This document shows positions 1-64,000 of a stretch of DNA of 64,000 bases, piece after piece. Position numbers and translations under genes: made by a program. This stretch comes from Ostreococcus lucimarinus (lineage: Eukaryota). Position 1 is the stretch's first letter; each line of letters begins with the position of its first letter. Location of the stretch: assembly GCA_000092065.1 (NCBI GenBank), contig CP000601.1; one strand, written 5' to 3'. Below the pieces are notes generated by a model. It saw only the letters and a list, made by a program, of their open reading frames with translations. It searched no databases and was not told where the DNA came from.

Positions 1-1990
1 ACAAAATCGCCGGCGGATCGAGCGACGCCGCGGCGGCGTCGCGCGCCAATCGCACGACGACGAAGCCTGGGGACAGGAGTGCGGGCGTCGGACAGTGCAC
101 TGAGGGTGCGACGTACGTACCGACAGTGGCATTTAAATTTCCTGAACCGAACACGCACTTCAAAGTTCCCACGGACAACGTCCCGAGCTGTTGATGATCC
201 CCGACGATTATTTTCGCCGTCGCCGCAGCGAGGTATGTCGTCGCCGGCGTCAACCACAACGGCGGCGCGACGTACGCCGACGTCGTCTCCGCGGTGACTG
301 GAATAGTCAACCCGTACTGTACTAAATCTACCGACTCCGTCGCCCCGAACCCGAGCATGAGCGCGCTCTGCGACGGCTTCAACGCCGGTGTCACACATTC
401 GGCAACTGTCCCGCTCATATATCGCGCGTGCACGGGACCGACGGCACCGAAATGACATCCCGAATACGCTCGACTCTCGCCTTCGTCGGGATACGACGTC
501 CCAGTGACTTGTAACGCCACGCCACCCTGATGCGTGATCGTCAGCACGTCCACGCTCGTGATCGTTGGCACCGCCACGGGGGCGACGTACACGGAGCGAA
601 CCACCGCGTTCGCGTCGGCGCTACAGCTAATTTTCACCTCTCCCGATGTCCAAGTCGGGGTGTCCAAACACCGCGCGATAGCGCTAGATACGTACACCAA
701 TCGTGAAGTCGAGGCATCGGGATAGGTGCACACGCAACCGTCATCATAATCGAAAGAAAAACCTGAACCTCTAACGAAGAAATTGCCGCCGAGGACGACG
801 TCAAACGGCGTCGCGCCGCTCGCGACGTCTAGCGTCGGATTCATCACCACCAAGCTCTGTGCCTCTTCCGCGGGCTCAAGTGGGTCGGTTGTCTGTCGCG
901 TTGTTTCGGTAAACGCCACGTTCACGGTCGTCGTGAGTACGAAGCGACCGTTGCCGATGCCCAAGCGCAACGGCACGCTCGCCGCCGCCGCGCGCGCGGG
1001 CGAGTAGCACGTCGCCGTCTTCGACGCCGTCACGCGCGCGTCGATGGGGCCTATCGTGCCAAAGAAGCAACTCAAAAAGTCTCCGTCGTCCTCCCCGCCG
1101 ACGGTGCTAAAACCGTTCCCCGTGACCAACACGGGCGTGCCGCCCGTGACGTTGACGCTCGACGTGGCGCTCGTGAGCGAAAAGTCATTCGTCTCCAACA
1201 CAAATCCCAACACTCCGCGCGATCGCGGAGGTATGGAAACCGTCTGATTCGCCGTCGTCGCCGCGAGCGCATTCGCGTCGTACTCGCTCTGCGACGCCGT
1301 GAACGTCGCGATCACCATGGACGAAATCTCCCCGCTCGTCAGCGGCGGCGTCTCGCATCGAATCAACGCGCTCGACACCACGTCCACCCCCACGTGCGTC
1401 ACCGGCTTCGTCCATCGCACGCTCACCGCCTCGTGCAAGTGCTTCCCTTGCAAATAAAACACCTCTCCCCCGATCTCCGGCGCGTCCGTCGGGTACGCGT
1501 TCGTCACCGACATCTGTTTCGCGAAATTAAACGTCTCGCCGTTTTCATTCATCGGCGCCGTCGTCGCCGCTCGGTTCGCCCTTCGCAGCGTCAGCCCCAC
1601 GCTCACGAACCCTCCTCGATCGTCCGCGTGCCTCGGGCTCAGGCACACCATCGTCGCGTGCCCGCTCTGCGTCCCCTTCGACGTCGGCGCGACGACGGCG
1701 TCGTCGAACGCGCACGCCGCGTCCGCGCTCCCGCCGTACCCCTCGCCCGCGAGCGTCACCAGCGTCCCGCCCACCGCCGGCCCGACCTCGGGCGTCACGC
1801 AGTCGATCGACATCGACGCCCCCGGGCGCAGCGCGACGACGCACGACCACGACGCCGCGATCAGCGCGCGCGCGAGCGCCGTCGCCGCGACGCCGCGACG
1901 CCGCTTCGCTCGACTCGACCGCGGCATCTTCTTCAACGTTTCGCGCCTCGCGCGCGCGATCGGCGCTCGCGCGCGCGACTCGGACGCCAT
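1..1990 (-). CDS. Secreted or cell-surface protein with repeated IPT/TIG-like domains, partial (3' end lies beyond the window edge)
   Basis: The minus-strand frame is open from the ATG (reverse complement of 1988-1990) to position 1. The ORF track omits it because it has no in-window stop. G/C third positions dominate. The protein begins MASESRARAPIA..MPRSS..VAATALARALIAASWSCVVA, which is signal-peptide-like. It then shows at least five GGT-x-V/L-x-V/L-x-G-x-G/F beta-sandwich motifs typical of IPT/TIG repeats, e.g. VTPEVGPAVGGTLVTLAGEGY, VTGGTPVLVTGNGFS, ASGATPFDVVLGGNFF. The plus-strand ORFs at 79-297, 534-725, 783-1007 and 1394-2215 are antisense or frame artefacts. Confidence 0.6.
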   Translation of the reverse strand, partial: MASESRARAPIARARRETLKKMPRSSRAKRRRGVAATALARALIAASWSCVVALRPGASMSIDCVTPEVGPAVGGTLVTLAGEGYGGSADAACAFDDAVVAPTSKGTQSGHATMVCLSPRHADDRGGFVSVGLTLRRANRAATTAPMNENGETFNFAKQMSVTNAYPTDAPEIGGEVFYLQGKHLHEAVSVRWTKPVTHVGVDVVSSALIRCETPPLTSGEISSMVIATFTASQSEYDANALAATTANQTVSIPPRSRGVLGFVLETNDFSLTSATSSVNVTGGTPVLVTGNGFSTVGGEDDGDFLSCFFGTIGPIDARVTASKTATCYSPARAAAASVPLRLGIGNGRFVLTTTVNVAFTETTRQTTDPLEPAEEAQSLVVMNPTLDVASGATPFDVVLGGNFFVRGSGFSFDYDDGCVCTYPDASTSRLVYVSSAIARCLDTPTWTSGEVKISCSADANAVVRSVYVAPVAVPTITSVDVLTITHQGGVALQVTGTSYPDEGESRAYSGCHFGAVGPVHARYMSGTVAECVTPALKPSQSALMLGFGATESVDLVQYGLTIPVTAETTSAYVAPPLWLTPATTYLAAATAKIIVGDHQQLGTLSVGTLKCVFGSGNLNATVGTYVAPSVHCPTPALLSPGFVVVRLARDAAAASLDPPAIL

Positions 1991-2147
1991 CAGACGCGCA
2001 CAAAGATACGTGTGCGCGTTCGCATCGCGCGTTCGAGCGCGCGCGAGGGCGCGCGCGTCGCGGAGTCGCGAATTTGTGACGAATTTCCGTTGACTCATCG
2101 GGACGATCTGCACTCGACGACGCGACGCGACGCGCGCGCGCGGCGAC

Positions 2148-5100
2148 ATGGCGCCGTTTCTCGGTGGTATGCGCGGCCTGACGGTGTTCGTGCAAGACGT
2201 GCGGAACTGCAGTAATAAGGTGCGGCGAGCGCGCGCGCGCGAGGGATGACGACGACGGGCGAGGGCATTCGATCGAACGAAACGACGCGCGGTGACGCGT
2301 TGAGCGGCGAGAGCGCGAGAGAGAGGCGCGCGGACTGACGACGAGGGTCGCGCGCGTCGCGAACGCGAACGCAGGAGCAAGAGCGCGCGCGCGTGGAGAA
2401 GGAACTGGCGAATATTCGACGGAAATTCAATAAGACCCACCGCGCGCTCACGGCGTACGAACGGAAAAAGTACGTGCTGAAGCTGCTGTACATATACATG
2501 CTCGGGTATAACGTGGACTTTGGACACACCGAGGCGCTGAAGTTGATATCGGCGTCGTCGTACGCGGAGAAACAGGTTGGGTACATGACGACGTCGGTGA
2601 TATTGAACGAGAGAAACGAGTTTTTGAGAATGGCCATCAATAGCATACGCACGGATGTGATCTCGAGCAATGAGACGAATCAGTGCTTGGGGTTGTCGTG
2701 CATCGCGAACGTCGGGGGGCGGGAGTTCGCGGATTCGTTAGCTGGGGACGTGGAGACGATTGTGATGACGCCGACGATTCGGCCGGTGGTTCGGAAAAAG
2801 GCGGCGCTGTGTCTGTTGAGGTTGTTTCGTAAGAATCCTGAAATTTTACTCGCGGAAACGTTCGCGTCAAAAATGACCGACTTACTCGACGCCGAGCGCG
2901 ATTTGGGGGTGCTCATGGGCGTCTTGGGTTTGTTGCTGGGTCTCGTGCAGCACGATTACCGAGGGTACGAGGCGTGCGTGCCCAAGGTCATCGCGTTGTT
3001 GGAACGATTGACGAGGAATAAGGACATTCCGCCCGAGTATTTGTACTACGGTATTCCCTCTCCATGGTTACAGGTGAAGTGCATGAAGATTTTGCAGTAC
3101 TTTCCCACACCAGACGATCAGGCGCTGCTCGATTCGCAGCTCATCGCCATGCGAAACATCCTCACCAAGACGGACACGGTGAAAAACTTCAATAAGAACA
3201 ATGCGCTGCACGCCATCTTGTTCGAGGCGATCAATTTAGTTACTAGCATGGACTACGCGCACGAACTGTTGGACCCGTGCGTGGAGATTCTCGGGAATTT
3301 TCTCGACATGAAGGAACCGAATATTCGCTACTTGGCTCTCAACACGCTCAACGCCCTCGCGGCGATGGCGGATTTGCGAGAAGCCATAAAGGTGTACCAA
3401 GAGCAAGTCGTGGCTGCGTTGCACGACGCGGACATTTCCATTCGTCGCCGCGCGTTGACTTTATTGTTTTCTATGTGCGATGCTTCCAACGTGCACTCTG
3501 TCATCGAGGAGCTCATCAAGTACTTCGTCACCGCTGATTTTGACATTCGCGAGGAACTGGCGCTCAAAACGGCCATCTTGGCCGAGCGCTACAGCGTGAA
3601 CGATCGCATGTGGTTCATTGAGATCGCGATGCAAATGATAGACAAGGCGGGCGATTTCATCAACGACGACTTGTGGCATCGCATGGTGCAAATCGCAACC
3701 AACGACGCGTCGCTTCACGGTCGCACGGCGCAATTGATGTTCGTCAAGTTGCGCGACGAGGGCGCGTCGAACGAACTCATGCTTCGCGCGATGTCGTACT
3801 GCATCGGAGAGTTTGGGTATTTGCTTCCCATTCCCGCGTCGCAGTACGTCGATCTCTTAGTGCCACTGTTCCAGGATACGGATGAGGTCACGCAGGGCAT
3901 CATGCTCACAGCCTTCGTCAAGGTTGCGATGCACAAGAATTGCGATCAGGCGTCGATGGGTAAGATCGTGAAGGTGTTCACCGACATGAGCTCATCGTTT
4001 GACGTCGAGTTGCAGCAACGTGCAAACGAATATCTGAAGCTCTTGCGTCTCGGACCGAACATGCGACCGATTCTCGAGCCCATGCCCGAGTACCCTGAAC
4101 GTTCGAGCGTGTTGGAGAAGCACATACAAGTAGAAAACGTCGCCTCGGACGTCGCCGCGGGAGTTCGTAAACTTGCCATGAGTGGTGTCGTGACGGCGAG
4201 AGAGCAACCCCGCGCTCAGGCGCGGTCGGCGCCGGCGCTTCCTGCAGCCGCAGCACCGCCGGTCGATGCCGTCACAGATTTGCTCGGCAACTTGATGGGC
4301 GACGGATCTTCGGCGCCGGCGGCGCTTCCGCCGTCGTCGACTGGGATGAATCTCGACGAGCTTCTCGGAAACGCCCCTCCCGCACTTCCAGCGGTAGAAG
4401 AGCGTCTCGCACTTCCGAGTTCCACGTCACCTCCCGCGGGGCCGGTGACGACCACATCGTCCGCAGACGCTTTAGACGATTTACTAGGCTTAGGCGCGCT
4501 CGCGGCGACGCAACCGCCGCCGGCGACGCACGGCGACGCCTTAGACGCCTTTGGAGCTCTGGGTGCGCCGGCGCCCGCGGCGCCGGCACCGACGCAACCC
4601 GTGGCACCGGTACAATCATTGACGTCGAGCGACGGTATTCAACCCACGGTGAACGTTCAAGACTGCGCGAAACGGTTCCTCATCGCCGACAACGGCTTGC
4701 TGTATGAAGACGCGAACGTACAGATTGGCGTGAAATCGCAGTGGCAAGGGTCTCAAGGTCGCGTGATGTTCTACGTTGGGAACAAGTCCGCGAGCGCGGA
4801 TCTGCAAAACTTCAGAATGGTCATACCGTCGATCGAAGGCTTGCGTCACAGTCTTCAACCCTTCCCCGCGTCCATCGGACCGAAGCGCCAGGTGCAGTTG
4901 ATGTTGCAAGTAGCGATTACGTCGGCGTTTGCCTCGGCGCCAAAACTCGAGTTTTCGTACACGTCCACCGCCGTCGCGGCGGCGTGTGCCAGGTCTCTGG
5001 AGTTGCCCGTACGTGTGACCAAGTTTTTGAGCCCGATGACCATCGCTTCGCCGCAAGAGTTCATCGCCAAGTGGCACCAGATGGCGTCCGCCGGGCAGCA

Positions 5101-5383
5101 ACAGAAAATTATGGACGTGTCGCAGCAGTACGCGACGAGCATCGAAAGCGTGTCAAACGCCTTCTCGGGCATGCGGCTCGTCGTACATAAAGGCTTAGAT
5201 CCAAACCCCGCAAACTTAATCGCGGGAAGCCGGTTCGTCGGCGAACGATGCGGTGAAGTCTTTGTGGGCGTTCGCGTGGAGAGCGACGCGAACGTGCGCG
5301 GACGATATAGATTCACCGTCGCTTCGATGGACGCCGTCGCGGCGGCTGCGGTCATGGATACGATCGTTACCGCACTCCAATAG
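2148..5383 (+). CDS. AP2A: AP-2 adaptor complex alpha subunit (alpha-adaptin), two exons: 2148-2219 and 2375-5383
   Basis: Exon 1 reads MAPFLGGMRGLTVFVQDVRNCSNK and ends at an AAG|GTGCGG donor. A CAG acceptor at 2372-2374 joins it in frame to EQERARVEKELANIRRKFNK.., which is colinear with alpha-adaptin N-termini (MRGLSVFISDVRNCQNKE.ER.RV.KEL.NIR). The track ORF 2393-5383 is only a GTG-started piece of exon 2. The C-terminus carries the alpha-adaptin appendage region. TAG stop at 5381-5383. Confidence 0.9.
2220..2374 (+). other. AP2A: Spliceosomal intron of the AP-2 alpha gene (155 nt, GT..AG, phase 0)
   Basis: Donor is GTGCGGCGAGC at 2220 and acceptor is ..GAACGCAG at 2374. Splicing restores the conserved ..NCSNK|EQERARVEKEL.. 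junction. Confidence 0.85.
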
Positions 5384-5469
5384 AATAGCGCGAAAGGCTT
5401 TCTTTTCTTGTCAATTCTAAGTCGTCTCGTTCACAACATTTCTATATCGTCGCTTTCTATATCGTCGCT

Positions 5470-6337
5470 TTACTCGTTCAAGTCTCGCGGCGCCCCAGCG
5501 GCTCCCTCGACAGCCGCCCCCGCGTCGCGCCGCGCGCGTCGCGCCGCACGCGTTTGCACCCCATCCGTGTCGACTAATCTCTGCCGCGTACCGAACAAAG
5601 CGCACACGATTGCGGGCGTTTTCAACGGCTCCCTCCCCGTCATCTCCGGATACACGTCCTTCAAAAAGTAATACGCGTGTCCGGCGATCATTCCTAGCGC
5701 ATCCGTGATCGGCTGCGATCCGATCAAGGTGGAAAAAATCAGCAACACCCACGGTAAATACGGCGCCGTGAAGTTGAACAACCCCAAAAACGACATCTGC
5801 GTCGCCGCGTTTCTCCGTCCCCACACGTACACCATCATAAACGTCAGGCTCGTCCCCAAAAATTGCACGTTGACGAACGGCGCGAACGCCGTCAACAGCG
5901 TCCCCCCGAACAGCAGCATGTAAAAGAAATCGCACGACCGTCCCTGAAACGACCCTTCCTCGAGCATTCGACAGTACCGGCTCAGGAAGAACATGTGAAA
6001 CACGAAGTCGACGCCGAGCGAGCCGAAGAAGAAGAAATTCGTCACCAACCGCCACAGCTCGTACTCTTGAAATATCAGCTTACTGTTGAAGTACACGTTC
6101 AGCGGCGAGATCAACTGCGTCGAGTCGCGCGCGCGCGTCGTCAGTCTCCCGCCGTTCGCGCGCGTCGCCCCCTTCGCCGCGCGAATCGAATCTTCGTCGC
6201 TCGGCGTCGAATCCAATCGAGCGCTTCCGTCGACGCACCTCGAGCGCGCAGCCCACGGTGACGGCGAACGTCAGCGTGAGGTACATGCGCGTCACCGTCG
6301 GCACGCTCGCGTACCACTCCTCGAGCGTGTTCGCCAT
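5470..6337 (-). CDS. DER1: Derlin (Der1-like ERAD protein), two exons: 6239-6337 and 5470-6114
   Basis: Exon 1 reads MANTLEEWYASVPTVTRMYLTLTFAVTVGCALE. Its donor is GAG|GTGCGT, the reverse complement of 6233-6238. Exon 2 starts after a CAG acceptor with [62 protein letters not shown]. This is colinear with derlin-2/3 ([43 protein letters not shown]..). The 248-aa track ORF carries a spurious N-terminal extension taken from the intron. Confidence 0.85.
6115..6238 (-). other. DER1: Derlin intron (124 nt, GT..AG on the minus strand)
   Basis: Donor GTGCGTCGACGG and acceptor ..GACGCAG, both on the minus strand. The intron joins CALE|LISPL, matching the derlin alignment. Confidence 0.8.
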
Positions 6338-6436
6338 CGCGCGCGTCGCGCACTGTCGCGAACCGTCGCCGTCGGGACGAGACGAGCGGGACGACGACGA
6401 CGACACTTTACGACGACGCGCGCGGCGCGACGCGCC

Positions 6437-8047
6437 ATGGGCGGCGGACGCGACAAGCGGAAGAAAGTGGCGAAGAAGCTCGGCAAGGTGAGCGCGGATA
6501 AGCGTACGGGGGCGACGAAGACGGCGCTGAAACGAGAGAAGAATGCGGAAAAAAATCACAGACGGCTGGAGAGAGGACTGGTGGAGGATGACATCGACGC
6601 TATTTTAGCCGCGATGGCGATAGAGGACGCGCGGCGCGCGGAGGTGGAGGTGGAGAAGGATTGCCCGCGACCGCAGGCGCGAGGACACGCGTCGCTGACG
6701 GCGACTGTGGTTGGGAGAGGGAATGAGTTGATTTTGTACGGCGGCGAACGCGTGACGCCGGGGGATGAAAAATGCGTCGTGTACGGTGATTTGTATCGAT
6801 ACGACGTCGACCGCGATCGATGGACGAAGGTATCGAACGCGAAAGGACCGCATCCGAGGTCGGGACATCAGGCGTTGGCGTACGGGGGGTACGTGTACGT
6901 GTTCGGGGGAGAGTTTACGTCGCCGAATCAAGAGCGGTTTTTACACCATCGCGACTGCTGGAGATTTGATTTGGAGAGTAACATTTGGGAGGCAATGCCG
7001 GCGAAGGGAGGGCCAAGCGCGCGGTCGGGGCATAGGATGGCGATTTGGGGGAAGAAGGCGATCTTATTCGGCGGGTTTTACGACACTGGACGCGAGGTTC
7101 GGTATTACAACGACGCGTGGGAGTACGATTTCGAGAAGAGCGAGTGGAAGTGTCGGTGCGCGGGGGGCGAGGGAGCGCTCGGACCGAGTCCGCGCAGCGC
7201 GTGTCACGTGGGCGTGCACGATGACGCGTTCATCGTGTACGGAGGGTATTGTAAAAACGTTGACAACGACGGCGACGCCGACGAGGATCGTAGCGAACGC
7301 GGGACGACGTTTTCAGACGCTTGGAAGTTAGATTTAAAGACGTGGCGATGGGAAAAGCTGAAGCGACAAGGATTAGCGCCGAGCGCGCGCGCAGGGGCGT
7401 CGAGTGCGATGCACGCGTTGAAGAAGCGTTTAGTGTTGTTCGGCGGCGTCGTGGATCACGAGGTCAAGCGCGGCGACGTCATCGTCTCTGAGTTCTTCAC
7501 CGACGCGTACAACTTGAACATGGAGGCCAAGAAATGGTTCCCTGTCACCTTGTACGGCGAAGATAAGACGAAAACACACAAAGCGGGGAGCTTGGAAGAG
7601 GCCGAGCGCGTCGCCGCCGGGGACGTGGTGAACGAAAACTTTAATATTCGCAGCGAGGCGCACCGGGCGGCGATTAAGATTCAAGCTCACTTTCGCGGTT
7701 ATCAAGTTCGCAAGGCGTACAAGCTATACAAGGTCGGTGGCGTCGTGAGCGAGTTGCTGTACTCACCCGGAAGTGGAGAGGCGCCGCCGAAATCCCTCCC
7801 GAAACCTCGCGGACGAATCAACGCCGCCATAGCGATCAAGGCGAATAGCATGTACTTGTTCGGCGGCGTCGTCGAGCTCGGCGACGTAGAAGTTTCCCTC
7901 GACGACGTGTGGAAACTCGATCTCGGTAATCGTCCGAAATGGACGTGCATCACACCACTCAGCGACGAAGTGTCCGCACAACTCGCCGGCGGCGGCGCGG
8001 AATCCGATTCCGATTCCGACGACGGTTCGGGCTCCGACTCGGCGTGA
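6437..8047 (+). CDS. KLHDC4: Kelch domain-containing protein 4 homolog (six Kelch repeats plus an IQ motif)
   Basis: MGGGRDKRKKVAKKLGKVSADKR.. followed by Kelch blades (GHASLTATVVG..LILYGGE; RSGHQALAYGGYVYVFGGEF; RSGHRMAIWGKKAILFGGF; ..IVYGGYCK..). An IQ motif (AAIKIQAHFRGYQVRKAYK) and an acidic tail follow. Colinear with animal/plant KLHDC4. The ATG lies only 99 bp from the derlin ATG on the opposite strand. Confidence 0.85.
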   Translation: MGGGRDKRKKVAKKLGKVSADKRTGATKTALKREKNAEKNHRRLERGLVEDDIDAILAAMAIEDARRAEVEVEKDCPRPQARGHASLTATVVGRGNELILYGGERVTPGDEKCVVYGDLYRYDVDRDRWTKVSNAKGPHPRSGHQALAYGGYVYVFGGEFTSPNQERFLHHRDCWRFDLESNIWEAMPAKGGPSARSGHRMAIWGKKAILFGGFYDTGREVRYYNDAWEYDFEKSEWKCRCAGGEGALGPSPRSACHVGVHDDAFIVYGGYCKNVDNDGDADEDRSERGTTFSDAWKLDLKTWRWEKLKRQGLAPSARAGASSAMHALKKRLVLFGGVVDHEVKRGDVIVSEFFTDAYNLNMEAKKWFPVTLYGEDKTKTHKAGSLEEAERVAAGDVVNENFNIRSEAHRAAIKIQAHFRGYQVRKAYKLYKVGGVVSELLYSPGSGEAPPKSLPKPRGRINAAIAIKANSMYLFGGVVELGDVEVSLDDVWKLDLGNRPKWTCITPLSDEVSAQLAGGGAESDSDSDDGSGSDSA

Positions 8048-8438
8048 CTGCGAATCCGACGCCCCGTCGATCGACGGCGAAACCCGTCGGCGCGCGCCGC
8101 GCGCGCGGCGCCCGCGCCAAAAGTTGTAATATCACGTTACTCAAGCACCCTCGCGAACGCAACCGCGCGCTTCCGCACCGAATCCGTCGAATGTGGTTCT
8201 CGCGAGCCAGAGGGGGAAGGAACCGCGAGGACGGGGTCCCGCGCGTCAAACACCGCCGCCTCGCATCGCCGCGAACGCACCGTAAACGCGCCACGCGCGC
8301 GTCGGGCGATAGTACGCGTCGTGTTGAAAGCTCAACCGCGCGCGCGCGCGTGGCGCGCGTCGGTGCGCGACGCTCGTCGACGTAACGACCCCGCGGCATT
8401 CCGCAAATTCGCGAAATTCGGTGCAAAACCGACGCGGA

Positions 8439-11400
8439 ATGGACACGAATTGGACGCCAGCGACGCCCGCGCGCGCGCGTGCGGACGCACGAATCGCGTC
8501 GGATAAGGTGCTGTCGACAAAGGCGTTCGAGGACGCGCGGGTGAAGGATCACCGCGACGTGGAGCGGGAACGCGGGGTGTACCTGCCGCCGAGCGCGGAA
8601 GAGGCGGCGACGCACGCGGACAGCGCGCAGCCGAGACTGCTGAGCGAGGATGGGAAATTGGAAAAACTTAAATATTTTGACTCCGAAGTAGACTTGGGAT
8701 TGGAGTTCGGGGCGGGGGTATCGGGATACTTTTTCGTGCTGCGGGCGTTCGCGTGCTTGTTCTTCGCGGCGTTCGCGTTGAATTTGCCCGCGATGTTCAT
8801 TAATTACACGAGCACGTATTACGCGTCGCATTACGAAGCGGAGCCTGAAACCGCGACAGCGCCGACGGCGGACGCGCTCAGTGGACGCCCGACGACGTCG
8901 TTTCACTCGTGGTTCGTCGATTGGCACTGGGCGAATCCGATGAGCGCGAGCTTGGGGACCGTGGCGCCTGACGATGTGCCGCAACGAGCGTGGGTGCTCG
9001 CGGGGACAACGAGTGGGGTGCTGCGGTGGAGCTCCAGTAAGATAGATTTCATTCGATTTTCGGTGGTGATGGATGTCGTGGTGTCCTTGATAATTATATT
9101 GAGCGTTCCAGTGATTATGCTTGTGTTGATGCGTACGGAGCGACGGGTCGAGAGAGGGACGGCGACGTTGAAGGATTACACGGTATTAGTTACAGGATTA
9201 CCAAGCGATGCGACCGATGAAGAAGTGCGATGCTTTTTCGCGCTCAGGTTTGGGACGGTAGCCGACGTCGTGCTCGTAAAGACGGAGTGTATGCAAATCA
9301 ACGCGCAGCGACGGCGTCGGCGCTTGTTGGAGGATTACGACGAAGCCGAAGCTGCGCTCATCGCCGCAGGTAATCGCGGAGGTGACGGCACGAAGACGGC
9401 TATAGAAAACGAGATATTGGCTGTGGATAGGAAATTGAAGCGCAGAAGAGCGCGAACGCGGGCGAAACAGTGTAGTGCTTTCATCACGTTTGAAACCGAA
9501 GGCTCAAAGATTGATTGTATATTGCGCAACACGCGCAGTATAATGTCGTACATCTTTGCGTTTCCTAGGAAAGAGCGTTTCCGAGGAAAGCGGAAGTACA
9601 GAGTGCGAGATGCTCCCGAACCTGAGGACGTACGATTCGAGAATCTGAATCTCTCGAATCGCTCATGGCGTCGACTCGTCGTGCTATTCTCGTGCTCGGC
9701 CGTCGTGCTCTTGTGTTACGGCTTTTTGAAGATGCTCGTGGATGACAAGGAGAAGCTGTGGGAGAACGCAGACATGATGGTCACTACGCTTGCGGACGAT
9801 GTTGGCATTGTCGTCGCCCACGGTAATCCGGTTGAGCAATTCGAGACGCATAAGAATCAGTTCAGGACAGCATGCAGAGCTCGCTTGGACCAATGCGGCG
9901 TGGCTTTTTCCAAGGACAAAACGTACGTTGGCATGCCTTGGGGGGCGCCAATTTACGCTTTCTACGACTACCCCAACGCCACACTCTTAGATCGTCGTTA
10001 CGCTCAGCAGGATGCGGTTCGTGATTTGACGAATTGCGCCCAAGACACCAACCGTTGTCCGGGAGGTCCGACGATGCAAAACTGTCACGCGTGCTACTGC
10101 GCCAGTCTGAAGTACGGCTTAACTTCGGAGGTTGTTCGGGCATACAACAAAGCCATTCGCCACTCGTGCGCGAAATACGTGAACCTCGGTCCAGGAGAGT
10201 ATTACAACTGGTTGTGGGTGTCGTTTTGCATTACGCTCATGAACGTCCTCCTCGAATGGATTGTGCCCCTCCTCGTCGCCGCAGAACGTTTGCGCACGCG
10301 CAGTGCCACGAAGGTGCTCAAGACGAAAATAATCTTCTGGGTGCGATATTTGAACGTCGCGGTTATTTATGGCTTGCTCAACGCCAATTTCTATCACATT
10401 GGCAGGTATTTCCCGCTCATCAAGCAAATGTTTGGGCTCAAAGGCGAGTACGCAGATTTCACGAGCGAATGGTTCAACGACGTCGGCTTGGTGTTGTTTT
10501 TCGCAATCATGATGAGCGTGACGATACGTATTTTGGCTCGAGTACTTGTAGACATCATCACGCATGTCGGTCGAAAATTCTCCGTGGCGTACTGTCACAC
10601 GCAAGCAAAGCTGAACAAGGCGTTTGAAGGGCCATCGTTTGACACCGGCGCCAAGTGCGGCGACGTTTGCTTTACGATTATGGCGGCGATGACCTTTTCG
10701 AGCGGTATGCCGCTGATATACTTGGTTTTGTCGATGTACTTCGTGTTGGTGTACCTGTACGATTACCGCCTCCTGTTGAAAGTGTGCAAGTTGCCCGAAA
10801 GATCGAAGAGCACGCTTCCCATGACGGCGGCGAAGGTGCTTTTCATCTCAGTCTCGATTCACGCTCTCATCGGTCTTTGGATGTTCTCGTACCACTGGAC
10901 ACCTGATTTGGCGAAACCGACGAAAGACTTTGAACATTCGAGTAAGAACAATGCTCCTCCGCTTGCGTATGAGATTGGGGGTGAAATATTAAACCCGCCG
11001 CACGACAACGGCGCGCTCACGGCCATCGTGCAAAGCACCGGCGTCGCGACGACGTACTTTCATCAGTATCGCGACGCGACAGTCGGGGCGTTGTCGGCGG
11101 GAGATTTCGTCGCTCCACCGCCACGCGTACAGCTGCGTTTCGCAGAACGACCGTTCAGCGAAGCGGGGATGCCGTTCATGGGTATGTTCTTCGCCCTTTT
11201 GGGCGTCATGGGTTTGTGGCAAATCGCAGTCGCGTGGCATAACTGGGGCAAGTCGCGTCGAGACATCGCGCGCTCGTGGAAAAACTTACCTCAGTATCAC
11301 GAAGCCATCATGACCGGGTTAATCGTCGGTTCGGAGACGTACCGTCCCGAATATCAGCCCGATTACGCGTTCTTGTTCGACAAGAGCACTGTCGCGGCGG

Positions 11401-11891
11401 CCAAAATGAAACTAGGCTCGTACGCGGGAGGCCCCGTGCGCGGCGACTCGGTGAACTCGCGAGACGCGTGGTCGCTCGGACAAGGCGACGACGATGATAT
11501 CGCGGAGCTGATTCATCATCGTTATGATAACGAACGCGAGTACGACGGTGGCGCGCCTTGGGTGCGTAAGACCGGTTCAAAGATATACGGCGGCGACGCC
11601 GCGACCGCGAAGCGAGGCTCTCGCGGCACGCGCCAGCGCGACGGCGGACATTACGGCGTACCAGTGGTCGATGTTCGCGCTTTGGGGGTTGGAAGCGACT
11701 ACAATCACGTCGAAAACAACGCGTTCGGGCACTCCGACGCGTTCGTCGCGGATGATCATGAGTGGGACTCCGCCTCCGACGCCGACACGCTCGACGACGA
11801 CGCGTCGACGCAGCGAAGTCAATCCTTTAGCGATTACGAGAACGATGATCAACGATTCGACGGCGCCAGGCGACCGGCATGGCTCGACTAG
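8439..11891 (+). CDS. OSCA: OSCA/CSC1/TMEM63-family hyperosmolality-gated cation channel (RSN1_TM, PHM7_cyt, DUF221 architecture)
   Basis: True ATG is at 8439; the track M at 8421 is a GTG. TM0 is followed by a cytosolic RRM-like domain (TVLVTGLPSD..EEVRCFFALRFGTVADVVLV ... CSAFITFETEGSKIDCI) and then multiple TM helices (YNWLWVSFCITLMNVLLEWIVPLL.., FFAIMMSVTIRILARVL). Has a long low-complexity C-terminal tail. No intron seen. Confidence 0.85.
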   Translation: MDTNWTPATPARARADARIASDKVLSTKAFEDARVKDHRDVERERGVYLPPSAEEAATHADSAQPRLLSEDGKLEKLKYFDSEVDLGLEFGAGVSGYFFVLRAFACLFFAAFALNLPAMFINYTSTYYASHYEAEPETATAPTADALSGRPTTSFHSWFVDWHWANPMSASLGTVAPDDVPQRAWVLAGTTSGVLRWSSSKIDFIRFSVVMDVVVSLIIILSVPVIMLVLMRTERRVERGTATLKDYTVLVTGLPSDATDEEVRCFFALRFGTVADVVLVKTECMQINAQRRRRRLLEDYDEAEAALIAAGNRGGDGTKTAIENEILAVDRKLKRRRARTRAKQCSAFITFETEGSKIDCILRNTRSIMSYIFAFPRKERFRGKRKYRVRDAPEPEDVRFENLNLSNRSWRRLVVLFSCSAVVLLCYGFLKMLVDDKEKLWENADMMVTTLADDVGIVVAHGNPVEQFETHKNQFRTACRARLDQCGVAFSKDKTYVGMPWGAPIYAFYDYPNATLLDRRYAQQDAVRDLTNCAQDTNRCPGGPTMQNCHACYCASLKYGLTSEVVRAYNKAIRHSCAKYVNLGPGEYYNWLWVSFCITLMNVLLEWIVPLLVAAERLRTRSATKVLKTKIIFWVRYLNVAVIYGLLNANFYHIGRYFPLIKQMFGLKGEYADFTSEWFNDVGLVLFFAIMMSVTIRILARVLVDIITHVGRKFSVAYCHTQAKLNKAFEGPSFDTGAKCGDVCFTIMAAMTFSSGMPLIYLVLSMYFVLVYLYDYRLLLKVCKLPERSKSTLPMTAAKVLFISVSIHALIGLWMFSYHWTPDLAKPTKDFEHSSKNNAPPLAYEIGGEILNPPHDNGALTAIVQSTGVATTYFHQYRDATVGALSAGDFVAPPPRVQLRFAERPFSEAGMPFMGMFFALLGVMGLWQIAVAWHNWGKSRRDIARSWKNLPQYHEAIMTGLIVGSETYRPEYQPDYAFLFDKSTVAAAKMKLGSYAGGPVRGDSVNSRDAWSLGQGDDDDIAELIHHRYDNEREYDGGAPWVRKTGSKIYGGDAATAKRGSRGTRQRDGGHYGVPVVDVRALGVGSDYNHVENNAFGHSDAFVADDHEWDSASDADTLDDDASTQRSQSFSDYENDDQRFDGARRPAWLD

Positions 11892-12226
11892 GACGAAACG
11901 TACAGTGTAAGAAAACATAGCGTATTCATAGCGACAATCATAAAACGTGGTCACACTACAAACGCGGTCTGTTCGCGCTCCCTCGCCGGCGCCGCGTAAA
12001 AAACTAAACAACATCACGATTCACCATCAACGCGCGCGCGTCATCGGAGCACGAACTTCGAACACTCACTATGAAGTCGATTTCGTTCGATGCCCGTCAC
12101 GTGCGCGCGCGCCGCGGCGTCGTTTCGTCGTTTCTTCGTTCGCTCGCGCGTCCCGAAGGCCACGTCACTTTAGATAACGTAACCTTTCGCGCTCACCGCG
12201 CGCTCGAACCGAGCTTCGCCGTCCCG

Positions 12227-12382
12227 TCACTTCCCCCCGGGGAAGCGCTGCGGCGTCTTCTTCTTTTGCTCCGGTCGCTTCGTCTTATTCGCCGCCTTGT
12301 TCGCGCCGGAGTCGCGCTCAGCCTTGATGAAGCTCCACACGCCGGTGCCTTGCAGCTTATCGGTCGCGCCGACGGCGTACAT
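12227..12382 (-). CDS. Possible small unannotated ORF (51 aa) with strong core-genome codon bias
   Basis: Minus-strand ATG (reverse complement of 12380-12382) to TGA (reverse complement of 12227-12229): MYAVGATDKLQGTGVWSFIKAERDSGANKAANKTKRPEQKKKTPQRFPGGK. Third positions are about 90% G/C, whereas the overlapping plus-frame ORF 12071-12622 has mixed third positions. I see no homolog, and there is no AG acceptor upstream of the ATG. Confidence 0.2.
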   Translation of the reverse strand: MYAVGATDKLQGTGVWSFIKAERDSGANKAANKTKRPEQKKKTPQRFPGGK

Positions 12383-12509
12383 CGCGCCGTCGGCGGCCGT
12401 TTTGATGGTTCAGAAGATGGGCATGACGCGTTCGCGACGTTCGAGCGGGCGCGTAAGTCGACGCTTTTGCGCGACGTCGTGTGCGGCGACGCCGTCGCCG
12501 TCGCCGTCG

Positions 12510-12595
12510 CCGTCGCCGCGGCGCCGCGAAGACGAAGACGAAGACGACGACGAAGACGACGACGAAGACGAAACGAAACGAAACGAAACGAAACA
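12510..12595. repeat. Compound microsatellite (GAAGAC)n/(GACGAC)n/(GAAAC)5 in the convergent 3' regions of the OSCA and FKBP genes
   Basis: Directly visible: gaagacgaagacgaagacgacgacgaagacgacgacgaagacgaaacgaaacgaaacgaaacgaaacag. It produces the low-complexity poly-R/S/D ORFs seen in all frames here. Confidence 0.8.
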
Positions 12596-12659
12596 GATGA
12601 ACAAAAGTATTCAAAACGCTAACCGTCACCAGCGCGACCGACGCGCGACGACGTCGGCC

Positions 12660-13187
12660 TCACGCGACGGCGACGAGCTCGACGTCGAAGTACAGCGTCG
12701 CGTTCGGCGGTATCGCCCCTCCCGCGCCTCGCGCCCCGTACCCGAGCTCCGGCGGGATCACCAACCGTCGCTTCCCTCCCACGCGCATCGCGGGTATCGC
12801 GTCGCCGTCGCCGCAGATCCCGAGTCCCCAGCCCTGAATCACCTGCGACGGTTTAAACTGCAGCGGCGCGCCGCGCTCGTAGCTCGAGTCGAACGCGCGT
12901 CCGCTCTCCAACCGCCCGACGTAGTGCGCCTTGATGACGCTCGACGCCGTCGGCGTCGCGCCGTCGCCGACGACGGCGTCGCAGAACGCCAGCCCGCGCG
13001 CGCCGACGACGAGTTCGTTCGCGCACTCGAGCGTCGGCAGGCCGCGCGCGCGCGCGCCGCGCGGCGCGAGCGCGACCGCGAGCGCGCCCGCGGCGACCGC
13101 GGCGCGGCGCGACGCGATGGACGCGTCCGCGTCCGGCGCGCGCGCGGCGGCGACGACGGCGGCGCGCGAGAGCGTCGACGCGAACAT
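12660..13187 (-). CDS. FKBP: FKBP-type peptidyl-prolyl cis-trans isomerase with an N-terminal targeting sequence (organellar/lumenal type)
   Basis: MFASTLSRAAVVAAARAP.. presequence, then a canonical FKBP domain: VIKAHYVGRLESGRAFDSSYERGAPLQFKPSQVIQGWGLGICGDGDAIPAMRVGGKRRLVIPPELGYGARGAGGAIPPNATLYFDVELV. ATG is the reverse complement of 13185-13187. The 424-aa track ORF is an upstream GC-rich extension. Confidence 0.8.
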   Translation of the reverse strand: MFASTLSRAAVVAAARAPDADASIASRRAAVAAGALAVALAPRGARARGLPTLECANELVVGARGLAFCDAVVGDGATPTASSVIKAHYVGRLESGRAFDSSYERGAPLQFKPSQVIQGWGLGICGDGDAIPAMRVGGKRRLVIPPELGYGARGAGGAIPPNATLYFDVELVAVA

Positions 13188-13391
13188 TTTTGCGAACGAT
13201 TGGTGTTGCGCGCGCGAGTGACGCGACGAACGCGACTCGGCGACGCGCGACTTCGCGACGGCCGCGACGCGACGCGCGAGGACGCGACGGCGACGGACGG
13301 GACGCGCGCGGGACGCGCGCGGCGCGAGCGGGCGCGCGCGAGGGCTCGATCGGGCGAATCGACGAGGGCGCAACACCCTCGGGGACGCGCG

Positions 13392-14423
13392 ATGGCGTCG
13401 CTCGTGCGCGCGATGGTGAACGGCACCGCGGTGGTGAACGCGACGAAGGTGCAAGAGCTGCTGAACGACGTGGACGCGGCGATGGACTGGAAGAACGACC
13501 CGCTGAGGTACCTGTGGGCGACGGCGAGCGCGGTGTCGACGTTCATGTGGTTCGGGTTCGCGGGCGATAACTTGCAGTACTATCGCATGAACGGTGGGTT
13601 GGCGTACGCGGGCGGGGCGACGAATCGAAGCGTGTGGGCGGAGTCGTTCGGGAAGTCTGGGGTGTTTTTGTTGGCGTATCGAGCGTGCGCGACGGCGGCG
13701 TGCGCGTACTACGAAGTGCGAGAGAAAATCGCGCCGCGATTGACGGTGAACGCGGAGACGGAGATGTATGGGTTGGACATGTCGTACTTTTTGAATCTGC
13801 ACGATTGGACCGTGCACTCGGTGACGCTGTTTTTCTTTTTCGCGACGCTGGCGTCGCTCGCGGGGATGTGTTCGAGAACGGCGACGCACGATCACTACCT
13901 CGGCCACAGCGGGCGGTGTAACACGTTGGGACACTGGGTTATGGCGCTGTACACCATCGCTTTCACGATGAGCGTTTCATTTCTCGTCATCGTGCTCTTT
14001 GAGGCGGCGTTCGCCCCGCAGTGCGTGCCGTCGAGCGCGAGAGGGAAGTTGACGACGTTTCTCGATCCCGCCTCGCGCCTGTGTTACCTCGAGCCGCAAT
14101 ACATGATAGGGTACTTGGGCAACGTCTTGTTGTTGCTCATCGAGGCCTCTCTCGGGCGATTGGTGTTCCCAAAGTGCTACATGTCGCAGCCGATCTTTTA
14201 CGCCAGCACGTTTTTCATCATCGGTCAGTTCAACGTCATGGTGCTGAACGGCGACTGGGCGTACCAGTGGACGAATTATTGGCGTCGAGAAACCGTGGTG
14301 TACCTGAACGCGTTCTTGTGTCTCGTCATGTTCACTCACTTGGTGTTGGTGAAGTTTTTACGCGCGAATTCGAATTCGAAGCTGGCGAAAAACGTCGAGG
14401 AGCGCGTTCCCTTGTTCATGTAA
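13392..14423 (+). CDS. Hypothetical polytopic membrane protein (343 aa, about 7 predicted TM helices), no recognised family
   Basis: ATG at 13392 (MASLVRAMVNGTAVVNATK..). Hydrophobic segments include STFMWFGFAG, VFLLAYRACATAACAYY, VTLFFFFATLASLAGM, VMALYTIAFTMSVSFLVIVLF, YMIGYLGNVLLLLIEASL, IFYASTFFIIGQFNVMVL, VVYLNAFLCLVMFTHLVLV. G-ending codon bias. Head-to-head with the FKBP gene, 204 bp between the two ATGs. The 5' third of the track ORF 12297-14423 is non-coding low complexity. Confidence 0.55.
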   Translation: MASLVRAMVNGTAVVNATKVQELLNDVDAAMDWKNDPLRYLWATASAVSTFMWFGFAGDNLQYYRMNGGLAYAGGATNRSVWAESFGKSGVFLLAYRACATAACAYYEVREKIAPRLTVNAETEMYGLDMSYFLNLHDWTVHSVTLFFFFATLASLAGMCSRTATHDHYLGHSGRCNTLGHWVMALYTIAFTMSVSFLVIVLFEAAFAPQCVPSSARGKLTTFLDPASRLCYLEPQYMIGYLGNVLLLLIEASLGRLVFPKCYMSQPIFYASTFFIIGQFNVMVLNGDWAYQWTNYWRRETVVYLNAFLCLVMFTHLVLVKFLRANSNSKLAKNVEERVPLFM

Positions 14424-14532
14424 ACCCGTAGCAGTCCCGTAGTCTAGTAGCGTGTCGACGACGTCATATTTCAACATTTACATCTACCCCGTTCGATCGA
14501 TCCCGCTCGTCGCTCGGGCAATACTACTACGC

Positions 14533-15216
14533 TCAGTCGCGCTTGCTCTTCGCCGCACCCAAAACCTTCTTGCGTTGGCCGAGCATGTACCCGTACAACA
14601 TCGGAAAGCCCGGCGCGTATCCCGCGAAGAACATGAGCATCGCCGTCGGCAAATGAAACGCAAAGTTCACCGCATTCGGCATCTCGTACGCCAACGGGTT
14701 CGTTTTTACCAAATATTTGAACCCGCTGTACGCCAGAAACAGCTCAGAGCTCACGCCTAGCGGGTACAGCACGATGAACAACGTGTATCGACACCACGTC
14801 ACCGCCCTCGGCACGTCGCCCCGAACGAGCTTAAAAAAGTAAAAGCTATACCGCACGACCTCGGTGACGCCCCAGGCGAGCATGAGCGACGGTACGCCGA
14901 TTTTCAGCGGTCCGACGACGTCCAGACTCGCCGTGCGCGAGACCGGGGCGAGATGTAAGACGCCCCAGACGACCATCAACCTGCTGCTCACCTGCATCGC
15001 GGTGACGAGCACGGGCGATCGCGCGATCCCGCACGCGGCGTGCGCGATCTCGAGCACGGCGGCGGTCTGTGCGAGCGCGAGCGGGCGCTCGACGGCGGCG
15101 TAGACGGCGGAGGGGCCGGCGGTGCGGAGCGCGGCGAAGGCGAGGATGAGGACGTAGGACCAGCCGGCGACGAGCGCGGCGTTGTACGACGCGAGGTACG
15201 TCTTCGCGAGGGACAT
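14533..15216 (-). CDS. PAS2: Very-long-chain (3R)-3-hydroxyacyl-CoA dehydratase (PTPLA/HACD/PASTICCINO2 family)
   Basis: MSLAKTYLASYNAALVAGWSYVLILAF.. VLEIAHAACGIARSPVLVTAMQVSSRLMVVWGVLH.. AWGVTEVVRYSFYFF.. CRYTLFIVLYPLGVSSE. The conserved PTPLA blocks are present. ATG is the reverse complement of 15214-15216. Confidence 0.85.
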   Translation of the reverse strand: MSLAKTYLASYNAALVAGWSYVLILAFAALRTAGPSAVYAAVERPLALAQTAAVLEIAHAACGIARSPVLVTAMQVSSRLMVVWGVLHLAPVSRTASLDVVGPLKIGVPSLMLAWGVTEVVRYSFYFFKLVRGDVPRAVTWCRYTLFIVLYPLGVSSELFLAYSGFKYLVKTNPLAYEMPNAVNFAFHLPTAMLMFFAGYAPGFPMLYGYMLGQRKKVLGAAKSKRD

Positions 15217-15322
15217 CGCCGTGGAGAGATCGTGCGTTGAGTTGCGTGCGTTATTTACGGCGACCGACGACGGGACGTCGCGAGCGGCGAAGTGAGGCTA
15301 CGGGCGCGGCGAAGGGCGACGC

Positions 15323-16771
15323 TCAGTCGGCGACGACGCCCTCGAGAGCGCGCGGGATCGATTGATTCGACGCGCGTAAGACGTGCGCGAGCTCTCGCGC
15401 GTGCTTGCCGTCGCGCAAGATAGAGAAGAACGTGTGCGATTTGCCTTTGCGTCCGGCGCGACCGGTGCGACCGATTCTGTGGACGTATTCCTCGACGCTC
15501 TTCGGAAAGTCGTGGTTGACGACGAGCTTCACGCCGACGACGTCCAAGCCGCGACTGGCAACGTCGGTGCTGATCATGATCGGCGATCGCGCGGCGCGAA
15601 ATTCTTCGAGGACCCAGTCGCGCTCTTTCTGTTCTTTGTCGCCGTGCAAGCCGAGCGCGGGCCAACCCTCCGAACGGAGTCGACGCGTCAGCTGGTCCAC
15701 GAGCGCCTTGGTCTCGACGAAGACCAAGATCGAGCTCCCGTCCATCTCTTCTTCTAAAATATCCATGAGTTTAGCGTACTTTGCCTCCGCGTCTTCGACT
15801 ATGTGCACGATTTGTTCGACGTTTTTCGATGCGAGCAAACCGTCGCCCGCGCCGCCGACGCGCATCTCCACCGGGTCGTTGCGAATAAACTCTCTCGCCA
15901 CTTCTCGCACCTCCACCGGCCACGTCGCGGTGAACAGGAGCGTTTGGCGATCGCAGCGCGTTTGAGCGATGATTCGACGAATCTGCGGCTCGAAACCCAT
16001 GTCGAGCATTCGATCTGCCTCGTCTAGGACGACGAACGACGTTCGTCGCAAATTCGTCTGCCCGCCGTCCAAAAAATCAATCAGGCGGCCCGGCGTCGCG
16101 ACGCAAATCTCGCTCCCTCCTGATTTCAACGCTTTTATTTGCGGACCTTTTGGGACGCCACCGGTAACGCACGCGTGCTTGATCTCGCTCGACGCCGCGA
16201 ATTTGGCGACCTCGAGTTCGATTTGACTCGCCAACTCTCGAGTCGGCGCGAGCACCAACGCGATCGGCCCCTCCCCCTTCTCCAGCACCGGCTGCGCGTT
16301 CACGTGCACGATCGCGGGTAACACGTACGCCAACGTCTTTCCAGACCCCGTCTCCGCGACCGCGATCAAGTCTCGTCCGCTCAGCGCGATCGGCCACGCC
16401 TGGCACTGACACGGCGTCGGCGTCGCCAAACCGCGCTCCTTCAAATCGTCCATCACGTACGCCGGGAACGACGCCTCCTCGAACGTCGTCACGATTTTGG
16501 GCACATCTGCCCCTCGCACCACGCGCACGCCGCGCGCTCGCATCGCGTCTTCCGTCGCTCTCGCGCTTCGCGCCGTCGTCGACGGGTGCTCAAAGTACAA
16601 ATTCTTCGAAAACACCTCCCCATCCCTCACCGTCGCGCTCGTTGACGCGTCTGCGTCGCCCGCGCGGCGCACGGCATCCATGGCGATCTCCGTTCGCGCG
16701 TCTTCGCGCGCGCGCTTGGCGCTTTCGTACGTTTCTCGAGTCGTCCCCGTCGCGGACGAGTTTTCCACCAT
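15323..16771 (-). CDS. DEAD-box ATP-dependent RNA helicase (DDX5/DDX17/Dbp2-like)
   Basis: All helicase motifs are present: Q-motif region FEEASFPAYVMDDLKERGLATPTPCQCQAWP, motif I AETGSGKT, PTRELA, TPGRL, DEAD (VLDEADRMLDMGF), SAT (FTATWP), HGD..ERD, RGLD, HRIGRTGRAG. ATG is the reverse complement of 16769-16771. Confidence 0.9.
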   Translation of the reverse strand: MVENSSATGTTRETYESAKRAREDARTEIAMDAVRRAGDADASTSATVRDGEVFSKNLYFEHPSTTARSARATEDAMRARGVRVVRGADVPKIVTTFEEASFPAYVMDDLKERGLATPTPCQCQAWPIALSGRDLIAVAETGSGKTLAYVLPAIVHVNAQPVLEKGEGPIALVLAPTRELASQIELEVAKFAASSEIKHACVTGGVPKGPQIKALKSGGSEICVATPGRLIDFLDGGQTNLRRTSFVVLDEADRMLDMGFEPQIRRIIAQTRCDRQTLLFTATWPVEVREVAREFIRNDPVEMRVGGAGDGLLASKNVEQIVHIVEDAEAKYAKLMDILEEEMDGSSILVFVETKALVDQLTRRLRSEGWPALGLHGDKEQKERDWVLEEFRAARSPIMISTDVASRGLDVVGVKLVVNHDFPKSVEEYVHRIGRTGRAGRKGKSHTFFSILRDGKHARELAHVLRASNQSIPRALEGVVAD

Positions 16772-17044
16772 CGACGTTTCGCCGTCTTTCGCGCGCGTCG
16801 CGCGGCGATTCCGCGCGCCGACGCCGCGCGCGCCCGTTATAAAGCCTTCGCGACGCGCGCGCGCGCCGCGGTCGCGCTCGACGCGACGCGCGCCGCGTCG
16901 CCGCGTTTTGAAGCGCTGGAAAGTGTGCTTTTCGCTCGCAGTCGCGCTCGGCGCCGCACAGCGCGACGACGACGCGCGCCCGGACGCTCGCGCGCGCCGC
17001 GACGAATCCCCGAGACGACGCCCGAGCGAGCGTCGGCGCCGACG

Positions 17045-19807
17045 ATGCGATCGAGCGCGCGAGGCGTCGCGAGCGCGGCGTTTCGAGCGCTGACGTCACG
17101 ACCGAAACCATCGAACGCGACGTCGCGAACGAGCGCGGTGAAGCCGCGCGCGATGACGACGGCGACGGAGACGCCGACGGAGGCGCCGAAGACGATATAT
17201 CTGAAGGATTACGAGCGACCGGCGTACGCGTTCGAAAGGGTGAATTTGGACTTTGAGCTCGGGGAGGCGACGACGACGGTGACGTCGACGATTCGAGTTC
17301 GACCGGCGAACGATGCGAATGGGAAATCGTTGTTCCTGAACGGCGATGAATCGGTGGAGTTGGCGGCGATCGAGGTGGACGGCGCGAAATTCACGACGTA
17401 CGAACGGACGGGGAAGGGGATCACGCTGCGCGCGCTGCCGACGGAGGCGTTTGATTTGCGAGTGACGACGACGATTAAGCCGCAAGAGAACACCGCGCTC
17501 GAGGGACTTTATAAGTCGTCTGGGAACTTTTGCACGCAATGCGAGGCGGAAGGTTTCCGACGAATCACGTTTTATCAAGATAGACCGGATGTGATGTCGA
17601 TATTCACGACGCGCATCACGGCGGATAAGACGAAGTATCCGGTGCTGCTCGGCAACGGAAACTTGGTGGATTCTGGAGATTTGGAGGGTGGTAAGCACTT
17701 CACCGTGTGGGAAGATCCGTGGGCAAAACCGTGTTACCTTTTCGCGCTCGTCGCGGGTGATCTCGGGATGGTGGAGGATAAATTCAAGACGATGACGGGC
17801 AAAGAAGTGACGCTTCGCATCTTCACCGAGACGCACAACTTGGACAAGTGCGCGCACGCGATGACGAGCTTGATCAAATCCATGAAATGGGACGAAGACA
17901 CGTATGGTTTGGAGTACGACTTGGAGCTTTTCAACATCGTCGCCGTGGACGATTTCAACATGGGCGCCATGGAGAACAAGTCGCTGAACATTTTCAACTC
18001 GCGTCTCGTGTTGGCGACGCCGCAGAGCGCCACGGATGCCGATTACGCCGCCATTGAAGGTGTCGTGGCGCACGAATACTTTCACAACTACACTGGAAAC
18101 CGTGTGACGTGTCGTGATTGGTTCCAACTGTCCCTCAAGGAAGGGCTGACTGTGTACAGAGACCAAGAGTTCAGCGCGGATATGAACTCGCGAGGCGTCA
18201 AGCGCATCGGCGACGTCTCGCGCCTTCGCATGGCGCAATTCGCCCAAGACGCGGGTCCGATGGCGCACCCGATTCGCCCGGAATCGTACATTAAGATGGA
18301 TAACTTTTACACCGTGACAGTTTACGAAAAGGGAGCGGAAGTCGTGCGCATGTACGAGACGCTCCTCGGCAAGGATGGGTTCCGCAAGGGGATGGATTTG
18401 TACTTTGAACGTCACGACGGTCAAGCGGTGACGACGGAGGATTTCTTCGCCGCCATGTGCGACGCCAACGGTGCGGACTTGTCCACGTTCAAGCCCTGGT
18501 ACTCCCAAGCGGGTACGCCGCGCGTCACCGCGAACGGGTCTTACGACGCCGCCGCGAAGACGTTCACCCTCGAATGCTCGCAAGTGGTTCCGAAAACGCC
18601 CGGTCAAGACTCCAAGGTTCCGGTCTTGTGCCCGATCGCCGTTGGTCTCGTTGGTCCCGACGGTGCAGACATGAACCTCACGATCGACGGCAAATCCCAC
18701 GGCACGACGGCGGTGCTTCGTTTCGATCAAGCCTCGGCGACGTACACTTTCACCGGCGTCGACGCCAAGCCCGTGCCGAGCATCTTGCGCAACTTCAGCG
18801 CGCCCGTGCGTTTGACGACCAACTTGACGCAAGACGACTTGTTGTTCCTCATGGCGAACGACTCGGACGCGTTCAACCGATGGGAGGCTGGGCAGACGCT
18901 GCTCAGAAACCTCTGCCTGGATCTGATCAAGGGCGGCGAGCAGTCATTCAAGATGAACGACGCCATCACGGCGGCGATGCGCACGATTCTTTCGGGCGCC
19001 AAGGCTGCCGACGCGGACAAGGCGTTCATCGCGCGCGCCATGATGGTGCCTTCCGAGGGCGAGCTGAGCGACATGCTCGAAGAGGGCACGGTGGATCCCG
19101 CCGCCGTGCACGCCGCTCGCGACTTTGTCATGAAGACGCTCGCCACGGAGCTTCGCGCTGAGTTGGAAGCCACGGCGCAAGCGAACAGCGCCGCGGTGTA
19201 TTCGAACGAACCCGCCGATCGCGCCGCGCGATCGCTGAAAAACGCGTGCATCGGATATTTGTCGTATTTGGACGCGCCGGAAATCGCCGCGATGACGTAC
19301 GAGCGCTACGTCGCCGCGGACAACATGACGGATAAGATTGCCGCCCTGAGCGCGCTCAGCGGCAAAGACTGCGACGAACGCATCAAAGCCATCGATGCGT
19401 TTTACGCCGAGTGGTCGCACGACCCGCTCGTCATGAACAAATGGCTCAGCATCCAAGCCGCGTCGTCGCTCCCGAACAACCTCGCCAACGTTCGCGCGCT
19501 CGCCGCCGGCTCCGCCTTCGACATCAAGAACCCCAACAAAGTGTACTCCCTCATCGGTGGTTTCTGCGCCTCTCCCACCAACTTTCACGCCATCGACGGC
19601 TCCGGTTACGAATTCCTCGCCGACATCGTCCTCGAGCTCGACGATCTCAACGGCCAAGTCGCCTCTCGCATGGTGTCCGCGTTTACGCGTTGGCGCAAAT
19701 TCGAGCCGACGCGCGCGTCGGCGATGAAGGCGCAGCTCGAGCGCATCGCCGCCAAGACGGGTCTGAGCGAAAACGTCTTCGAGATCGTCTCCAAGTCGCT
19801 CGAGTGA
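17045..19807 (+). CDS. pepN: M1-family aminopeptidase N (PepN-type) with a probable N-terminal transit peptide
   Basis: GAMEN exopeptidase motif (FNMGAMENKSLNIF) and zinc-binding HEYFHNYTGNRVTCRDWFQLSLKEGLTVYRDQEF (HEXXH-18-E). Colinear with E. coli/plant PepN over about 870 aa. The first ATG at 17045 gives the presequence MRSSARGVASAAFRALTSRPK..; an alternative start is the ATG at 17153 (MTTATETP..). The track M at 16925 is not an ATG. Confidence 0.9.
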   Translation: MRSSARGVASAAFRALTSRPKPSNATSRTSAVKPRAMTTATETPTEAPKTIYLKDYERPAYAFERVNLDFELGEATTTVTSTIRVRPANDANGKSLFLNGDESVELAAIEVDGAKFTTYERTGKGITLRALPTEAFDLRVTTTIKPQENTALEGLYKSSGNFCTQCEAEGFRRITFYQDRPDVMSIFTTRITADKTKYPVLLGNGNLVDSGDLEGGKHFTVWEDPWAKPCYLFALVAGDLGMVEDKFKTMTGKEVTLRIFTETHNLDKCAHAMTSLIKSMKWDEDTYGLEYDLELFNIVAVDDFNMGAMENKSLNIFNSRLVLATPQSATDADYAAIEGVVAHEYFHNYTGNRVTCRDWFQLSLKEGLTVYRDQEFSADMNSRGVKRIGDVSRLRMAQFAQDAGPMAHPIRPESYIKMDNFYTVTVYEKGAEVVRMYETLLGKDGFRKGMDLYFERHDGQAVTTEDFFAAMCDANGADLSTFKPWYSQAGTPRVTANGSYDAAAKTFTLECSQVVPKTPGQDSKVPVLCPIAVGLVGPDGADMNLTIDGKSHGTTAVLRFDQASATYTFTGVDAKPVPSILRNFSAPVRLTTNLTQDDLLFLMANDSDAFNRWEAGQTLLRNLCLDLIKGGEQSFKMNDAITAAMRTILSGAKAADADKAFIARAMMVPSEGELSDMLEEGTVDPAAVHAARDFVMKTLATELRAELEATAQANSAAVYSNEPADRAARSLKNACIGYLSYLDAPEIAAMTYERYVAADNMTDKIAALSALSGKDCDERIKAIDAFYAEWSHDPLVMNKWLSIQAASSLPNNLANVRALAAGSAFDIKNPNKVYSLIGGFCASPTNFHAIDGSGYEFLADIVLELDDLNGQVASRMVSAFTRWRKFEPTRASAMKAQLERIAAKTGLSENVFEIVSKSLE

Positions 19808-19984
19808 TCGCGCGACGCGCCTCGGTTTCAACGCTAAGACCGCGCATTCGTTCCTTCGCGTCTCCGTCCCTCTCGCGCGTTCGCTCGCGGCGTCGCCCGT
19901 CGTCCATCGCCGCGCCATCGCGCGCCACTCCGCGCCCCTGCCGCGCGCGCGCGGCGCGCACGGCGACGCCCGGGTCGAGCGCGC

Positions 19985-20926
19985 ATGCCGCCTCCCTCCC
20001 GCGTCCCTGCCGACGCCGATCGCGCGCGCGCGCGCCGCGAAACGCGCCGCGACGCTTCGTCGTCGGCGACCGACCGACCGCCGTCGTTCGCGCGTTCCCT
20101 CCGCGTCGGCATCGCGAGCGGCGCGTGCGCCGGCATCGCGTGCCAGCTCGTGCTGTTCCCGCTGAACACGCTCAAGACGCGCGCGCAGGCGGGCGGGCGA
20201 TTGACCGCGGACCGGCTGTACGGCGGCGTCGCGGCGGAGCTGCTCGGCGCGGCGCCGGGCACCGCGTTGTTCATGTCGGCGTACGAGTGCGCGAAGAGCA
20301 CGCTCGGGTTGGACCCGTCGATCGCGGCGATGCTCGGCGCGCTGGCGTCGAGCGCGGTGCTGGCGCCGATGGAGCTGATCGCGCGGCGAATGCAAGTGTC
20401 GCGGTTGAGCCTGGCGACGGCGGCGAGGCTGTCGGCGAGACGAGGAGAGCTGTTCGCGGGATTCGGAAGCTTTCTGGCGAGGGAACTGCCGTTCGACACG
20501 ATCCAGATGAGCGCGTTCGAGGCGATGAAACGAGCGACGCTGGCGATCGAGGGCGCGGCGGCGGACGAGAGCGGGAAGAAGACGAAGAAGAAGAGAGCGC
20601 TGGGGAAGCGACAGACGGCGATCATCGGCGGCGTCGCGGGCGGTCTCACGGGATTGGTGACGACGCCGTTTGACGTCTCGCGCACGGCGCACGTGTGCGC
20701 GTCTTCGATGGGAATCGATCTCAAGACGCATCCAAAGGGATTGGCGGGGTTGAAACGACTGAAGGAGAGGTTCGGGATGTCGTTTTTCTTTCGCGGCGCG
20801 GCGCCGCGCGCGCTGGAAATCGGTTTGGGCGGGGTGATTTACTTCACCGTCATCGAAACCACGAGGAGGTACTTTGAGTCGTCGTCCAGAGAGACGAAAG
20901 ACGCGAAGGTTTTGAAAACCGTGTAG
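19985..20926 (+). CDS. Mitochondrial carrier family (SLC25) protein, substrate not assigned
   Basis: Tripartite carrier repeats with P-x-D/N-x-x-K/R signatures (FPLNTLKTRAQ; APMELIARRMQ; TPFDVSRT). Six TM helices predicted. ATG at 19985, TAG at 20924-20926. Confidence 0.8.
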   Translation: MPPPSRVPADADRARARRETRRDASSSATDRPPSFARSLRVGIASGACAGIACQLVLFPLNTLKTRAQAGGRLTADRLYGGVAAELLGAAPGTALFMSAYECAKSTLGLDPSIAAMLGALASSAVLAPMELIARRMQVSRLSLATAARLSARRGELFAGFGSFLARELPFDTIQMSAFEAMKRATLAIEGAAADESGKKTKKKRALGKRQTAIIGGVAGGLTGLVTTPFDVSRTAHVCASSMGIDLKTHPKGLAGLKRLKERFGMSFFFRGAAPRALEIGLGGVIYFTVIETTRRYFESSSRETKDAKVLKTV

Positions 20927-21063
20927 TCGCGTCGCGCTTCGAAGCGAGGCGCGTCGTGTTTAACGTTATTGTGCAGTTGTGATTGATTTGTTGTTGTTTA
21001 CCGCTACGAGACGCCCCGAAGGTTGTCCGCGCCGCGTCCATCTACGACTACGCCTACGACTAA

Positions 21064-22383
21064 TCAGTACTGCTCCGCGAACACGACGTCATCGCTGCGA
21101 TAGTTCTTCTTCTTCTTCTTCAGTCTCACGTTCAGGATCAAGTGCACTTTGCGATTGAGCGCGCGCTCGAGCATCGCTCTGGCGTTGATGCCGATTCGCC
21201 CGACGACTTCGCCCGACTTTCCGACGACTATTTTCCTCTGCGACGCGGTGTCGACTAAAATATTTTGCTCTATGCGCGCGTCACCGTTTCTAAAGTCTTC
21301 CCACGAGACGTGCGCGATGTCGATGCCGTACGGTAAATCTTCGTGCACGCCGTCGTACACGCTCTCGCGCACGATTTCCAGCGCCCTCTGCGCCGGCGTC
21401 ATATCGCTCGTCGACGTCGCGTCGAACTCCCACGGCGCCTCCCGAGCGCCGGCGACGATGTGATCCATCAGCGCTCTCGTTCCCGCCCCCGTGAGCGCGC
21501 TGACGGGAAACACGCGCGCGAATTCAAAATCCCCCGCGGCGCGGAAATCGTCCACCATCTTCGTCAACCCCGCGCGTCGCTCCTTCGGAATCTTATCAAC
21601 CTTATTCAGCACCAGCACCGCCTCCGGCGGCGCGCGCATCTCCCCCAGCGCCGCTCGCGTCTTTCGCACCGCCTCCAGCACGCGCAAATCCCGTCGCTCC
21701 AACTGTCTCGCCGCGTCCACGACGAAGACCAACGCGTCGCACTCGCTCGCCAGCGCCGTCGCGTCCTCCACCTTTCTCGCGTGCGCCGCGTTCCTGTAGT
21801 GCTCGCGCCCCACGATCCCCGGCGCGTCCACGAACACCACCTGCGCGTCCCCGACCGTGCGCACCCCCAGCGCGCGCGTCCGCGTCGTGTTCGTCTTTCG
21901 ACTCACCGCGCTCACCGCGTCGCCGACGAGCGCGCACGCCAGCGCGCTCTTCCCCGCGTTCGGCGCGCCCAGCACGCCGACCCGCGACAACTTTTCGACG
22001 CGACGCGCGCCGTCGTCGCGGTACGCGCCGTCGCGCGCGTCCGCGCGCGCCGTCGCGTCCCACGCGCGCGCTCGCCGCGCCGCCGCCGCCGCCGCCGCGC
22101 GCGTCGACCGCGCGATCGCCGCCGCCACCGCCGCGCGTCGACGCTTCGACTCCAGGTACGACGACGACGGCGCGCACCGCGACGACGTCGTCCCGTCGCA
22201 CGCGCCGCGCGCGCGCGCGCCGCGACGCCACCGCGACGCCGGCATCGACGACGACGTCGATTCGCGCCCTTCGCCGCCGCCGACGCGCGGCGCGGCGTCC
22301 GCGACCGCCGACGCGCCGCGCGCGGGTCGCGACGCGTTCGACGCGCCCGCGACGACGCGACGAAGCGCGCGCGACGCCGACAT
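21064..22383 (-). CDS. ERAL1: Era-like GTPase (ERAL1/Era family) with a C-terminal KH domain and an N-terminal organellar presequence
   Basis: G1 VGVLGAPNAGKSAL, G2 T, G3 FVDAPGI, G4 VLNKVDK, G5 SAL. KH domain RKIVVGKSGEVVGRIGINARAMLERALNRKVHLILNVRLKK. The start is chosen at the ATG (reverse complement of 22381-22383; MSASRALRRVVAG..). The upstream 183 codons of the track ORF (TTG start) are GC-rich low complexity. Start confidence is moderate. Confidence 0.8.
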   Translation of the reverse strand: MSASRALRRVVAGASNASRPARGASAVADAAPRVGGGEGRESTSSSMPASRWRRGARARGACDGTTSSRCAPSSSYLESKRRRAAVAAAIARSTRAAAAAAARRARAWDATARADARDGAYRDDGARRVEKLSRVGVLGAPNAGKSALACALVGDAVSAVSRKTNTTRTRALGVRTVGDAQVVFVDAPGIVGREHYRNAAHARKVEDATALASECDALVFVVDAARQLERRDLRVLEAVRKTRAALGEMRAPPEAVLVLNKVDKIPKERRAGLTKMVDDFRAAGDFEFARVFPVSALTGAGTRALMDHIVAGAREAPWEFDATSTSDMTPAQRALEIVRESVYDGVHEDLPYGIDIAHVSWEDFRNGDARIEQNILVDTASQRKIVVGKSGEVVGRIGINARAMLERALNRKVHLILNVRLKKKKKNYRSDDVVFAEQY

Positions 22384-22861
22384 CGCGACGCACGAACGCG
22401 AATCGATTCGATCCTCGCGCGGCACTGTGCCGCGCGCGTCGACCGCGCCGCGATGCGCGTCGCGCGCGCGGACGTCGCGACGACGAGCGAAGACGCCGCG
22501 ACGACGGCGACGACCTCGATCGACGCGGCGAAACCGCCCTCGACGGCGACGCGGCGCCGCGAGCTGGACAAAGCCGAGAAGAAGGCGCGGCGAATGGCCG
22601 AGATCGACGCGTTCTTGCGAGCGCGCGAAGTCGCCGCGGCGCGCGAAGACGCGTCGCGGGATGACGCGGACGGCGACGCGTCGAACGGCGCGGCTCGACG
22701 ACGCGAAAACGAAAAGAAAAAGAAACCGACCGCCGCGGCCGACGGCGTCGCCGCCGCGGCCGACGGCGCGCGCGTCTCGCGCGAGTGGTTCGCCGCCTTC
22801 GCCGTCGTCGCGTTCTTCGCCGTCGTCGGCGGCGCGTATTCCTTGTATTCTTTCGTCGCGC

Positions 22862-22930
22862 GCGTGGCGTCGCGCGCGTTCGCGTCGTAGCGTCGTCAGG
22901 CGTCGCGCGCGTTCGCGTCGTAGCGTTGGC
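22862..22930. repeat. Short tandem duplication (about 30-bp unit x2, GGCGTCGCGCGCGTTCGCGTCGTAGCGT) in the intergenic region
   Basis: Directly visible near-identical adjacent copies between the ERAL1 5' region and the hypothetical gene at 23172. Confidence 0.6.
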
Positions 22931-23171
22931 AACGACCAAACGAAAATCCGCGCCCATCGGTTCCCGACTCGTCGCGCGTTCCGAGACCGCCGAGAATCGG
23001 CGCGTTCCGATACCGCCGAGGATCGAATCGACGAAAATCGACGCGGCGCGTCGCCGCGCGAGCGGTCGCGGTCGACGCCGCGCCGCAGTTCGCGACGTGC
23101 GCTCGGGGTGGGCGTCTCCGGACAGTCGGCGCGGCCACCTCGCGCGCGACGTCCGAGACGCGCGCGGGCGC

Positions 23172-23768
23172 ATGTGCCTGATCACGGACGAACACGGGAA
23201 CGCGCTTCCGGCGCTCGCGCGGTCGCCGGCGATGGGAACGTCGTCGAGCCGGGTGAAGGTGCCCTCGCCGCGGCGAGACGCGGCGGCGCGACGGGACGTC
23301 GCGAGCGCGCCGGCGTCGCCGCGCCGCGCGCGACGCGCGCCGAAGCGCGAGGACGCGAACGCGCGCGTCGAGTTTCGTCCGCGCGCGGTCTCGCGCGACG
23401 CGCGAAAGCACCGGCGCGCGAAGAGCGAAGAGGCGCGCGCGCGGGACGTCCCGAGACGAGAACGAGAACGAGAACGAGAACGCGCGGGGACGCTTTTCCA
23501 AGATTTCGACGCGCTCGGGATCGAACGGCGCGACGATTCGTCGGAATCGTCGCGCGCGGACGAGGGCGAACGACGCGCGAAGCCTCGCGTGGGTTACGCC
23601 TCGGTGGCGCCGATGAAGGAAATTCTACAGACCCGCGGGGGCTCCGCGCTCGAGGCGCTCGGGATTTTATTTCGAGATTCCGATCGAGAATTCGAGCGCG
23701 CGGCGGCGACGACGACGCCGTCGAGCGATGATTATTCTCGTCGTCTATCCTCGCGAGACGCGCTGTGA
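23172..23768 (+). CDS. Hypothetical low-complexity protein (198 aa) with an RE/RS-rich central region
   Basis: An ATG at 23172 opens an ORF with consistent G/C third positions: MCLITDEHGNALPALARSPAMGTSSSRVKVPSPRR.. RERERERE (from a (GAGAAC)4 repeat) ..FQDFDALGIERRDD..GYASVAPMKEILQTRGGSALEALGILFRD... No family recognised. The surrounding region is packed with overlapping GC-rich spurious ORFs, so confidence is low. Confidence 0.3.
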   Translation: MCLITDEHGNALPALARSPAMGTSSSRVKVPSPRRDAAARRDVASAPASPRRARRAPKREDANARVEFRPRAVSRDARKHRRAKSEEARARDVPRRERERERERAGTLFQDFDALGIERRDDSSESSRADEGERRAKPRVGYASVAPMKEILQTRGGSALEALGILFRDSDREFERAAATTTPSSDDYSRRLSSRDAL

Positions 23769-23993
23769 TGCGGACCGGTCGCGCGTCGGCGAAACATTTT
23801 TTGAGTGAAATTTGGTCGGAACGGCGAGGACGCCGTCGAGGTCGGCGTCCCGTCGCGAACTCGCGACGCGCTCACGAAACCATCCCGCGATGCACCCACG
23901 AAACCATTCTTTTGTAACAACAGCGCGCTACGAGATCCACGCGCGTTCGCGCCATCCGCGCGATCGATCGCGTCTTTAAAGAACCGCTCGCGA

Positions 23994-24371
23994 TCAACCG
24001 AACGCGATTCTCGCCGCGACGGCGACCGCCGCGAAACCGAGGGACGCGCCCGCGCCCATCGCGAACGCCGACCCGATCTGCGTCCCGATTCCCTCGCGCG
24101 CGGACGCGCCTGGATCGTCCGCTAAAAATTCCGTCGCGGGGCGCGGCGCGCCGACCGCGGAGGTTTCGCCGGTGCGAGGATTCCAAAAGTACACGCGCCG
24201 CGTCTCGCGGTCCACCACCGGTCGCCAAGGATTGGCGTCCGACGACGACGACGACGACGCGACGTCGCTCGAGTCGCGGCGGACGACGTCTTTGCCCGCG
24301 CCGGACGCGAACGCGCGCGCGTCGGCGACGCGCGGGACGAGGCGCGCGAGGCGACGGAGGGGCGGGGACAT
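23994..24371 (-). CDS. Small WW-domain protein (125 aa) with an N-terminal presequence and a C-terminal glycine-zipper TM helix
   Basis: ATG is the reverse complement of 24369-24371 (the track M at 24443 is TTG). WW domain NPWRPVVDRETRRVYFWNPRTGETS. C-terminal TM GSAFAMGAGASLGFAAVAVAARIAF. N-terminus MSPPLRRLARLVPRVADARAFAS is presequence-like. The ATG lies only 79 bp downstream of the eIF3e stop on the same strand. Confidence 0.4.
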   Translation of the reverse strand: MSPPLRRLARLVPRVADARAFASGAGKDVVRRDSSDVASSSSSSDANPWRPVVDRETRRVYFWNPRTGETSAVGAPRPATEFLADDPGASAREGIGTQIGSAFAMGAGASLGFAAVAVAARIAFG

Positions 24372-24450
24372 CGCGCGCGCGAGGCGAAGTGACGCGAGGG
24401 ACGCGGCGCGGCGCGAACTATACCGGTGCGTTGACGATGACAAATTGTCG

Positions 24451-25988
24451 TTAATACGCCTGCGCCTGGGTGTTGGCCAACACGGCTTGCGTGAGGGCGG
24501 TGGTCTTGGACAGCAAGGCTTTGGTCTTTTCGATGATTTGCTCGTTGACGGATTTCTTCTCGACGTGCACGTGCACGAAGCCGGCTTCGGAATCGATTCG
24601 CGCGTTGAGCTTACTGCCGCGGATGAGAGTCGCGATGGTGGCCTCGACGTCGGCGGCGGGCATACCGAGCATTTGCGCCAAGTTGGCGATGTCGATGCGC
24701 TTGTTCACCTTGCAGTAGTTTTCGATGACGTACTGTCGAGCGTTTTCGTCAAACGCGTCCTTGCAGCCGATTAAAAAGAAATCCTTTTCAATCATCGCGT
24801 CGCACTTCTTCAGCATCTCTTGCGTCTTGGAGAAGTCGTAGTCGACGAAGGCCGCGACGACGAAGTCGAGCGCGGGATCGTCGTACACGTCGCTCTGGAT
24901 AATCTTCACTAAGTCTTTGAGCATGTTGCGGCGCTTCTTGTTGGCGACGATGGCGACGGCGAGGTAACGCAACAAATGCGGCGCCTCTTGTTGCACCGCT
25001 TGCATGTATCGCTCCTGGAACAACACGTCGATGATCAAGTTGCGACCGTTCGGGTGGTTGAAGAAGACGAACAGGGCGTAATGCAACAACCACGCGCGCT
25101 GCTTCATCTTGACGAGGTTGCTCGTGCTCGCGTTGCTCTCCAACGCGTCTCGCAACCTATTCATGTCGTCCAGAGCCCCGCCCCAGTTCCGCAACAAAAT
25201 GTCCGCCGCGAACTTCCCCCACAGCGCGCTCTCGCACCGCTCGTTGTCCGCGCTCAACAACTGCACCGCGCCCAAGTGCTCCGAGGCGTTTTCGTAATCG
25301 CCGCACTCGTACTCAAACTTGGCAAACTTGTACAGCGCGTCCACGTCCGCGCTCGTCACCCCGTGATTATCCTCCGCGAACTTCGCGTTCGCCGCCTTAT
25401 CCCGTCGCAAGTTCTTGATCAGCGCCCCATCGCTCGCGAACTTCACCGCCCGCGCCGCCGCCTTCCCCAGCGCCGCGTGCGCCTCCACCGTCGCGTCCCG
25501 CCTCGCCTTCGCCTCCGCCGCCGATCCCGACCCGCTCGCCTCCGCGCGCGCCTCCTCCGCCCAATCGCACATCTTCGTCTTCACCAGCGTCGCCAGCTTC
25601 GCCTCTCGCAGCGACTTCGCATCGTGCGTGCCCTCCGCGAGCGCGAACTCCAGCAGCGGCAGCGTCAGGTGCGCGTCCAGCCGCGCCGCGATCTGCGTCG
25701 TCGTCCCGCGCTCCGTCAGTCCTCGCGCTCGACCGCGGCGCGTCGGCCCTTCGCGTCCGCGACGCGTTCGCGATGCGTTACTCTTCGCCCGCGTCCTCGC
25801 GCGTCCGCCGCCGTCGCGCGCGCCGCGTCGCCGTCGCGATCGCGCAAACCCTGCCGCCGCCGCGTCGCCGCGTTCGCGTTCGCCGTCCGCTCGTCGCGTC
25901 GCCGCCCGTCGTCTCCCGTCGTCTCCCGTCGCGCGTCGCGTCGCGCTCGCGTCGCGTCGCGTCGCACCGTCGACGTCAGGTCGCGCAT
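24451..25988 (-). CDS. EIF3E: Eukaryotic translation initiation factor 3 subunit E (eIF3e/INT6), two exons: 25968-25988 and 24451-25692
   Basis: A 21-nt first coding exon (MRDLTST) with a GTGCGA donor joins a CAG|ATC acceptor. The product MRDLTSTIAARLDAHLTLPLLEF.. is colinear and equal in length with human/Arabidopsis eIF3e N-termini ([22 protein letters not shown]). The rest matches eIF3e over its full length, including the PCI domain and C-terminal ..NTQAQAY. The 635-aa track ORF has no in-frame ATG before this region, which supports the splice. Confidence 0.85.
25693..25967 (-). other. EIF3E: eIF3e intron (275 nt, GT..AG, phase 0), contains a 10-bp direct duplication GTCTCCCGTC x2
   Basis: Minus-strand donor GTGCGACGC and acceptor ACGACGCAG. 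The splice is required to join the only in-frame ATG to the conserved eIF3e body. Confidence 0.75.
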
Positions 25989-26231
25989 CGCGCGTCGCCG
26001 TGTCGCGCGCGCGCCGTCGATCGCGCGATCCGTCGGCGCTAATTAAATCACACCGCCCGTATTGAAGCACCGCGCAAACAGCGCGCTGACTGCGCCTCCA
26101 TACGTCGTATTCGAGAACGAATTCGTTCGAGACGTCGACGCGCGGGCGTCGAAAATGTCGTCTGTACTGTTTACGCACATACGGTCGGTCGCCCCGCCGC
26201 CACGCGCCGCCGCGTCCCGGTAACGCGTCAC

Positions 26232-27623
26232 ATGGCGCTCGCGCCCGGCGCGTACCGCGCGCGCGAGCGCGCGCCCGCGCGCGATGGCCACGACGCGGCG
26301 CGCGCGACGGTCGCGTTCGATCCGGCGCGTCGCGCGGCGACGCCCGCGATCGACGCAAACGCGCCGACAGCGACCGACGCGAAAGCGGATAACGCGCGCG
26401 CGGGACGCGCGGCGACGGCGTGGCGACCGCGCGCGAAGCCGCCGCGCGCGCGACCGCTGAGGTTCGAGATGGACGCGACGCGACGGGAGGTGGCGAGCGA
26501 ACGGGCGTATGCGCTCAGCGCGCGGTTCGCGGCGCGCGTGGCGTGGTGCTGCCAGGAGGGATGTTATCCGCACAAGGATCATCACGTGAATCAGGACGCG
26601 TGCGCGACGTGGGAGGGAAGGGAGATGGCGCACGAGGAGGCGGTGATCGATGGGGAGGGAAACGATGCGGTGGCGCGGCGAGAGACGGGACGGGTGCTGG
26701 TGGGGGTGTTCGATGGGCACGGGAAGCACGGGGAGGAGTGCGCGCAAATCGCGCGGGCGACGTTCGCGGAGACGCTGGCGAGGGAGACGCGGGGAGGCGC
26801 GGCGCTGAGGGATGGGTACGCGCGGACGTTCGAGGCGGTGAACGCGGTGGTGTGCAAAGAGATGGGGGAGAACGCGTCGTTTTCGGGGTCGACGGCGATC
26901 ACGGCGCTGTTTGATGACGAAGGCGTGGTGCGCGTGGGAAACGTCGGGGATTCGCGATGCGTCGTCGGCGTCGAGCGCGCGGCGGGCGTCGCGGTCGGGA
27001 ATCGACACACGAGGCGATGGGAGGTGAGAGATTTGACGCATGATCAGACGTGCTTTCGCGCGGACGAGCGCGCGCGGATGAAAGCGGAGGCGACGTCGCC
27101 GATGACGTTCGCCACCATCGGCATGGTTTTGGGCGAAACCGAGGCGCACGAGGACTTTGGCGACGGCGAACCGGGTTCGGACGAGGAATATTGCGACGAC
27201 CCGCCGCGCGTTTTCATGGCTGGTTATCGTTTTCCCGGATGCGCGTTCACTCGCTCGATCGGTGACACCGTGGGGAAGTCGCTCGGCGTGAGCGCGACGC
27301 CCGAGATGAGCGAGTTTGACTTGAACGCCGAGCCGTCGACGCGGTGCGTCGTCGTCGCCTCCGACGGCGTGTTCGAGTTCATGTCCAGCGCGGAAACGAT
27401 GGCGATCGCGGAGAAATTTTACGAGGAGAACATGCCCGGTGCCGCCGAACGCGCCGCGCACGCCATCGTGCGCGCCGCGTTCTCGCGTTGGCAAGAGCAC
27501 GACGAGCGAGCCGACGACATCACCGCCGTGGTGACGTTTATTTATCCGCTCGACTCCGACACGTCCACGGCGACGGTGGTGGTGAACGACATGGACGATG
27601 CGCTTAATAAACTCTTGTTGTAG
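26232..27623 (+). CDS. PP2C-family (PPM) serine/threonine protein phosphatase
   Basis: PP2C motifs: VGVFDGHGKHGEECAQ (motif 1/2 metal-binding D-G-H-G), GSTAITALF, RVGNVGDSRCVV, ..VASDGVFEF.. with C-terminal DD. ATG at 26232; divergent from eIF3e with about 243 bp between the ATGs. Confidence 0.85.
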   Translation: MALAPGAYRARERAPARDGHDAARATVAFDPARRAATPAIDANAPTATDAKADNARAGRAATAWRPRAKPPRARPLRFEMDATRREVASERAYALSARFAARVAWCCQEGCYPHKDHHVNQDACATWEGREMAHEEAVIDGEGNDAVARRETGRVLVGVFDGHGKHGEECAQIARATFAETLARETRGGAALRDGYARTFEAVNAVVCKEMGENASFSGSTAITALFDDEGVVRVGNVGDSRCVVGVERAAGVAVGNRHTRRWEVRDLTHDQTCFRADERARMKAEATSPMTFATIGMVLGETEAHEDFGDGEPGSDEEYCDDPPRVFMAGYRFPGCAFTRSIGDTVGKSLGVSATPEMSEFDLNAEPSTRCVVVASDGVFEFMSSAETMAIAEKFYEENMPGAAERAAHAIVRAAFSRWQEHDERADDITAVVTFIYPLDSDTSTATVVVNDMDDALNKLLL

Positions 27624-27787
27624 ACTAGACTGCGTGCGCGCGCGATTCTTTCTTAATACCGATATTATAAGCGTTATCGCTAAGCGAGACACCACCGCGC
27701 TTCGGCGTTCGACGTTCCGATGAATAGAATTAAAATTCGTTTGAGCTACTGATGATGAACGATCGATGCGATTTTCGTTGCCTACGA

Positions 27788-29689
27788 CTAGCGCGCCTTC
27801 GCTGTCTCTTCCTCGATGATCTCTTTCGCGCGCTCGAGTTTCTCCGACGTGTCCCCGTCAACGTCGTCGACGGCGGCGTCGAACTCGTCCGCGCTCGCCG
27901 TCGGGGCGTCGATGGACCCTCGAACGACGTCGACGTCTTCCAGGTTGCTCAACGCCATACCGGTGACGTACGTGCCGTCCATCTCTCGCCCACCTCGCCC
28001 ATCGCGGCGCTTGAGCTTGACGTGCAAGCCGTTCGTGGTGTGAATCGTCGCGCCCGTCGTCATGCCGCATTCGCCGTCGGGGTGCTTGGACTCGTCGAGT
28101 TCAAAGTCGAATCGTCGCATGAGCATGGCGAGCGACACGATTGACTCAAAAATAGCAAACTGATCGCCCACGCATTTGCGCTGGCCACCGCCGAAGGGCA
28201 AGTACGCGTACTCTTCGGTGTACTCGTTCGGCATCGGGGCGTCGATCGGGAAGCGTTCGGGCTTGAACGCGTCGGGTTCGTCCCAAATCCGCGGGTTTCT
28301 GTGCAAGTTCCAAACCGAAATGAAGAAGTCGGTTCCGGCGTCGATGTTGTACCCTCCGAGGGTGACGGGCTCTAACGCGCGCCTGATTAACACCGGAGGT
28401 TGCGGGTAAAGTCGCATGGACTCGTTGATGACGCGCGTCGTGTACACGAGCGCGCGCATATCCGCCACCGTCGGGTTGCGGTCGCCGACGACGCGGTCAA
28501 CCTCCTCGAATACCTTGGCCTTCACTTCGGGGTGCTTGGCGAGCAAAAATGTCGTCCACGTCAGCACCGCGGCGGTGGTTTCGTGGCCGGCGATCAGGAG
28601 CGTCATTAAATCATCGCGAAGTTGCTTGGACGTCACGTCGTCGCCGCTCGCGATGAGAAAGTGCAAAATGCTCGGATCGTCCGTGTTCATGTACTCCTCG
28701 ACGAATTCCTCATCCTCTTCCTCCACCACGGCTTTGCATCGGTTGATGAGGTCATCCAAGGTGTCGTTCACCACTTGCAGCGCCTCCTGGCACTGACGCT
28801 GCCTCGGCACGAGCCAGCGAAGCGGGGGAACCTTCCAATAGGGAATAAACGTCACGCTCCGGTACTCGGCTTCGCGCAAAACCGTGTACACGGCTTTGAT
28901 CACGGGGTCGTCCGTGGACAAGGAGTCGAAATCGTAATTGAACACCGCCTTGCCTATGATATCCAAGGCGAATCGCGAGTAAAAGTTCTCCATCTCCACC
29001 GACTCGTTCGCCTTCTCCGCGCGCGCGAGCTGCGACATCCCCTTCAACCCGCAGTCGCCGAACATGTCCACCATGGACGTGACGTACTTTTTGTGCAAGC
29101 TCGGCACGATCACCTTGCGTCGAATCTTCCACACCTCACCGTTCGCCGGGATTAACCCCTGACCCATGACAAAGTCCAAAATCTCCGACAGCAATCCCTT
29201 GGAGAAGCTCTTCGCCTGCGTGAGCAACATCTCCTTGGCCACCGCGTTGTCGCTCACGACGACGAATTTCTTCGGCCCGATCGCCAGGACGAACATCTCC
29301 CCGTACGCCAAGAACAGCTTATACAGCGGCACAAAAACCGGTTGTCCCGCGATCTCGCGAATGTCCCCGCTCGCCACCGGCATCTTCGACATCGCCTCGG
29401 CGCGCCACCGCCTCGATAACCTCGCGAGCGCCAGCGACACCCCTCGCCCCACCGGTCCCGCGTCTTCGGGCACCAGTCCCCGCAGCCCGTCCGCCACCTT
29501 TCGAAACGGTCCCGTGGACGACGCCTTCGTGAACTCTCCGCTCGCGATGCGCTCCTCGAGCGTCAGCGCCTTTTTATCGTCGCCCGACGCCGCCGCGCGC
29601 GTCCCGGCTCGCGCGCGTCCCGGCCCTCGTCCCGCCCATCGCGCGCGTCCCATCGCGCGCTCGTCCCGCGCCGTCGCGCCGCATCGAGG
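27788..29689 (-). CDS. CYP97: Cytochrome P450 CYP97 family (carotenoid ring hydroxylase, LUT5/CYP97A-like) with a plastid transit peptide and an acidic C-terminal extension
   Basis: Near-colinear with Arabidopsis CYP97A3: PVFVPLYKLFLAYGEMFVL..GLIPANGEVWKIRRKVIVPSLHKKYV..FNYDFDSL..LIAGHETTAAVLTWT..ESMRLYPQPPVLIRR..FISVWNLHRNP..PFGGGQRKCVGDQFA (haem Cys). The start is chosen at the ATG near 29689 (MPRCGATARD..), which leaves about a 115-aa presequence. An upstream alternative ATG (MPTTTMRTT..) is possible. Confidence 0.85.
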   Translation of the reverse strand, partial: PRCGATARDERAMGRARWAGRGPGRARAGTRAAASGDDKKALTLEERIASGEFTKASSTGPFRKVADGLRGLVPEDAGPVGRGVSLALARLSRRWRAEAMSKMPVASGDIREIAGQPVFVPLYKLFLAYGEMFVLAIGPKKFVVVSDNAVAKEMLLTQAKSFSKGLLSEILDFVMGQGLIPANGEVWKIRRKVIVPSLHKKYVTSMVDMFGDCGLKGMSQLARAEKANESVEMENFYSRFALDIIGKAVFNYDFDSLSTDDPVIKAVYTVLREAEYRSVTFIPYWKVPPLRWLVPRQRQCQEALQVVNDTLDDLINRCKAVVEEEDEEFVEEYMNTDDPSILHFLIASGDDVTSKQLRDDLMTLLIAGHETTAAVLTWTTFLLAKHPEVKAKVFEEVDRVVGDRNPTVADMRALVYTTRVINESMRLYPQPPVLIRRALEPVTLGGYNIDAGTDFFISVWNLHRNPRIWDEPDAFKPERFPIDAPMPNEYTEEYAYLPFGGGQRKCVGDQFAIFESIVSLAMLMRRFDFELDESKHPDGECGMTTGATIHTTNGLHVKLKRRDGRGGREMDGTYVTGMALSNLEDVDVVRGSIDAPTASADEFDAAVDDVDGDTSEKLERAKEIIEEETAKAR

Positions 29690-29749
29690 CATCGCGCGTC
29701 GTCGCCCGTCGTCGCGCGCGCGTCCCTCGCGCGCGCGTCGCCCGCCGCG

Positions 29750-29780
<31 letters not shown>

Positions 29781-30183
29781 CGCATCGTCGTCGTCGGCAT
29801 CGTCGCCACCGCGGCGTCCGTCGGCGCTCGCGCGCGGTCGAGCGCGGTCGAGTCGACGCTCGAGTCGCGCGCGCGCGGTCGAGCGCGCGCCGGCGCGTCG
29901 CGCGGTCGCGTCGCGTCGCGGTGTGGCGCGTGGCGCCGTCGTGGATAGCGTTTCGAGAAAATATACGTGATGGGGTAAATATGAATCACAATACTGGTCG
30001 TACGTATTCGGACATACGGGTGTGTGTATTTAGTGTACGTGATAGTTTAGTGTAAGCATCGTCGCGCGCTCGATCGCGCGCGCGCCGTCGAATCGCGCGA
30101 GACGTCGGCGCGGCGCGGCGCCGACGCGACGACGCGACGCGCGCTCGAACGTCGGCGTTCGAACGCGCCGGCGCGGCGCGCGA

Positions 30184-31413
30184 ATGCGCGCGGCGTTCGG
30201 CGACGGCGCGCCGGGATTCAAATTCCAATTCCACGCGCGCGGAAAGCGACGCGAGACGACGACGCGCGCGACGCGCGCGCTCGCCGCGGCGACGCTCGCG
30301 GCGACGGTGACGACGGCGACGATGTCGCGCGCGAGCGCGCGCGGCGCGGAGGCGTCGACGTCGGCGAAACGACGCGAAGGGACGCGAGAGGAGGCGCGCG
30401 CGCGAGCCGCGAGCGGGACGACGGCGACGACGACGCGAGACGCGACGAGAGGGAGGACGCGAATCGCGAGGGACGCGAGCGAGGACGCGCGAACGACGGC
30501 GGTGTGGGTGACGACGACGGCGGGCGCGCTGGCGGGCGCGACGGCGCGCGTGTGCGTGGCGCCGTTGGACGTGATTAAGATTCGGTTGCAGGTGCAAGTC
30601 GAGCGAGGCGCGAGCGGGAAGTATCGAGGGCTGGCGGACGCGACGCGGACGATACTGCGCGAGGAGGGGGGGCGCGCGATGTGGGCGGGGACGGTGCCGG
30701 CGCTGCTGCTGTGGGTGCCGTACACGGCGATACAGTTCACGGTGTTGAATAAGTTTAAGGAGGCGGCGAGGGAGCGGGAGCGCGCGAAACCGGGATCGAC
30801 GGCGGGACTGCCGGTGAGTTTCATCGGTGGCGCCGCCGCGGGATCGGTGGCGACGGTGGCGACGTACCCGTTCGATGTCATTCGAACGTTACTGGCGAGT
30901 CAGGGTCACCCGAAGGTGTATAATAACGTGTTCGACGCCGCGCTCGGCGTCGTTCGCGAACGCGGCGTCGCCAAAGGTTTGTACGCGGGCGTCTCCGTGA
31001 CGCTCGCCGAGATCGTTCCCGCGAGCGCGGTGCAGTTCGGCTCGTACGCTGCGTTGAAATCAAACCTCCCCGAAGTGTTCGGGGAGAACGATTTCGCGTG
31101 CGGGTTCGCCGCGGGCACCATCGCGCGGCTCGTCATTCACCCGCTCGACGTCGTCAAGAAACGATTCCAAGTCGCCGGATTCTCTCGAAGTTTAGCCTAC
31201 GGCCAACGCGTCGACGCGGGCGCGTACAAAAGTTTCTTCGCCGCCGTGCGAACGATCGCGCGCAGCGAGGGCGTGGGTGGGTTTTACAAGGGCTTGATGC
31301 CGAGTCTGATCAAGTCCGCCCCCGCGAGCGCGATTACTTTTAGCGTCTTCGAAGCCGCGCGACGGTTGTTAGAGCGCGCCGCGGACGACGACGACGAGGC
31401 GCCGCGACGATAG
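30184..31413 (+). CDS. TPC: Mitochondrial carrier family protein, thiamine-pyrophosphate-carrier-like (SLC25A19/TPC1-type) with a long low-complexity N-terminal extension
   Basis: Carrier repeats APLDVIKIRLQVQ..YRGLADATRTILREEGGRAMWAGTVPA; YPFDVIRTLLA; HPLDVVKKRFQV..GFYKGLMPSLIK. An ATG at 30184 is present; an alternative start is the ATG at 30322 (MSRASARG..). The first 130 aa are T/A/R-rich. Confidence 0.8.
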   Translation: MRAAFGDGAPGFKFQFHARGKRRETTTRATRALAAATLAATVTTATMSRASARGAEASTSAKRREGTREEARARAASGTTATTTRDATRGRTRIARDASEDARTTAVWVTTTAGALAGATARVCVAPLDVIKIRLQVQVERGASGKYRGLADATRTILREEGGRAMWAGTVPALLLWVPYTAIQFTVLNKFKEAARERERAKPGSTAGLPVSFIGGAAAGSVATVATYPFDVIRTLLASQGHPKVYNNVFDAALGVVRERGVAKGLYAGVSVTLAEIVPASAVQFGSYAALKSNLPEVFGENDFACGFAAGTIARLVIHPLDVVKKRFQVAGFSRSLAYGQRVDAGAYKSFFAAVRTIARSEGVGGFYKGLMPSLIKSAPASAITFSVFEAARRLLERAADDDDEAPRR

Positions 31414-31525
31414 GTCGCGACGGCGAACGCGTTAGGGATCGGGACGCCGCGTCCCGAAGATGTAGAAGAGTCAGAGCCAGTCGCAGTGAGTCGAGCGCGG
31501 TCGAGCCGACGCCGTCCCGCACAAG

Positions 31526-32698
31526 ATGACGCTTTTCGACGAAGAGATCGCGCGCCTCGACGTCGAGCGCGCCGATCTCGCCGCGCGCGCTGCCCGAGAG
31601 ACCGACGACGGTCGTCGCGCGTACGTCGACGCGATCGTCGCGCGCGTCGAGCGCGCGCGCGCGACGCTCGCCGCCGCCGCCGCCGCAGATTCGGGTGTCG
31701 AAAAACCGACGACGACGGGACGCGACGTCGCGCGCGTGCACGCGCGCGATCTCACGCCGCGACGTTTTCGACTCGAATACGTCGCCACGGATACCCCGGT
31801 CGTGATCGAGGGGCTCGGGAGCGCGCTGACGGAGGACGGCGCGGACGGCGAGACGTGCGCGTGGTTGACGCGGCGCGCCGGGAATAAAAAAGTCGCCGTC
31901 ACGAGGAAGGATGGTCACCGACGCGCGACGCTGTCGTGCGAGGTGACGGACGTTTTGGATTTAAAGGACTTTTTCGCGGAAGTCGTGGACGATCGAGGGG
32001 CGGGGAGTTACTTGTACGACACGTCGATTCCGCTCAAGCTGCCGTCGTTGTCGGAGAGCGTGCGCGTACCGGCGTACGTGGCACACGATTACATGCAGCG
32101 CACGATGCGATTGACGGCATTTTCACGGTCGTGGCCGAGCTTGTTTGTCGCCGCGAAGAACACGCGATCGTCCCTGCACGTCGATCAGTGGCAGGGGCAC
32201 TTTTTCATGGCCGTGGTGCGCGGCACGAAGCGATGGACCGTCTTCTCGCGCGAATCGCTCGCGTTTTTACGGCCGAGCTGGTCGCGCGGCACGCTCGATC
32301 CCGCGATGCCACCGTTGGAGGAACAAGAAGAGATGGGAATGTTACCGCTCCCGCGTGAATTCGGCGCGCGCCGATGGGACGTCGATCTTGGCCCGGGCGA
32401 GGTGCTTTTCGTGCCGGGCGGCTCGCCGCACGCCGTTCGAAACCTCGATTGCACGGTGGCGTTCGCGGGAAACTTCGTCGACGACGTCAATCTGGACCGC
32501 GTGTTGGAAGATTTAAAGCTCATGGCCGCCAAAGATCCCGCGTTGATGGAGAGCTACCGAGCGCTCGACGAGGTGGATTTCGACGACGAAGGCGCCGCGC
32601 TCGCGGCGGGCGACGACGACGTCCACGCGGGCGCGTTCGACGCGAACGCGCGCGTCGTGCGAGTCGCCGATTATCTCGCGGGGGGGCGACTCGTGTGA
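31526..32698 (+). CDS. JmjC-domain (cupin) protein, HSPBAP1/JMJD-like 2OG-Fe(II) oxygenase
   Basis: JmjC core SSLHVDQWQGHFFMAVVRGTKRWTVF .. GEVLFVPGGSPHAVRNLDCTVAFAGNF (the H-x-D...H Fe-binding pattern). ATG at 31526. Confidence 0.8.
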   Translation: MTLFDEEIARLDVERADLAARAARETDDGRRAYVDAIVARVERARATLAAAAAADSGVEKPTTTGRDVARVHARDLTPRRFRLEYVATDTPVVIEGLGSALTEDGADGETCAWLTRRAGNKKVAVTRKDGHRRATLSCEVTDVLDLKDFFAEVVDDRGAGSYLYDTSIPLKLPSLSESVRVPAYVAHDYMQRTMRLTAFSRSWPSLFVAAKNTRSSLHVDQWQGHFFMAVVRGTKRWTVFSRESLAFLRPSWSRGTLDPAMPPLEEQEEMGMLPLPREFGARRWDVDLGPGEVLFVPGGSPHAVRNLDCTVAFAGNFVDDVNLDRVLEDLKLMAAKDPALMESYRALDEVDFDDEGAALAAGDDDVHAGAFDANARVVRVADYLAGGRLV

Positions 32699-32808
32699 TG
32701 GGATGGATGTCTCGCGTCGCGTCTCGGAGTTCGGGACGAGGGGTTCGCGGCGTCGTGAAAAAGTGACAAAAAAATCAGGGAAGCCGAGCTCCCCCCATGG
32801 GGGTGAAT

Positions 32809-33036
32809 CTCACAGCGATAAATTTTTTAAAGTACTATCCGTCACCCCGAAACGACGAAAGTCACAGTGTTGTCGTGTCGCTTTTCCATCACGGACAATC
32901 GGGTGTGGGAAAAAGTAAGGTGTGATGTCGACACATCTCTTCCTGCGGGTTTCGATCCCGCGGCTTCCAGATCTCTATCGGAGCAGCCGTCATATTCGAC
33001 GGAGACTTTTTCCTAACAGTCTGACACTCTACCAGC
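32809..33036 (+). repeat. 228-bp dispersed repeat, copy 1 of 2 (same orientation as copy 2; about 98.7% identical)
   Basis: Alignable base-for-base with 38744-38971, with three mismatches. Contains a ZDRE-type palindrome ATGTCGACAC at 32925-32934, several hairpins (CCGTCATATTCGACGG; GCGGGTTTCGATCCCGC) and a T-arm-like GGATCGAAACC on the minus strand. Immediately preceded by the 13-bp palindrome CCCCCCATGGGGG. Confidence 0.85.
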
Positions 33037-33066
33037 AAAATTGTTTACAGAGATACCGCGACGAGA

Positions 33067-33530
33067 TTGAAGCAATACAAGGAACTCGATGGGCACCTGA
33101 TGAACGCCTCCGTGTGGGACGAGTATTTGACCCCAGAGATGCTCAGTCTGTATAATCCCGAAACAGACCAATTCGAGGAGCCCAAGCACTGGCTAAATGG
33201 GAAGCGTGTAGGAATTGCAATACTGGCGGATGATGTAAAATCGAGTCCGTTGCTGTCTAACAAAGCCTGGCGCAACCTGTGTATCAAATGCCGCCACCTT
33301 GGATCCTTCCCTGACAGTTCTCCACCAATAGGGTGCTCGATTTTCTGCGCGAGGTCAAGGACGCCGACGCGACGCTCCCAGACAAGTTGAAAGCCGAGGT
33401 ACCGACCATGCTTCAGAAAGGCGTGCGCGCGTATCTGGATTAAGCTTCACAAGTACCGTGGTGTGGGTAACATCTGGGACATCTTATCGAAATAATTCAT
33501 CGATGTTCGCCAGGAGATCGAGGAACAGGT
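33067..33530 (+). pseudogene. Decayed gene fragment(s): protein-like translations that switch frame, no intact ORF
   Basis: Frame 1 reads MKQYKELDGHLMNASVWDEYLTPEMLSLYNPETDQFEEPKHWLNGKRVGIAILADDVKSSPLLSNKAWRNL... A second frame reads ..RVLDFLREVKDADATLPDKLKAEVPTMLQKGVRAYLD*. These are non-repetitive, protein-like sequences separated by a frameshift and stops. No homolog recognised, so this is speculative. Confidence 0.25.
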
Positions 33531-33666
33531 GCCGTAAATTACGAAGAGCGTTTCGATTTACAATTTATATGATCCTCTAGCTTGAAAAATAGATCTCCGT
33601 CAGTGGCCGTGGGTGTGTTTGCCACAACTTGATTTGATAGTAATTGACATTTTTTTACCGCTCTCA

Positions 33667-35100
33667 TTAGTGCGCGTGTGCGTGTGAGTCTCCGCCACCG
33701 CCACCGCCTGTGCAATGCTTGTGGTTGAGGAGCACGAGACTGATGGCAACAACGCCGACGATGAAGGTGAGAATGCTCGTCGCGCGAAGACGAGGTGAAG
33801 TGGCGCTCACTGATACTCGGGGCATGCACTCTGCGGCGGCGATTTGCAGATAGACTCCAGCACCGAAGGCGAGCAGCAGTCCATGCCAGAAGTCGTTGTT
33901 ATTTCCCGATCCAACACTAATGAGGACGCCAAGAATGACACTCAAGCCGGAAACGAAGTTTAAAGTCAGCGTCGGCAACGGCGCGAGATCGCCCTGGAAG
34001 GGGTCTACGAGCACCAAGTAGTCAGCAAGCTCTTGAGCGATTTCGTGATAGACGGTCGCGGCGGTGATCGACCATCCCATGGTACTGTCGCAGTTCAGAA
34101 AGCCGAAGCCAATGAAAATACCATCCACTAGGTTGTGCATGAAATCTCCAAGAATGATACCACTTCGAACGCGATACTTGTGTGAGTTACAAGTACAAGT
34201 ATCACAGTCATCTTGAGCGCCTTTGACTGCAAGTTCCGCATCGGTTGTCTTCGCTGTATTTCCAAGAGTTGGGAACACGACAGAGATACCAAAGTCGATG
34301 AAGTAGGCCATGAGAAAGCCGAAGATAGAAGCGGAAGCCCACCATGCGGTCTGCTCTGCCTCATCCGAGCCAGCAGGTTTGATTAAATGCGTGGCTTCGT
34401 AGAACATCAGATAAAACGCAGCCGAAAGAAGTGCGCCGGCGGCAAACGAGTTAATTGTGCAACTCACAGTTTCAGGGTACGCTTTCTGCTTCTTAGCGAT
34501 ACTCGGGATGAGAAAGACCACACCAGAAAGTGTGACGATATTGACGATAATTGCCGCCCCAATGGCGTTGGCCCACGGTTTTGATTTCGATTCGCTCACG
34601 GTGGATGCTTCGGGAAGTGAAGCTTTTGGCACCACGTCATCTCCGTGGAGGTCCTTGAGATAGTGCGCGTCGCGCTCGAACTCGGTGGGAACGTGCTCAG
34701 CGAAGATTGAGATCGCGTCGATGCCAGTCGTATTAATCTTAAACGGCGTCGTGTGCCAGGTGTTGTCAAATTCAAGGTTGACACACCCACTATCAGGTGT
34801 CAAAACACTATCTCGTATCTTAGCCGTCGTACAAGCTCCCCCGATTGCGGTATCACCGCTATCCTCGCGGGCTTCGAGCTCGTCGTGTCCGGCGGCGATT
34901 TCGTCGTAGATGACCATTTTCATGGTATCGGCGGCGTACTTATCGGCCACCTTTTGCGCCTGCCACACGTATTCATTCTCTGGCGTCTCAAAGATTCCAG
35001 CCCATTCGAATGCGTGCGCGCCGGACGCGTGCGCGCCGCGCTGCGCGAGCGCGCTCGCGACGATCGCGATGCCACCACCGAGCGCGCTCGCGCAGCGCAT
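33667..35100 (-). CDS. ZIP: ZIP-family (ZRT/IRT-like, SLC39) divalent metal (zinc) transporter with an N-terminal signal peptide
   Basis: Signal peptide MRCASALGGGIAIVASALAQRGAHA. Large extracytosolic N-domain, then ZIP TM core with the signature HNLVDGIFIGFGF and HEIAQELADYLVL. Cytosolic loop with CDTCTCNSH, and a C-terminal GGGGGGDSHAHAH. ATG is the reverse complement of 35098-35100; an alternative upstream ATG at 35196 would put MTNENTKNTKTT.. before the signal peptide. Codon usage is atypical for this genome: C/T-ending GCC, GAT, GGT, ACT rather than GCG/ACG. Confidence 0.8.
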   Translation of the reverse strand: MRCASALGGGIAIVASALAQRGAHASGAHAFEWAGIFETPENEYVWQAQKVADKYAADTMKMVIYDEIAAGHDELEAREDSGDTAIGGACTTAKIRDSVLTPDSGCVNLEFDNTWHTTPFKINTTGIDAISIFAEHVPTEFERDAHYLKDLHGDDVVPKASLPEASTVSESKSKPWANAIGAAIIVNIVTLSGVVFLIPSIAKKQKAYPETVSCTINSFAAGALLSAAFYLMFYEATHLIKPAGSDEAEQTAWWASASIFGFLMAYFIDFGISVVFPTLGNTAKTTDAELAVKGAQDDCDTCTCNSHKYRVRSGIILGDFMHNLVDGIFIGFGFLNCDSTMGWSITAATVYHEIAQELADYLVLVDPFQGDLAPLPTLTLNFVSGLSVILGVLISVGSGNNNDFWHGLLLAFGAGVYLQIAAAECMPRVSVSATSPRLRATSILTFIVGVVAISLVLLNHKHCTGGGGGGDSHAHAH

Positions 35101-35325
35101 CGTTCGCCCTCGTCGTCGCTCGACCGTCCTCGCACCGCGTGCGCGTTCGCGCGGCGGCATCGTCGTCTTCGTGTTCTTCGTGTTTTCGTTCGTCATCGTT
35201 TCCGTCGTCGTCGTCGTCTTCGCCGGCGTCGGTAAGTGCGGCTGCGCACAAACTAAAGCGGCATACGAACCGAACCGGCGCGATGGAGGGCGGTCGTTTA
35301 TAAGTCACGACTCGCGAACGACAAA

Positions 35326-35482
35326 ATGTCGACATCCGCCGCAGTGTCGACACATCTCGGTGGTACTTGGATATGTCGAAATATGTCGACATGTGCGTCG
35401 AGACGTTTTTCGTATATAGATGCATCACGGGGTTCAATGCGTACACGCGCGTGGGTAAATATGTCGACATGCGTGTCGACAT
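35326..35482. promoter_or_regulatory. Cluster of five perfect Zinc-Deficiency-Response-Element motifs (RTGTCGACAY) in the shared ZIP/COG0523 divergent promoter
   Basis: ATGTCGACAT at 35326-35335. GTGTCGACAC at 35344-35353. ATGTCGACAT at 35383-35392, preceded by the half-site ATGTCGAAAT. ATGTCGACAT at 35461-35470. GTGTCGACAT at 35473-35482. All are 10-bp palindromes matching the Arabidopsis bZIP19/bZIP23 ZDRE consensus. They lie 130-380 bp upstream of the ZIP ATG and 180-330 bp upstream of the COG0523 ATG. Confidence 0.6.
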
Positions 35483-35546
35483 GTTTACGACGCGCGTCGC
35501 GACGCGATCCGTGATGGGCTTCGCGGGGCGTCGCGTACGACGATCC

Positions 35547-35589
35547 TCGACACGTGCACGACGCGAATCGTCGACACGTGCACGACGCG
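35547..35589. promoter_or_regulatory. Duplicated 19-bp motif TCGACACGTGCACGACGCG (half-ZDRE fused to a CACGTG G-box/E-box), 70-110 bp upstream of the COG0523 ATG
   Basis: Two copies separated by 5 bp: 35547-35565 and 35571-35589. Each contains CACGTG, at 35551-35556 and 35575-35580. Confidence 0.4.
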
Positions 35590-35658
35590 CGCGCATCGCC
35601 GCACTTCGCGACGCCTCTTCGGCTCGTTCGCGCGCGGAGACGTCGATCGCCGTACATC

Positions 35659-37299
35659 ATGTCCACACCCGCCGCAATCGCCAATCATAATCGATTGCCG
35701 GTGACAACGCTGTGCGGGTTCCTCGGCGCTGGGAAGACGACAACTCTGAAACGCGTGCTCGAAGCTAAGCGAGACGCGAACGGAAAGTTTCGGTGTGCCG
35801 TCGTCGTGAACGACGTCGCGGAGTTGAACATCGACAAAAAATTAATCGATGATTCCGCTTTGCTGCAGAGCGACGAGGTGGTTGCCATGCAGAACGGATG
35901 CGTGTGCTGTTCGTTGAGCGGAGACTTTGTAAAACAAATCGGGGACATGGCCAAGAGTGGCAATTTTGACTACATGATCGTAGAGGCATCAGGAGTGTCG
36001 GAACCGGCGGAAATTGCGAAACTCTTCGCAAATTGTGAGGACGATCACGATCATGAAGCTGCGCACGTTGATGAGCATGAACATTTGAGCACACTGGCGC
36101 GGCTGGATACGTGCGTGACGGTCATCGCTGCAGGTGACTTTCTCGACATGATTGATTCTTTCAGGGCGTCAGCTGTGAACAGGCAGTCTTACTCTCAATT
36201 GTTGGCTGAACAGATAGAGTACGCGAATGTCGTCGTATTGAACAAGGTCGACACTGTCGATGACGAACAACTCGCCGAGATTAAAGCGCAGATACAACTT
36301 CTCAATTCACGTGCTGATATTCTTGAAGCTGTGAACGGCGCGATCGACGTTACGCGAATCGTCAATACAAAACTTTACAAAGAGAATGACTTTGCTGGTT
36401 TCATAACATGGGAACAAGAGATAGAAGCAACATCTGTGAAGTCATGCTGCGCCGGCGCTAGGGACAAAGGTGAGTCTCCATGCTGTAAGCGAGCTCGCAT
36501 GAGAGAAACAGCCTTAAGCGAGGTCACGCTTGCACCAAGTTCTTCCCAAACACGTCACGATAGTCGGTTCGGTATTACGTCTTTCATTTACCGAGCCAGA
36601 AGACCTTTTCATCCCAAACGGTTTTTAGGCTCATTTGTCGAGCGCTTCTTCAGCTCCCTCGAGGCCGATGACCGTGATGAAGAAAAAGATGAAGAGACAC
36701 CAAGTGTAGACTGGAGTGCAGTGAAAGATATTCGAGCGCGACAAGAAGCGATGAAACTCAAGCGCCGTAAAAGGGAAGGTGAAATTGGTGTGCTGCTACG
36801 TTCGAAGGGTGTAACGTGGCTCAGTGATGCCCACGACTTGATAATTGTTTTCAGTCAGGCTGGTAATATTTACTCTCTCGAAGGATCAAGCCGATGGACC
36901 GCGCTGAATAAAAATGCTTGGGTCGGCTCACAGGGGATAAAGCAAGAACTTCGTAAAGACTGGGAGGGGCCTTATGGTGATCGCCGACAAGAACTGGTGT
37001 TCATTGGCAAGGATCTTAAATACGATGAAATTCAATCAACGTTGGACTCTTGCCTCTTGACCGACGAAGAATTCGAAATGGGTTCTGATGGCTGGAGAGC
37101 AGTCATGGGTGATGTCTTTCTAGACGAAGACGACGAAGACGAAGACGACGAAGTCGATGACGAAGACGACGAAGAAATCGACGAAGATTTGGTCGACGAC
37201 GAGGAGATCGAAGAGGAGATCAGGCCGCAACCCACTTCAAAGTCGAAGGCAAAACCAAAGGCAAAGTCGGCGCCCTCTCAAAACGACGGCTTAGTCTGA
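35659..37299 (+). CDS. ZNG1: COG0523/CobW-family GTPase (ZNG1-type zinc metallochaperone) with a His-rich linker and a long poly-acidic C-terminal tail
   Basis: ATG at 35659. P-loop GFLGAGKTT, metal-binding GCVCC, switch/NKVD motif VLNKVD. His-rich stretch EDDHDHEAAHVDEHEHL. CobW_C domain GITSFIYRARRPFHPKRFLGSF .. WLSDAHDLIIVFSQAGNIYSLE. Acidic tail DEDDEDEDDEVDDEDDEEIDEDLVDDEEIEEE. Atypical codon usage with many A/T-ending codons. The internal GTGAGT..TTTTTAG is not an intron, because the in-frame read-through encodes the conserved CobW_C motif. Confidence 0.85.
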   Translation: MSTPAAIANHNRLPVTTLCGFLGAGKTTTLKRVLEAKRDANGKFRCAVVVNDVAELNIDKKLIDDSALLQSDEVVAMQNGCVCCSLSGDFVKQIGDMAKSGNFDYMIVEASGVSEPAEIAKLFANCEDDHDHEAAHVDEHEHLSTLARLDTCVTVIAAGDFLDMIDSFRASAVNRQSYSQLLAEQIEYANVVVLNKVDTVDDEQLAEIKAQIQLLNSRADILEAVNGAIDVTRIVNTKLYKENDFAGFITWEQEIEATSVKSCCAGARDKGESPCCKRARMRETALSEVTLAPSSSQTRHDSRFGITSFIYRARRPFHPKRFLGSFVERFFSSLEADDRDEEKDEETPSVDWSAVKDIRARQEAMKLKRRKREGEIGVLLRSKGVTWLSDAHDLIIVFSQAGNIYSLEGSSRWTALNKNAWVGSQGIKQELRKDWEGPYGDRRQELVFIGKDLKYDEIQSTLDSCLLTDEEFEMGSDGWRAVMGDVFLDEDDEDEDDEVDDEDDEEIDEDLVDDEEIEEEIRPQPTSKSKAKPKAKSAPSQNDGLV

Positions 37300-37399
37300 T
37301 GTCTTTCTAGGTGACACTGAAGCGGAACAGGGTGGAGATGTGGACTCGGGCAACTCTTCCGACATGTAAGCTTGTCCTTTATAGTGAGCCCACACCGAT

Positions 37400-37696
37400 G
37401 TGAGCGCAAGTCATTTTTATGCACACAGTGACATCTTCATCGAATACCAGACGTGGTTGCCAGCGGCTGCGCGCGGTCAAGATAGCGCGACGAAGGTCGG
37501 CAATAAGCTCAAGGACTTCTTCAAGAAGGAAAAGGGCCACAGGGTCCCAATGGAAGAGGACCACCTGAGGCAAGGTAGAGACGAGAAGGGCGTCTATTGG
37601 GAAATTCACCGCGACGGGTGCTTCGAGTGGCTGAAGGACAATGGGTACACAGGGGAGACGGAGCTCGCGCCGGCGGTCGTCTGGTGCTCATACTAA
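37400..37696 (+). CDS. Small hypothetical ORF (98 aa) inside the atypical cassette
   Basis: MSASHFYAHSDIFIEYQTWLPAAARGQDSATKVGNKLKDFFKKEKGHRVPMEEDHLRQGRDEKGVYWEIHRDGCFEWLKDNGYTGETELAPAVVWCSY. Non-repetitive and protein-like. No family recognised. Lies between the COG0523 gene and a MITE-like element. Confidence 0.25.
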   Translation: MSASHFYAHSDIFIEYQTWLPAAARGQDSATKVGNKLKDFFKKEKGHRVPMEEDHLRQGRDEKGVYWEIHRDGCFEWLKDNGYTGETELAPAVVWCSY

Positions 37697-37761
37697 TTTT
37701 GTAATTCGTACATTTGCAATATGAAGACTCAACGAGACACCAAAAAGACCATGGTTTGGAT

Positions 37762-37942
37762 CCTGACGAAATGACGAATGACGAACTGTTTTCATAAAGG
37801 TCCACACTGTTGCTTGTCATAGATCTAAAATAAAAATAAACATTAAAATATTTTAACATTTCGTCATTTTCATCATTGGTACACACAAAGTGTCACCGAA
37901 CGACGGGTTGACGAATTTGTGGACGACAAAACAAGTTCGTCA
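37762..37942. mobile_element. MITE-like element: 181-bp AT-rich segment bounded by 17/18-bp terminal inverted repeats
   Basis: Left end CCTGACGAAATGACGAAT at 37762-37779. Right end TTCGTCATTTCGTCAGG at 37926-37942. The right end's reverse complement is CCTGACGAAATGACGAA, 17 of 18 matching. The interior is AT-rich (..ctaaaataaaaataaacattaaaatattttaac..) with further GACGAA/TTCGTC palindromes. No coding capacity. Confidence 0.4.
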
Positions 37943-38130
37943 TTTCGTCAGGTCTCGACGGATCACGAACGTCCAGGTGTGAAATCAGGCGGTTCGGTAT
38001 CTACATTCCGGACCTTGCAGCCCACGCAGCGATACGCGTACCTATGGTCTCTCGGATGTGACTGCAAACCGCAGGAGGAGGCACTTTTGGCAACAATATT
38101 TTCTTAGGGATAGATAGGTAACCAGGACAA

Positions 38131-38628
38131 ATGCCGTCGGGATGCGTGTACGAAATGTTTAGCGATAATGCGAAATGTAACAAAACGTACATCGGATCGA
38201 CGACGGGTTCGCTCAGAGCGCGCCTTGCCTCGCATAAATACGCACGACATCCAATCTTCACGTTTGGCGACGCGGACGTGAGAGTTCTCGAAAAGGACAT
38301 TCCAGCTGGAGAGCTCCATCAACGTAAAGGTGCCTACATGAGAGAGAAGCGTGACGGCTTATTCAACTCCCGAGCTGCTGGACGCAGCCAGAAACACGCG
38401 TGCCGCGAGAACGTGGACGAGAGTCCAGCCTACAGCAGAGCTCAATATACGCCGAAGCGGGACGGCGGCGATGGTAACTACAGACAACTCAATTATTACA
38501 AGCAGCACGCAAAAGGAATACTGCGCAAGACGTGCCTCAAGAATGCCCGAGCGCGCGGCACGCTGCCTTCGAAGCGCAGTCTCGACAAGTATCAATTTAC
38601 GGTAGATGAGTTACGCGGCTTGGCTTGA
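38131..38628 (+). CDS. GIY-YIG domain nuclease (homing-endonuclease-like), 165 aa
   Basis: ATG at 38131. N-terminal GIY-YIG motifs GCVYEMFSDNAKCNKTYIGSTTGSLRARLASHKY (GIY .. YIG-S-T .. R .. H). A basic C-terminal half follows (KRDGGDGNYRQLNYYKQHAKGILRK..). Atypical codon usage. Sits between a MITE-like element and the second 228-bp repeat. Confidence 0.7.
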   Translation: MPSGCVYEMFSDNAKCNKTYIGSTTGSLRARLASHKYARHPIFTFGDADVRVLEKDIPAGELHQRKGAYMREKRDGLFNSRAAGRSQKHACRENVDESPAYSRAQYTPKRDGGDGNYRQLNYYKQHAKGILRKTCLKNARARGTLPSKRSLDKYQFTVDELRGLA

Positions 38629-38743
38629 CCACTTCACTCACACGATTGGTTCTGGAGAAATCTTACATGCGGTACATCAACGTCGATGTGCGGTTTTATC
38701 ATGTTGGGGTGCCCCAACTCAAAAAAAAAGTTTATTTTTATTA

Positions 38744-38971
38744 CTCATAGCGATAAATTTTTTAAAGTACTATCCGTCACCCCGAAACGACGAAAGTCAC
38801 AGTGTTGTCGTGTCGCTTTTCCATCACGGACAATCGGGTATGGGAAAAAGTAAGGTTTGATGTCGACACATCTCTTCCTGCGGGTTTCGATCCCGCGGCT
38901 TCCAGATCTCTATCGGAGCAGCCGTCATATTCGACGGAGACTTTTTCCTAACAGTCTGACACTCTACCAGC
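38744..38971 (+). repeat. 228-bp dispersed repeat, copy 2 of 2
   Basis: About 98.7% identical to 32809-33036. ZDRE-type ATGTCGACAC at 38860-38869. Preceded by an A9 tract and AT-rich sequence. Ends 262 bp upstream of the ATG of the 39233 gene. Confidence 0.85.
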
Positions 38972-39232
38972 TGAGTTAAGGAAGACTGTTTATGCATACG
39001 CACAACATCGCGGACATTCGACTGCCCATGCTCTTTATTTCGAGGCTTAACTCGGCGAGGTGGACGAATAATTGGTATTATACGTCGCTCGATGGTGGGT
39101 TTGCGACAGATCTTCGCGGCTTGACGCCGTCGATCCGCGATCGCGAATGTTACAGGTTGAGGGCTCGGGCGAGGACGTCGGTGGTTTTCGCGCGTTCGTT
39201 CGTTCGTCGTCACTCCGCGGTCGAATCCATCG

Positions 39233-42200
39233 GTGGATACGATGGATTCGACGCGGTGCGCGACGTGCCGGGCCGTCGTGCGCGGCGGCGCGGCGACGTG
39301 CGCGGAATGCGGGGCGCCGCAGGGCTACGATTCGGATTCGGACGCAACGATTCGCGTCGACGATGACGATGATGACGATGATTCTTCGCACTACGCCCGG
39401 GACGCCCGGGACTCGAGCGCTTCAGACGCCGACTCGAGCACTTCCGCCTCGTCCACGACTCGGCGTCGGCGGGAAGTCGAGTCGCGCGAGCGGGAGATGG
39501 AGGAATCGCCCGAGGCGTTGAAATTGTTGTACATGCTGAGTTTGTACACCGACGCGTCTCAGAAACAGTCGAAGTCGAAGTCTGCGGTTTCCAACAACAA
39601 CAACAACAAACGTTCTCCCTGGATTCGCGAGCTGCCGCTCCTGGTGCTCGTGTACGAGGGCATCGTGCGAAACGCGGTGTTCGATTACGATTACGCGCCA
39701 AAATCAGAAAAGATATTTGGAGCGTGTCCGAGGTATTTGAACGTCTCGGAAGAGGGACGAGACGATTTAGACGATTTGCGTGAGCTTGGTTTCATCACGG
39801 CGCTCAAGGTGACGAGCGAGACGTACGATCACTCGACGTTGTTGAAGATTTCCAAGAAGGGGAGCGAATTCTTGCAGAGGATGACGGCCTCGGGACGGTT
39901 CACGAGCGCGATGCGCCAGTCGGTAGATTCGTTGGTGCACGAAGCTGGTCACCTCCTCGAGGTGCGGTACGACCGCGAGTCCTCGGATTTTTTCCTCACC
40001 GTCCCCTCGATCGGGGTCCGCATCCGCTCCACCATCACGGACGTCGAAGACGTGCCGTACGTCTCGTCTCCGTACATCCCTCCGCACATGCTGAGCTCCG
40101 ATGCGTTCACACCGAACGCGTTGAACGGGCACAAAAAGGCAAAACGCGTGCTCGGCGGCGCCGTTCAAAGTAGTCGCGATATTCGCGACCCGCGCCTGAG
40201 TGAAAGTATCTTGCTCGACTCGGTGAAAATCATCGTCACCGAATACGTGCCGATGGGATCGAACGAAATGGTTTCTTTCTGTAGAAAACTCGGCACGGGA
40301 GACCGCGTCGCGGGCGGTATGTTCACCGCGGAAGCGAGCGCGACGCAGGACGAATTCAACATGGTGGTCGGGATCAACGCCGACAATAAAACCGAGCTAA
40401 AAGTCCTCGACGTCGACGAAACGCGATTCGTAAACGTCGAGGCAGACTTGCTCGCCACCGGGGCGCCCAAGAGTAACTTGGTGCAGCAGCAAATCGAGGT
40501 TTTCGGCATCAACTTTCGGGAAAACGGCGCCATCACTTACGGCATCGTCGTCAACGGCATCGCCGATCGAATTCGAAACGATATCAGCGTCGATTTACTC
40601 GCGCGCTTACTTTCCGACGTCCACGAAGACACGAGCTCGCTGGTGGGAAATTTATTTTCCGAGCGTCAGCGCTCCATGTTGAACATCACATACAAGGGCG
40701 AGCCGGACAATCGCGACAAGTTTACGTGCATCATCGCCGAGCGCGCGACGCCAAAACTGAAAGCCGCGGCGTACATGGATGGTGAAGATAACGAAAACGA
40801 GCTCAAGCAAGTCATCGGCGCGACGTTTTACGCGTACGACCTGAACGAACAAGAAGTCATCGTCTTTGGTTCACGCGGTGTCGTCGTCTTTGGTCCGCGC
40901 ACCGAACGTCATCACAAGCTTCTCGCGACATATTCAGCGTTCCAAGCTCGCTCGTTGTTCATCAAAAGTGTCTTCAGCAGTTGTTTCGCGCTGAACGACG
41001 AGTTGAAGAAGACGCGAGCGTTGATTGAAACCTATCAGATCGATCCGACGAACGTAACGCGCATTCGTTCGCGCCTCGCCGATCACACGACGACGGTGAC
41101 GATCTTGAGCGCCACTCAGCAGTTCGTGCTCGAGTCGCTCGAAAACGTCGACACGTCTCGTGAAAAGTTGAGCGCGGATATGAGCGACGGCGCGTCGCAA
41201 GTGTTGTACGACTTGTTTCAGTTGGAACCGTCGTGGAAACGCTTGCAAAGACGCGCCGTTGACTTGGAAAAAGTCATCGCGGCGTGCGTCAACGATCTCG
41301 AGTCTCTGCGAGAAATGAACGCCGTCATCGGCTCACGAAGAAAGCTCCGCATCAACGAGGCGATAGAAGGGACGACGAAAAACTTAGAGGATGCTTTCCG
41401 AGCGCAGGCGCGCAACAGCACCACGCTCGAGGTGACGCAAGTGATTTTGTCGGGGACGCTCGCGTTTGACATTCTCGATCGATTCACGGGGCAATACCTT
41501 TCGTTCACCGAGATTCGATGGGCCGTCGAAGCGGTGCAGCCGTACATAGTGAATGTTCCCGCGGTTTGGTTCATCTTGAACATGCTCGCGTGGTCGGCGT
41601 TGGGCGGTGGAATTGTTTATTTGATGCGCTACTTGGCCTACATGCATTGCAGCGTGGAGACGAAAAAGCTCACACTCAATAAACCCATTCATTTGTCGCG
41701 ATGGCGGCGATTCATCGCGACGCGCAACGTGGAGTCGACGGCTTTTAAGGAGGAGAACAACCGTCGCGTGGTGAAATACGGCTGGACCGAGCCCATCGAC
41801 GTCAAAAAGTGGAAAGGAACGCCCCCGAAGATTAACGTCACCATCGACGAGCGATACGGTTTCATCTTGCAAGCGATGATCATCATCAATAAGCGCACGT
41901 GTACGCTCTCCGGCGATGCGGTGTGGCGTCAATTTTGGAGCGATGTTTTCGTCGCTCGCAACGTCCACGATCAAAGTCGAGAGCTGTTTGACACCGACAC
42001 CGGCGACCGTTTGCAAACGGCCGAATATTCGTCAGAAGAAGAAGACGAGACTCGCCGCGACGTCACGGCCAAGATCATCGGCATCGACAACCGAAAGTCC
42101 ACGTTAAAGTGGCGCGATGGCAGGCAAATCCTCGCGCAAGACGACACCGACGACGACATCGATTCGGACGAGGAGGCGATCGCGAAGACGGGCGATTTGA

Positions 42201-42292
42201 CGTTTGAAGGCTTCGTCGCGTCCAGGTCGTTGAAACTCGCTCGAGAGGAAGAGAAGGCTAAAAAGAAACGAGCGGCAAGGATGGAAAAGTGA
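39233..42292 (+). CDS. Large orphan protein (1019 aa) with an N-terminal CxxC..CxxC zinc ribbon, an acidic/low-complexity region and one predicted TM helix near the C-terminus
   Basis: ATG at 39233. MDTMDSTRCATCRAVVRGGAATCAECGAPQGY is zinc-ribbon-like. Poly-D and poly-N tracts. Long non-repetitive body with coiled-coil-like stretches. TM segment VPAVWFILNMLAWSALGGGIVYLMRYLAY. K/E-rich tail. Core-like G-ending codon bias. No family recognised. Confidence 0.7.
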   Translation: MDTMDSTRCATCRAVVRGGAATCAECGAPQGYDSDSDATIRVDDDDDDDDSSHYARDARDSSASDADSSTSASSTTRRRREVESREREMEESPEALKLLYMLSLYTDASQKQSKSKSAVSNNNNNKRSPWIRELPLLVLVYEGIVRNAVFDYDYAPKSEKIFGACPRYLNVSEEGRDDLDDLRELGFITALKVTSETYDHSTLLKISKKGSEFLQRMTASGRFTSAMRQSVDSLVHEAGHLLEVRYDRESSDFFLTVPSIGVRIRSTITDVEDVPYVSSPYIPPHMLSSDAFTPNALNGHKKAKRVLGGAVQSSRDIRDPRLSESILLDSVKIIVTEYVPMGSNEMVSFCRKLGTGDRVAGGMFTAEASATQDEFNMVVGINADNKTELKVLDVDETRFVNVEADLLATGAPKSNLVQQQIEVFGINFRENGAITYGIVVNGIADRIRNDISVDLLARLLSDVHEDTSSLVGNLFSERQRSMLNITYKGEPDNRDKFTCIIAERATPKLKAAAYMDGEDNENELKQVIGATFYAYDLNEQEVIVFGSRGVVVFGPRTERHHKLLATYSAFQARSLFIKSVFSSCFALNDELKKTRALIETYQIDPTNVTRIRSRLADHTTTVTILSATQQFVLESLENVDTSREKLSADMSDGASQVLYDLFQLEPSWKRLQRRAVDLEKVIAACVNDLESLREMNAVIGSRRKLRINEAIEGTTKNLEDAFRAQARNSTTLEVTQVILSGTLAFDILDRFTGQYLSFTEIRWAVEAVQPYIVNVPAVWFILNMLAWSALGGGIVYLMRYLAYMHCSVETKKLTLNKPIHLSRWRRFIATRNVESTAFKEENNRRVVKYGWTEPIDVKKWKGTPPKINVTIDERYGFILQAMIIINKRTCTLSGDAVWRQFWSDVFVARNVHDQSRELFDTDTGDRLQTAEYSSEEEDETRRDVTAKIIGIDNRKSTLKWRDGRQILAQDDTDDDIDSDEEAIAKTGDLTFEGFVASRSLKLAREEEKAKKKRAARMEK

Positions 42293-42457
42293 AAGCCGCG
42301 CGATCGCGGCCGCGGTGAAGCGAGGTAGGCCGCCCGCGTCGTCGTCGTCGTCCCTCCCGTCGGGTAGAATAGACAAATTGCTACGTCACACACAGAGAAC
42401 CGACCCAAACTTCACGTCGCGACGCGCGCGAGGCGCCCGACGTCGGCGTCGATCGCC

Positions 42458-43867
42458 ATGCGCGCCGCGTGCGTGCGCGTCGTCGTCCCGGACGTCCCGT
42501 CGTCGTCGTCGTCGTCGTCGGGCGCCGCCGTCCCGACCTGGCTCCCTCCCGGCACGGGATTCGTCTCAAAAAGCCTCAAACTCGACGTCTCTCGACCCTC
42601 CCGCGCGACGCAGTGCGAATTCTACGTCGTCGGTACCTCCCACGCGAGCGCGGCGGCGGCGGCAGACGTTCGACGGGTCATACGACGCGCGAAACCGCAG
42701 GCTGTGGTGCTCGAGCTCGACCAAGAGCGCGCCGACGCCCTCGTCGCGAGCTTCGTCGAACGCGCGCGCGTGATCGACGATTCCGAATACGGGAGCGATT
42801 TGTTGACCGGTATCATCGAATCAGAGCGCGAGGACGCGCTGACGGTGTACGGGGACGTGCGGGCGAGAGGTATAGGCGAGGCGTTGGCGGCTCGCGCGTT
42901 CGGGACGAACCCTTTCGCGATCGAACGGTGGAAAACGGTGTTGGCGTACGTGAAAAACGCGTGGGATGGTGGATCCGTGGGTGTTTCGAGCGATGGCGCG
43001 CTCGCCGCGGCGGACGTGGCGAGAGCTCTCATGGACGAGCCGAGAAATCTGACGCCGCTCGCGGGACCGGCGGCGGCGTTCGTCGCGGCGACGTTGGCGA
43101 GCTTGGCGATGCCGAACGGAGCGGAGAACGGTCTCGTGGACGCAGTCGGCGTGTTCCTTGCGCTTTTATTATTTTGCCCGCTCGTGGAGACGCTGTGGAT
43201 GGAAAGAGACGAGGTGTTGTGCGCCAACGCGTTGAACGCCGTCGACGTGTGCTCGGGCATCGCTCGAGGGCGGGTACGCCGCGTGCGATTTGGGTTTTCC
43301 ACCGATCCGTCGGCGACGAAGAAGAGCATGCAAACATTCACCCCGAGTGATGCTGGCGCGGTGCCGTGCTTCACGCTGAAACGTCCGCTGAAACGGGGCG
43401 AAACGAGAAGGCTGAACTTGTGGGAGCCGCGTTGGCTAGCGCTCATGGACTCGCTCGCGGAAGCGAATGGCGGATCCCTCGTGGGCGCCGAGCTCGGGTG
43501 TTTACTCGGGCGCGCGAGACATTACGTGAGTAGTTCTTGCTTTGAGATTCTAGGCGATGCGGCTCGACGTACTGGAACCGTGGCCGTTGAGGATTCCATG
43601 CGCCGCGCACGAGTGACGCGCGTGGTGGAGGGCGAGCGCCCGACGACAAAGGCTCGGAAATTGGAGGTTTGGATCGAAGGAATGGACGAGTGCGACGTGC
43701 ACGCGTTAGAGACACATCCGGCTGGGTATTTACTCGCGAGCGCGAGCGTCGAGGCGTCGCAAGCGCCGCGGATTGATGAAGACGACGACGAAGTCGTCAC
43801 GTGCGTCATCGTCACCGGCTTGGCGCACGCGAACGGCATCGTTCGCGGCATAGCCGAGGCGCAGTAG
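42458..43867 (+). CDS. TraB/PrgY/GumN-family protein with a C-terminal LON-substrate-binding-like (PUA-fold) region
   Basis: FYVVGTSHASAAAAADVRRVIRRAKPQAVVLELDQER matches the TraB-family N-terminal motif (..LGTAHVS..V..VI....PD.V.VELC..R). The later RLNLWEPRWLALMD resembles the LON N-domain FEPRY motif. ATG at 42458. Confidence 0.65.
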   Translation: MRAACVRVVVPDVPSSSSSSSGAAVPTWLPPGTGFVSKSLKLDVSRPSRATQCEFYVVGTSHASAAAAADVRRVIRRAKPQAVVLELDQERADALVASFVERARVIDDSEYGSDLLTGIIESEREDALTVYGDVRARGIGEALAARAFGTNPFAIERWKTVLAYVKNAWDGGSVGVSSDGALAAADVARALMDEPRNLTPLAGPAAAFVAATLASLAMPNGAENGLVDAVGVFLALLLFCPLVETLWMERDEVLCANALNAVDVCSGIARGRVRRVRFGFSTDPSATKKSMQTFTPSDAGAVPCFTLKRPLKRGETRRLNLWEPRWLALMDSLAEANGGSLVGAELGCLLGRARHYVSSSCFEILGDAARRTGTVAVEDSMRRARVTRVVEGERPTTKARKLEVWIEGMDECDVHALETHPAGYLLASASVEASQAPRIDEDDDEVVTCVIVTGLAHANGIVRGIAEAQ

Positions 43868-43923
43868 AATATTGTAGTAGTATATCACACTTAGTTTATA
43901 TGTACATTCTCTGGTGTCGTGCC

Positions 43924-45933
43924 CTACGCCGCGGCGTTCTTCATGCCTAACTTCTCAACCTTCGCCGCGACGATTTCGGCGTCGAGCGGAGACGATAAAT
44001 TACGCACGACGCTCTCGCGATCATCCGGACCTTCATCACCGCTCGAGCTCGCGGGGCTGTCTAATTCAGGAGTGTGGCACGTCCCGGGATGACCTTCTTT
44101 GGGTGTCAACGCTGTGACGGAGTGTCGAACCTTGACCAAGCGCGAGTCACACAAAAAGTGCGTCCGACACAGCTTCAACGCCTTACCCACAGAGCTCAGT
44201 TCAGCGAACTCGATGAAGGCGATGGCTTGCTTCTCGCCCTTTTCGAACGCCTTGTACCAGAATAACGCCACCTCACCGCATTCCTCCTCAAACTTGTCGC
44301 GCACGAGCGTCGGTTCGATCTCAGGGTCGATATCCGTCACGTAAACCGTGCGATCCGCCTTTTCTTGCGCTACTGGATCCAATGGCCGTGTCAGGGCGCG
44401 CTTTTTGCTGTGCGAGATCTCAACTTTGAGCTGGCAATCATCCACTTCTTTGCCGTCTAAATCCAACGCGCGCTTTACCGCTTCGTTGTCCTCAAAGTCT
44501 ATGAAAGCGTACGGAAACTTACTCTTTGGGTTGGTGAGCAACTCGACGTGTCTCACTTGTCCACATTCGGAAAACATCGCCCTGAGACTCCCTGGAGATA
44601 AAGTTTTCGGAATGTTCCTCACGTAAACTTTGCACGGCGGCGACTCCGGCGTCGTCGGTTCATCACCGATGGTCCGGGTGGACGTCGAGTACGGGTAAGG
44701 GAACGGTGGCATGGTTGCGCGCTGCGATTCGGCAGACGAGTCGCCCGAAGTCGAAGCCGCGGATCCGTGATTCGTTCGTCGATGCAAACGGAGCGGCGTC
44801 TTTGACGCACTCACGCGAATCATGCGGTTTCCAAGCTGTTCACCCGTCAAATGCAGCGCGGTTCCCACGCTTTCGAGGTCGACGAACTCTACGAAGGCTA
44901 CATTCGCCACGGCGTTGTTCTTCACTTGCAAATGCAAGCGGTTGACGGGGCCGGCGCGGTCCTCGAAAAGTAACTTCAACGCGTGCGAGTCCACGGTCTT
45001 GTCGACGTTTGCGACGTAAATTGTCCTCGCGCACGATTCAACCTCTCGTTCATTCTGCGGTAGCAGTAACGGGTTCACTGGGATCACCGCGGTGTCGCTC
45101 TTCTTCACCATGATGTTTTTCCCGTGGAGCGGCGTCTTGTCCAACAATAACGCCCGATCCACCGCCTCGGCGCACTCAAACGCCACAAAGGCGTAGCTAA
45201 ACTTGTGTGTGTTCGCATCACCGCACATGCGACAGTCTATGATGCGGCCGCACGAGGCGAAAACATCCGCTAATTCGCGTTCGCTCACGCTCGCCGGCAC
45301 ATCCTTGACGAAGACGGTGTACGGCACCGCCTTTTCGTTCGCACGTCCATCGCCGAAATATCGTCCACTGGCGCCGTAGAAGCGGCCACCGACGATACCA
45401 CCGTTCACGTGCACACCATTACGCCACTGCTCGCCGCGACCTCGGCCGCCACGACCTCCCACTCGACCGCCGCGACCTCCCGGCGATCGCCTGCCGTATC
45501 CGCGACCGCCAGGGACAAAGCCCGCGCCCATGTAAGGCGGCATCACGTACCCGTAGTGGTCGTAATGATGCGCGTTATGCATGGCTGCGTAATACTCGTG
45601 CTGCGCCGCCGTCATCGCCGCGTATGCGTACTCACCGTACGCCCCCGGCGGCGCCGGCGCGCCCATCATCATCATCGGCGGCGGCACCCCGTACGCGCCC
45701 GCCGGCGCGTACGAACCGGCCGCCATCGCGTGCGGATCGTACCCCCCGTACCCCATATCCGCCACCCCAGGCGGTGACATACCCTCCCCACCCGGCATTA
45801 AGTTCACCGGCACCACCACCGGCACCGCGAACTCGTGCTGAGACACCACCTGCAACGGCGTCCCCGCCGCCGGCACCACGCCGCCGTTCGCCATCGCCGC
45901 TCGATACCACTCCATGTACGACGGCGTCATCAT
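43924..45933 (-). CDS. Multi-RRM RNA-binding protein (four RRM domains; CID/PABP-interacting-like architecture with a Gly/Tyr/Pro/Met-rich N-region and an RGG box)
   Basis: RRMs: TVFVKDVPASVSERELADVFASCGRIIDCRMCGD..YAFVAFE; TIYVANVDKTVDSHALKLLFEDRAGPVNRLHL..VAFVEF; KVYVRNIPKTLSPGSLRAMFSECGQVRHVEL..YAFIDFE; TVYVTDIDPEIEPTLVRDKFEEECGEVAL..AIAFIEF. RGG box GGRGGRVGGRGGRGRG. The start is set at the ATG (reverse complement of 45931-45933; MMTPSYMEWY..) because codon bias collapses upstream. Confidence 0.75.
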   Translation of the reverse strand: MMTPSYMEWYRAAMANGGVVPAAGTPLQVVSQHEFAVPVVVPVNLMPGGEGMSPPGVADMGYGGYDPHAMAAGSYAPAGAYGVPPPMMMMGAPAPPGAYGEYAYAAMTAAQHEYYAAMHNAHHYDHYGYVMPPYMGAGFVPGGRGYGRRSPGGRGGRVGGRGGRGRGEQWRNGVHVNGGIVGGRFYGASGRYFGDGRANEKAVPYTVFVKDVPASVSERELADVFASCGRIIDCRMCGDANTHKFSYAFVAFECAEAVDRALLLDKTPLHGKNIMVKKSDTAVIPVNPLLLPQNEREVESCARTIYVANVDKTVDSHALKLLFEDRAGPVNRLHLQVKNNAVANVAFVEFVDLESVGTALHLTGEQLGNRMIRVSASKTPLRLHRRTNHGSAASTSGDSSAESQRATMPPFPYPYSTSTRTIGDEPTTPESPPCKVYVRNIPKTLSPGSLRAMFSECGQVRHVELLTNPKSKFPYAFIDFEDNEAVKRALDLDGKEVDDCQLKVEISHSKKRALTRPLDPVAQEKADRTVYVTDIDPEIEPTLVRDKFEEECGEVALFWYKAFEKGEKQAIAFIEFAELSSVGKALKLCRTHFLCDSRLVKVRHSVTALTPKEGHPGTCHTPELDSPASSSGDEGPDDRESVVRNLSSPLDAEIVAAKVEKLGMKNAAA

Positions 45934-46497
45934 CGGTCGTTCGCTCGACTCGTACGACGCGCTCTGCGACGTTAAAAATCCACGTTTCGCGCCTTCGTCA
46001 GTCTCTCGCGCGCCTTCACCGCGCCCCGATCGCCCTCGCGTCTTCGCGTCCTCGCGTTTAAAAAATCTTTCAAAATCACCAGCCGTTTGAAAGATCGCCC
46101 ATCTCCCGAATGTTTCCCTCCCGTCGCCATCGCATCGCCCGTTCGCGCGTCGCGCGCACCCTCGTCGGCTCTCGAGCGGTTTTCCCATCGTTCCCGTTCG
46201 CCTCGCGCGCGTCCTCGCGCGTCGTCGACGCGCGCGCCGTTCGATTCGCATTCGCTTCATTTTCATTTTTCGCATTCGCGCGCGTGACGGCGACGCCGTC
46301 GTCTCCCGCGTCGTCGTCGCCTCGCGTCGCGCGTCTCGGCGCGGGCGCGCGCGGGGACGGGCGATCGACGTCGCGCGGCGTCGGCGGCGACATCGCGCGT
46401 CTCCCGCGTCCTCGAGCGTCGCGTCGTGCCGACGCGCGCGCGCCGTCTCCGGGCGCGCGTGGCGCCCAAAGGTCACGTCGCGCGTCGAAAGTTCATG

Positions 46498-46612
46498 GCG
46501 GTTTCGCCCCGGTGAATACGACTTTGCGCGCGTCGTTCGCGTTTATGTATACATTCGGCACGCGTCGCGATCGCGGTTTCGCCCCGGTGAATACGACTTT
46601 GCGCGCGTCGTC
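46498..46612. repeat. Two 40-bp direct repeats (GCGGTTTCGCCCCGGTGAATACGACTTTGCGCGCGTCGT) 75 bp apart in the RRM-protein/CDC20 divergent intergenic region
   Basis: Copies at 46498-46537 and 46573-46612, identical except at the 3' edge. Confidence 0.6.
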
Positions 46613-46897
46613 TGCGTGTCGTGACTTAGTATCACTGTCGTCGGAAGGCGTCACACACGGATTACGACGACCGCGCGACGCGACCGCGCGACGACCGACG
46701 CACCGCGACGCGCGTCGCGCGCGACGACGACCGCTCGACCGCGCCGATCGCGAGCGGACGCGCGCTTTAACGCCGAGACGCCGAGACGCGAACCGAAAAC
46801 GCGCGCGCCGACGTCCCACGCGCGAGAAAACGGACGGGAATTGCGTCTCGGGAGCGCCGGGACGACGACGCTGATTCGCGGCGACGGCGCGCGCGGG

Positions 46898-48631
46898 ATG
46901 GCGAACGGGGGGCATCGCGGCGTGGACGTGGCGCGGCGATTGATTTTCGAGGACTCGACGCGACGCGGGACGGGCGCGCGCGATGGGAGCGCGCCGGGGA
47001 CGCCGGAGAGGGAGGGGCGGGCGAGCGCGGGACGCGGCGCGAGCGCGGGACGGGCGAACGCGGGATACAGCGATCGGTACGTGCCGTCGAGGAGCGCGAG
47101 CGCGGGATTTCGGGGTGATTTTAGTATGCTGGAGGCGTGCGCGAGCGTCGGGGTCGGGGCGACGGGAGGGGGTAGGGGTGAAGAGATCGGCGGCGCGAGC
47201 GGCGGCGGCGGCGGACGAATCGGTCGGGACGGACGCGGCGACGCCGATCGGGGACGGGAGGGGGACGCGAATCGCGATGCTGATAGCGCGGGCGCGCACA
47301 GGGGTGATGGTGGTTCGGCGCGAGCGCACGAGCGCGAGGATACGAGCGCGGCGTACGGGGCGTTGTTGCGAAGCGAGTTGCTCGGAGACGTGTGTCCGCC
47401 CGAGGCGTACGGCGTGACGCCGCCGGCGACGCCGAGCGCGGCGAGGTACCGACCGCGGACGCCGGCGACGCCGATCGATGGATCGTCGTACTCGTACTCC
47501 ACTCCCGGAAGGAACTTGTTCAAATTTCGCGACGATGGCTCGTTCGGGACGATCGCTCGAGGCGAATCGCCGTACGCGTTGAATCCAGTCGGCGACGGCG
47601 ACGGACCGCTCGGCATGACGCTTTTATCGCCGCGCCGCCGCGCGCCGCGAAAGATCGCGCGTAGTCCGTTCAAAGTACTCGACGCGCCGGCGTTGCAGGA
47701 CGATTTCTACCTCAACCTCGTCGATTGGAGTTCGAGCAACGTGTTAGCCGTCGGTTTGGGAACGTGCGTCTACCTGTGGAGCGCGTGCACTAGCAAGGTG
47801 ACCAAGCTGTGTGAGCTCGCTCCTAACGATTCCGTCGCCTCTGTGGCGTGGACGCAGCGTGGGACGTATTTGGGCGTCGGCACGAACAGCGGCGAGGTGC
47901 AGATATGGGACGTGGCCAAGTGCAAAAAGACGCGAGCGATGCTCGGGCACCGCAGTCGCGCCGGGACGTTGGCGTGGAACTCGCACACGCTCTCGAGCGG
48001 GAGTCGCGATCGCGCCATCTTGAATCGCGACATTCGATCACCGAGCGATTACTCTAGCAAGCTTCTCGGGCATAAGAGCGAGGTGTGCGGATTGAAGTGG
48101 TCTTACGACGACCAACAGCTCGCGAGCGGCGGCAACGACAATCAACTCTTCGTGTGGAATTCGCACTCGACGTCACCAATCTTGCGATGCAGCGAGCACA
48201 CCGCCGCGGTCAAGGCCATCGCGTGGTCTCCACATCAACACGGCTTACTCGCCAGCGGCGGCGGTACCGCCGACCGATGCATTCGGTTTTGGAACACCGT
48301 CACCAACACGCCGTTGCAGTGCGTCGACACCGGTTCGCAGGTGTGCAACTTGGTTTGGAGCAAGAACGTGAACGAGATCGTCAGCACGCACGGCTACAGC
48401 CAAAATCAAATCGTCGTCTGGCGTTATCCGAGTATGTCCAAGCTCACCACGCTCACGGGCCACACCCTCCGCGTGCTCTTTCTCGCCATTTCTCCCGACG
48501 GCCAAACCATCGTCACCGGCGCCGGCGACGAGACGTTGCGCTTTTGGAACGTCTTCCCCGGCATGAAGTCCCCCGTCTCGGGCGCCGGCGACAACACCGT
48601 CAGCACGCTCGCGCGCACGAGCATTCGGTGA
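46898..48631 (+). CDS. CDC20: CDC20/Fizzy-family WD40 activator of the anaphase-promoting complex
   Basis: ATG at 46898 (MANGGHRGVD..; the track M at 46841 is TTG). C-box-like and KEN-region N-terminus, then seven WD40 blades colinear with CDC20: DFYLNLVDWSSSNVLAVGLGTCVYLW.., VASVAWTQRGTYLGVGTNSGEVQIWD.., SEVCGLKWSYDDQQLASGGNDNQLFVW.., ..GHTLRVLFLAISPDGQTIVTGAGDETLRFWNVF. The C-terminal IR tail (..TSIR) is present. Confidence 0.9.
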   Translation: MANGGHRGVDVARRLIFEDSTRRGTGARDGSAPGTPEREGRASAGRGASAGRANAGYSDRYVPSRSASAGFRGDFSMLEACASVGVGATGGGRGEEIGGASGGGGGRIGRDGRGDADRGREGDANRDADSAGAHRGDGGSARAHEREDTSAAYGALLRSELLGDVCPPEAYGVTPPATPSAARYRPRTPATPIDGSSYSYSTPGRNLFKFRDDGSFGTIARGESPYALNPVGDGDGPLGMTLLSPRRRAPRKIARSPFKVLDAPALQDDFYLNLVDWSSSNVLAVGLGTCVYLWSACTSKVTKLCELAPNDSVASVAWTQRGTYLGVGTNSGEVQIWDVAKCKKTRAMLGHRSRAGTLAWNSHTLSSGSRDRAILNRDIRSPSDYSSKLLGHKSEVCGLKWSYDDQQLASGGNDNQLFVWNSHSTSPILRCSEHTAAVKAIAWSPHQHGLLASGGGTADRCIRFWNTVTNTPLQCVDTGSQVCNLVWSKNVNEIVSTHGYSQNQIVVWRYPSMSKLTTLTGHTLRVLFLAISPDGQTIVTGAGDETLRFWNVFPGMKSPVSGAGDNTVSTLARTSIR

Positions 48632-48920
48632 TTCACCGCATTCTTTCTTTCGATACGAATCCGTCTGTACCGCAAACTTTTTTCATTCATTCGTCGCCGT
48701 TGTAACTCGTACCACTCGACGCGTTCGTCCCGTCGCCCGCACACCGCGCCGCCCTTCCGCGCCGCGTCGACCGTCCACCAGCGCGCGCGTCGGCGCACCG
48801 TTCGCCGCCCATCCCGCGCGCGTCGCCCTCGCCTCGCCGTCCGCGCGCGCGTCCGCGCGTCCCGAAGCCGCCGCGCGGCGTCCCGAAGCCGCCGCGCGCG
48901 CGCGCCTCGCCTCGCCTCCG

Positions 48921-49778
48921 ATGTCCGCGCCGTCGTCCGGCGACGCCGCGCCCTCGACGAGCGGACGCGCGGTCTACGACGACGTCCTGCCCACGGCCTC
49001 GCCCTGGGGCGTCGTCGGGCGTCAGGCGGTGCTCGCCGCGGTGGCGGCGTTCAGCAAGTGCGTCCTGGACGTCGCCAACGTCACGACGACGACGAATCTC
49101 GCGACGTTCGAGCGCGCCATCGCGAATCGCGATCGAGCGAACGCGCAGGGATTACTCACGGTGTGCAATCACGTGAGCACGTTCGACGACCCGGGAATGC
49201 TGAGCGCGCTGATCCCGTGGTCGGTCTTCGTCGGCGAGCCGCGGCGCGGGGGCGTGCGGTGGACGCTGTGCACGGATGAGATTTGCGCGAAAACCAAGCT
49301 GCGAGAGAGCTTTTTCTTGTGCGGTAAGGCGCTGGCGATCAAGCGAGGCGGTGGGGTGGAGCAGCCGGCGATGCGAACGGCGGCGAATCTGTTACTGAGA
49401 GGGGATTGGGTGCACTTGTTTCCCGAGGGTCGCGTCAGTCGCGACGGAGAGTTGGGAACGATGCGAAGAGGCGTGGCGAAATTGCTGTGCGACGTCGAGA
49501 TCGCGGGCGGAACGCCGCCGATGGTGCTACCGTTTTGGCACTCCGGCATGTCCGACGTAAAACCGTACGGGCGATGGGAGATTGGCGTGGGTAAGCGCGT
49601 GCACGTTACCGTCGGCGAACCGCTCGATTTGACCGACTTGACGGCCAAGTGCGCGCGCTGCGAGAAGAACGCCAAGGCGCGCGACCATCTGCACGCGCAG
49701 ATCATGCGTCGCGTGGAGACCGCGTTGAAAGATTTAGAAGCCCAAAATAGGCGCGAGCGCGGCGACGCGTCCGCTTGA
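48921..49778 (+). CDS. TAZ: Tafazzin-like phospholipid/lysophospholipid acyltransferase
   Basis: HX4D acyltransferase motif region TVCNHVSTFDDPG. FPEGRVSRDGEL (FPEG motif). ..GDWVHLFPEG.., MVLPFWHSGMSDVKP, colinear with human TAZ (TVSNHQSCMDDP..GDWVHIFPEGKV..ILPLWHVGMNDVLP). Confidence 0.85.
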   Translation: MSAPSSGDAAPSTSGRAVYDDVLPTASPWGVVGRQAVLAAVAAFSKCVLDVANVTTTTNLATFERAIANRDRANAQGLLTVCNHVSTFDDPGMLSALIPWSVFVGEPRRGGVRWTLCTDEICAKTKLRESFFLCGKALAIKRGGGVEQPAMRTAANLLLRGDWVHLFPEGRVSRDGELGTMRRGVAKLLCDVEIAGGTPPMVLPFWHSGMSDVKPYGRWEIGVGKRVHVTVGEPLDLTDLTAKCARCEKNAKARDHLHAQIMRRVETALKDLEAQNRRERGDASA

Positions 49779-49837
49779 CCTCGTATTGTAACCGTCCGCG
49801 CGCGTCCCGGGTCAGCCGCAGAGCGCGCCTCGCCGCC

Positions 49838-50455
49838 ATGTCCCACTCCCCGTGGCACCGCCTCAACGCCACGCTCACGCTCGCCGTCGCCATTTTCGCC
49901 GTCCTCGTCGCGTGCGCGTCCGTCACCGATGTCTTTCACGCCTGCGCGCCGACGTCTTCGATGCCGTTCATGTCCCGAAGCCCGATCGTTCGAGTCGTCG
50001 ACTACGAACGCTTCGCGCGCGTCGCCGACAGCCGAGACGAGGCAGTGGTGAGGCTGGAAGTAGACTACGATCTGTCGTCGTGCGCGAGCTGGAACACGAA
50101 GATGGTGTTCGCGCACGTGACGGTGTCGTGGGAGACGGAGACGCGCGGCGTCAACGAGGCGACGATTTGGGACGACGCGGTAAAGTTTGATAGATGGGAA
50201 AGCGCGGAGAGTAAGGCGAAGAAATTGAGGAAACAGGGCGTGATACGGGCGAAGTATAAGCTACGGAGCGTGGACGAGCGGTTGTCCGGACGAGGGATGG
50301 AGGTGAAATTACGGTGGGCGGTGACGCCGCGCGCGGGACGGATTTGGCGAGGCGAAACGTCGACGTCGAATGCGACGTTTCCGGTCGAATATTTGAATGT
50401 AGGTGGAGACGGACAACGCGCGAGGGCGGCGCCGCGGACGCCGGGGATGCCTTGA
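49838..50455 (+). CDS. SPCS3: Signal peptidase complex subunit 3 (SPC22/23)
   Basis: ATG at 49838 (MSHSPWHRLNATLTLAVAIFAVLVA is a signal-anchor). DYDLSSCASWNTKMVFAHVTVSWETE..ATIWDDAV..KLRWAVTPRAG is colinear with SPCS3 (..[42 protein letters not shown]). The start codon is only 59 bp downstream of the TAZ stop on the same strand. Confidence 0.8.
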   Translation: MSHSPWHRLNATLTLAVAIFAVLVACASVTDVFHACAPTSSMPFMSRSPIVRVVDYERFARVADSRDEAVVRLEVDYDLSSCASWNTKMVFAHVTVSWETETRGVNEATIWDDAVKFDRWESAESKAKKLRKQGVIRAKYKLRSVDERLSGRGMEVKLRWAVTPRAGRIWRGETSTSNATFPVEYLNVGGDGQRARAAPRTPGMP

Positions 50456-50558
50456 TTCGATCAAGAGTTTAGAGATTTGATAATCGTACAGTAGTCGTCG
50501 CGTTTCGTCGAGCGTCTAAGCTGAAGCTATTTACAGTGCGCGCGCTATTCCTACGTTT

Positions 50559-52487
50559 CTACATGTCGATTAAGTTTGGGAGCTCGTCAACGTCTGCCAT
50601 CGTCGCGCCCGTGCGCTTAGACGGCGTCACGGGGGCGAGCGTGTCTCCGGCGTCGTCGAAAGACATCAAGTTCGCCATCATGTTTGCCGCGCCCGAGACT
50701 GATTCGACGCGTGGCGGCGGTGCCGACGCGAGCGTCGGAGCCGGCGTCGGTGCCGATGCGAGCGAGTCGACGATGGGCTCGCTCATCGCCACTGGTTCGT
50801 TCACTTCGACGGCTTCGCGCTCGACCACCGGTGATTGCGTCTGCGGCGGCGCGGGAACCGGCGCCTCTGCGGTCGACGCCTCGGCGAAACTCAAATTCTT
50901 CGCCGTTCCCTCGTCCGTCCACTCCGCCCATTTCGCCTGCAAATCCTCCGAACTCTTTTCTCTGAGTTTTCCTATTGAGTGTGCGAGCTGCGAACGTTTC
51001 GATGCGAACGCCTCGCGCATGCCCTGAATCGTCTTTGACGTCGAGTACGCCTTCTTCGCCTTTCGCATCGTCTCGCGAAGCGCGGAGCTTCCCACGGAGA
51101 ACGCGTGCGACGAAGCGGAGGCGAACTGCTCGGACAACGCTTGACCTCGCATCATTAAATCAGAAAGCGTCAACTCGCCCTCTTCGAGATCGAAATCGAC
51201 GATTTCGTCCCCCATGGGCACGAAGCCGGTTTTCCTCGCCACCTGGGCGCACATGCGCAATCGCTGTCGCACGAAGACTTCGTACATTTGCGTCCCTCGC
51301 ATCGCGGCGAGAATGCCGGCGTGCTTCAAGTTTCCGAGCTCGAGTCCTCGTTGGTCGAGCCATAAACTATCGGCGATGATGGCGTCTCGAGGCGGCGGAT
51401 GCGCGACGACGCCCTTGATGTGCTGCTTGTACGGCCCGAGCACGCTCGAGAAAAACGTTCGAAACACGCGCGCCACCGCTTGCGAGTCTTCACCTCGCGT
51501 GCGCTCGATCTCCCTGAGCAACCCGACGCGAAGGAGCGTGAACGGACCGGACGGAATCGCCTCGAAATCTTCCTCAAAGTACGTGAACGATCCGTCGTCG
51601 AGATTCAACGTAAAGACGTCGTCGCACGGAAGTCGCTTCGCGTCCTCCGACAGACTCGAATGCAAACCGACCAAAAACGGCATCGGCGCCGTCAAATAAT
51701 CCAAAAACGCCTCCGGAACGACGGGTAAAAATATGTGCTGCCAACTCAGCGGATACAGCGCCGCGTTCGCCGCGTGCACCGCCGCGCTCACCGCCTCCAA
51801 CCGCCCGCTCGTCAGCACCACCCGTCGCTCCGTCACCAACGCCGCGAACAGCGCCAGCACCGCCTCCACGTGCCCGCAGTCCAACAGCGCCGTAAATTTT
51901 ATCCCCCCGTTAAACTCCTTCCTCAGATCCGGCGCTCGCAGCCGCACGCTCTGCGTCGCGACGCCCGCGAACTCGGTCCACGGCAGCCCGACGTCCGCCG
52001 TCGTCCCCGCCGTCGGCGCCCGCGTCCCGATCGTTCGATCCAGGTACTCCCACAGCGCGTCCCCCCGCGCGAGTTCCCGCGTCGTCCCGCGCGCCGTCGC
52101 GTCCAGCGCCTCCATCGCGCGCGTCATCGCGTGTCGCAGGACGTCGTCGTGGTACTCGAACCGCGCCGTCCGCGTCAGCGCCGCCGCCGCCCGCCTCGCG
52201 CCGACGCGTCGCACCGCCCCGATCGTCCGCGCGCCGTCCGCGCGCGTCAGGCAAAACGTGAATCGCGTCGTCGTCGTCGCGCCGTCCGTCGTCCGCGCGC
52301 GCGCCGCGGCGCGACGCTCGGGAAACGCGAATCTCCCGTCGACGACGTTCGCGCACATCGCGCGCAGCTCCGCGGCGAGCGCGCCGTCGTCGCCCGCGAG
52401 CGTCGCGAACACCACCGTCGGAGTCCCGTCGTCGTCGTCGATCGCGACGAACGCGGCGCCGGTCGCCGCGTCGGTCGCGCGCGACAT
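50559..52487 (-). CDS. DENN-domain protein (uDENN-cDENN-dDENN), putative Rab guanine-nucleotide exchange factor
   Basis: ATG is the reverse complement of 52485-52487 (the track M is GTG). uDENN FVAIDDDDGTPTVVFATLAGDDG..FAFPE..FTFCLTRADGARTIGAVRR. cDENN YPLSWQHIFLPVVPEAFLDYLTAPMPFLVGLHSSL. dDENN-like helical region, then a Pro/Ala-rich tail. Confidence 0.75.
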   Translation of the reverse strand: MSRATDAATGAAFVAIDDDDGTPTVVFATLAGDDGALAAELRAMCANVVDGRFAFPERRAAARARTTDGATTTTRFTFCLTRADGARTIGAVRRVGARRAAAALTRTARFEYHDDVLRHAMTRAMEALDATARGTTRELARGDALWEYLDRTIGTRAPTAGTTADVGLPWTEFAGVATQSVRLRAPDLRKEFNGGIKFTALLDCGHVEAVLALFAALVTERRVVLTSGRLEAVSAAVHAANAALYPLSWQHIFLPVVPEAFLDYLTAPMPFLVGLHSSLSEDAKRLPCDDVFTLNLDDGSFTYFEEDFEAIPSGPFTLLRVGLLREIERTRGEDSQAVARVFRTFFSSVLGPYKQHIKGVVAHPPPRDAIIADSLWLDQRGLELGNLKHAGILAAMRGTQMYEVFVRQRLRMCAQVARKTGFVPMGDEIVDFDLEEGELTLSDLMMRGQALSEQFASASSHAFSVGSSALRETMRKAKKAYSTSKTIQGMREAFASKRSQLAHSIGKLREKSSEDLQAKWAEWTDEGTAKNLSFAEASTAEAPVPAPPQTQSPVVEREAVEVNEPVAMSEPIVDSLASAPTPAPTLASAPPPRVESVSGAANMMANLMSFDDAGDTLAPVTPSKRTGATMADVDELPNLIDM

Positions 52488-52645
52488 TCGCGAAGCGCCG
52501 ACGCGATGCCGCGTCACAATCTGACGCCGCGCGTCGTCGCGCGGCCCCGCGAGCGCGCGCGCGCGCGCGGGATGCTCGAGCGCGACGCGCGTCGCGCGCG
52601 ACGCGCGTCGGCGACGGCGTAGGCGCGAGCGACGCGACGCGCGCG

Positions 52646-52773
52646 ATGGAGAGCGATTTCGGCTGGGACGGCGCGGTCGACGACCGAGACGACGCGCGCG
52701 CGATCGACGACGGCGACGACGACGAAGAAGAAGAAGAAGAATCGTCCGCGCTCGCGAGGTCGCGCGACGCGTT

Positions 52774-52804
<31 letters not shown>

Positions 52805-55024
52805 CGGCGACGGCGACGACGCGCGACGGGACGACGGGCGACGACGGCGGCGACGGCGTTCGAGCGAACCGTCGCGGCGTGGACGGCGAAAGACCTGACG
52901 GCGAACGCGCGGGAGGGCGAGGGCGGGCGGATGGTGGCGGCGCGCGCGACGTACGCGAGCGCGGACGCGTGGTACGCGACGTGCGAGGCGTTGGCGTACG
53001 AGGAGGCGCGGGCGACGACGGCGGCGGCGACGTCGCGAGGACGAGGCGAAGCGTTCGACGCGGAGGTGGTGGAGACGCGCGCGAGCGATGGATTCGTGGA
53101 GCTGAGCGCGCGACGCGTCGGTGGCGAGAAGACGGCGAGGCGCGGAGGCGACGACGCGGATTGGCGTCGACCGGCGACGGTGGTGCTGTTGCGTCGCGCC
53201 GACGACGAGACGCGCTCGGCGCTCGCGCTCGTGCGGGGACGCGGCGACGCGCGGGGCGCGGACGTCGTGCCGCTGTTGGCGAAACGTTCGCGCATTTTCG
53301 ACGACGTCGAGGGCGTCGAGTTTAAAGCCGTCGCGCTGGCGTCGCTCGTCTCGTATCAGCGCATGGCGCACGCGTGCTTCGTGCGACCGCGCGTGGCGTT
53401 TGCGCACCAAATCGTCGGCGCCAAACGCGCGACGCACATAAAATTTAGCGATTCCGACGAAGACGACGACGAGCGAGTCGACGGGAAAAGTGGTGTCGAG
53501 GGTGATGATGAATCCTCGTGCGACGAGCGCGAGGGCGAGTACGTTTTACCGCTGAATGCGTCGCAGCGACGGGCGTTGCGTCGATTCTTCGCGCGCGACG
53601 GGCATTTCGATCAGTTACAAATGGTTCAAGGACCGCCGGGATGTGGGAAGACGCACTTCATCGTATCGCTCCTCGCGGTGCTCGCGGCGAAGAAACAGCG
53701 CGTACTCGTGTGCGCGCCGAGCAACAAGGCTGTGTGCGTCGTGATGGAACTTTACCTGCGAACGTGCGGCGAAGACGCCGCGCCGTGCGTGCTCACGGGC
53801 GCCGAGGATACGTTGCGAGAGGCGTCGTCGGTCGACGGCGGGGCGATGGATTATTTCATTTTCGAACGTTGCAACGTCATCGCGTCGTCTTTTCGACGAT
53901 CTTTCGTTTCGGGAGGCGACGGCATTCGCGAGAGCGCGAAAGCCGCGCGGCGAGCTCTGGAATCCATAGCGCCTTCGTTTTGCAAGGGCGTCGTCGCCGA
54001 AGGTCTCTCCGCCGTCGCCGCGATGGACGACGAAGCGTCCATGCGCGCTCGAGGTGAGGAGATCGCGCGAGAAATCGAAAAGGGCTCGGGGCGCGGTGAG
54101 CGTTCGGATGAATTCGCGCGCGAAGCTTTGAATCGCGCGAGCTTGGTGTTCTGCACGCTCGCGAGCGCAGGCCAGTCGATCATGTCTTCGCTCGAGCAGC
54201 CCGACGCCCTCGTCGTGGACGAAGCCGCGCAGGCGCTCGAGCCGGAGATTGCGATTCCATTTTTGCGGTATCCAAGAAAAGCACTGCTCGTGGGCGATCC
54301 TGCGCAGTTGCCAGCCACGTTGATCTCGGAAATCGCTCGACGTCACGGCCACGCGACTTCGCTCATGGAACGATTGATGTCCGCGAACGCCGAGCGCGCG
54401 AGTTTGCTCGACACGCAATACCGAATGCATCCGTCGATCGCGAGTTGGCCTGCAGCGCAATTTTACGGTGGACGCCTCGCGAACGCCGATCACGTGTTGA
54501 CGCGAAATCTCCCGCAAGGTCTTTCATCCAGCGTGCCGTCGTACGCCTTCGTGGACGTGGCGAGCGTCGAGAGTGGCGGAGTGGGAAAATCGAAGTGGAA
54601 CCAGCGCGAGGCCGACGTCGCGTGTGCGCTGATTCGAGCGTTGAAAACCAAGTCTCCGACGCTTTTCGTCGTGTGCATTACGTTTTACAGCGCGCAAGTT
54701 CGTGCCATCGCTCGAGCTTTGCAACGAGCAGGCGTTCGCGATGTGGCGGTGCACAGCGTCGATTCGTTTCAAGGAAGCGAGGCGGACGTCGTCGTGTGTT
54801 CCGCCGTGCGAAGCAACGCAAAGGCGAACGTGGGATTTTTATCCGATAAACGTCGTCTCAACGTCGCGCTGACGCGCGCAAAATATTCCTCAATTGTCCT
54901 CGGGTCGCGCGATACGTTGTCTCGATGCGGCGTCGACGCGTTGCGTTCGCTCGTCGAAGACGCCGCGGCGCGCGACGTCATCGTCTCCGAGCATGACATC
55001 GTGCGTAGAATTATTAGAAATTAG
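52646..55024 (+). CDS. Superfamily-1 Upf1-like helicase (AAA_11/AAA_12; Sen1/MAA3/ZGRF1-type) with an acidic low-complexity N-terminus
   Basis: ATG at 52646. Motif I VQGPPGCGKTHF. Motif II LVVDEAAQALEPE. GDPAQLPAT (III). QYRMHPSIASWPAAQFYGGRL (IV). SVDSFQGSEADVVVCSAVRSN (V). NVALTRAKYSSIVLG (VI). Head-to-head with the DENN gene, 158 bp between ATGs. Confidence 0.85.
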
Positions 55025-55088
55025 CTACAGTAGTCGATGTAGTCGATGTAGAAGTACTAGGCTATCGCAGCGCCGACGTGTCGAAATC

Positions 55089-56039
55089 TCACGCCAACCC
55101 TTGGCTCTTCAAACGCTGGATGAACAAATTAATCGGCGACAGGAGCTGCTGCGGATCCTCCATCGTCGCCACGGTGCCGCAGCCCTCGATCTCGATCCAG
55201 CTCGTCTTGCTCGCCTTCATCAACGAATTCATCACGATCGTGTCCTTGTACCAAGGGCTGCTCGTTCCCGCCAAAATCATCGCGTCTATGTCTAACGACG
55301 CGTACACGTGCTCGTTATCCAATCGATGCAACGCCGCGTCGTAATACGCCAACGTCGCCTCCGGGTTCATCTCTCGCATCTCCCTTCGCGCCGTCTGCGC
55401 CAGATCGCTCTCGTACATCCCATTCGACCCACCAAGTCCGCGATAACTAAACATTCGCTTCAGCAAGTGTTTCAACGTCCACGGCGTCCATCCGTGACGC
55501 TTCAAATTAAACTTGCAAACCGCCCCCAACGCGTGCTCCATCGTCCTCGCTCGTCCGCAACTCGGCGACACGAATATTCCCGCCCGACACGCGCTCGAGT
55601 GTCGTCCCGCGTACAGCGCCATCACCGTCGCTCCCGCGCCGACCCCCAAGCACGTCACATCGCGCAATCCAAAGTGTTTCACGACGTCCTCGACGATCTC
55701 CGCGTGCGCGTCCAGCGTCGTCGCCGTCGTCGCCGCGTCCCCGTCCCCGCCTCGATCTCGCCCCCGCGCGCCGTCCTGGCACCCCGGGGCGTCGATGTGA
55801 TACGCGCAGAACCTGCTGACGAGGTCGCTCCGCGGTCCCGCGCACACGAACAGCGGCTGGAAGCACGTGCGGTGGTTTAAACCGACGTCGTGGTAGGTGA
55901 CGAGCGCGGGTCTCGAGCGATCGGCGCCCTGCGCGGTGACGGTGACGGGGCCGTGGCGCGTCGGCACGACGTGCGCGACGCCCGAGACGTCGAAGGACGC
56001 CGCGGGTAACAGATCGAGCCCGTCCTCGGGGAGCGACAT
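55089..56039 (-). CDS. NDRG: NDRG-family (N-myc downstream-regulated, alpha/beta-hydrolase fold) protein
   Basis: ATG is the reverse complement of 56037-56039. HGPVTVTAQG..RPALVTYHDVGLNHRTCFQPLF..HIDAPGCQDGA..VTCLGVGAGATVMALYA..AMILAGTSSPWY.. is colinear with NDRG proteins (..ILTYHD(I/L)G(L/M)NH..CF..LF). Confidence 0.85.
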   Translation of the reverse strand: MSLPEDGLDLLPAASFDVSGVAHVVPTRHGPVTVTAQGADRSRPALVTYHDVGLNHRTCFQPLFVCAGPRSDLVSRFCAYHIDAPGCQDGARGRDRGGDGDAATTATTLDAHAEIVEDVVKHFGLRDVTCLGVGAGATVMALYAGRHSSACRAGIFVSPSCGRARTMEHALGAVCKFNLKRHGWTPWTLKHLLKRMFSYRGLGGSNGMYESDLAQTARREMREMNPEATLAYYDAALHRLDNEHVYASLDIDAMILAGTSSPWYKDTIVMNSLMKASKTSWIEIEGCGTVATMEDPQQLLSPINLFIQRLKSQGLA

Positions 56040-56139
56040 GACGGGACGGCGCGCGACACGCGCGACGACGAGTGCGGCGCCGGCGGCGCGGCGAACGCGA
56101 AGGCGACGCGCGAAGCGCGCGGAATTCTCACGCGAGTTC

Positions 56140-56772
56140 TCACGCGAAGCGCGCGTTGGCGTTCAACGCCAACCCGAGCTTAAAATCTAAATCGTCTCCC
56201 GGATCGACGAGCGCGCCGCGGACGAGCGCGGCGTGGCGTTGACGCATCTCGCCCAGGAGCGCTCGACTCTCGAGCGAGAAATCGTCCGCGGAATCGAAGG
56301 GTTCGTCTGCGAACACCATGTCCTTCAAAACCTCCCGCGGCGACTTGGCGCACCCGAGGCGAGCGTCCGCGAACACGCATCCCCACGGATCGCCGTCGCG
56401 GTCGGCGTCCTTCGCGAGGACGATTTCGAGCGCGTCCGACGCGACGCTCCACGCCGTCTCGTCCGCCTTGACTCGCCGCGCGAGCGCGCCGGATAATCCC
56501 TCGACGACGCCGTGCCACGACGTCCACACCGTCAGCGCGCCGTCGTCGACCGTCACGCGCACGTCCCGCCCGCGCGTGTTCGCGGGCAGTTCGACGGTGA
56601 TCTCCACCGTCGACGTCGTTTGATTCCACAACGCAATCTCCGTCCAGCACCTCGAAGAACCGCGACACGCGGACGACCACGCGCGACGCGCGCGCGCCGA
56701 GTCGGCGTCGCCGTCGGCGCGCGCGACGCATCCGTCGCTGTCGTACCCATCGTCGGCGTCGCCGGCGCCCAT
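56140..56772 (-). CDS. CS-domain (p23/NudC-like HSP20-fold) protein, 210 aa
   Basis: ATG is the reverse complement of 56770-56772 (MGAGDADDGYDSDG..). CS domain IALWNQTTSTVEITVELPANTRGRDVRVTVDDGALTVWTS... The 95 upstream codons of the track ORF are R-rich, GC-rich non-coding sequence. Confidence 0.6.
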   Translation of the reverse strand: MGAGDADDGYDSDGCVARADGDADSARARRAWSSACRGSSRCWTEIALWNQTTSTVEITVELPANTRGRDVRVTVDDGALTVWTSWHGVVEGLSGALARRVKADETAWSVASDALEIVLAKDADRDGDPWGCVFADARLGCAKSPREVLKDMVFADEPFDSADDFSLESRALLGEMRQRHAALVRGALVDPGDDLDFKLGLALNANARFA

Positions 56773-57149
56773 CGTCGCGCGCGTCGCCGTGTGACGCGTT
56801 TTCCGTCGACGTGCGTTTCGCGCTCGAGTAAAATAAAAACGGTCCGTCGCGCGCGCCGCCGTCGGCCTTCGACGCGCGTCGCGTCGCGCGCGCGTCGCGT
56901 CGCGCGCGCGGGGGCGTCGAAAACGAAGCGATCCATCGTTTTCGGCGCGTCGCGTCGCCCGTCGTCGCGCGCGTCGCGTCGCGACGCGCGCGTGCCGGCG
57001 CCGAATCGGCAAAAAAAAACGGTTTAGGTCGCGCGACGGACGGCGCGCGGCGCGCACACCGCGTCGCTTCGCGCGGCGTCGCGCGACGCTCGACGCCTCG
57101 GCGCGCGCGCGAGCGAAGGAACCGGACGACGACGCGCGCGGTCGACGCG

Positions 57150-58958
57150 ATGACGGCGTCCGGCGCGTCGGCCGCGGCGCGCGCGACGCGCGCGGACGTC
57201 GAAACGATCGGCGCCGAGGTCTTTCGAGACGCCGTCGACGACGGTTTGCACGACGCGGTGTGCGCGTGGGTCGCGGAAGAGCTCGAGCGAGGACGGCGAG
57301 GGGAGCTTGAGGGTAAGACGCACGCGCCGGTGCCGCCGAAGTGGGCGCGAAGGGATCAGTCGAGGGAGATGCTGCAGTACGGGACGTACACGCACAGTAA
57401 CCGAGTGGACGCGGAGACGCGCGTAGCGGCGATGCCGGCGATGTTTGAAGACGTGCTGGACGCGCTGGTGGCGAGAGGGGTGATCGGGAAGGATGAAAAG
57501 ATGGATTCGTGCACGGTGAACGTGTACGGGAAGGGACAGTGGATACCGCCGCACATCGATAATCCGACGTTCGCGCGGCCGTTTGTGACGGTTTCGTTGG
57601 CGAGCGCGCAGACGATGACGATGGGGCGAGGGATGCTGTGGCCGAGTGGGGACGAAAAACCGGATCCGGGGGTCGTTTATGAGGGGGAGGAGTTCAGGGT
57701 GGTGCTTCCGGCGAAATCGGCGGTGCGCATGGAGGGAAGGGCGGCGGACGAGTACGAGCACGCGATTCCGCCCGTGAGCGAGGATAGGATTTCGCTCACG
57801 TTTAGACGACGAATGGCGGCGAATACCGAAGGCGACGCGATCGCGGCGCAGATGGCGATGACGGAGCAGTTTCGAGCGATGTATAGGGAAAAGCGCGCGG
57901 TCGGTCGAGACGATTCGTTGAAGGAACCCAAGGAAGTTTCCGAGGAGCAGAGACGACGCGAGAGCATCGCCGCCGAGAGGGCGGCGATCAAGGCGGCGCG
58001 AGAGGAGCGTAAGAAGGCGAAACAGTTGCGCAAGGAAGGTAAGCGGTCGGATGCGCTCGAAATGGAAGAGGCGACGAGGAAGAATCCGTCGCCGTCCGTA
58101 AAAACGAGCGTGTCGAACGCAGGGACGACGGCGACAGAGTTGGTGAAGAAGCCGCCCAAGCGAGCGTGCGCCGTGGTGCCAGAAAATTTCATAGACGCCG
58201 CGGAAAAGGTGACAGCGATGCCCGAAGTCGAGCGCGAGCACGTGCAGAAGGTGTACGATATCGTCGCGCAGCAATGGCACGGCACGAGGTATCGCGCGTG
58301 GACCGGGGTGGAGGCTTTCGTTAGGAAACAGCCGCCCGGTTTGCTCGCCGCGGACGTCGGATGCGGCAACGGTAAGAACATTCCCGAAATCGTCAAGGGC
58401 GGTGGTTTCGCGCTCGGAAGCGACTTTAGCAGAGGCTTGATTGAAATCTGTCGCGATAGCGGATACGAGGTAATGGTGGCCGACGCCGTTATTTTGCCGT
58501 ATCGATCCGACGTGTTCGACTACGCGCTCAACATCGCCGTGTTGCATCACATATCGTCTCCCGAACGTCGCGTGGAGCTCGTAAAGGAAACGATGCGCAT
58601 CGTCAAGGTTGGTGGTGTCGCATTATTCTACGCCTGGGCGCTCGAGCAAGAGCAAGGGGGGGTTTCTGGTCACCAATTTGAAGGCCAAGACGTCTTGGTG
58701 CCGTTTCATAACAAGATCAAAGTCAAGGGCGTCGCGCCCGAGGACGAGCGAGAGCGCCAATCGCGCGTGAGCGGCGCGCCCACGCACGGTGAGGCCGATC
58801 GCGAGAAACGATCGGTTGTGTATCAGCGATATTGTCACGTGTACACCGAGGGTGAGCTTCCAAAGCTGTTTGAAAACCTTCCTTGGTGCGAGGTCACGGC
58901 GGCGTATTACGATCACGGCAACTGGTGCGTCGAGGTTTTGAAGACGTCTCGTCCTTAG
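57150..58958 (+). CDS. ALKBH8: ALKBH8-type bifunctional tRNA wobble-uridine modifying enzyme: AlkB-like 2OG-Fe(II) oxygenase domain fused to a Trm9-like SAM methyltransferase
   Basis: Oxygenase motifs GQWIPPHIDNPTFARPFVTVSL..EYEHAIPP..RISLTFRRR (H-x-D...H...R-x-S). MTase motifs GLLAADVGCGNGKN (motif I), ALNIAVLHHISSPERR..MRIVKVGGVALFYAWALEQE. A KR-rich linker lies between the two domains. Confidence 0.85.
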   Translation: MTASGASAAARATRADVETIGAEVFRDAVDDGLHDAVCAWVAEELERGRRGELEGKTHAPVPPKWARRDQSREMLQYGTYTHSNRVDAETRVAAMPAMFEDVLDALVARGVIGKDEKMDSCTVNVYGKGQWIPPHIDNPTFARPFVTVSLASAQTMTMGRGMLWPSGDEKPDPGVVYEGEEFRVVLPAKSAVRMEGRAADEYEHAIPPVSEDRISLTFRRRMAANTEGDAIAAQMAMTEQFRAMYREKRAVGRDDSLKEPKEVSEEQRRRESIAAERAAIKAAREERKKAKQLRKEGKRSDALEMEEATRKNPSPSVKTSVSNAGTTATELVKKPPKRACAVVPENFIDAAEKVTAMPEVEREHVQKVYDIVAQQWHGTRYRAWTGVEAFVRKQPPGLLAADVGCGNGKNIPEIVKGGGFALGSDFSRGLIEICRDSGYEVMVADAVILPYRSDVFDYALNIAVLHHISSPERRVELVKETMRIVKVGGVALFYAWALEQEQGGVSGHQFEGQDVLVPFHNKIKVKGVAPEDERERQSRVSGAPTHGEADREKRSVVYQRYCHVYTEGELPKLFENLPWCEVTAAYYDHGNWCVEVLKTSRP

Positions 58959-59014
58959 ATGTCGTACGCGTCACCTTACAAAACTACTACTCGTACCGCG
59001 GATTGTCATCGTCA

Positions 59015-59992
59015 TCATCTGTACTCTATTCTCACCGCCTTGCGCGTTTTGTGCACCTCGTGCCTGGCCTGCTTAATTCTCCTTCGCGCGTCCTTGTAAA
59101 TTTCGTTCGCCTCCTTCCACGCCTTTTTCGCCTCGTCGAGCTCGGCTTTGGCGTTCGCGTACCGCGCGTTATTCTCCACCTGCGACAGCCTTCTCGGTCG
59201 CACGACGGAATCATCCATCATCGCCTTCATCGCGTTCCAATTCCCATCGTCGCGCACGTACCGCGCGCTCGCGTCGTCCCCGTCCACCTCCGTCACGACG
59301 GCGTCGAACGCCTCGCGCACCCGCGCCCACTCCTCAAACGTCAACGTCGCCCCCGCGTACTCCAAGTATCCGTTCACGTTCCCGCACGCCATGCGCCACT
59401 TCTCCGGTATCCCATTCACGCCGTCACCGTCACCGTCACCGTCACCGTCACCGCGCGCCTCGGACGTCGTCGCGTCGTCCGCCGCCTCGCGCGTCTCGAA
59501 CGCCTCCGTCGCCTCGATCGCCTCGTGCGCGAATCGCCGCGCGAGCGCCGTCGCCTCCGCCTCGCACTTTCCCACCTCCCTCGCCACCGCTCGCGCCGCC
59601 GCCGACCCATCCTCCGCCTCCAGCGACGCTCGCACGCGTCCCAGTCGCCCGCCGACGCGCGCGCTCCACCGTTCACAAATCTTCGCGACGCACGCCGTCT
59701 CGCCGCGCGTCGCGCGCCGACGCCGAATCGCGCCGACGTAGCACATCGCCGTCATCGCCTCCGCGTCGATCGCGCGTCGGCTTTCGCGCAGGAGCTCGAA
59801 CGCGCGCGTCGCGCGCGGCGTCGCGCGCGCGAACGCGTCGAGCGCGTCGCGGTCGTCGGCGCTCGAGCGCGTCGCGGTCGCGTCGGCGCGCGCGGCGCGG
59901 CGGCGGCGAATCGGCGCCGGTCGACGGCGCGCGACGGCGCGCGCGGGCGCGCTCGAGCGCGCGGGCGAGCGCGCGCGGGCGGCGGCGCGCAT
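59015..59992 (-). CDS. Hypothetical protein (325 aa) with a Gly-Asp repeat and a K/R/E-rich coiled-coil C-terminus
   Basis: ATG is the reverse complement of 59990-59992. Protein-like C-terminal half: ..GIPEKWRMACGNVNGYLEYAGATLTFEEWARVREAFDAVVTEVDGDDASARYVRDDGNWNAMKAMMDD..AKAELDEAKKAWKEANEIYKDARRRIKQARHEVHKTRKAVRIEYR. A (CACCGT)4 microsatellite encodes GDGDGDGDG. The N-terminal third is A/R-rich and uncertain. Head-to-head with MLH1, 74 bp between ATGs. Confidence 0.4.
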   Translation of the reverse strand: MRAAARARSPARSSAPARAVARRRPAPIRRRRAARADATATRSSADDRDALDAFARATPRATRAFELLRESRRAIDAEAMTAMCYVGAIRRRRATRGETACVAKICERWSARVGGRLGRVRASLEAEDGSAAARAVAREVGKCEAEATALARRFAHEAIEATEAFETREAADDATTSEARGDGDGDGDGDGVNGIPEKWRMACGNVNGYLEYAGATLTFEEWARVREAFDAVVTEVDGDDASARYVRDDGNWNAMKAMMDDSVVRPRRLSQVENNARYANAKAELDEAKKAWKEANEIYKDARRRIKQARHEVHKTRKAVRIEYR

Positions 59993-60066
59993 GCGTCGAC
60001 GCGCGGGCGCGCCCGACGGCGCGCGCGCGGCAGAGCGCGACGCGGTGTGCGGCGAAAGGATTCGTC

Positions 60067-62365
60067 ATGACGCGCGGTGACGGCGCGCGCGACGGCGCGT
60101 CGACGCCGCGCGCCATCGGGCGCCTGCCGAGCGACGTCGTCAATCGCGTCGCCGCGGGAGAGGTGCGTCGAGGGCCGGCGCGCGACGGCGCGCGCGATGA
60201 GAGATTGAATGTTTGAACGTCAGCTCGACGACGGACGACGCGAACGCGCGACTGACGACGCGAGACGACGCGACGACCGAACGCGCGCGCAGGTGATCCA
60301 TCGACCGTCGAACGCGCTGAAAGAGCTGGTGGAGAACTCGTTGGACGCGGGCGCGAAGTCGATCGCGGTGACGACGAGGGAGGGCGGGAATAAACTGTTG
60401 CGAGTGCAAGACGACGGACACGGAGTGCGAATAGAGGACTTGCCGCTGCTGTGCGAGCGACACGCGACGAGTAAGATTGAAAAGTTTGAGGATTTAGCGC
60501 GATGCGAGAGCTTTGGGTTTCGAGGAGAGGCGCTGGCGAGCATGAGCTACGTGGCGCACGTGTCGGCGACGACGATGGCGGCGGGGGCGACGCACGCGAC
60601 TCGAGCGACGTATACGGATGGGAAGATGGATGCGGAGGGGGCGAAACCGATCGCGGGGGTGTTAGGAACTACGATTAGCGTGGAGAACTTGTTTTATAAC
60701 GTCGTGACTCGAAGGAAGGCGTTGAAGAGCGCGTCAGAGGAGTACTCGAAAGTGCTCGAGGTGTTGCAGAGGTACGCGGCGTTGCGAACGGATGTGGCGT
60801 TCACGTGTCGGAAGCACGGTGAGTCGCGAGCGACGTTGCACACTCCCGTGGCGCAATCGCGCGTCGAGCGGTTGCAGGCGATTTACGGTCCCACGGTGGC
60901 GAGAGATTTGAAGAAGCTCGACTTCGACAGCGAGCTGTCCAAGAAAAAGTTTGATTTCAAGCTGCAAGTGGACGGTTTAGTGAGCGGTGGGAATTATCAT
61001 TCAAAGAAGACGACGTTCATTTTGTTCATCAATTCGCGTTTAGTGGAGTGCGCGCCGCTCAAGCGCGCGTGTGAGTCGGTGTACGCGGCGATACTCCCCA
61101 AGGCTGAGAAGCCGTTTGTATTCATGCACCTCCGCCTGCCGTTTGAAGACGTCGACGTCAACGTGCATCCCACGAAACAGGAGGTGCACTTTCTGCACCA
61201 AGAAGCCATTGTGGAGTTGATTCAGTCCAAACTAGAGAAGATTCTTCTCGCGACGAATTCGTCGCGAACATTCACCGTGCAAACACTGCTTCCTGGCGCG
61301 GAGAAACTGGCAAAGAAGGATGACGAAAACGACGCCGAGCGAAGCGGCGACAAGGAAAATAGCGAAAAAGCGGACGAACCGCCGGCGTCGCAGGCGAAGA
61401 CGATGCGGACACAGCGCGAACGCGCGGGTGGTGATCACAAGCTCGTTCGCACGGATGCGAATTTAGCAGCGGGGAGTTTGGACGCGTACTTGCAGCGAGC
61501 GATGAATTCCGAGGGACGCGAACACGAGAAAATAGAAGAGGTTCGACGCGCGGTGAGAGAGCGTCGAGGACAGCGCACGGAACCCGAAGACACGTACGTG
61601 TGCGAGTTGACGTCTATTCGCCAGCTTAACACCGAAATCGCCAATCGCGCGCACAAGGAGCTCGGCGACGTGATTAAAAATCACACACTCGTCGGCGCCG
61701 TGGACGCGCGCAAAGGCGTGTGGTTACTTCAGCACCAAACCAAGCTCTTCATGGTGGACGCCGTAAAGCTCACCGAGGAAATGTTCCATCAAATGGCTTT
61801 GAAGAACTTCGCCAACTTTGGGTACCAATCGCTGCAAGATCCCGCGTCTTTGGCCGAACTCGCGCTGTGCGCGCTGGAGGATAAATTCGTCGACGACGAA
61901 GAGTGGGACGCGAGCGATGGCTCCAAGGAGGAAGTCGCAGAGAAAATCGCAGAGATGCTCGTCGAAAAGGCGGACATGCTCAAGGAGTATCTCGGCGTCG
62001 TCATCGACAAGGAACGGCGTCAGATCACCGGAGTGCCGTCGATGCTTCCCGGGTACGCGCCGGAAATCGGCAAACTTCCCGAGTTCGTCCTCGCCCTCGC
62101 CGAAGACGTCGATTGGACGAGTGAAAAAGAGTGCTTCGAAACCTGCGCTCGAGTCATCGGCGCATTTTTCGCCATGGACTGCTCTTTCCACGATCCGAAA
62201 GCCGAAGAAGGCGACGCCGAGTCCGACGCTCGTCGCGTCGCTCGCCTCTGCGTCTTTCCCGCGATGAAGCGCCGTCTCGCCCCGCCTCGTCGTTTCGCCG
62301 ACGACGGCACCGTCATTCAGATCGCGTGCCTCGAGCAGTTGTACAAAATTTTCGAGCGCTGTTAG
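60067..62365 (+). CDS. MLH1: DNA mismatch repair protein MLH1 (MutL homolog), two exons: 60067-60162 and 60293-62365
   Basis: Exon 1 MTRGDGARDGASTPRAIGRLPSDVVNRVAAGE ends at a GAG|GTGCGT donor. A CGCAG acceptor at 60292 continues in frame with VIHRPSNALKELVENSLDAGAKSIAV..GFRGEALASMSYVAHV.. (GHKL ATPase). This is colinear with MLH1 ([35 protein letters not shown]), and the C-terminus ends ..LYKIFERC, the MLH1 FERC signature. Confidence 0.9.
60163..60292 (+). other. MLH1: MLH1 intron (130 nt, GT..AG, phase 0)
   Basis: The intron contains an in-frame stop (..ERLNV*) that is removed by splicing. The splice restores the conserved AAGE|VI(Q/H)RP junction. Confidence 0.85.
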
Positions 62366-62717
62366 TCGGTCCGCGTCGTCGTCGTCGCCCTCGAACGGCG
62401 TCGGCGTTCCGAATCGTCTCGCGGCGCGTCGCCCGGTCGTAAAGCTTGAAATCGTGAACCAACCAGCCGTTCGATTCAACCGACGCGCGTCGACCGCGCG
62501 CGCCTCGGTCGTCACTCCCGCGCGCGCCACCGGCTCGACGGACGGACCGACGCGACCGACGCGACCGACGCGCGCGTTCGAATCGTGCATGCGCGCCGCG
62601 CGTCTCGTCGCCGCGCGCGTCGCCGCGAGAACGCCGACGTCATCGCGTCGCCTCGCCGCTCGAAAACTCAAAACGACGACCCGCGCGCGCGACGCCGCGA
62701 TCGCCGAGCGAGCGAGC

Positions 62718-64000
62718 ATGACGACGGGCGAACGCTCGAACGCGTCGAAGCTCGCGGCGGTGCGAGAGGCGATGGCGAAGCGAGGGGTGCGAGCGGTCGT
62801 CGTGCCGTCGCAGGATCCGCACTTTAGGCGCGTCGGCGAAGCGAAGGCGAACGAACGAAACGAGGAACGACGACGCGCGCGACGGGAAAGACTGACGAAC
62901 GGGCGAGGGCGTGTTTTTGTGGGGAACGCAGTGAGTACGTGGCGGCGTGCTTCGAGCGACGACGATGGTTGAGCGATTTTACGGGGTCGGCGGGGACGGT
63001 GGTGGTGACGGACGCGGCGGCGTTGTTGTGGACGGATGGACGGTATTTCGTGCAGGCTGAAGACGAGCTGAGCGAGGACTGGACTCTGATGCGAAGTGGG
63101 GTGAAGGATGTGCCGGACGTGAAGAAGTGGTTGTGCGCGGAGGAGGCGGGACTGGCGTTTACCGGAGCCAAGGTGGGCATCGATCCAAACGTGCACTCGG
63201 TGAGCGAGGCGCGAGGTTTGAGAGAAGCGTTGAGCGCGTGCGGGATCGAGTTGATGAGCGTCGAAGAGAACTTGGTAGATTTGGTTTGGAGCGATCGTCC
63301 ACCGTTCCCGAAGACGCCGCTCAGAGTGCACCCGATGGAGTACGCGGGGAAGAGCGTGGCGGAAAAATTGGAAAACCTTCGAGAAAAAATGAAGGAAAAC
63401 GACGCGCAGAAGCTCGTCGTGAGCTCGTTGGATGACGTCATGTGGCTATGCAATGTTCGAGGCGGTGATGCACCGTGTAATCCGGTGACGTTGTCTTACG
63501 TCTTGGTGGGTGAAAACGACGCTTCGTTTTACGTCGACACGGACAAGGCGACGCCTGAAGTCGTGGCGCATCTCGCCGAGGCAAACGTGACGATCAAGCC
63601 GTACGAAGACATGGCCAAAGACGTGTATGCCGCGGCACAGCGCGGTGAGCGACTCTGGATGGACGTCGATAAGGTCTCCATCGCCATGCTCGAACAGGCT
63701 GAAGCCGGAGCCGCCGAAGCGCCCAAGGATGCGAAAAAGGTGAAGACGGAGAGCGCGCCGTCCGCCATCAAGGAGGGCACGTGTCCGGTCCCGATCGCAA
63801 AGGCGGTGAAGAATGAGGCCGAGATGGCCGGTATGGTCGAAGCCCACCTCATGGATGGCGCTGCGATGGCTGAATTCTGGTGCGCGATCGAGCGAGACGT
63901 CGCCGAGGGGCGCGCCATTGACGAGTACGAAGCTGGCGAGAGGGTCTTGGCGTGCCGAGCCAAGCAAAACGGTTTCTTCGAAGAATCGTTCCCGACGATC
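62718..64000 (+). CDS. XPNPEP: Xaa-Pro aminopeptidase P (M24B, XPNPEP1-like), partial (3' end beyond the window), two exons: 62718-62827 and 62932 to past 64000
   Basis: Exon 1 MTTGERSNASKLAAVREAMAKRGVRAVVVPSQDPHF-. Exon 2 -SEYVAACFERRRWLSDFTGSAGTVVVTDAAALLWTDGRYFVQAEDELSEDWTLMRSG..VGIDPNVHS..LVDLVWSDRPPFP..MWLCNVRGGDAPCNPV.. is colinear with human XPNPEP1 ([22 protein letters not shown](I/V)SGF(D/T)GSAGTAI..WTDGRYFLQA..). The junction splits a Ser codon (AG|T) and needs a GC donor. Confidence 0.8.
62828..62931 (+). other. XPNPEP: Putative non-canonical GC-AG intron (104 nt) of the aminopeptidase P gene
   Basis: Donor CACTTTAG|GCGCGTCGG, acceptor GGGGAACGCAG|TGAGTAC. No GT donor in any phase reproduces the conserved DPHF-SEYVAAC junction. 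Confidence 0.55.

Follow-up and report, generated by a model that had tools for sequence, protein, structure and literature searches.

A mosaic block with candidate metal-deficiency genes in a tRNA-Asn(GTT) gene of Ostreococcus lucimarinus, probably a lineage-specific insertion

Genomic islands in the tRNA genes of bacteria and archaea bring together adaptive genes, such as those for metal uptake, and selfish DNA. One end is marked by a complete tRNA gene and the other by a direct repeat that copies part of its 3' side; the composition is atypical, and the site is empty in close relatives. The block described here from Ostreococcus lucimarinus resembles such islands in all these respects. Unlike them, however, it lies in a eukaryotic nuclear genome, no integrase was found in it, its long repeat of 228 bp takes in a tRNA intron as well as flank outside the tRNA, and its cargo appears to be mostly native relocated DNA.

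Segments from unrelated loci are joined at one place, with a duplication of the break region on either side, both here and in the complex insertions left by replication-based repair (FoSTeS/MMBIR) or by filler-DNA capture at double-strand breaks. tRNA genes in yeast are known sites of replication-fork stalling, and the insertion site in O. lucimarinus is a tRNA gene. Its segments, however, may have come sequentially; the likeness is one of architecture only, and microhomology at the junctions is minimal or unassessable.

Two parts of the block recall other systems. The GIY-YIG gene is similar to the free-standing GIY-YIG homing endonuclease genes of phages and large DNA viruses in being a small ORF directly downstream of a primase-helicase gene, in its presence/absence polymorphism and in its co-transfer with the adjoining 3' end of that gene, but its predicted nuclease family is very small, with 32 clusters that all come from Ostreococcus-type metagenome contigs. 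Maruyama (2010) and Soma (2014) reportedly described permuted and disrupted tRNA genes in Mamiellales and Cyanidioschyzon. The tRNA-Asn gene at the present locus is likewise highly plastic in structure, and both O. tauri and a third Ostreococcus lineage have it in permuted form. The O. lucimarinus gene, however, is not permuted, and the extra insertions found in natural populations and in one fetched locus (L022) carry spliceosomal-type signals, not those of a bulge-helix-bulge.

The land-plant zinc-deficiency element (ZDRE) is bound by bZIP19/23 and drives ZIP genes. The same 10-bp palindrome, RTGTCGACAY (PMC5476651), stands in multiple copies upstream of ZIP transporter genes here and is conserved across three Ostreococcus lineages. 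F-group bZIPs, however, are reported to be absent from green algae, O. lucimarinus included (PMC5476651), and one of the promoters with the motif drives a ZIP gene similar to Ot-Irt1, which is iron-responsive in O. tauri (PMC4855317).

Architecture of the block and its insertion site

The window, a stretch of 64,000 nucleotides of O. lucimarinus CCE9901, lies in a part of the genome that shares synteny with O. tauri chromosome 13. The features of the block are as follows.

32809..33036, minus strand: left repeat, 228 nt, a 5'-truncated tRNA-Asn(GTT) plus the duplicated 128-nt 3' flank
33037..33500, plus strand: frame-shifted relic ORF fragments (six-frame translation)
33667..35196, minus strand: ZIP-family metal transporter (Pfam PF02535 at 1e-21)
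35197..35658, no strand: divergent promoter common to ZIP and COG0523, with five RTGTCGACAY palindromes
35659..37299, plus strand: COG0523 GTPase metallochaperone, 546 aa (Pfam cobW 5e-41, CobW_C 1e-18)
37425..37696, plus strand: 3'-terminal 90 codons of a PrimPol and DUF5906 (D5-like) helicase gene (tblastn)
37758..38830, no strand: segment deleted in a common natural haplotype, comprising the MITE-like unit, the GIY-YIG gene and 87 nt at the start of the right repeat
37762..37952, no strand: MITE-like unit, 191 bp, with perfect 17-nt inverted ends
38131..38628, plus strand: GIY-YIG nuclease gene, 165 aa, XP_001421138 (PF01541 matches within its family)
38744..38971, minus strand: right repeat, 228 nt, the 128-nt 3' flank and tRNA nt 15 to 3' end
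38872..38985, minus strand: intact tRNA-Asn(GTT), interrupted at position 37/38 by a 41-nt intron (Rfam RF00005, ARAGORN)

The original prediction had described the block as compositionally distinct, and calculation confirmed this. Between 33 and 39 kb, the GC fraction per 1 kb is 0.48-0.53, versus a typical 0.58-0.75 in the window. GC3 is 0.61, 0.53 and 0.60 in the ZIP, COG0523 and GIY-YIG genes versus 0.68-0.86 in 19 flanking genes, and G3 is 0.23-0.27 versus 0.35-0.51; these three genes have the lowest values of both measures among the 22 genes of the window. Further low-GC dips occur at 2.5-4 kb and 9-11 kb. Since they lie within genes of normal GC3, they are not comparable to the block.

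Comparison of the two direct repeats agreed with the prediction in position and similarity (three mismatches over 228 nt, 99% identity). Their boundaries are sharp, the flanks outside are unrelated at both copies, and no further copy was found in the window or in unrelated fetched loci. What the prediction had missed is the tRNA gene inside them. The tRNA-Asn(GTT) at the right end scores 49 bits with Rfam RF00005 over model positions 1-71, and ARAGORN accepts it when introns are allowed. In the left repeat, 32937-33036 corresponds to tRNA nt 15 to the 3' end, the 41-nt intron included, and 32809-32936 is the copy of the 128-nt 3' flank. Neither ARAGORN nor Rfam calls a complete tRNA there, since this copy lacks its first 14 nt. 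The intact tRNA-Asn(GTT) gene is thus the insertion target, and the repeats are the duplicated target, a piece of this gene with its flank, and not the termini of a mobile element.

Next to the left repeat, the predicted frame-shifted gene relics at 33037-33500 are ORF fragments for which a homolog is undetectable, with no match to any Pfam or PHROGs family or in any fetched locus.

The prediction had placed the cassette between a JmjC gene and a 1019-aa gene, and we examined this site in relatives. Synteny around it is kept both in O. tauri and in the third lineage, where the counterparts of the ~1,020-aa gene beside JmjC measure ~1,030–1,118 aa. A spacer of 524 bp separates JmjC from the ~1,061-aa gene on O. 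tauri chromosome 13, and one of 805 bp separates it from the ~1,118-aa gene in the third lineage. Both spacers contain a permuted tRNA-Asn(GTT), accepted by ARAGORN after the halves were rejoined; that of O. tauri has already been published (PMC3978253). In O. lucimarinus, the target tRNA-Asn lies between the JmjC gene and an MJ1567-like gene. The site is therefore empty in both relatives, and since only the permuted tRNA-Asn separates JmjC from its neighbor there, we regard the block as a lineage-specific insertion.

Sources of the segments

The presence of ZIP, COG0523 and GIY-YIG genes was borne out by Pfam matches and, for GIY-YIG, by those of its family members; a common foreign origin of the three, as originally proposed, was not. 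The annotated ZIP protein, XP_001420991 (477 aa, start at 35100), is an exact O. lucimarinus protein match. Its orthologs in sister lineages, 78-91% identical, occupy a different, core-like locus. In the loci L026-L029 the ortholog is 78% identical in both protein and DNA and neighbors a 435-aa COG0523 gene in a core context. In L036 the N-terminus of ZIP is 91% identical, and the promoter, of type B, can be aligned to ~95 nt before the ATG of the COG0523-546 gene. Because of these orthologs and the promoter of its own at the ancestral locus, we regard ZIP with its promoter as native, copied or moved from an ancestral head-to-head ZIP/COG0523-435 locus.

The promoter motifs lie at 35326, 35344, 35383, 35461 and 35473. 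Two more, at 32925 and 38860, lie one in each repeat; these copies are polymorphic and may be incidental. The window thus contains seven occurrences against 0.45 expected, all seven within the block, and none was found in about 100 kb of other Ostreococcus-type loci. In two sister lineages the motif is kept in front of ZIP, and it also precedes a second ZIP gene at another genomic locus, from the promoter of which 35379-35636 ("allele A") was copied. In other haplotypes the ancestral ZIP promoter (allele B) takes the place of 35375-35626.

The COG0523-546 protein has a GCVCC motif, a His-rich stretch and an acidic tail, and it matches YjiA in the PDB. Its identity is 97-100% within the species and then falls to at most 53% (Cymbomonas, other protists, bacteria), with no named Mamiellales protein among the best 120 matches. 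In the 3' 60% of its gene, GC3 drops to 0.42-0.46. As named close relatives are absent, COG0523-546, alone among the three genes, was probably acquired from another eukaryote. Differential loss is a possible alternative to import, as the best match outside the species, at 53%, is to another prasinophyte, Cymbomonas.

The small ORF at 37425..37696, first taken for an orphan, encodes the C-terminal end of a PrimPol/D5-like helicase of 733 aa. By tblastn its 90 aa are 93% identical to residues 644-733, and 37425-38709 is 95% identical in DNA to the element contig L025. The MITE-like unit proved to be as predicted, with perfect inverted ends at 37762-37778 and 37936-37952; L024 and L025 also contain it, and L023 has two copies. 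The GIY-YIG ORF on its own fell below threshold (E = 0.009), but 12 of 15 members of its family match PF01541, and the catalytic residues are conserved. The helicase end, the MITE-like unit and the GIY-YIG gene thus form a 1.3-kb internal fragment of a PrimPol-helicase selfish element. The element family occurs in many copies; its clusters count about 600 helicase and about 900 GIY-YIG members.

Natural populations contain several structural variants, including the spliceosome-like insertions within the tRNA. A common haplotype (contigs L001, L002, L003, L005, L006 and L008) lacks the 1,073 bp of 37758..38830, and the GIY-YIG part appears to be dispensable. One 87-nt insertion with a linked SNP is found in the left repeat of some haplotypes and in the right repeat of another, which indicates exchange between the copies.

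Formation of the block and competing explanations

The architecture is probably best explained by a lineage-specific mosaic insertion of ~5.7 kb into the tRNA-Asn(GTT) gene, captured or template-switched during repair. Repair with such DNA, after a break or the stalling of a replication fork at the tRNA gene, would have placed the insert at tRNA position 14/15. Duplication of 228 bp of the target (tRNA nt 15 to the 3' end and 128 bp of 3' flank) would have left the intact tRNA at the right and the 5'-truncated pseudo-copy at the left. At least four sources would have contributed: the native ZIP gene with its promoter; the distinct COG0523 paralog of 546 aa, joined ~95 nt before its ATG to the ZIP promoter, with both genes probably read divergently off one motif-studded promoter; the piece of the low-GC selfish element; and a decayed ORF to which no origin could be assigned. 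Formation may have taken one event or successive ones, and gene conversion between the repeats and between the metal-gene promoters would have reshaped the block later. The mode of insertion is read from the architecture. The mosaic may also have been assembled elsewhere and then moved in as one unit. The unusual length of the target duplication counts against this explanation.

An integrative PrimPol-helicase/GIY-YIG element, possibly virus-like, could instead have entered the tRNA-Asn gene site-specifically, leaving the repeats as attL and attR before it decayed, with the zinc genes as cargo or later arrivals. The classic polarity of intact tRNA, insert and 3'-partial tRNA copy agrees with this, as do the end of the element fragment within 35 nt of the right repeat and the equally low GC of the multicopy family (0.49-0.52), and the relic adjoining the left repeat may be what is left of an element gene. 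However, neither the ORFs of the block nor those of the 13-14-kb element contigs yielded an integrase or recombinase domain, the piece kept is internal and truncated within the helicase gene, and the repeat takes in 128 bp of locus-specific non-tRNA flank. In addition, L023 and L024 contain no tRNA-like sequence, ZIP came with its ancestral chromosomal promoter, and the zinc genes are in no other element copy. We therefore consider this explanation rather unlikely. Construction on the big or small outlier chromosome, followed by translocation to chromosome 13, is less likely still. The outlier chromosomes of Mamiellales are rich in transposons and rearrangements, which suits the low GC and GC3 and the selfish DNA of the block, and blocks common to chromosome 19 and standard chromosomes, transporter genes included, are described in a telomere-to-telomere study of O. 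tauri (bioRxiv 10.64898/2026.07.10.737489). The GC3 of ZIP over its first 86 codons, however, equals that of the sister-lineage ortholog at the ancestral locus, and such a transfer leaves the tRNA duplication unexplained on its own.

A composite transposon, or a cassette that moves, excises or amplifies via its 228-bp ends, had also been proposed. The metagenome contigs L006 and L019 join the right-hand repeat entry to the left-hand exit, as would the junction of a tandem array or an excised circle, and the exchange between repeat copies points in the same direction. These junctions, however, fall inside repeats longer than short reads and can be explained as assembly chimeras via shared repeats, and the flank in L006 is accounted for by a 258-bp promoter segment that is 99.6% common to another locus. 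Since the repeats hold a duplicated part of the tRNA-Asn gene, they are not transposon ends; they have neither a transposase nor inverted ends, there is no target duplication beyond them, and the cassette was seen at one genomic site only. This makes such a transposon or cassette highly unlikely. Insertion by a prasinovirus or another giant virus, which the prediction had likewise raised, seems extremely unlikely. Large DNA viruses commonly carry GIY-YIG and D5-like helicase genes. Prasinoviruses encode a tRNA-Asn(GUU) (PMC3673656). IMG/VR, however, yielded no relatives of the helicase, GIY-YIG (single sequence and profile), COG0523 or ZIP and no exact match to the tRNA, and the closest relatives of COG0523 and ZIP are cellular.

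With a mosaic insertion as the preferred explanation, the gene content can be considered in terms of metal supply. In Chlamydomonas, COG0523 genes are induced by zinc deficiency (PMC2770081). The RTGTCGACAY motif is a putative zinc-responsive element in O. lucimarinus; it is perhaps not zinc-specific, because the second ZIP gene resembles the iron-responsive Ot-Irt1. The block represents a putative metal-deficiency module of O. lucimarinus, with zinc the most likely metal.

The repeat pair and its tRNA target

The two 228-nt repeats that bound the block between the JmjC gene and the MJ1567-like gene are real. They lie in direct orientation with sharply defined ends and share 99% identity; no third copy was found in the window or in the unrelated loci compared. 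The features of the window discussed here are as follows.

Features of the window
JmjC gene flanking the block: exact protein match to XP_001421140 (O. lucimarinus CCE9901)
32809-33036: left repeat, direct orientation
33037-33500: relic
minus strand: ZIP transporter gene, exact protein match to XP_001420991 (CCE9901)
35326-35482: five RTGTCGACAY motifs in the ZIP/COG0523 promoter
35379-35636: promoter segment of allele A
plus strand: COG0523 gene, 546 aa
37425-38709: fragment of a PrimPol-helicase element, containing the helicase 3' end, a MITE-like unit and the GIY-YIG gene (exact protein match to XP_001421138, CCE9901)
37758-38830: segment deleted in many metagenome contigs
38744-38971: right repeat, direct orientation
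38872-38985, minus strand: complete tRNA-Asn(GTT) gene

The complete tRNA was reported by Rfam at 49 bits. It was called by ARAGORN as tRNA-Asn(GTT) with a 41-nt intron at 37/38; introns had to be permitted, since ARAGORN with default settings called no tRNA. The repeat boundary (38971/38972) falls inside the D-loop, after nucleotide 14 of the tRNA. The right repeat therefore consists of the tRNA from nucleotide 15 to its 3' end together with the 128 nt that follow it, and the left repeat is a duplicate of this stretch, carrying a 5'-truncated tRNA. On the strand that encodes the tRNA, the intact gene comes first, then the insert and then the partial 3' copy: DNA has entered a tRNA gene, whose 3' part supplies the direct repeat.

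Two further Rfam candidates in the block, BTH_s1 and ceN82, scored far under the gathering cut-off and were taken as chance. With introns allowed, ARAGORN also predicted a tRNA-Leu(CAA) with a 49-nt intron at 16852-16996 (minus strand), for which there was no Rfam report at the gathering score; its predictions at 22211-22323 and 23506-23603 fall in coding DNA of high GC content and seem spurious.

The synteny check led from JmjC orthologs (63-66% identical) to two loci in which JmjC directly precedes the MJ1567-like gene. The spacer between the two genes is 524 bp in O. tauri (L020, chromosome 13) and 805 bp in a third Ostreococcus lineage (L022). The order eIF3e-PP2C-p450-carrier-JmjC is kept in both loci, followed by the large gene, a gene of 443/477 aa without a Pfam match, RRM and WD40. 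The empty spacers show that the block is an insertion in the O. lucimarinus lineage. Both spacers contain a tRNA-Asn(GTT) gene in permuted form. Rfam did not call these permuted or interrupted genes, which were rebuilt by hand; ARAGORN accepts each after its halves are rejoined.

Permuted tRNA-Asn(GTT) genes in the orthologous spacers
L020 11408-11502, minus strand: O. tauri, with a 23-nt intervening sequence
L022 11501-11896, plus strand: third lineage, with two insertions of 150 nt and 110 nt

The permuted tRNA-Asn of O. tauri has already been listed (PMC3978253). Its position in the orthologous spacer means that this locus carries a permuted gene in one species but an unpermuted one in another. 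The tRNA-Asn locus is structurally unstable across the genus. The T-loop of the tRNA-Asn in both O. lucimarinus and L022 reads ATCGAAA; A54 and A60 are usually a hallmark of the initiator tRNA of eukaryotes.

The tRNA copies of O. lucimarinus haplotypes carry insertions of their own that are absent from the intact reference gene. An 87-nt insertion was found in the T-arm of the left or right copy (L003 1241-1327; also L004, L007, L014, L017 and L019), and one of 100 nt interrupts the intact tRNA-Asn at its D-loop (L011 1807-1906; also L004 and L012-L017). On the tRNA strand both read GTAAGT...ACTGAC...CAG, like spliceosomal introns. Spliceosomal signals canonical for Ostreococcus are present in all four insertions, two in O. 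lucimarinus haplotypes and two in L022: their ends are GT...AG, the 5' end reads GTAAGT or GTACGT, and CTGAC, resembling a branch site, lies 24-37 nt ahead of the final AG. A genuine intron, that of RPS26e, is organised in the same way at its 3' end. Exact excision of both L022 insertions at the signal boundaries gives a perfect cloverleaf that is accepted by ARAGORN. By eye, no convincing bulge-helix-bulge motif was seen at the tRNA-insertion junctions.

Ostreococcus has only about 44 tRNA genes. The tRNA-Asn(GTT) gene may therefore be essential, in which case the insertions would need to be spliced out. That the tRNA would derive from an RNA polymerase II transcript after splicing is a speculative and rather unlikely reading of these signals. 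The D-loop insertion lies only 2 nt from the repeat boundary, which is the entry point of the island, and this proximity suggests that one fragile or accessible site takes both introns and large DNA.

Genes of the insert and their sources

The distinct base composition and codon use attributed to the block were borne out by calculation. The GC content is 0.48-0.53 across 33-39 kb; GC3 is 0.61 for ZIP, 0.53 for COG0523 and 0.60 for GIY-YIG, lower than in 19 neighbouring genes (0.68-0.86), and G-ending codons make up 0.23-0.27 in the block genes versus 0.35-0.51 in the neighbours. Two accession sets are on record for each of the JmjC, ZIP and GIY-YIG proteins. Chromosome 21 of CCE9901 duplicates parts of chromosomes 9 and 13 (PMC2367439), and the paired accession sets fit this published duplication.

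The predicted gene identities also hold. ZIP scores 77.7 bits against the PF02535 gathering cut-off of 35.1. The 546-aa COG0523 protein has cobW and CobW_C domains (Pfam), its translation contains the GCVCC motif, which conforms to CxCC, and its closest solved structure in the PDB is YjiA. The GIY-YIG protein of the window taken alone falls below the PF01541 threshold (16.7 versus 22.6 bits). Its assignment is supported through its family: 12 of 15 relatives match PF01541 (best E-value 6.5e-7), and Y7, Y20-G22, R31, H35 and N79 are invariant or nearly so, in keeping with the GIY-(10-11 residues)-YIG motif and the conserved Arg, His, Glu and Asn of such nucleases.

A search of 1.8 billion representative proteins with ZIP returned one relative at 81% identity and none other above 53%, the majority being below 50%. 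The gene for the 81% relative is arranged head-to-head with a different COG0523 of 435 aa, which is 30% identical to the COG0523 of the window. This sister-lineage locus lies in a core context (RPS26e, DnaJ and others) and has a normal GC3 of 0.75. In a rarer and closer lineage (L036), the N-terminus of ZIP is 91% identical, and a promoter that can be aligned leads into the 435-aa COG0523. The homology of the promoter to L036 breaks off some 95 nt upstream of the ATG that starts the 546-aa COG0523. The first 258 nt of ZIP differ by 6.2% from L036 with equal GC3, so the composition of ZIP is no mark of foreign origin. On this sequence evidence, ZIP is native to Ostreococcus.

The 546-aa COG0523 has relatives at 97-100% identity within the species only. 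Beyond the species, the next is from Cymbomonas (53%), followed by other protists and then by a bacterial group (47-49%). GC3 is 0.42-0.46 in the 3' 60% of the gene, and the gene looks imported. A group of 525-aa COG0523 proteins on contigs of about 2.1 Mb was considered as Micromonas orthologs and rejected, as its gene neighbourhood is bacterial; this neighbourhood points to a COG0523 subfamily common to bacteria and many protists. In L115, a gene of this group, which is 47-49% identical to the COG0523 of the window, lies near cation-efflux and MerC genes. As a ZNG1 candidate, the 435-aa COG0523 of the sister lineages is as good as the 546-aa protein.

The third component comes from a selfish element. 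At the DNA level, positions 37425-38709 share 93-95% identity with contigs carrying helicase, MITE-like unit and GIY-YIG in that order. These contigs (L023, 13.4 kb; L024; L025) encode a 733-aa protein with PrimPol and a DUF5906 helicase, together with GIY-YIG, one ORF with weak likeness to EcoRI methylase and several that fall into no family. The small ORF of 98 aa, originally taken as an orphan, proved to be the final 90 residues of this 733-aa helicase. The family is multicopy, with a GC content of 0.49-0.52 and about 600 helicase cluster members; it is absent from IMG/VR, and no name for it was found in the sources searched. A GIY-YIG paralog of CCE9901 (XP_001421474) lies on another chromosome. 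The MITE-like unit, whose inverted-repeat ends the original prediction had noticed, is non-coding and 191 bp long, with perfect 17-nt inverted ends; it occurs twice in L023 and once each in L024 and L025. Reading of its flanks, GGAT and TCTC, which differ, gave no target-site duplication. Neither Pfam nor PHROGs, nor a tblastx comparison with the element contigs and every other locus, gave a match for the relic at 33037-33500, and its reading as the C-terminus of a D5-like helicase was dropped on the same searches.

Origin of the island and its variants in the population

The insert, as judged from these comparisons, is a mosaic of native and foreign pieces. Of the foreign cassette bounded by repeats that was originally proposed, the lineage-specific insertion and the deviant composition stand. 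A single foreign origin does not, as ZIP appears native, COG0523 looks imported and GIY-YIG is part of a selfish element. Nor do the repeats act as the ends of a composite transposon: they are a tRNA fragment with its flank, Pfam found no transposase domain in the block, and the cassette occupies one and the same site in all metagenome contigs, the probable chimera L006 apart. Nor is the suggested prasinovirus or NCLDV source upheld: scans of IMG/VR, in which a single-sequence query reaches close relatives only, gave no viral relatives.

The main rival explanation is that an integrated PrimPol-helicase element provided a landing pad and then decayed. The polarity of the tRNA duplication fits an integrated element, and the element fragment abuts the right repeat. 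The domain search, however, found no integrase or recombinase among the ORFs of the block and of the related element contigs; no tRNA was found in L023 and L024. The island resembles bacterial genomic islands, but here there is no integrase. Because integrase, transposase and viral relatives were not found in these searches, and because native and foreign pieces are mixed, we favour an origin by repair. Captured or copied DNA would have been used to mend a break, or a stalled fork, at the tRNA gene, and a long target duplication would have been left behind. Further insertions into neutral DNA, and gene conversion, may have come after.

Metagenome contigs from many samples match the window at about 99.5% identity, and every contig that spans the site carries the island. 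A deletion of 1,073 bp (37758-38830), common in these contigs, takes out GIY-YIG together with 87 nt of the right repeat. On the left it begins precisely where the MITE-like unit ends, a position that hints at a transposon-associated origin. L014 and L017 are without window 37124-37296 and encode a 507-aa COG0523 that has no acidic C-terminal tail.

The promoter shared by ZIP and COG0523 also exists in two versions. In allele A, that of the reference, window 35379-35636 is a 258-bp copy, 99.6% identical, of L113 4849-5106, the promoter of an Irt1-like second ZIP gene located beside an LHC gene elsewhere in the genome. The segment includes 78-nt motif-bearing tandem units, the number of which differs between contigs. 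Other haplotypes retain the ancestral AT-rich promoter of 313 nt instead; this allele B, carried by many O. lucimarinus haplotypes, is of the L036 type.

In L006 and L019, the repeat connects COG0523 or GIY-YIG to the relic and ZIP, as expected of a circle or a tandem array, and these contigs were at first read so. They are not counted as evidence of either form, because both contigs can be explained as assembly chimeras. The junctions lie in repeats that exceed the read length, and L006 is joined in addition to the LHC/second-ZIP locus through the shared 258-bp promoter segment (99.6%). Since this foreign flank of L006 is the very locus that shares the segment with allele A, L006 and L019 are probably short-read assembly chimeras, a real tandem or circular form being less likely.

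The RTGTCGACAY motif and implications of the island

ZIP and COG0523 diverge from a promoter of 460 bp. The palindromic motif RTGTCGACAY occurs seven times in the window versus 0.45 expected, and all seven copies are within the block: five in this promoter and one in each repeat (32925 and 38860). A pair is conserved upstream of ZIP in L026, a sister-lineage locus, and also in L036, where one copy is degenerate. One motif lies at the start of the 435-aa COG0523, and three to four lie upstream of the second, Irt1-like ZIP gene. None was found in the other Ostreococcus-type loci compared.

RTGTCGACAY motifs outside the window
L026 9738, 9756 and 8836: sister-lineage ZIP/COG0523 locus
L036 468: closer-lineage ZIP/COG0523 locus
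L110-L113 about 4900-5100: LHC/second-ZIP locus

Across three Ostreococcus lineages, and leaving aside the two copies in the repeats, the motif is found only in promoters of ZIP and COG0523 genes. It is the same palindrome as the zinc-deficiency response element (ZDRE) in the ZIP promoters of land plants. The F-group bZIP factors that bind the ZDRE in plants, however, are reported to be absent from green algae, O. lucimarinus included (PMC5476651). In Chlamydomonas, COG0523 genes are induced by zinc deficiency, with regulators unknown (PMC2770081). We found no report of the RTGTCGACAY motif in algae in the literature. RTGTCGACAY is, we infer, a candidate for a cis-element with which algae respond to metal limitation. 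The second ZIP gene resembles Ot-Irt1 of O. tauri, which responds to iron (PMC4855317), so the motif may not be specific to zinc.

The block would represent a dated natural case of gene-cluster assembly in a eukaryote, in which a native zinc importer and a newly acquired metallochaperone came together at a tRNA gene. The native ZIP's own promoter appears to be the joining point to the acquired metallochaperone. The ancestral arrangement is still seen in sister lineages, and several intermediate haplotypes segregate in the ocean. Since the block draws attention to the ZDRE palindrome of plants in an alga from which the plant factor is reported absent, the question of its regulation is directly testable. 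The natural variants, in which the promoter is swapped, GIY-YIG is lost or the tRNA carries insertions, provide experimental material. Candidates that could account for differences in metal use between Ostreococcus clades are the additional COG0523 and the ZIP promoter in its rearranged form.

Follow-up and report, generated by a model that had tools for sequence, protein, structure and literature searches.

In plants, the 10-bp element RTGTCGACAY (zinc deficiency response element, ZDRE) is bound by the transcription factors bZIP19 and bZIP23 in the promoters of ZIP transporter genes (PMC9643250, PMC5656842). The F group of bZIP proteins is defined by two Cys/His-rich motifs, motifs 1 and 2 (PMC5656842; also PMC9643250), and the F-bZIP/ZDRE zinc switch is treated in the literature as a land-plant innovation tied to soil life (Castro et al. 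2017; 2022 Planta review). No F-bZIP was observed in Ostreococcus lucimarinus or Chlamydomonas by Castro et al. (2017), and the 2022 Planta review describes the family as confined to land plants. For Chlamydomonas, neither a zinc regulator nor a cis-element was known as of 2009 (PMC2770081), and no algal zinc regulator or ZDRE-like element was described in the open-access literature searched. The DNA analysed here (hereafter the window) is a 64-kb stretch of O. lucimarinus contig CP000601.1, so that the reported absence of F-bZIPs bears directly on it. It holds a cluster of ZDRE-type palindromes between a ZIP gene and a COG0523 gene, which is a real and conserved set of cis-elements and probably functions like the plant ZDRE/bZIP19 system.

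The five palindromes that the initial annotation had reported between these divergent genes are all in place and match the ZDRE consensus RTGTCGACAY exactly, in a spacer of 558 bp (palindromes and direct repeats are given without strand). Palindrome 1 (ATGTCGACAT, 35326–35335, 226 bp upstream of the ZIP ATG) and palindrome 2 (GTGTCGACAC, 35344–35353) form the ancestral, ZIP-proximal pair. The lineage-specific palindrome 3 (ATGTCGACAT, 35383–35392) lies within a direct repeat (D13), is abutted by a one-mismatch site (ATGTCGAAAT, 35373–35382) and is followed by a decayed copy (GCGTCGAGAC, 35395–35404). Palindrome 4 (ATGTCGACAT, 35461–35470), also lineage-specific, and palindrome 5 (GTGTCGACAT, 35473–35482, 177 bp upstream of the COG0523 ATG) are 12 bp apart from start to start, a spacing that recurs in a triplet of sites in O. 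tauri. The pair is flanked on its ZIP side by a second conserved palindrome (AAGTCACGACTC, 35302–35313; family consensus GAGTCRYGACTC), and two 23-nt direct repeats (D18), each with a CACGTG G-box, occupy 35543–35589 on the COG0523 side of the spacer. An Rfam scan of the spacer returned only a sub-threshold match to BTH_s1 (24 bits against a gathering score of 74 bits), which was treated as noise.

Throughout the window there are seven RTGTCGACAY sites, compared with 0.45 expected from the mean of dinucleotide-preserving shuffles. The shuffle maximum was two sites and seven were reached in 0 of 100 shuffles, in agreement with the earlier statement that the density is far above chance. The accompanying estimate of one site per 260 kb applies to uniform base composition, but in this CG-rich sequence the figure is about one per 140 kb. 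The GTCGAC core alone is not enriched in the window (77 observed, 71.6 expected), and the signal thus resides in the full 10-bp palindrome.

On either side of the spacer, Pfam supports the gene families first proposed: a ZIP-family metal transporter of 477 aa (33667–35100, minus strand; PF02535, E = 1e-21) and a long COG0523 GTPase of 546 aa (35659–37299, plus strand; PF02492, E = 5e-41, and PF07683, E = 1e-18). The length given for the ZIP protein assumes the start codon that O. tauri shares, and an upstream ATG at 35196 is also possible; its orthologues are 77–99% identical and include O. tauri Q017A3 (ostta06g02310). The COG0523 translation shows Walker A (GFLGAGKTT) and CxCC (GCVCCS) motifs, the CobW_C domain (PF07683), a His-rich stretch, a Cys-rich insert and an acidic tail. 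The protein does not qualify as a ZNG1 orthologue, being only 31–32% identical to the ZNG1-like cobW products of O. tauri and of two related loci (L007, L013). The closest named relatives come from Cymbomonas, diatoms and bacteria, with at most 53% identity (about 45% for the diatom proteins). Judged from these comparisons, the gene is a paralogue of a different subfamily common to Cymbomonas, diatoms and bacteria, and it sits in a rearranged, repeat-flanked segment. Two further relatives of 520–525 aa (P0056, P0074) on 2-Mb contigs have T2SS and FUR genes as neighbours and proved bacterial, so that they were of no use for promoter comparison.

The segment in question spans 5.9 kb, comprises the ZIP gene, the spacer, the COG0523 gene and a weakly GIY-YIG-like ORF of 165 aa (38131–38628, plus strand; PF01541, E = 0.009, below the curated cut-off), and is bracketed by two 99% identical copies of a 228-bp direct repeat (D2). 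The left copy (32809–33036) consists of a truncated pseudo-tRNA-Asn and its trailer, with ATGTCGACAC at 32925, and the right copy (38744–38971) overlaps an intact tRNA-Asn(GUU) with a 41-nt intron (38872–38985, minus strand; Rfam tRNA, 49 bits), with ATGTCGACAC at 38860, just 3' of the tRNA. ARAGORN called no tRNA at default settings and recovered the tRNA-Asn only when introns were allowed; in the left copy, no tRNA was called by Rfam or by ARAGORN with introns allowed. The palindrome has the same offset in both copies, and as sites 32925 and 38860 were duplicated within the repeat they represent a single event; this palindrome in the tRNA 3' trailer is probably due to chance. In a related locus (L001) the left repeat copy has its palindrome mutated to ATGTTGACAC and is itself interrupted by an insertion of 86 bp. 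A tRNA-targeted integrative element or genomic island is expected to be bracketed by direct repeats that stem from the 3' part of a tRNA gene, and the segment shows these; no integrase or recombinase was found in the repeat-bounded segment, only the sub-threshold GIY-YIG match. A viral origin of the segment was rejected, with neither the 165-aa ORF nor the ZIP having relatives in the viral contigs searched, and so was horizontal transfer of the ZIP gene on account of its low GC, because orthologues at native loci show an equally low GC3.

Structural change is also evident in the spacer itself. A 30-nt direct repeat (D13; 35379–35408 and 35457–35486, 87% identical) identifies sites 3 to 5, on sequence grounds, as products of local duplication of this unit, so that the five sites do not represent five independent events. 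The same promoter also occurs in nature as a haplotype (L002, L003, L012) with sites 1 and 2 only, which implies that the five-fold density is not essential; here about 300 bp at the COG0523 side are swapped for unrelated sequence and, in L002 and L003, the G-box repeats are gone. Near-identical contigs were found in TARA and other marine metagenomes, and a neighbouring JmjC protein is identical to XP_001421140.1 of O. lucimarinus CCE9901.

The pair formed by sites 1 and 2 is universal, and one to five copies of the palindrome lie upstream of the ZIP gene in every lineage sampled. Its start-to-start distance of 18 bp is kept in L001, L002, L003, L007–L013 and most of L019–L032, and five sites upstream of ZIP, as in the window, occur in L011. 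On chromosome 6 of O. tauri, three sites with 12-bp spacing lie between the ZIP gene (ostta06g02310) and a bZIP gene (ostta06g02300). A profile scan of JGI metagenomes yielded 16 further loci, with one to three sites in each locus that includes the spacer. When the ZIP upstream regions of six lineages were aligned (alignment A4), the invariant blocks comprised one palindrome and GAGTCRYGACTC only: the palindrome that aligns with window site 1 does not vary among the six lineages, and the other member of the pair is kept in five of them and displaced in O. tauri, which has the 12-bp spacing. A GAGTCRYGACTC-type palindrome adjoins the pair in L007, L008, L009, L012, L013 and O. tauri.

Six non-redundant loci, 146 kb in total, contain 22 RTGTCGACAY sites compared with 1.16 expected, a count never reached by shuffles, and 17 of the 22 fall in ZIP upstream spacers. 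The R and Y flanks are kept at every intergenic TGTCGACA in the loci examined and are absent at the one copy in a coding region (8512). A distant alga (L015) has only two TGTCGACA in 16.5 kb, both of them ATGTCGACAT and both upstream of its ZIP gene, although the ZIP of this alga (L015–L017) is only about 21% identical to that of the window and non-orthologous. A further site, at 5649 in L009, lies in a stretch of about 1.8 kb that has no convincing ORF, and an Rfam scan of the related loci gave no RNA family above threshold. Taken as sequence evidence, this distribution supports the view that the palindromes act as a conserved cis-regulatory element associated with ZIP and, in relatives, also with a COG0523 gene.

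In all lineages but that of the window, the gene across the spacer from ZIP encodes a bZIP protein of about 190–260 aa. A ZNG1-like COG0523 gene (431–435 aa) comes next in O. tauri, L007 and L013; an exact site precedes its probable start by about 75 bp in L007 and L013, and RTGACGACAY variants take the place of this site in O. tauri. In L029 the bZIP gene is paired with a ZIP 92% identical to that of the window, from which it follows that the arrangement in the window is derived; no bZIP of the linked algal family is encoded within its 64 kb. The distant alga (L015–L017) has the bZIP gene next to ZIP as well, in tail-to-tail orientation, so that the linkage holds in at least six lineages, this alga included, and in two gene orientations. 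In L009 and L010, the cassette adjoins a ferric-reductase gene, and a NikA-like gene (PF00496) also lies beside it.

The basic regions of the bZIP proteins from related loci read NR[AV]AVRRYRER[KR]R and follow the pattern N-x2-A-V-x2-Y-R, which places N, A, V, Y and R at the GCN4-type contact positions. An F-type basic region (NREAVRKYREKKK, contacts N, A, V, Y, R) is thus present in these proteins; we take this to be the contact type of plant F-bZIPs, which bind the identical element. The sequence NREAVRKYR, which we assume to be the signature of Arabidopsis bZIP19/23/24 and thus of plant F-bZIPs, occurs in only two of 47 sugar-beet bZIPs in a published table that gives basic regions without group labels, and both are the best matches to all four Ostreococcus proteins, which supports the assignment indirectly. 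The Cys/His-rich motifs 1 and 2 of group F, located N-terminal of the basic region, are lacking in the algal bZIPs, whose N-terminal regions contain no His and zero to two Cys. Five other residues, C63, H86, H173, C177 and C179 (O. tauri numbering), are invariant in these proteins including that of the distant alga, and the last three belong to a conserved C-terminal motif, F-L-x-x-[YF]-x-x-H-x-D-x-C-P-C, with an invariant H-x3-C-P-C core.

When the algal bZIP profile was run exhaustively with HMMER against 1.84 billion representative proteins, 37 matches were significant, namely the algal family itself, P0452 of the distant alga, the F-like P0454 and P0467 and animal ATF4-like proteins. The best matches outside the algal family have basic regions with an AV..YR or AA..YR signature; among solved structures, animal ATF4 (PDB 1CI6) is the closest, and no recognisable land-plant F-bZIP appeared at E < 0.001 with this short domain. 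P0454, a double-bZIP protein of a marine eukaryote, combines F-like basic regions with Cys/His-rich stretches; its locus has no TGTCGACA and no ZIP neighbour.

Expression data are available from an RNA-seq study of O. tauri, whose gene table (Lelandais 2016; PMC4855317) lists ostta06g02290 as CobW (1296 nt), ostta06g02300 as "ATF4/5, bZIP" (630 nt) and ostta06g02310 as ZIP (1422 nt). These lengths agree exactly with locus L014. In replete medium, expression of all three is close to zero (PMC4855317). After a week in EDTA-buffered iron (54 nM versus 1080 nM Fe-EDTA, four time points), low iron raised cobW about 8- to 18-fold and ZIP about 4-fold at all four time points, and bZIP at three of the four (PMC4855317). 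The log2 ratios of low to high iron at the first two time points were 3.5 and 3.4 for cobW, 2.1 and 1.6 for bZIP and 2.1 and 1.8 for ZIP (PMC4855317, Additional files 4 and 5). Short-term iron chelation with DFOB did not induce cobW, and about 1,200 genes (some 15%) rise in chronic low iron (PMC4855317). The authors classed this ZIP under iron uptake, and they reported strong iron–zinc cross-talk and 56 up-regulated genes for zinc-containing proteins (PMC4855317). The data show that the ZIP/bZIP/cobW cluster is co-regulated by trace-metal status, known here from iron limitation in O. tauri; in the literature searched, no zinc-limitation transcriptome of Ostreococcus was found. The joint induction of the O. 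tauri ZIP, bZIP and COG0523 genes under low iron supports in part the earlier proposal of a co-regulated transporter and metallochaperone.

Overall, the most probable interpretation is that the five palindromes are putative sites for a dimeric bZIP that switches on the divergent ZIP and COG0523 genes when metal, most likely zinc, is short. A bZIP of the linked type would bind the palindrome, as its contact residues N, A, V, Y and R suggest, and once bound it would drive ZIP and COG0523 and, in most lineages, also its own gene under metal shortage; this autoregulation is suggested by the sites in the bZIP's own promoter. Metal would be sensed via C63, H86, H173, C177 and C179, with the C-terminal F-x-H-x-D-x-C-P-C stretch, and not via the N-terminal sensor of plant type. 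In the lineage of the window, the ZIP promoter might have recombined with a different COG0523 gene inside the 5.9-kb segment bounded by tRNA-Asn-derived repeats, local duplication might have raised the number of sites from two to five, and the regulator would act in trans from elsewhere in the genome. Zinc is favoured as the signal because the element is identical to the plant ZDRE, because the targets include COG0523 genes of kinds with a known zinc or cobalt response, and because a ZCRP-B-like NikA homologue adjoins the cassette in L009.

The main rival explanation retains this bZIP–palindrome architecture but has iron or general divalent-metal deficiency as the signal, with an element that only resembles the plant ZDRE. 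We regard it as possible, if doubtful. The induction of ostta06g02290, 02300 and 02310 by a week of low iron is the sole direct measurement and the authors of that study place this ZIP under iron uptake (PMC4855317), and the ferric-reductase gene next to the cassette in L009 and L010 points in the same direction. However, the metals to which COG0523 proteins of the ZNG1 and ZCP1/ZCRP-A kinds respond are zinc or cobalt, and those of Chlamydomonas are unaffected by iron (PMC2770081, PMC9010474, PMC10642216). Moreover, the response of cobW to chronic low iron is shared with about 15% of genes and was not elicited by short-term chelation, while iron–zinc cross-talk together with the 56 up-regulated zinc-protein genes could secondarily lower labile zinc (PMC4855317). 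The NikA-like neighbour in L009 (PF00496), being of the same kind as diatom ZCRP-B, likewise argues for zinc. It is very unlikely, on the other hand, that the sites are bound by a true orthologue of plant F-group bZIP19/23 with its Cys/His zinc-sensor motif. Such a protein would account for a 10-mer consensus identical to the plant ZDRE with ZIP as target (PMC9643250) and for the F type of the algal basic region, and P0454 indicates that F-like basic regions and Cys/His stretches coexist in proteins beyond land plants. Yet the linked algal bZIPs have no His and about one Cys N-terminal of the basic region, F-bZIPs were reported absent from O. lucimarinus (Castro et al. 2017), and the significant HMMER matches include no land-plant F-bZIP.

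Explanations that dispense with the linked bZIP, or with regulation altogether, are much less likely because of the cross-lineage linkage and the footprint. The palindromes might be regulatory but bound by another factor, the neighbouring bZIP being a target or bystander: the sites in the window, if they work, do so without an adjacent bZIP, and the second conserved palindrome beside the pair implies that other factors act here. We nevertheless consider this unlikely, given that the bZIP is linked across at least six lineages, in two orientations and in a distant alga with a non-orthologous ZIP, that a perfect 10-bp palindrome fits a homodimeric bZIP, and that the basic region bears the signature of the only bZIP group known to bind exactly RTGTCGACAY. 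Least credible is a non-regulatory origin of the sites as by-products of tandem duplication, as recombination or target sites of a mobile-looking segment, or by chance. The derivation of sites 3 to 5 from a duplicated 30-nt unit, the 10-mer in the bounding 228-bp tRNA-derived repeats and the structural polymorphism of the region would all be expected in that case. It is largely refuted by cross-lineage conservation, since O. tauri and other lineages keep the pair at native loci outside any island, within spacers that have diverged; in L001 the repeat-borne copy is mutated and the promoter copies are intact, and the observed site counts were never reached by shuffles.

The favoured zinc-responsive bZIP circuit might also be homologous to the ZDRE–F-type bZIP–ZIP system of land plants and go back to the ancestor that green algae and plants share. 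In the smallest free-living eukaryotes it would then survive as a three-gene cassette of sensor-regulator, importer and metallochaperone that is self-contained and autoregulated, has its Cys/His sensor in another position and has parts that can be reshuffled between chromosomal sites. We put this forward tentatively, as a minority option. The conserved bZIP19/23-type regulon proposed in the initial annotation is accordingly retained only in part: the cis-element is conserved with ZIP and the linked bZIP has an F-type basic region, but this bZIP lacks the Cys/His sensor motifs and the HMMER matches include no land-plant F-bZIP. Still, the plant zinc-uptake switch may be older than land plants, and ostta06g02300 and its orthologues are a concrete candidate regulator with a probable operator and probable targets. 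O. tauri, which carries them, is a transformable model picoalga with a 13-Mb genome. If confirmed, the circuit would either move the origin of the switch back to early green algae or represent a striking convergence, and it would provide a second natural metal-sensing module to set against the plant sensor motif. It would also offer oceanographers a mechanistic marker of trace-metal stress in an abundant marine phytoplankter.

Compared with described systems, animal ATF4/ATF5 (PDB 1CI6) forms the largest HMMER group outside the algal bZIP family and has the unusual Tyr in common with it (N-x2-A-A-x2-Y-R in ATF4). However, the Val of the algal and plant F proteins is replaced by Ala in ATF4, which is also without the C-terminal Cys/His motif of the algal bZIP and has no known link to metal homeostasis. 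ATF4 is not known to bind TGTCGACA. The O. tauri study annotated ostta06g02300 as ATF4/5-like (PMC4855317). In Chlamydomonas, also a green alga, ZRT/ZIP genes and the COG0523 genes ZCP1 and ZCP2 are hallmarks of the low-zinc regulon (PMC2770081), but unlike in Ostreococcus no transcription-factor gene is clustered with its zinc genes. The best named relatives of the window COG0523 protein include diatom proteins (about 45% identity), which invites comparison with the zinc/cobalt-responsive diatom protein ZCRP-A, and the PF00496 gene beside the ZIP–bZIP cassette in L009 and L010 is of the same kind as the likewise responsive, NikA-like ZCRP-B. The logic of the algal cassette is that of bacterial Zur regulons, in which a regulator, ZIP/ZupT and COG0523 genes lie side by side with palindromic operators; a bacterial locus (L006) has COG0523, Zip and FUR-family genes together. 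There the regulator is a FUR/Zur repressor, whereas the alga has a eukaryotic bZIP and monocistronic genes in a nuclear genome.

The closest counterpart is the bZIP19/bZIP23–ZDRE–ZIP4/ZIP/NAS system of Arabidopsis, also found in rice and wheat, whose 10-bp consensus RTGTCGACAY is identical to that of the algae and likewise occurs in several copies in ZIP promoters. Plant F-bZIPs and the algal bZIP both have an N-x2-A-V-x2-Y-R basic region, the algal target set appears to be small as in the Arabidopsis system, and the algal bZIP gene is inducible like the F-bZIP gene of wheat (PMC5656842). The differences lie in sensing and gene organization. In place of the N-terminal sensor motifs 1 and 2 of Arabidopsis bZIP19/23, the algal bZIP has an invariant C-terminal H-x3-C-P-C along with C63 and H86. 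The algal genes for regulator, transporter and chaperone are clustered and share their sites, the COG0523 gene is a presumed target, and the regulator is probably autoregulated, unlike in the Arabidopsis system.

A second palindrome accompanies the ZIP-proximal pair of ZDRE-like sites and shares its conservation. This element, GAGTCRYGACTC, consists of two inverted TGACTC half-sites in an AP-1/GCN4-like arrangement and adjoins the ZDRE pair on its ZIP side in all Ostreococcus lineages (35302-35313 in the window; 8873 at the O. tauri locus L014; and 7786, 7641, 2413 and 1813 at L007, L008, L009 and L013, the loci of other lineages with a ZIP-bZIP cassette). One-mismatch variants of the form RTGACGACAY, each joining TGACG and CGACA half-sites, are found repeatedly between bZIP and the neighbouring COG0523 gene, cobW, in O. 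tauri (L014 9645, 9721, 9811) and at L013 (~2580), and these putative sites may be weaker or bound by heterodimers. Away from the surroundings of ZIP and the tRNA-derived repeats, the sole TGTCGACA of the window (8512-8519) falls within a long ORF, and its flanks are not the R and Y of the consensus (cTGTCGACAa).

On the COG0523 side, a 23-nt sequence, ATC[CG]TCGACACGTGCACGACGCG, is directly repeated at 35543-35589. Both copies include a CACGTG G-box, lie ~70-115 bp before the start codon of COG0523 and are missing from the natural haplotype L002/L003. The COG0523 protein itself differs in length by strain (546, 684 and 507-510 aa; 35659-37299 in the window versus 10001-12055 in the related contig L001 and 832-2364 in L002), which may reflect changes in its acidic, Asp/Glu-rich C-terminal tail.

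ZIP, COG0523 and a 165-aa ORF (38131-38628, + strand) lie in a 5.9-kb segment whose GC content is lower, bounded by a 228-bp direct repeat (copies at 32809-33036 and within 38744-38985) that originates from a tRNA-Asn(GUU) gene containing a 41-nt intron. No integrase was found in this segment of the window. The match of the 165-aa ORF to GIY-YIG nucleases is below threshold (E = 0.009), and no viral relatives of the ORF were found; a GIY-YIG nuclease, ostta16g00515, is among the genes induced in the O. tauri iron study (Lelandais 2016, PMC4855317). The right flank of the segment varies between strains, with RING/ANAPC11 and 584-aa genes in its place in the related contigs L001 and L011. The JmjC/cupin_8 protein (31526-32698, + strand) has the same sequence as both XP_001421140.1 and XP_001422815.1, separate accessions from O. 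lucimarinus CCE9901, and this double match hints that a segment was duplicated between chromosomes.

Outside these arrangements, the F-like double-bZIP protein P0454 (762 aa; L018 8001-10289) of a compact marine eukaryote possesses two bZIP domains (NR[AE]AVRRYREKKKA), and its promoter contains GTGTCGGCAY twice and no TGTCGACA. Upstream of the domains are Cys/His-rich stretches (DCVHAHHTC ... ECWHVH) reminiscent of the plant zinc-sensor motif. In one Ostreococcus lineage, genes for a ferric reductase and a NikA-like solute-binding protein (PF00496) adjoin the ZIP-bZIP cassette (L009 5817-10471; L010 6009-10663), and an isolated ATGTCGACAT is located at L009 5649, within ~1.8 kb without a clear ORF. 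The gene surroundings of the cassette possibly constitute a metal-acquisition neighbourhood; the NikA-like protein belongs to the same family as the zinc/cobalt-responsive ZCRP-B of diatoms.

Follow-up and report, generated by a model that had tools for sequence, protein, structure and literature searches.

An ATG-to-stop open reading frame of 165 codons, whose product begins MPSGCVYEMFSDNAKCNKTYIGSTTGSLRARLASHK, occupies the right end of a cassette of 5.9 kb and low GC content on contig CP000601.1 of Ostreococcus lucimarinus (Table 1; the window is the whole 64,000-nt stretch of this contig that we analyzed). The product is exactly the O. lucimarinus CCE9901 protein held in public databases as XP_001421138.1/XP_001422817.1, and XP_001421138 carries the UniProt label 'GIY-YIG domain-containing protein'. 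An initial annotation of this DNA had described a stand-alone GIY-YIG gene with a basic tail and atypical codon usage, lying beside a MITE-like element, an A9 tract, and the second copy of a 228-bp repeat. The ORF is real and starts as quoted there, and the accompanying description was borne out: the protein has a pI of 9.9, with 12 Lys + Arg compared to 3 Asp + Glu in residues 117–165; the GC3 of the gene is 0.60, and of the cassette genes 0.52–0.62, compared to 0.79–0.82 for the three host genes that precede the cassette and 0.73 for the 1019-aa gene that follows it; and all three neighboring features exist.

Table 1. Features of the cassette and its junctions in the window.
Feature	Position	Strand	Basis
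228-bp direct repeat copy A, cassette left boundary	32809..33036	.	98.7% identical to 38744-38971
PLV packaging-ATPase remnant	33037..33387	+	middle part, Walker B 'IAILADDV'; cut at repeat boundary, frameshifted downstream
ZIP-family metal transporter gene, cargo	33667..35196	-	ORF; GC3 0.62; filled-site orthologous products with Pfam Zip
Five RTGTCGACAY motifs, divergent ZIP/CobW promoter	35326..35482	.	plant zinc-deficiency response element consensus
CobW/COG0523-type GTPase gene, cargo	35659..37299	+	Pfam cobW 6e-41, CobW_C 1.5e-18; GC3 0.52
PLV PrimPol-D5-type primase-helicase 3′ remnant, last ~90 codons	37425..37696	+	'ORF98' 37400-37696
'MITE-like' element: inverted TGACGAA heptamer clusters, AT-rich core	37762..37952	.	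perfect 17-nt inverted arms
GIY-YIG + HTH-like gene, 165 aa, K66 variant	38131..38628	+	ORF, Pfam, fold, family alignment
Shared 3′ end of helicase-GIY unit	38700..38743	.	hairpin GGGGTGCCCC 38706-38715, A9 38721-38729, GTTTATTTTTATTAC; abuts repeat copy B
228-bp direct repeat copy B, cassette right boundary	38744..38971	.	98.7% identical to copy A
Complete tRNA-Asn(GTT) gene, 41-nt canonical intron	38872..38985	-	3′ 100 nt within repeat copy B

From left to right, the cassette holds a remnant of a polinton-like virus (PLV) packaging ATPase, a ZIP transporter gene, a CobW GTPase gene, the 3′ remnant of a helicase gene, an iteron-like element, and the GIY-YIG gene. An HMM of PLV ATPases (from loci L002, L020, and L022) matched the six-frame piece at 33025–33387 with an E-value of 1.4e-12, compared to 2.3 for the next piece of the window, and pairwise BLASTP gave 4e-4. 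Because the ATPase remnant ends exactly at the repeat boundary, the integrated DNA was already a degenerate mosaic rather than an intact virus. At the nucleotide level, the helicase remnant is 93.6% identical to the 3′ end of a viral 733-aa Prim-Pol/DUF5906 gene (locus L002) and 94% identical to loci L027–L032. The element between helicase and GIY-YIG contains 7 of the 27 TGACGAA sites in the window; L002 has two copies of it, one on each side of the helicase gene, and every helicase-GIY unit described below also contains it. This inverted element belongs to the viral sequence, where it may serve as an origin or in regulation. ZIP and CobW genes were not seen in intact PLVs, and a ZIP paralog of 82% identity adjoins a helicase-GIY unit in another locus (L028). 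The sequence RTGTCGACAY, which is the consensus of the plant zinc-deficiency response element (PMC5476651), occurs seven times in the window compared to 0.45 expected, a count reached in 0 of 100 shuffles; five of the seven sites lie between the divergent ZIP and CobW genes, in their promoter region, and each copy of the 228-bp repeat adds one. No homolog of the viral capsid or penton protein was detected in the window by tblastx with L002, and no integrase was found among the ORFs at 28–36 kb and 36.5–40.5 kb.

In the window protein, the GIY-YIG core is connected by a disordered linker to a basic C-terminus that resembles a helix-turn-helix. The match of this protein to the Pfam GIY-YIG family (PF01541) scores 16.7 bits, compared to a cut-off of 22.6, and covers only residues 4–37. 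A profile search recovered 1203 relatives at E ≤ 1e-3, and 9 of 10 relatives sampled match the Pfam family, 8 of them above the cut-off and over profile positions 2–74. The membership of the window protein in the GIY-YIG superfamily is transitive, since the protein itself falls below the Pfam cut-off and 8 of 10 sampled relatives exceed it. In the AlphaFold model (pLDDT 72), strands at residues 3–11 and 19–24, a helix at 28–37, a strand at 48–58, and a helix at 59–72 form a β-β-α-β-α core. Foldseek searches of BFVD with this model gave 41 viral GIY-YIG-type matches at E ≤ 1e-3 (best 7e-6), including a mavirus virophage protein; the named matches are all GIY-YIG proteins or intron/homing endonucleases except for one iridovirus MSV199-domain protein. 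The top seven structural matches in the PDB are GIY-YIG domains of UvrC, at weak E-values of 0.1 or worse. PHROGs and NCBIfam had no match for the window protein, and the sole match in a PDB sequence search was a ribosomal protein, which we discounted as a chance hit.

We then compared the active-site positions. In the superfamily the GIY and YIG motifs stand ~10–12 residues apart on two β strands, and the window protein has G4-C-V-Y7 and Y20-I-G22; across the family alignment Y20 and G22 do not vary, and Y7 hardly does. R31 and H35, also invariant, align with R39 and Y43 of UvrC (R27 and H31 in I-TevI), and the invariant N79 corresponds to N88 of UvrC and N90 of I-TevI. Position 66, which aligns with the metal-binding catalytic glutamate of UvrC (E76; E75 in I-TevI) and is Glu in nearly all profile matches, is Lys in the window protein. 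The full catalytic set Y-Y-R-H-E-N is present in all 27 copies from viral contexts, whereas all 29 Ostreococcus-type copies have K66 alongside Y7, Y20, R31, H35, and N79. In the initial annotation this region was called a clear GIY-YIG catalytic module; the GIY-YIG assignment stands, and 'catalytic' was an overstatement given the replacement of the metal-binding glutamate. E61, E72, or D75, which are acidic and nearby, could in principle stand in for E66. The basic C-terminus is predicted to be helical over residues 118–161. The same module occurs in tandem repeat in the protein P0222, which matches DUF1153 at 28.8 bits, a family that we take to belong to the helix-turn-helix clan. The partner domains of SLX1 and UvrC (RING/PHD finger and UvrC C-terminal domains, respectively) are absent from the 165-residue protein. 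Most likely, the window protein binds DNA sequence-specifically and is inactive as a nuclease, because the metal-binding glutamate is replaced and a neighboring methylase is usually missing in the endogenous sub-lineage to which it belongs.

Where does this family reside? We found 32 close homologs. All homologs with known context are viral or element-borne. The contigs that carry homologs in context are ~14–23 kb long and virus-like, with genes for a PrimPol-helicase, a small double jelly-roll (DJR) capsid protein, a penton, and an ATPase; this gene set is the PLV set, and the PLV lineage hosting the family is associated with Ostreococcus-like picoalgae. In L002, the GIY-YIG homolog lies beside the 733-aa Prim-Pol/DUF5906 gene, and a homolog 94% identical to the 446-aa protein of this locus models as a DJR capsid protein (pLDDT 86) with Foldseek matches to PBCV-1 Vp54 (2e-16), Sputnik, and PRD1, an assignment made from structure prediction only; PDB sequence searches gave no useful information on either the capsid or the ATPase candidates. 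Overall GC is 0.50–0.52 in the viral-type loci L001 and L002, compared to 0.61–0.64 in contigs with host flanks. Across 24 further loci from metagenomes the GIY-YIG gene has a fixed place, in the order primase-helicase, a gene of 406–528 codons, GIY-YIG, adenine methyltransferase, and, further along, capsid and penton, and its position between the 406–528-aa gene and the methyltransferase is constant at amino acid identities of 44–71%. Motifs recognized by eye had suggested that the 406–528-aa protein is a tyrosine recombinase; this candidate was dropped after Pfam, PDB-profile, and large homology searches, as well as hhalign comparisons with XerD and Cre sequences, were all negative. The N6-adenine methyltransferase gene is co-oriented with the GIY-YIG gene and starts 29–41 nt after it (18 viral loci); its product is small (162 aa) and exceeds the Pfam EcoRI_methylase cut-off in 5 of 6 cases. 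From this gene adjacency, with the GIY-YIG gene directly upstream of the methyltransferase gene, the ancestral viral nuclease and methylase may have acted as a restriction-modification-like pair.

Additional copies of the gene were sought and found, both as a second O. lucimarinus paralog (P0035; an exact look-up returned no contig) and in multiple contexts. In Ostreococcus-type genomes, primase-helicase, iteron-like element, and GIY-YIG gene form a unit of ~3.4 kb that occurs in several contexts, with 93–97% nucleotide identity between copies, differing flanks, and a common right end. An alignment of eight copies shows shared sequence up to position 38743 in all except the degenerate L001, beyond which the flanks diverge. 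For K66 copies we calculated dN/dS values of 0.25–0.34 (binomial p = 0.004), compared to 0.05–0.12 for the adjoining helicase; the Ostreococcus-type copies are under moderate purifying selection. Among the close homologs listed, NCBI-sourced proteins came from no species other than O. lucimarinus, and hence none from O. tauri, and the family could not be linked to the O. tauri 'GIY-YIG nuclease ostta16g00515', which is induced under iron limitation (PMC4855317).

The cassette junctions involve a tRNA gene. The tRNA-Asn gene at the right end scores 49 bits against the Rfam tRNA model (E 1.8e-7), and ARAGORN, run with introns, places it at c[38872,38985] with anticodon gtt. Repeat copy A comprises the 3′ 100 nt of this intron-bearing tRNA-Asn, lacking its first 14 nt, together with 128 bp of downstream sequence, and ARAGORN found no complete tRNA there. 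Some of the near-identical genomes carry empty alleles with a single repeat copy (L003, L004, and L006) and others filled alleles (L005, L007, L011, and L013), so that the presence/absence polymorphism we sought exists; flanks of both kinds of allele are 98–99.7% identical to the window, and the left flank of copy A is the flank of the empty-site alleles. We did not count a further locus (L017) with the circular or tandem-like order GIY-YIG, repeat, ZIP, because the assembler k-mer of 127 is shorter than the repeat and the contig may be chimeric. The 228-bp tRNA segment was not found in any viral relative, where it would have represented an attP. In other strains the tRNA has a 100-nt insertion in the D-loop, and folding of the tRNA with this insertion gave no clear bulge-helix-bulge motif (z = −0.17).

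These results support a viral or mobile origin of the gene, as had been proposed initially, rather than descent from a housekeeping SLX1 or UvrC protein: its homologs lie in small viruses with DJR capsids, it lacks the SLX1/UvrC domains, and it is absent from empty-site strains. They do not support two further proposals of the initial annotation, a prasinovirus source and a role as mobility factor of the cassette. The latter is unlikely because the metal-binding glutamate is Lys in every Ostreococcus-type copy, because the gene position is fixed in intact viruses, unlike that of hopping homing-endonuclease genes, and because the junctions are 228-bp tRNA direct repeats, which are a signature of recombination and not the footprint of an endonuclease. 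Our preferred reading, which we hold as a whole with reasonable rather than strong confidence, is that the gene is a PLV-derived, E66K, nuclease-inactive passenger of a tRNA-linked cassette. It would have come from the family fixed in the PLV lineage, by way of the endogenous K66 sub-lineage, and its product would have been retained under moderate purifying selection as a DNA-binding protein without nuclease activity. The cassette would enter or leave the chromosome by recombination through the 228-bp segment that includes the 3′ part of tRNA-Asn, either by Campbell-type integration of a putative circle or by pop-out between the repeats, with the GIY-YIG gene probably a passenger and not the engine of this event.

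That the gene is a domesticated remnant, the other possibility raised initially, is possible given its intact ORF and dN/dS of about 0.3. The fuller proposal, that the alga has adopted a nuclease-dead DNA-binding protein for a cellular role such as immunity against PLVs or prasinoviruses by target-site occupancy, or regulation of neighboring genes, is in our view unlikely. It accords with an ORF that is intact, and 100% identical at the amino acid level, in 10 of 10 recovered cassette copies, with the paralog dN/dS values, and with fixation of K66 over a diverse clade (898 member sequences in the 90% cluster). Empty-site strains lack the gene, however, which is therefore dispensable; a still-active helicase-GIY element could equally be what selection maintains; and no O. 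tauri ortholog is among the close homologs listed. A broader scenario, which we consider rather unlikely, would have a PLV-derived circle, with the ZIP and COG0523 GTPase genes behind the five ZDRE-type motifs, enter and exit the tRNA-Asn locus of Ostreococcus strains in the wild, so that small algal viruses shuttle micronutrient-uptake genes between strains, with the retained, nuclease-dead GIY-YIG/HTH protein exapted as a DNA-binding factor, for example in immunity against an incoming PLV nuclease.

At the other extreme, the gene could be a functionless relic that is open only because it inserted recently. Truncation of the window unit at its 5′ end to ~90 helicase codons, a frameshifted GIY-YIG copy in L001, loss of the catalytic residue, and the private changes R92 and G129 at otherwise conserved positions all fit such a relic, which we nevertheless judge improbable: comparison of the window copy with its paralogs gives dN/dS significantly below 1 at a dS of about 0.12, an argument that is weak for the window copy because much of the divergence may be older than the truncation.

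Could the gene instead encode an active free-standing homing endonuclease that cuts the empty tRNA-Asn site, with repair from the filled allele copying the cassette? The combination of GIY-YIG domain, linker, and predicted DNA-binding domain resembles the I-TevI and Seg enzymes, the gene lies only 115 bp from the cassette junction, near-identical strains differ in cassette presence, and the repeat ends on its right at the very tRNA D-loop site that bears the 100-nt insertion in other strains; T4 SegB, which is encoded in a phage tRNA gene cluster, offers an analogy. We regard homing as quite improbable, however, as K66 is found in 29 of 29 Ostreococcus-type copies, the gene holds one constant position over 24 viral loci, unlike mobile homing-endonuclease genes, and homing would not create a 228-bp target duplication. 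Ostreococcus is haploid, moreover, and homing would require rare matings. Insertion from a prasinovirus or other giant virus (NCLDV), to which the low local GC and the presence of giant-virus and chlorovirus GIY-YIG proteins among the structural neighbors might point, is scarcely credible, as the homologs in context all sit in the ~14–23-kb contigs with the PLV gene set, neither the GIY-YIG family nor the viral capsid protein nor the helicase had a relative among IMG/VR viral contigs, and the flanking helicase and ATPase remnants match PLVs at up to 94% nucleotide identity.

The occurrence of GIY-YIG genes in virophages and PLVs was already known. What is new is a whole endogenous clade in which the metal-binding glutamate has become Lys and the protein is yet conserved, which would provide a natural, apparently nuclease-dead GIY-YIG protein for study, and parental viruses that consistently pair the GIY-YIG gene with an adenine methyltransferase gene, a hint of restriction-modification in small eukaryotic viruses. 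Also new is that the GIY-YIG gene flags a naturally polymorphic, tRNA-linked insertion, with viral remnants at its boundaries and zinc-homeostasis genes inside. If the cassette is truly mobile, algal viruses would be tied to an exchange of genes for trace-metal uptake among the smallest marine eukaryotes.

GIY-YIG genes are described as widespread in virophages, polintons, and PLVs, where most of them stand alone (PMC3671162; PMC12220804). Those of mavirus (MV06), OLV (OLV1/OLV24), and cryptophyte PLVs likewise encode small proteins in small viruses with DJR capsids and protist hosts, and the mavirus protein, also 165 aa long, is among the structural matches of the window protein. Unlike the proteins of these viruses, the window family has no C2H2 zinc ribbon and its C-terminal module is helix-turn-helix-like; its viral members are fixed beside an adenine methyltransferase gene, and its endogenous clade has exchanged Glu for Lys. 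Like I-TevI and the T4 Seg proteins, the window protein has an N-terminal GIY-YIG domain of ~80–90 residues, a flexible linker, and a predicted C-terminal helix-turn-helix, and its gene is free-standing and, like that of SegB, near a tRNA gene. It differs from them in lacking the catalytic glutamate, in the long direct repeats at the cassette junctions, and in that the gene does not have a sporadic, insertion-like distribution among the related viruses. As in the GIY-YIG type II enzymes Eco29kI, Cfr42I, and Hpy188I and in chlorovirus restriction-modification, the viral relatives pair the nuclease gene with a methyltransferase gene, a likeness of adjacency only; the viral methylase is unusually small (162 aa), and the window copy has neither methylase nor catalytic glutamate.

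In their survey of PLVs and virophages endogenous to protist genomes, Bellas et al. (2023; PMC10120064) reported that each Ostreococcus genome has 1–2 capsid genes. Like the integrations described there, the window has helicase, ATPase, and GIY-YIG remnants in an algal nuclear chromosome, but these are fragments that lack a capsid gene and flank cellular-type metal-homeostasis genes. For cryptophyte PLVs, no tRNA genes were reported in the vicinity of integration sites (PMC12220804), whereas the remnants in the window adjoin a tRNA gene at which 228 bp are duplicated. In this respect the cassette resembles tRNA-targeted elements such as prophages, genomic islands, and integrated archaeal viruses, with a complete tRNA at one end and a repeat of its 3′ part at the other, coexisting empty and filled alleles, and a foreign base composition. 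Unlike these elements, it resides in a eukaryote, lacks a recognizable integrase, and has a long repeat; because this repeat spans 228 bp and extends 128 bp past the tRNA, integration by a single homologous crossover would account for its length no less well than site-specific recombination.

The window is nuclear DNA, and the protein encoded by the GIY-YIG ORF and the products of two neighboring ORFs exactly match annotated proteins of O. lucimarinus CCE9901. The N-terminus quoted in the initial annotation is that of this ORF, whose product UniProt already labels 'GIY-YIG domain-containing protein'. On its own, the window protein scored 16.7 bits against Pfam GIY-YIG (cut-off 22.6 bits) over residues 4–37 only, and searches of PHROGs, NCBIfam, and PDB sequences with it gave nothing informative. 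A profile built from 16 family members and run against 1.84 billion representatives recovered 1203 proteins at E ≤ 1e-3; among ten sampled relatives, Pfam GIY-YIG was detected in nine and exceeded the cut-off in eight, with nearly the whole profile covered. An AlphaFold model (pLDDT 72) has a beta-beta-alpha-beta-alpha core at residues 3–72, a disordered stretch at 80–115, and a helical C-terminus at 118–161. Compared with viral models by Foldseek, it gave 41 matches at E ≤ 1e-3, the named ones being almost all GIY-YIG proteins or homing endonucleases of giant viruses, chloroviruses, phages, and the mavirus virophage; the top PDB structural matches were UvrC GIY-YIG domains, at weak significance (E 0.1 or worse). 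Through its profile relatives and predicted fold, membership of the protein in the GIY-YIG superfamily is thus secure. The basic tail was also borne out (pI 9.9; 12 K+R versus 3 D+E in residues 117–165). This C-terminal module occurs in three tandem copies in another protein, which matches DUF1153, a family we take to belong to the helix-turn-helix clan, and the tail would on that account be a small DNA-binding module.

The catalytic residues were placed by aligning the family to the GIY-YIG domain of T. maritima UvrC, numbered consistently with the mutants Y19F, Y29F, Y43F, and N88A of PDB UvrC entries. Family position 66 aligns with UvrC E76, the metal-binding residue, and is Glu in nearly every relative. 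Among the DNA loci tabulated, Y7-Y20-R31-H35-E66-N79 was present in 27 of 27 viral-context copies. In the clade sharing 85% or more identity with the window, 29 of 29 copies had the same set but with K66. The corresponding Glu of I-TevI (E75) and UvrC (E76) is essential for catalysis; because it is replaced by Lys, we predict that the window protein binds DNA without cutting it. The 'catalytic module' originally described therefore stands as to fold and family but lacks its metal-binding Glu. Among K66 paralogs dN/dS was 0.25–0.34 at dS ~0.12 (binomial p = 0.004), indicating that this clade is not in free decay. The window copy itself may be either a maintained DNA-binding remnant or a young relic.

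All close homologs of the window protein come from marine metagenomes. One 13.6-kb contig, L002, carries a 60%-identical GIY-YIG copy adjoining a 733-aa Prim-Pol/DUF5906 primase-helicase, together with candidate penton and packaging-ATPase genes and a 446-aa protein whose 94%-identical homolog, modeled at pLDDT 86, matches double jelly-roll major capsid proteins (MCPs; PBCV-1 Vp54 at 2e-16, and also SGIV, Sputnik, and PRD1). L002 is thus a polinton-like virus (PLV). Scanning metagenomes with the family profile added 33 loci. In 24 loci, whose GIY-YIG copies are 44–71% identical, gene order is constant: primase-helicase, a 406–528-aa gene with no detectable family, GIY-YIG, a 162-aa protein, ..., p117, MCP, penton. 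Because one position is kept across such divergence, GIY-YIG in these parental viruses is a stable viral gene rather than a hopping homing-endonuclease gene; within the same capsid family, PLVs at greater distance lack it. The gene for the 162-aa protein lies 29–41 nt downstream of GIY-YIG in 18 loci, and five of six such proteins tested exceeded the Pfam cut-off for EcoRI-type adenine methyltransferase. This constant adjacency suggests that the two genes form a restriction-modification-like pair. A methyltransferase is absent beside most K66 copies, and a fragment is left in the L001 locus; we propose that loss of the protecting methylase would favor nuclease inactivation, which would explain the E-to-K change. 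The 406–528-aa gene was considered as a recombinase from C-terminal motifs seen by eye (R...K...RHA...HS...Y), and all tests were negative. Plant-type telomere repeats, (CCCTAAA)n, end two PLV-bearing contigs, L002 (1–71) and the 185-kb algal contig L018 (4–101), which has a truncated capsid gene 2.4 kb from its end; PLVs of this kind may lie at or near chromosome ends.

Remnants of such a virus are present in the window. Positions 37425–37953 share 93.6% nucleotide identity with the 3′ end of the L002 helicase gene and its downstream sequence, so 'ORF98' is a helicase remnant. In long algal contigs (0.09–1.24 Mb), an intact gene for the 733-aa helicase (helicase dN/dS 0.05–0.12) precedes the K66 gene, and a ~3.4-kb unit of helicase, iteron-like element, and GIY-YIG recurs with different flanks at 93–97% nucleotide identity, ending on the right in a hairpin GGGGTGCCCC, an A-run, and GTTTATTTTTATTAC. 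In the window this unit lacks its 5′ part, the truncation falling at 37425, and its end at 38743 directly abuts repeat copy B. The neighbors listed in the initial annotation (inverted-repeat element, A9 tract, and 228-bp repeat) are all present, and the 'MITE-like' element, which contains 7 of the window's 27 TGACGAA sites, belongs to the same viral sequence as the helicase: two copies in L002 (326–510 and 3814–3998) flank the helicase gene. Because it is kept beside the primase-helicase gene in all related units, it resembles an iteron-type origin or regulatory region, not a transposon. Additional GIY-YIG copies thus exist in the recurring unit, and L028, L030, and L031 hold a second K66 copy, inverted and 7 kb away. 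Starting some 140 bp before the intact helicase gene (L027 ~7231; also L028, L029, L031, and L032), the left flank is wholly different between assemblies otherwise 99.8–99.98% identical; this low-GC region (GC 0.47–0.57) thus holds a hot spot of rearrangement.

Features of the window and of compared contigs
Feature	Location	Strand	Description
Repeat copy A	32809–33036		Same segment as copy B without first 14 nt of tRNA
ATPase remnant	33025–33387 (six-frame piece)		Immediately right of copy A
ZIP transporter	33667–35196	−	Between viral remnants
CobW/COG0523 GTPase	35659–37299		Between viral remnants
'ORF98'	37400–37696		Last ~90 codons of viral helicase, by identity to L002
'MITE-like' inverted-repeat element	37762–37952		TGACGAA heptamers inverted around AT-rich core
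GIY-YIG ORF	38131–38628	+	165 aa; XP_001421138.1/XP_001422817.1
A9 tract	38721–38729
Repeat copy B	38744–38971		228 bp; 3′ 100 nt of tRNA-Asn plus 128 bp downstream
tRNA-Asn(GTT)	38872–38985	−	Complete; 41-nt intron
RTGTCGACAY sites	35326–35482; 32925–32934; 38860–38869		Five in divergent ZIP/CobW promoter; one per repeat
tRNA-Asn insertion, 100 nt	L003 11510–11609		D-loop
tRNA-Asn insertion, 87 nt	L007 9832–9918; L015 3384–3470		T-arm/acceptor junction
406–528-aa gene	L002 4329–5915; L024 2388–3653; L026 360–1580		Always directly upstream of GIY-YIG in PLVs

At the other end of the cassette, a PLV packaging-ATPase HMM run against six-frame pieces of the window matched the ATPase remnant at E 1.4e-12 (next best E 2.3). 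With this remnant adjoining copy A and the helicase-GIY remnant abutting copy B, viral remnants lie at both ends of the repeat-bounded segment. Since the cut in the ATPase coincides with the edge of the repeat, any DNA that integrated here was already a mosaic. These remnants and the PLV homologs uphold the proposed viral or mobile-element origin; a prasinovirus source was not supported, as the IMG/VR viral contigs scanned held no relative and nothing points to a prasinovirus. Codon usage is atypical, as noted originally: GC3 is 0.60 for the GIY-YIG gene, versus 0.73 for the downstream 1019-aa gene and 0.79–0.82 for the three host genes that precede the cassette. Coding GC is 0.50–0.55 for ZIP and CobW and 0.63–0.68 for adjacent host genes; overall GC is 0.50–0.52 for the L001 and L002 loci and 0.61–0.64 for host-flank contigs.

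Contigs encoding an identical JmjC protein, with flanks 98–99.7% identical to the window, revealed presence/absence polymorphism between strains, a check proposed in the initial annotation. L003, L004, and L006 are empty (JmjC, a single 228-bp segment with the tRNA, then a 1028-aa gene), and L005, L007, L011, and L013 are filled as in the window. The difference is exactly 33037–38971 (5935 bp), one repeat plus the interior. A circle with the 228-bp segment on it, integrating by a single crossover (Campbell-type), would account for this difference, as would deletion between the repeats. No integrase was found in the cassette, and the 228-bp segment was found in no viral relative. A 3.9-kb metagenomic contig (L017 1–3941) runs from the GIY-YIG gene through the repeat into the ATPase remnant and ZIP, as a circular or tandem cassette would give; it may equally be an assembly chimera, since the repeat exceeds the assembly k-mer. 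All ten cassette copies recovered encode an identical GIY-YIG protein. The first suggestion, that this protein is the cassette's mobility factor, is unlikely: the protein lacks the catalytic Glu, its gene has a fixed place in the parental viruses, and the junctions are long tRNA-derived direct repeats.

In most other strains the tRNA-Asn gene is interrupted by extra insertions, one of 100 nt in the D-loop and one of 87 nt at the T-arm/acceptor junction. Read on the sense strand of the tRNA, each has the form GTAAGT...ACTGAC...CAG, resembling spliceosomal introns, and taking them out would give back the exact tRNA. The insertions are polymorphic: neither occurs in the window, and the 87-nt one lies in copy B in L015 but in copy A in some strains. 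The D-loop site coincides with the edge of the 228-bp repeat on its right. No further copies were found among the DNA compared, and folding of the tRNA with an insertion gave no clear bulge-helix-bulge. ARAGORN, with introns allowed, called three further minus-strand tRNAs with introns, Leu-CAA (16852–16996), Phe-GAA (22211–22323), and Thr-CGT (23506–23603), which may be false positives because Rfam reported none of the three at gathering score. The 1019-aa gene downstream of the tRNA (39233–42292) starts with a zinc-ribbon-like CxxC...CxxC motif, and its orthologs match Pfam MJ1567 and MJ1566_N, unusual for a eukaryotic nuclear gene.

In L028, L030, and L031, the intact helicase-GIY unit has a ZIP paralog (82% nucleotide identity in L028) and a bZIP gene immediately to its left, and a further CobW paralog follows 5.5 kb to the right; the association of viral units with zinc-type genes is thus recurrent. 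The window holds 7 matches to RTGTCGACAY, the consensus of the plant zinc-deficiency response element, versus 0.45 expected; the motif is also present at promoters of ZIP/CobW paralogs (L028 5095 and 5113; L005 13915, 13933, and 14835), one of them shared with a bZIP gene. A second cassette haplotype occupies the same site in L005 (13700–16509): its ZIP is 94% identical and mosaic, with a more diverged 5′ end, and is followed by an unrelated 404-aa COG0523 gene replacing the window's CobW.

The kind of gene and the GIY-YIG label of the window protein were already known. New here are the conserved K66 clade, predicted to be nuclease-dead; the nuclease-methylase pairing in parental PLVs; and a cassette, linked to tRNA-Asn and polymorphic in nature, whose zinc-homeostasis genes are bracketed by PLV remnants. 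Ostreococcus genomes are reported to have 1–2 PLV/virophage-type capsid genes (PMC10120064). In a published survey O. lucimarinus had no F-bZIP, and the zinc-deficiency circuit was assigned an origin in land plants (PMC5476651). Stand-alone GIY-YIG genes have been described as common in virophages, polintons, and PLVs (PMC3671162; PMC12220804), and a restriction-modification idea comparable to ours has been raised for an HNH gene of another PLV (PMC12220804).
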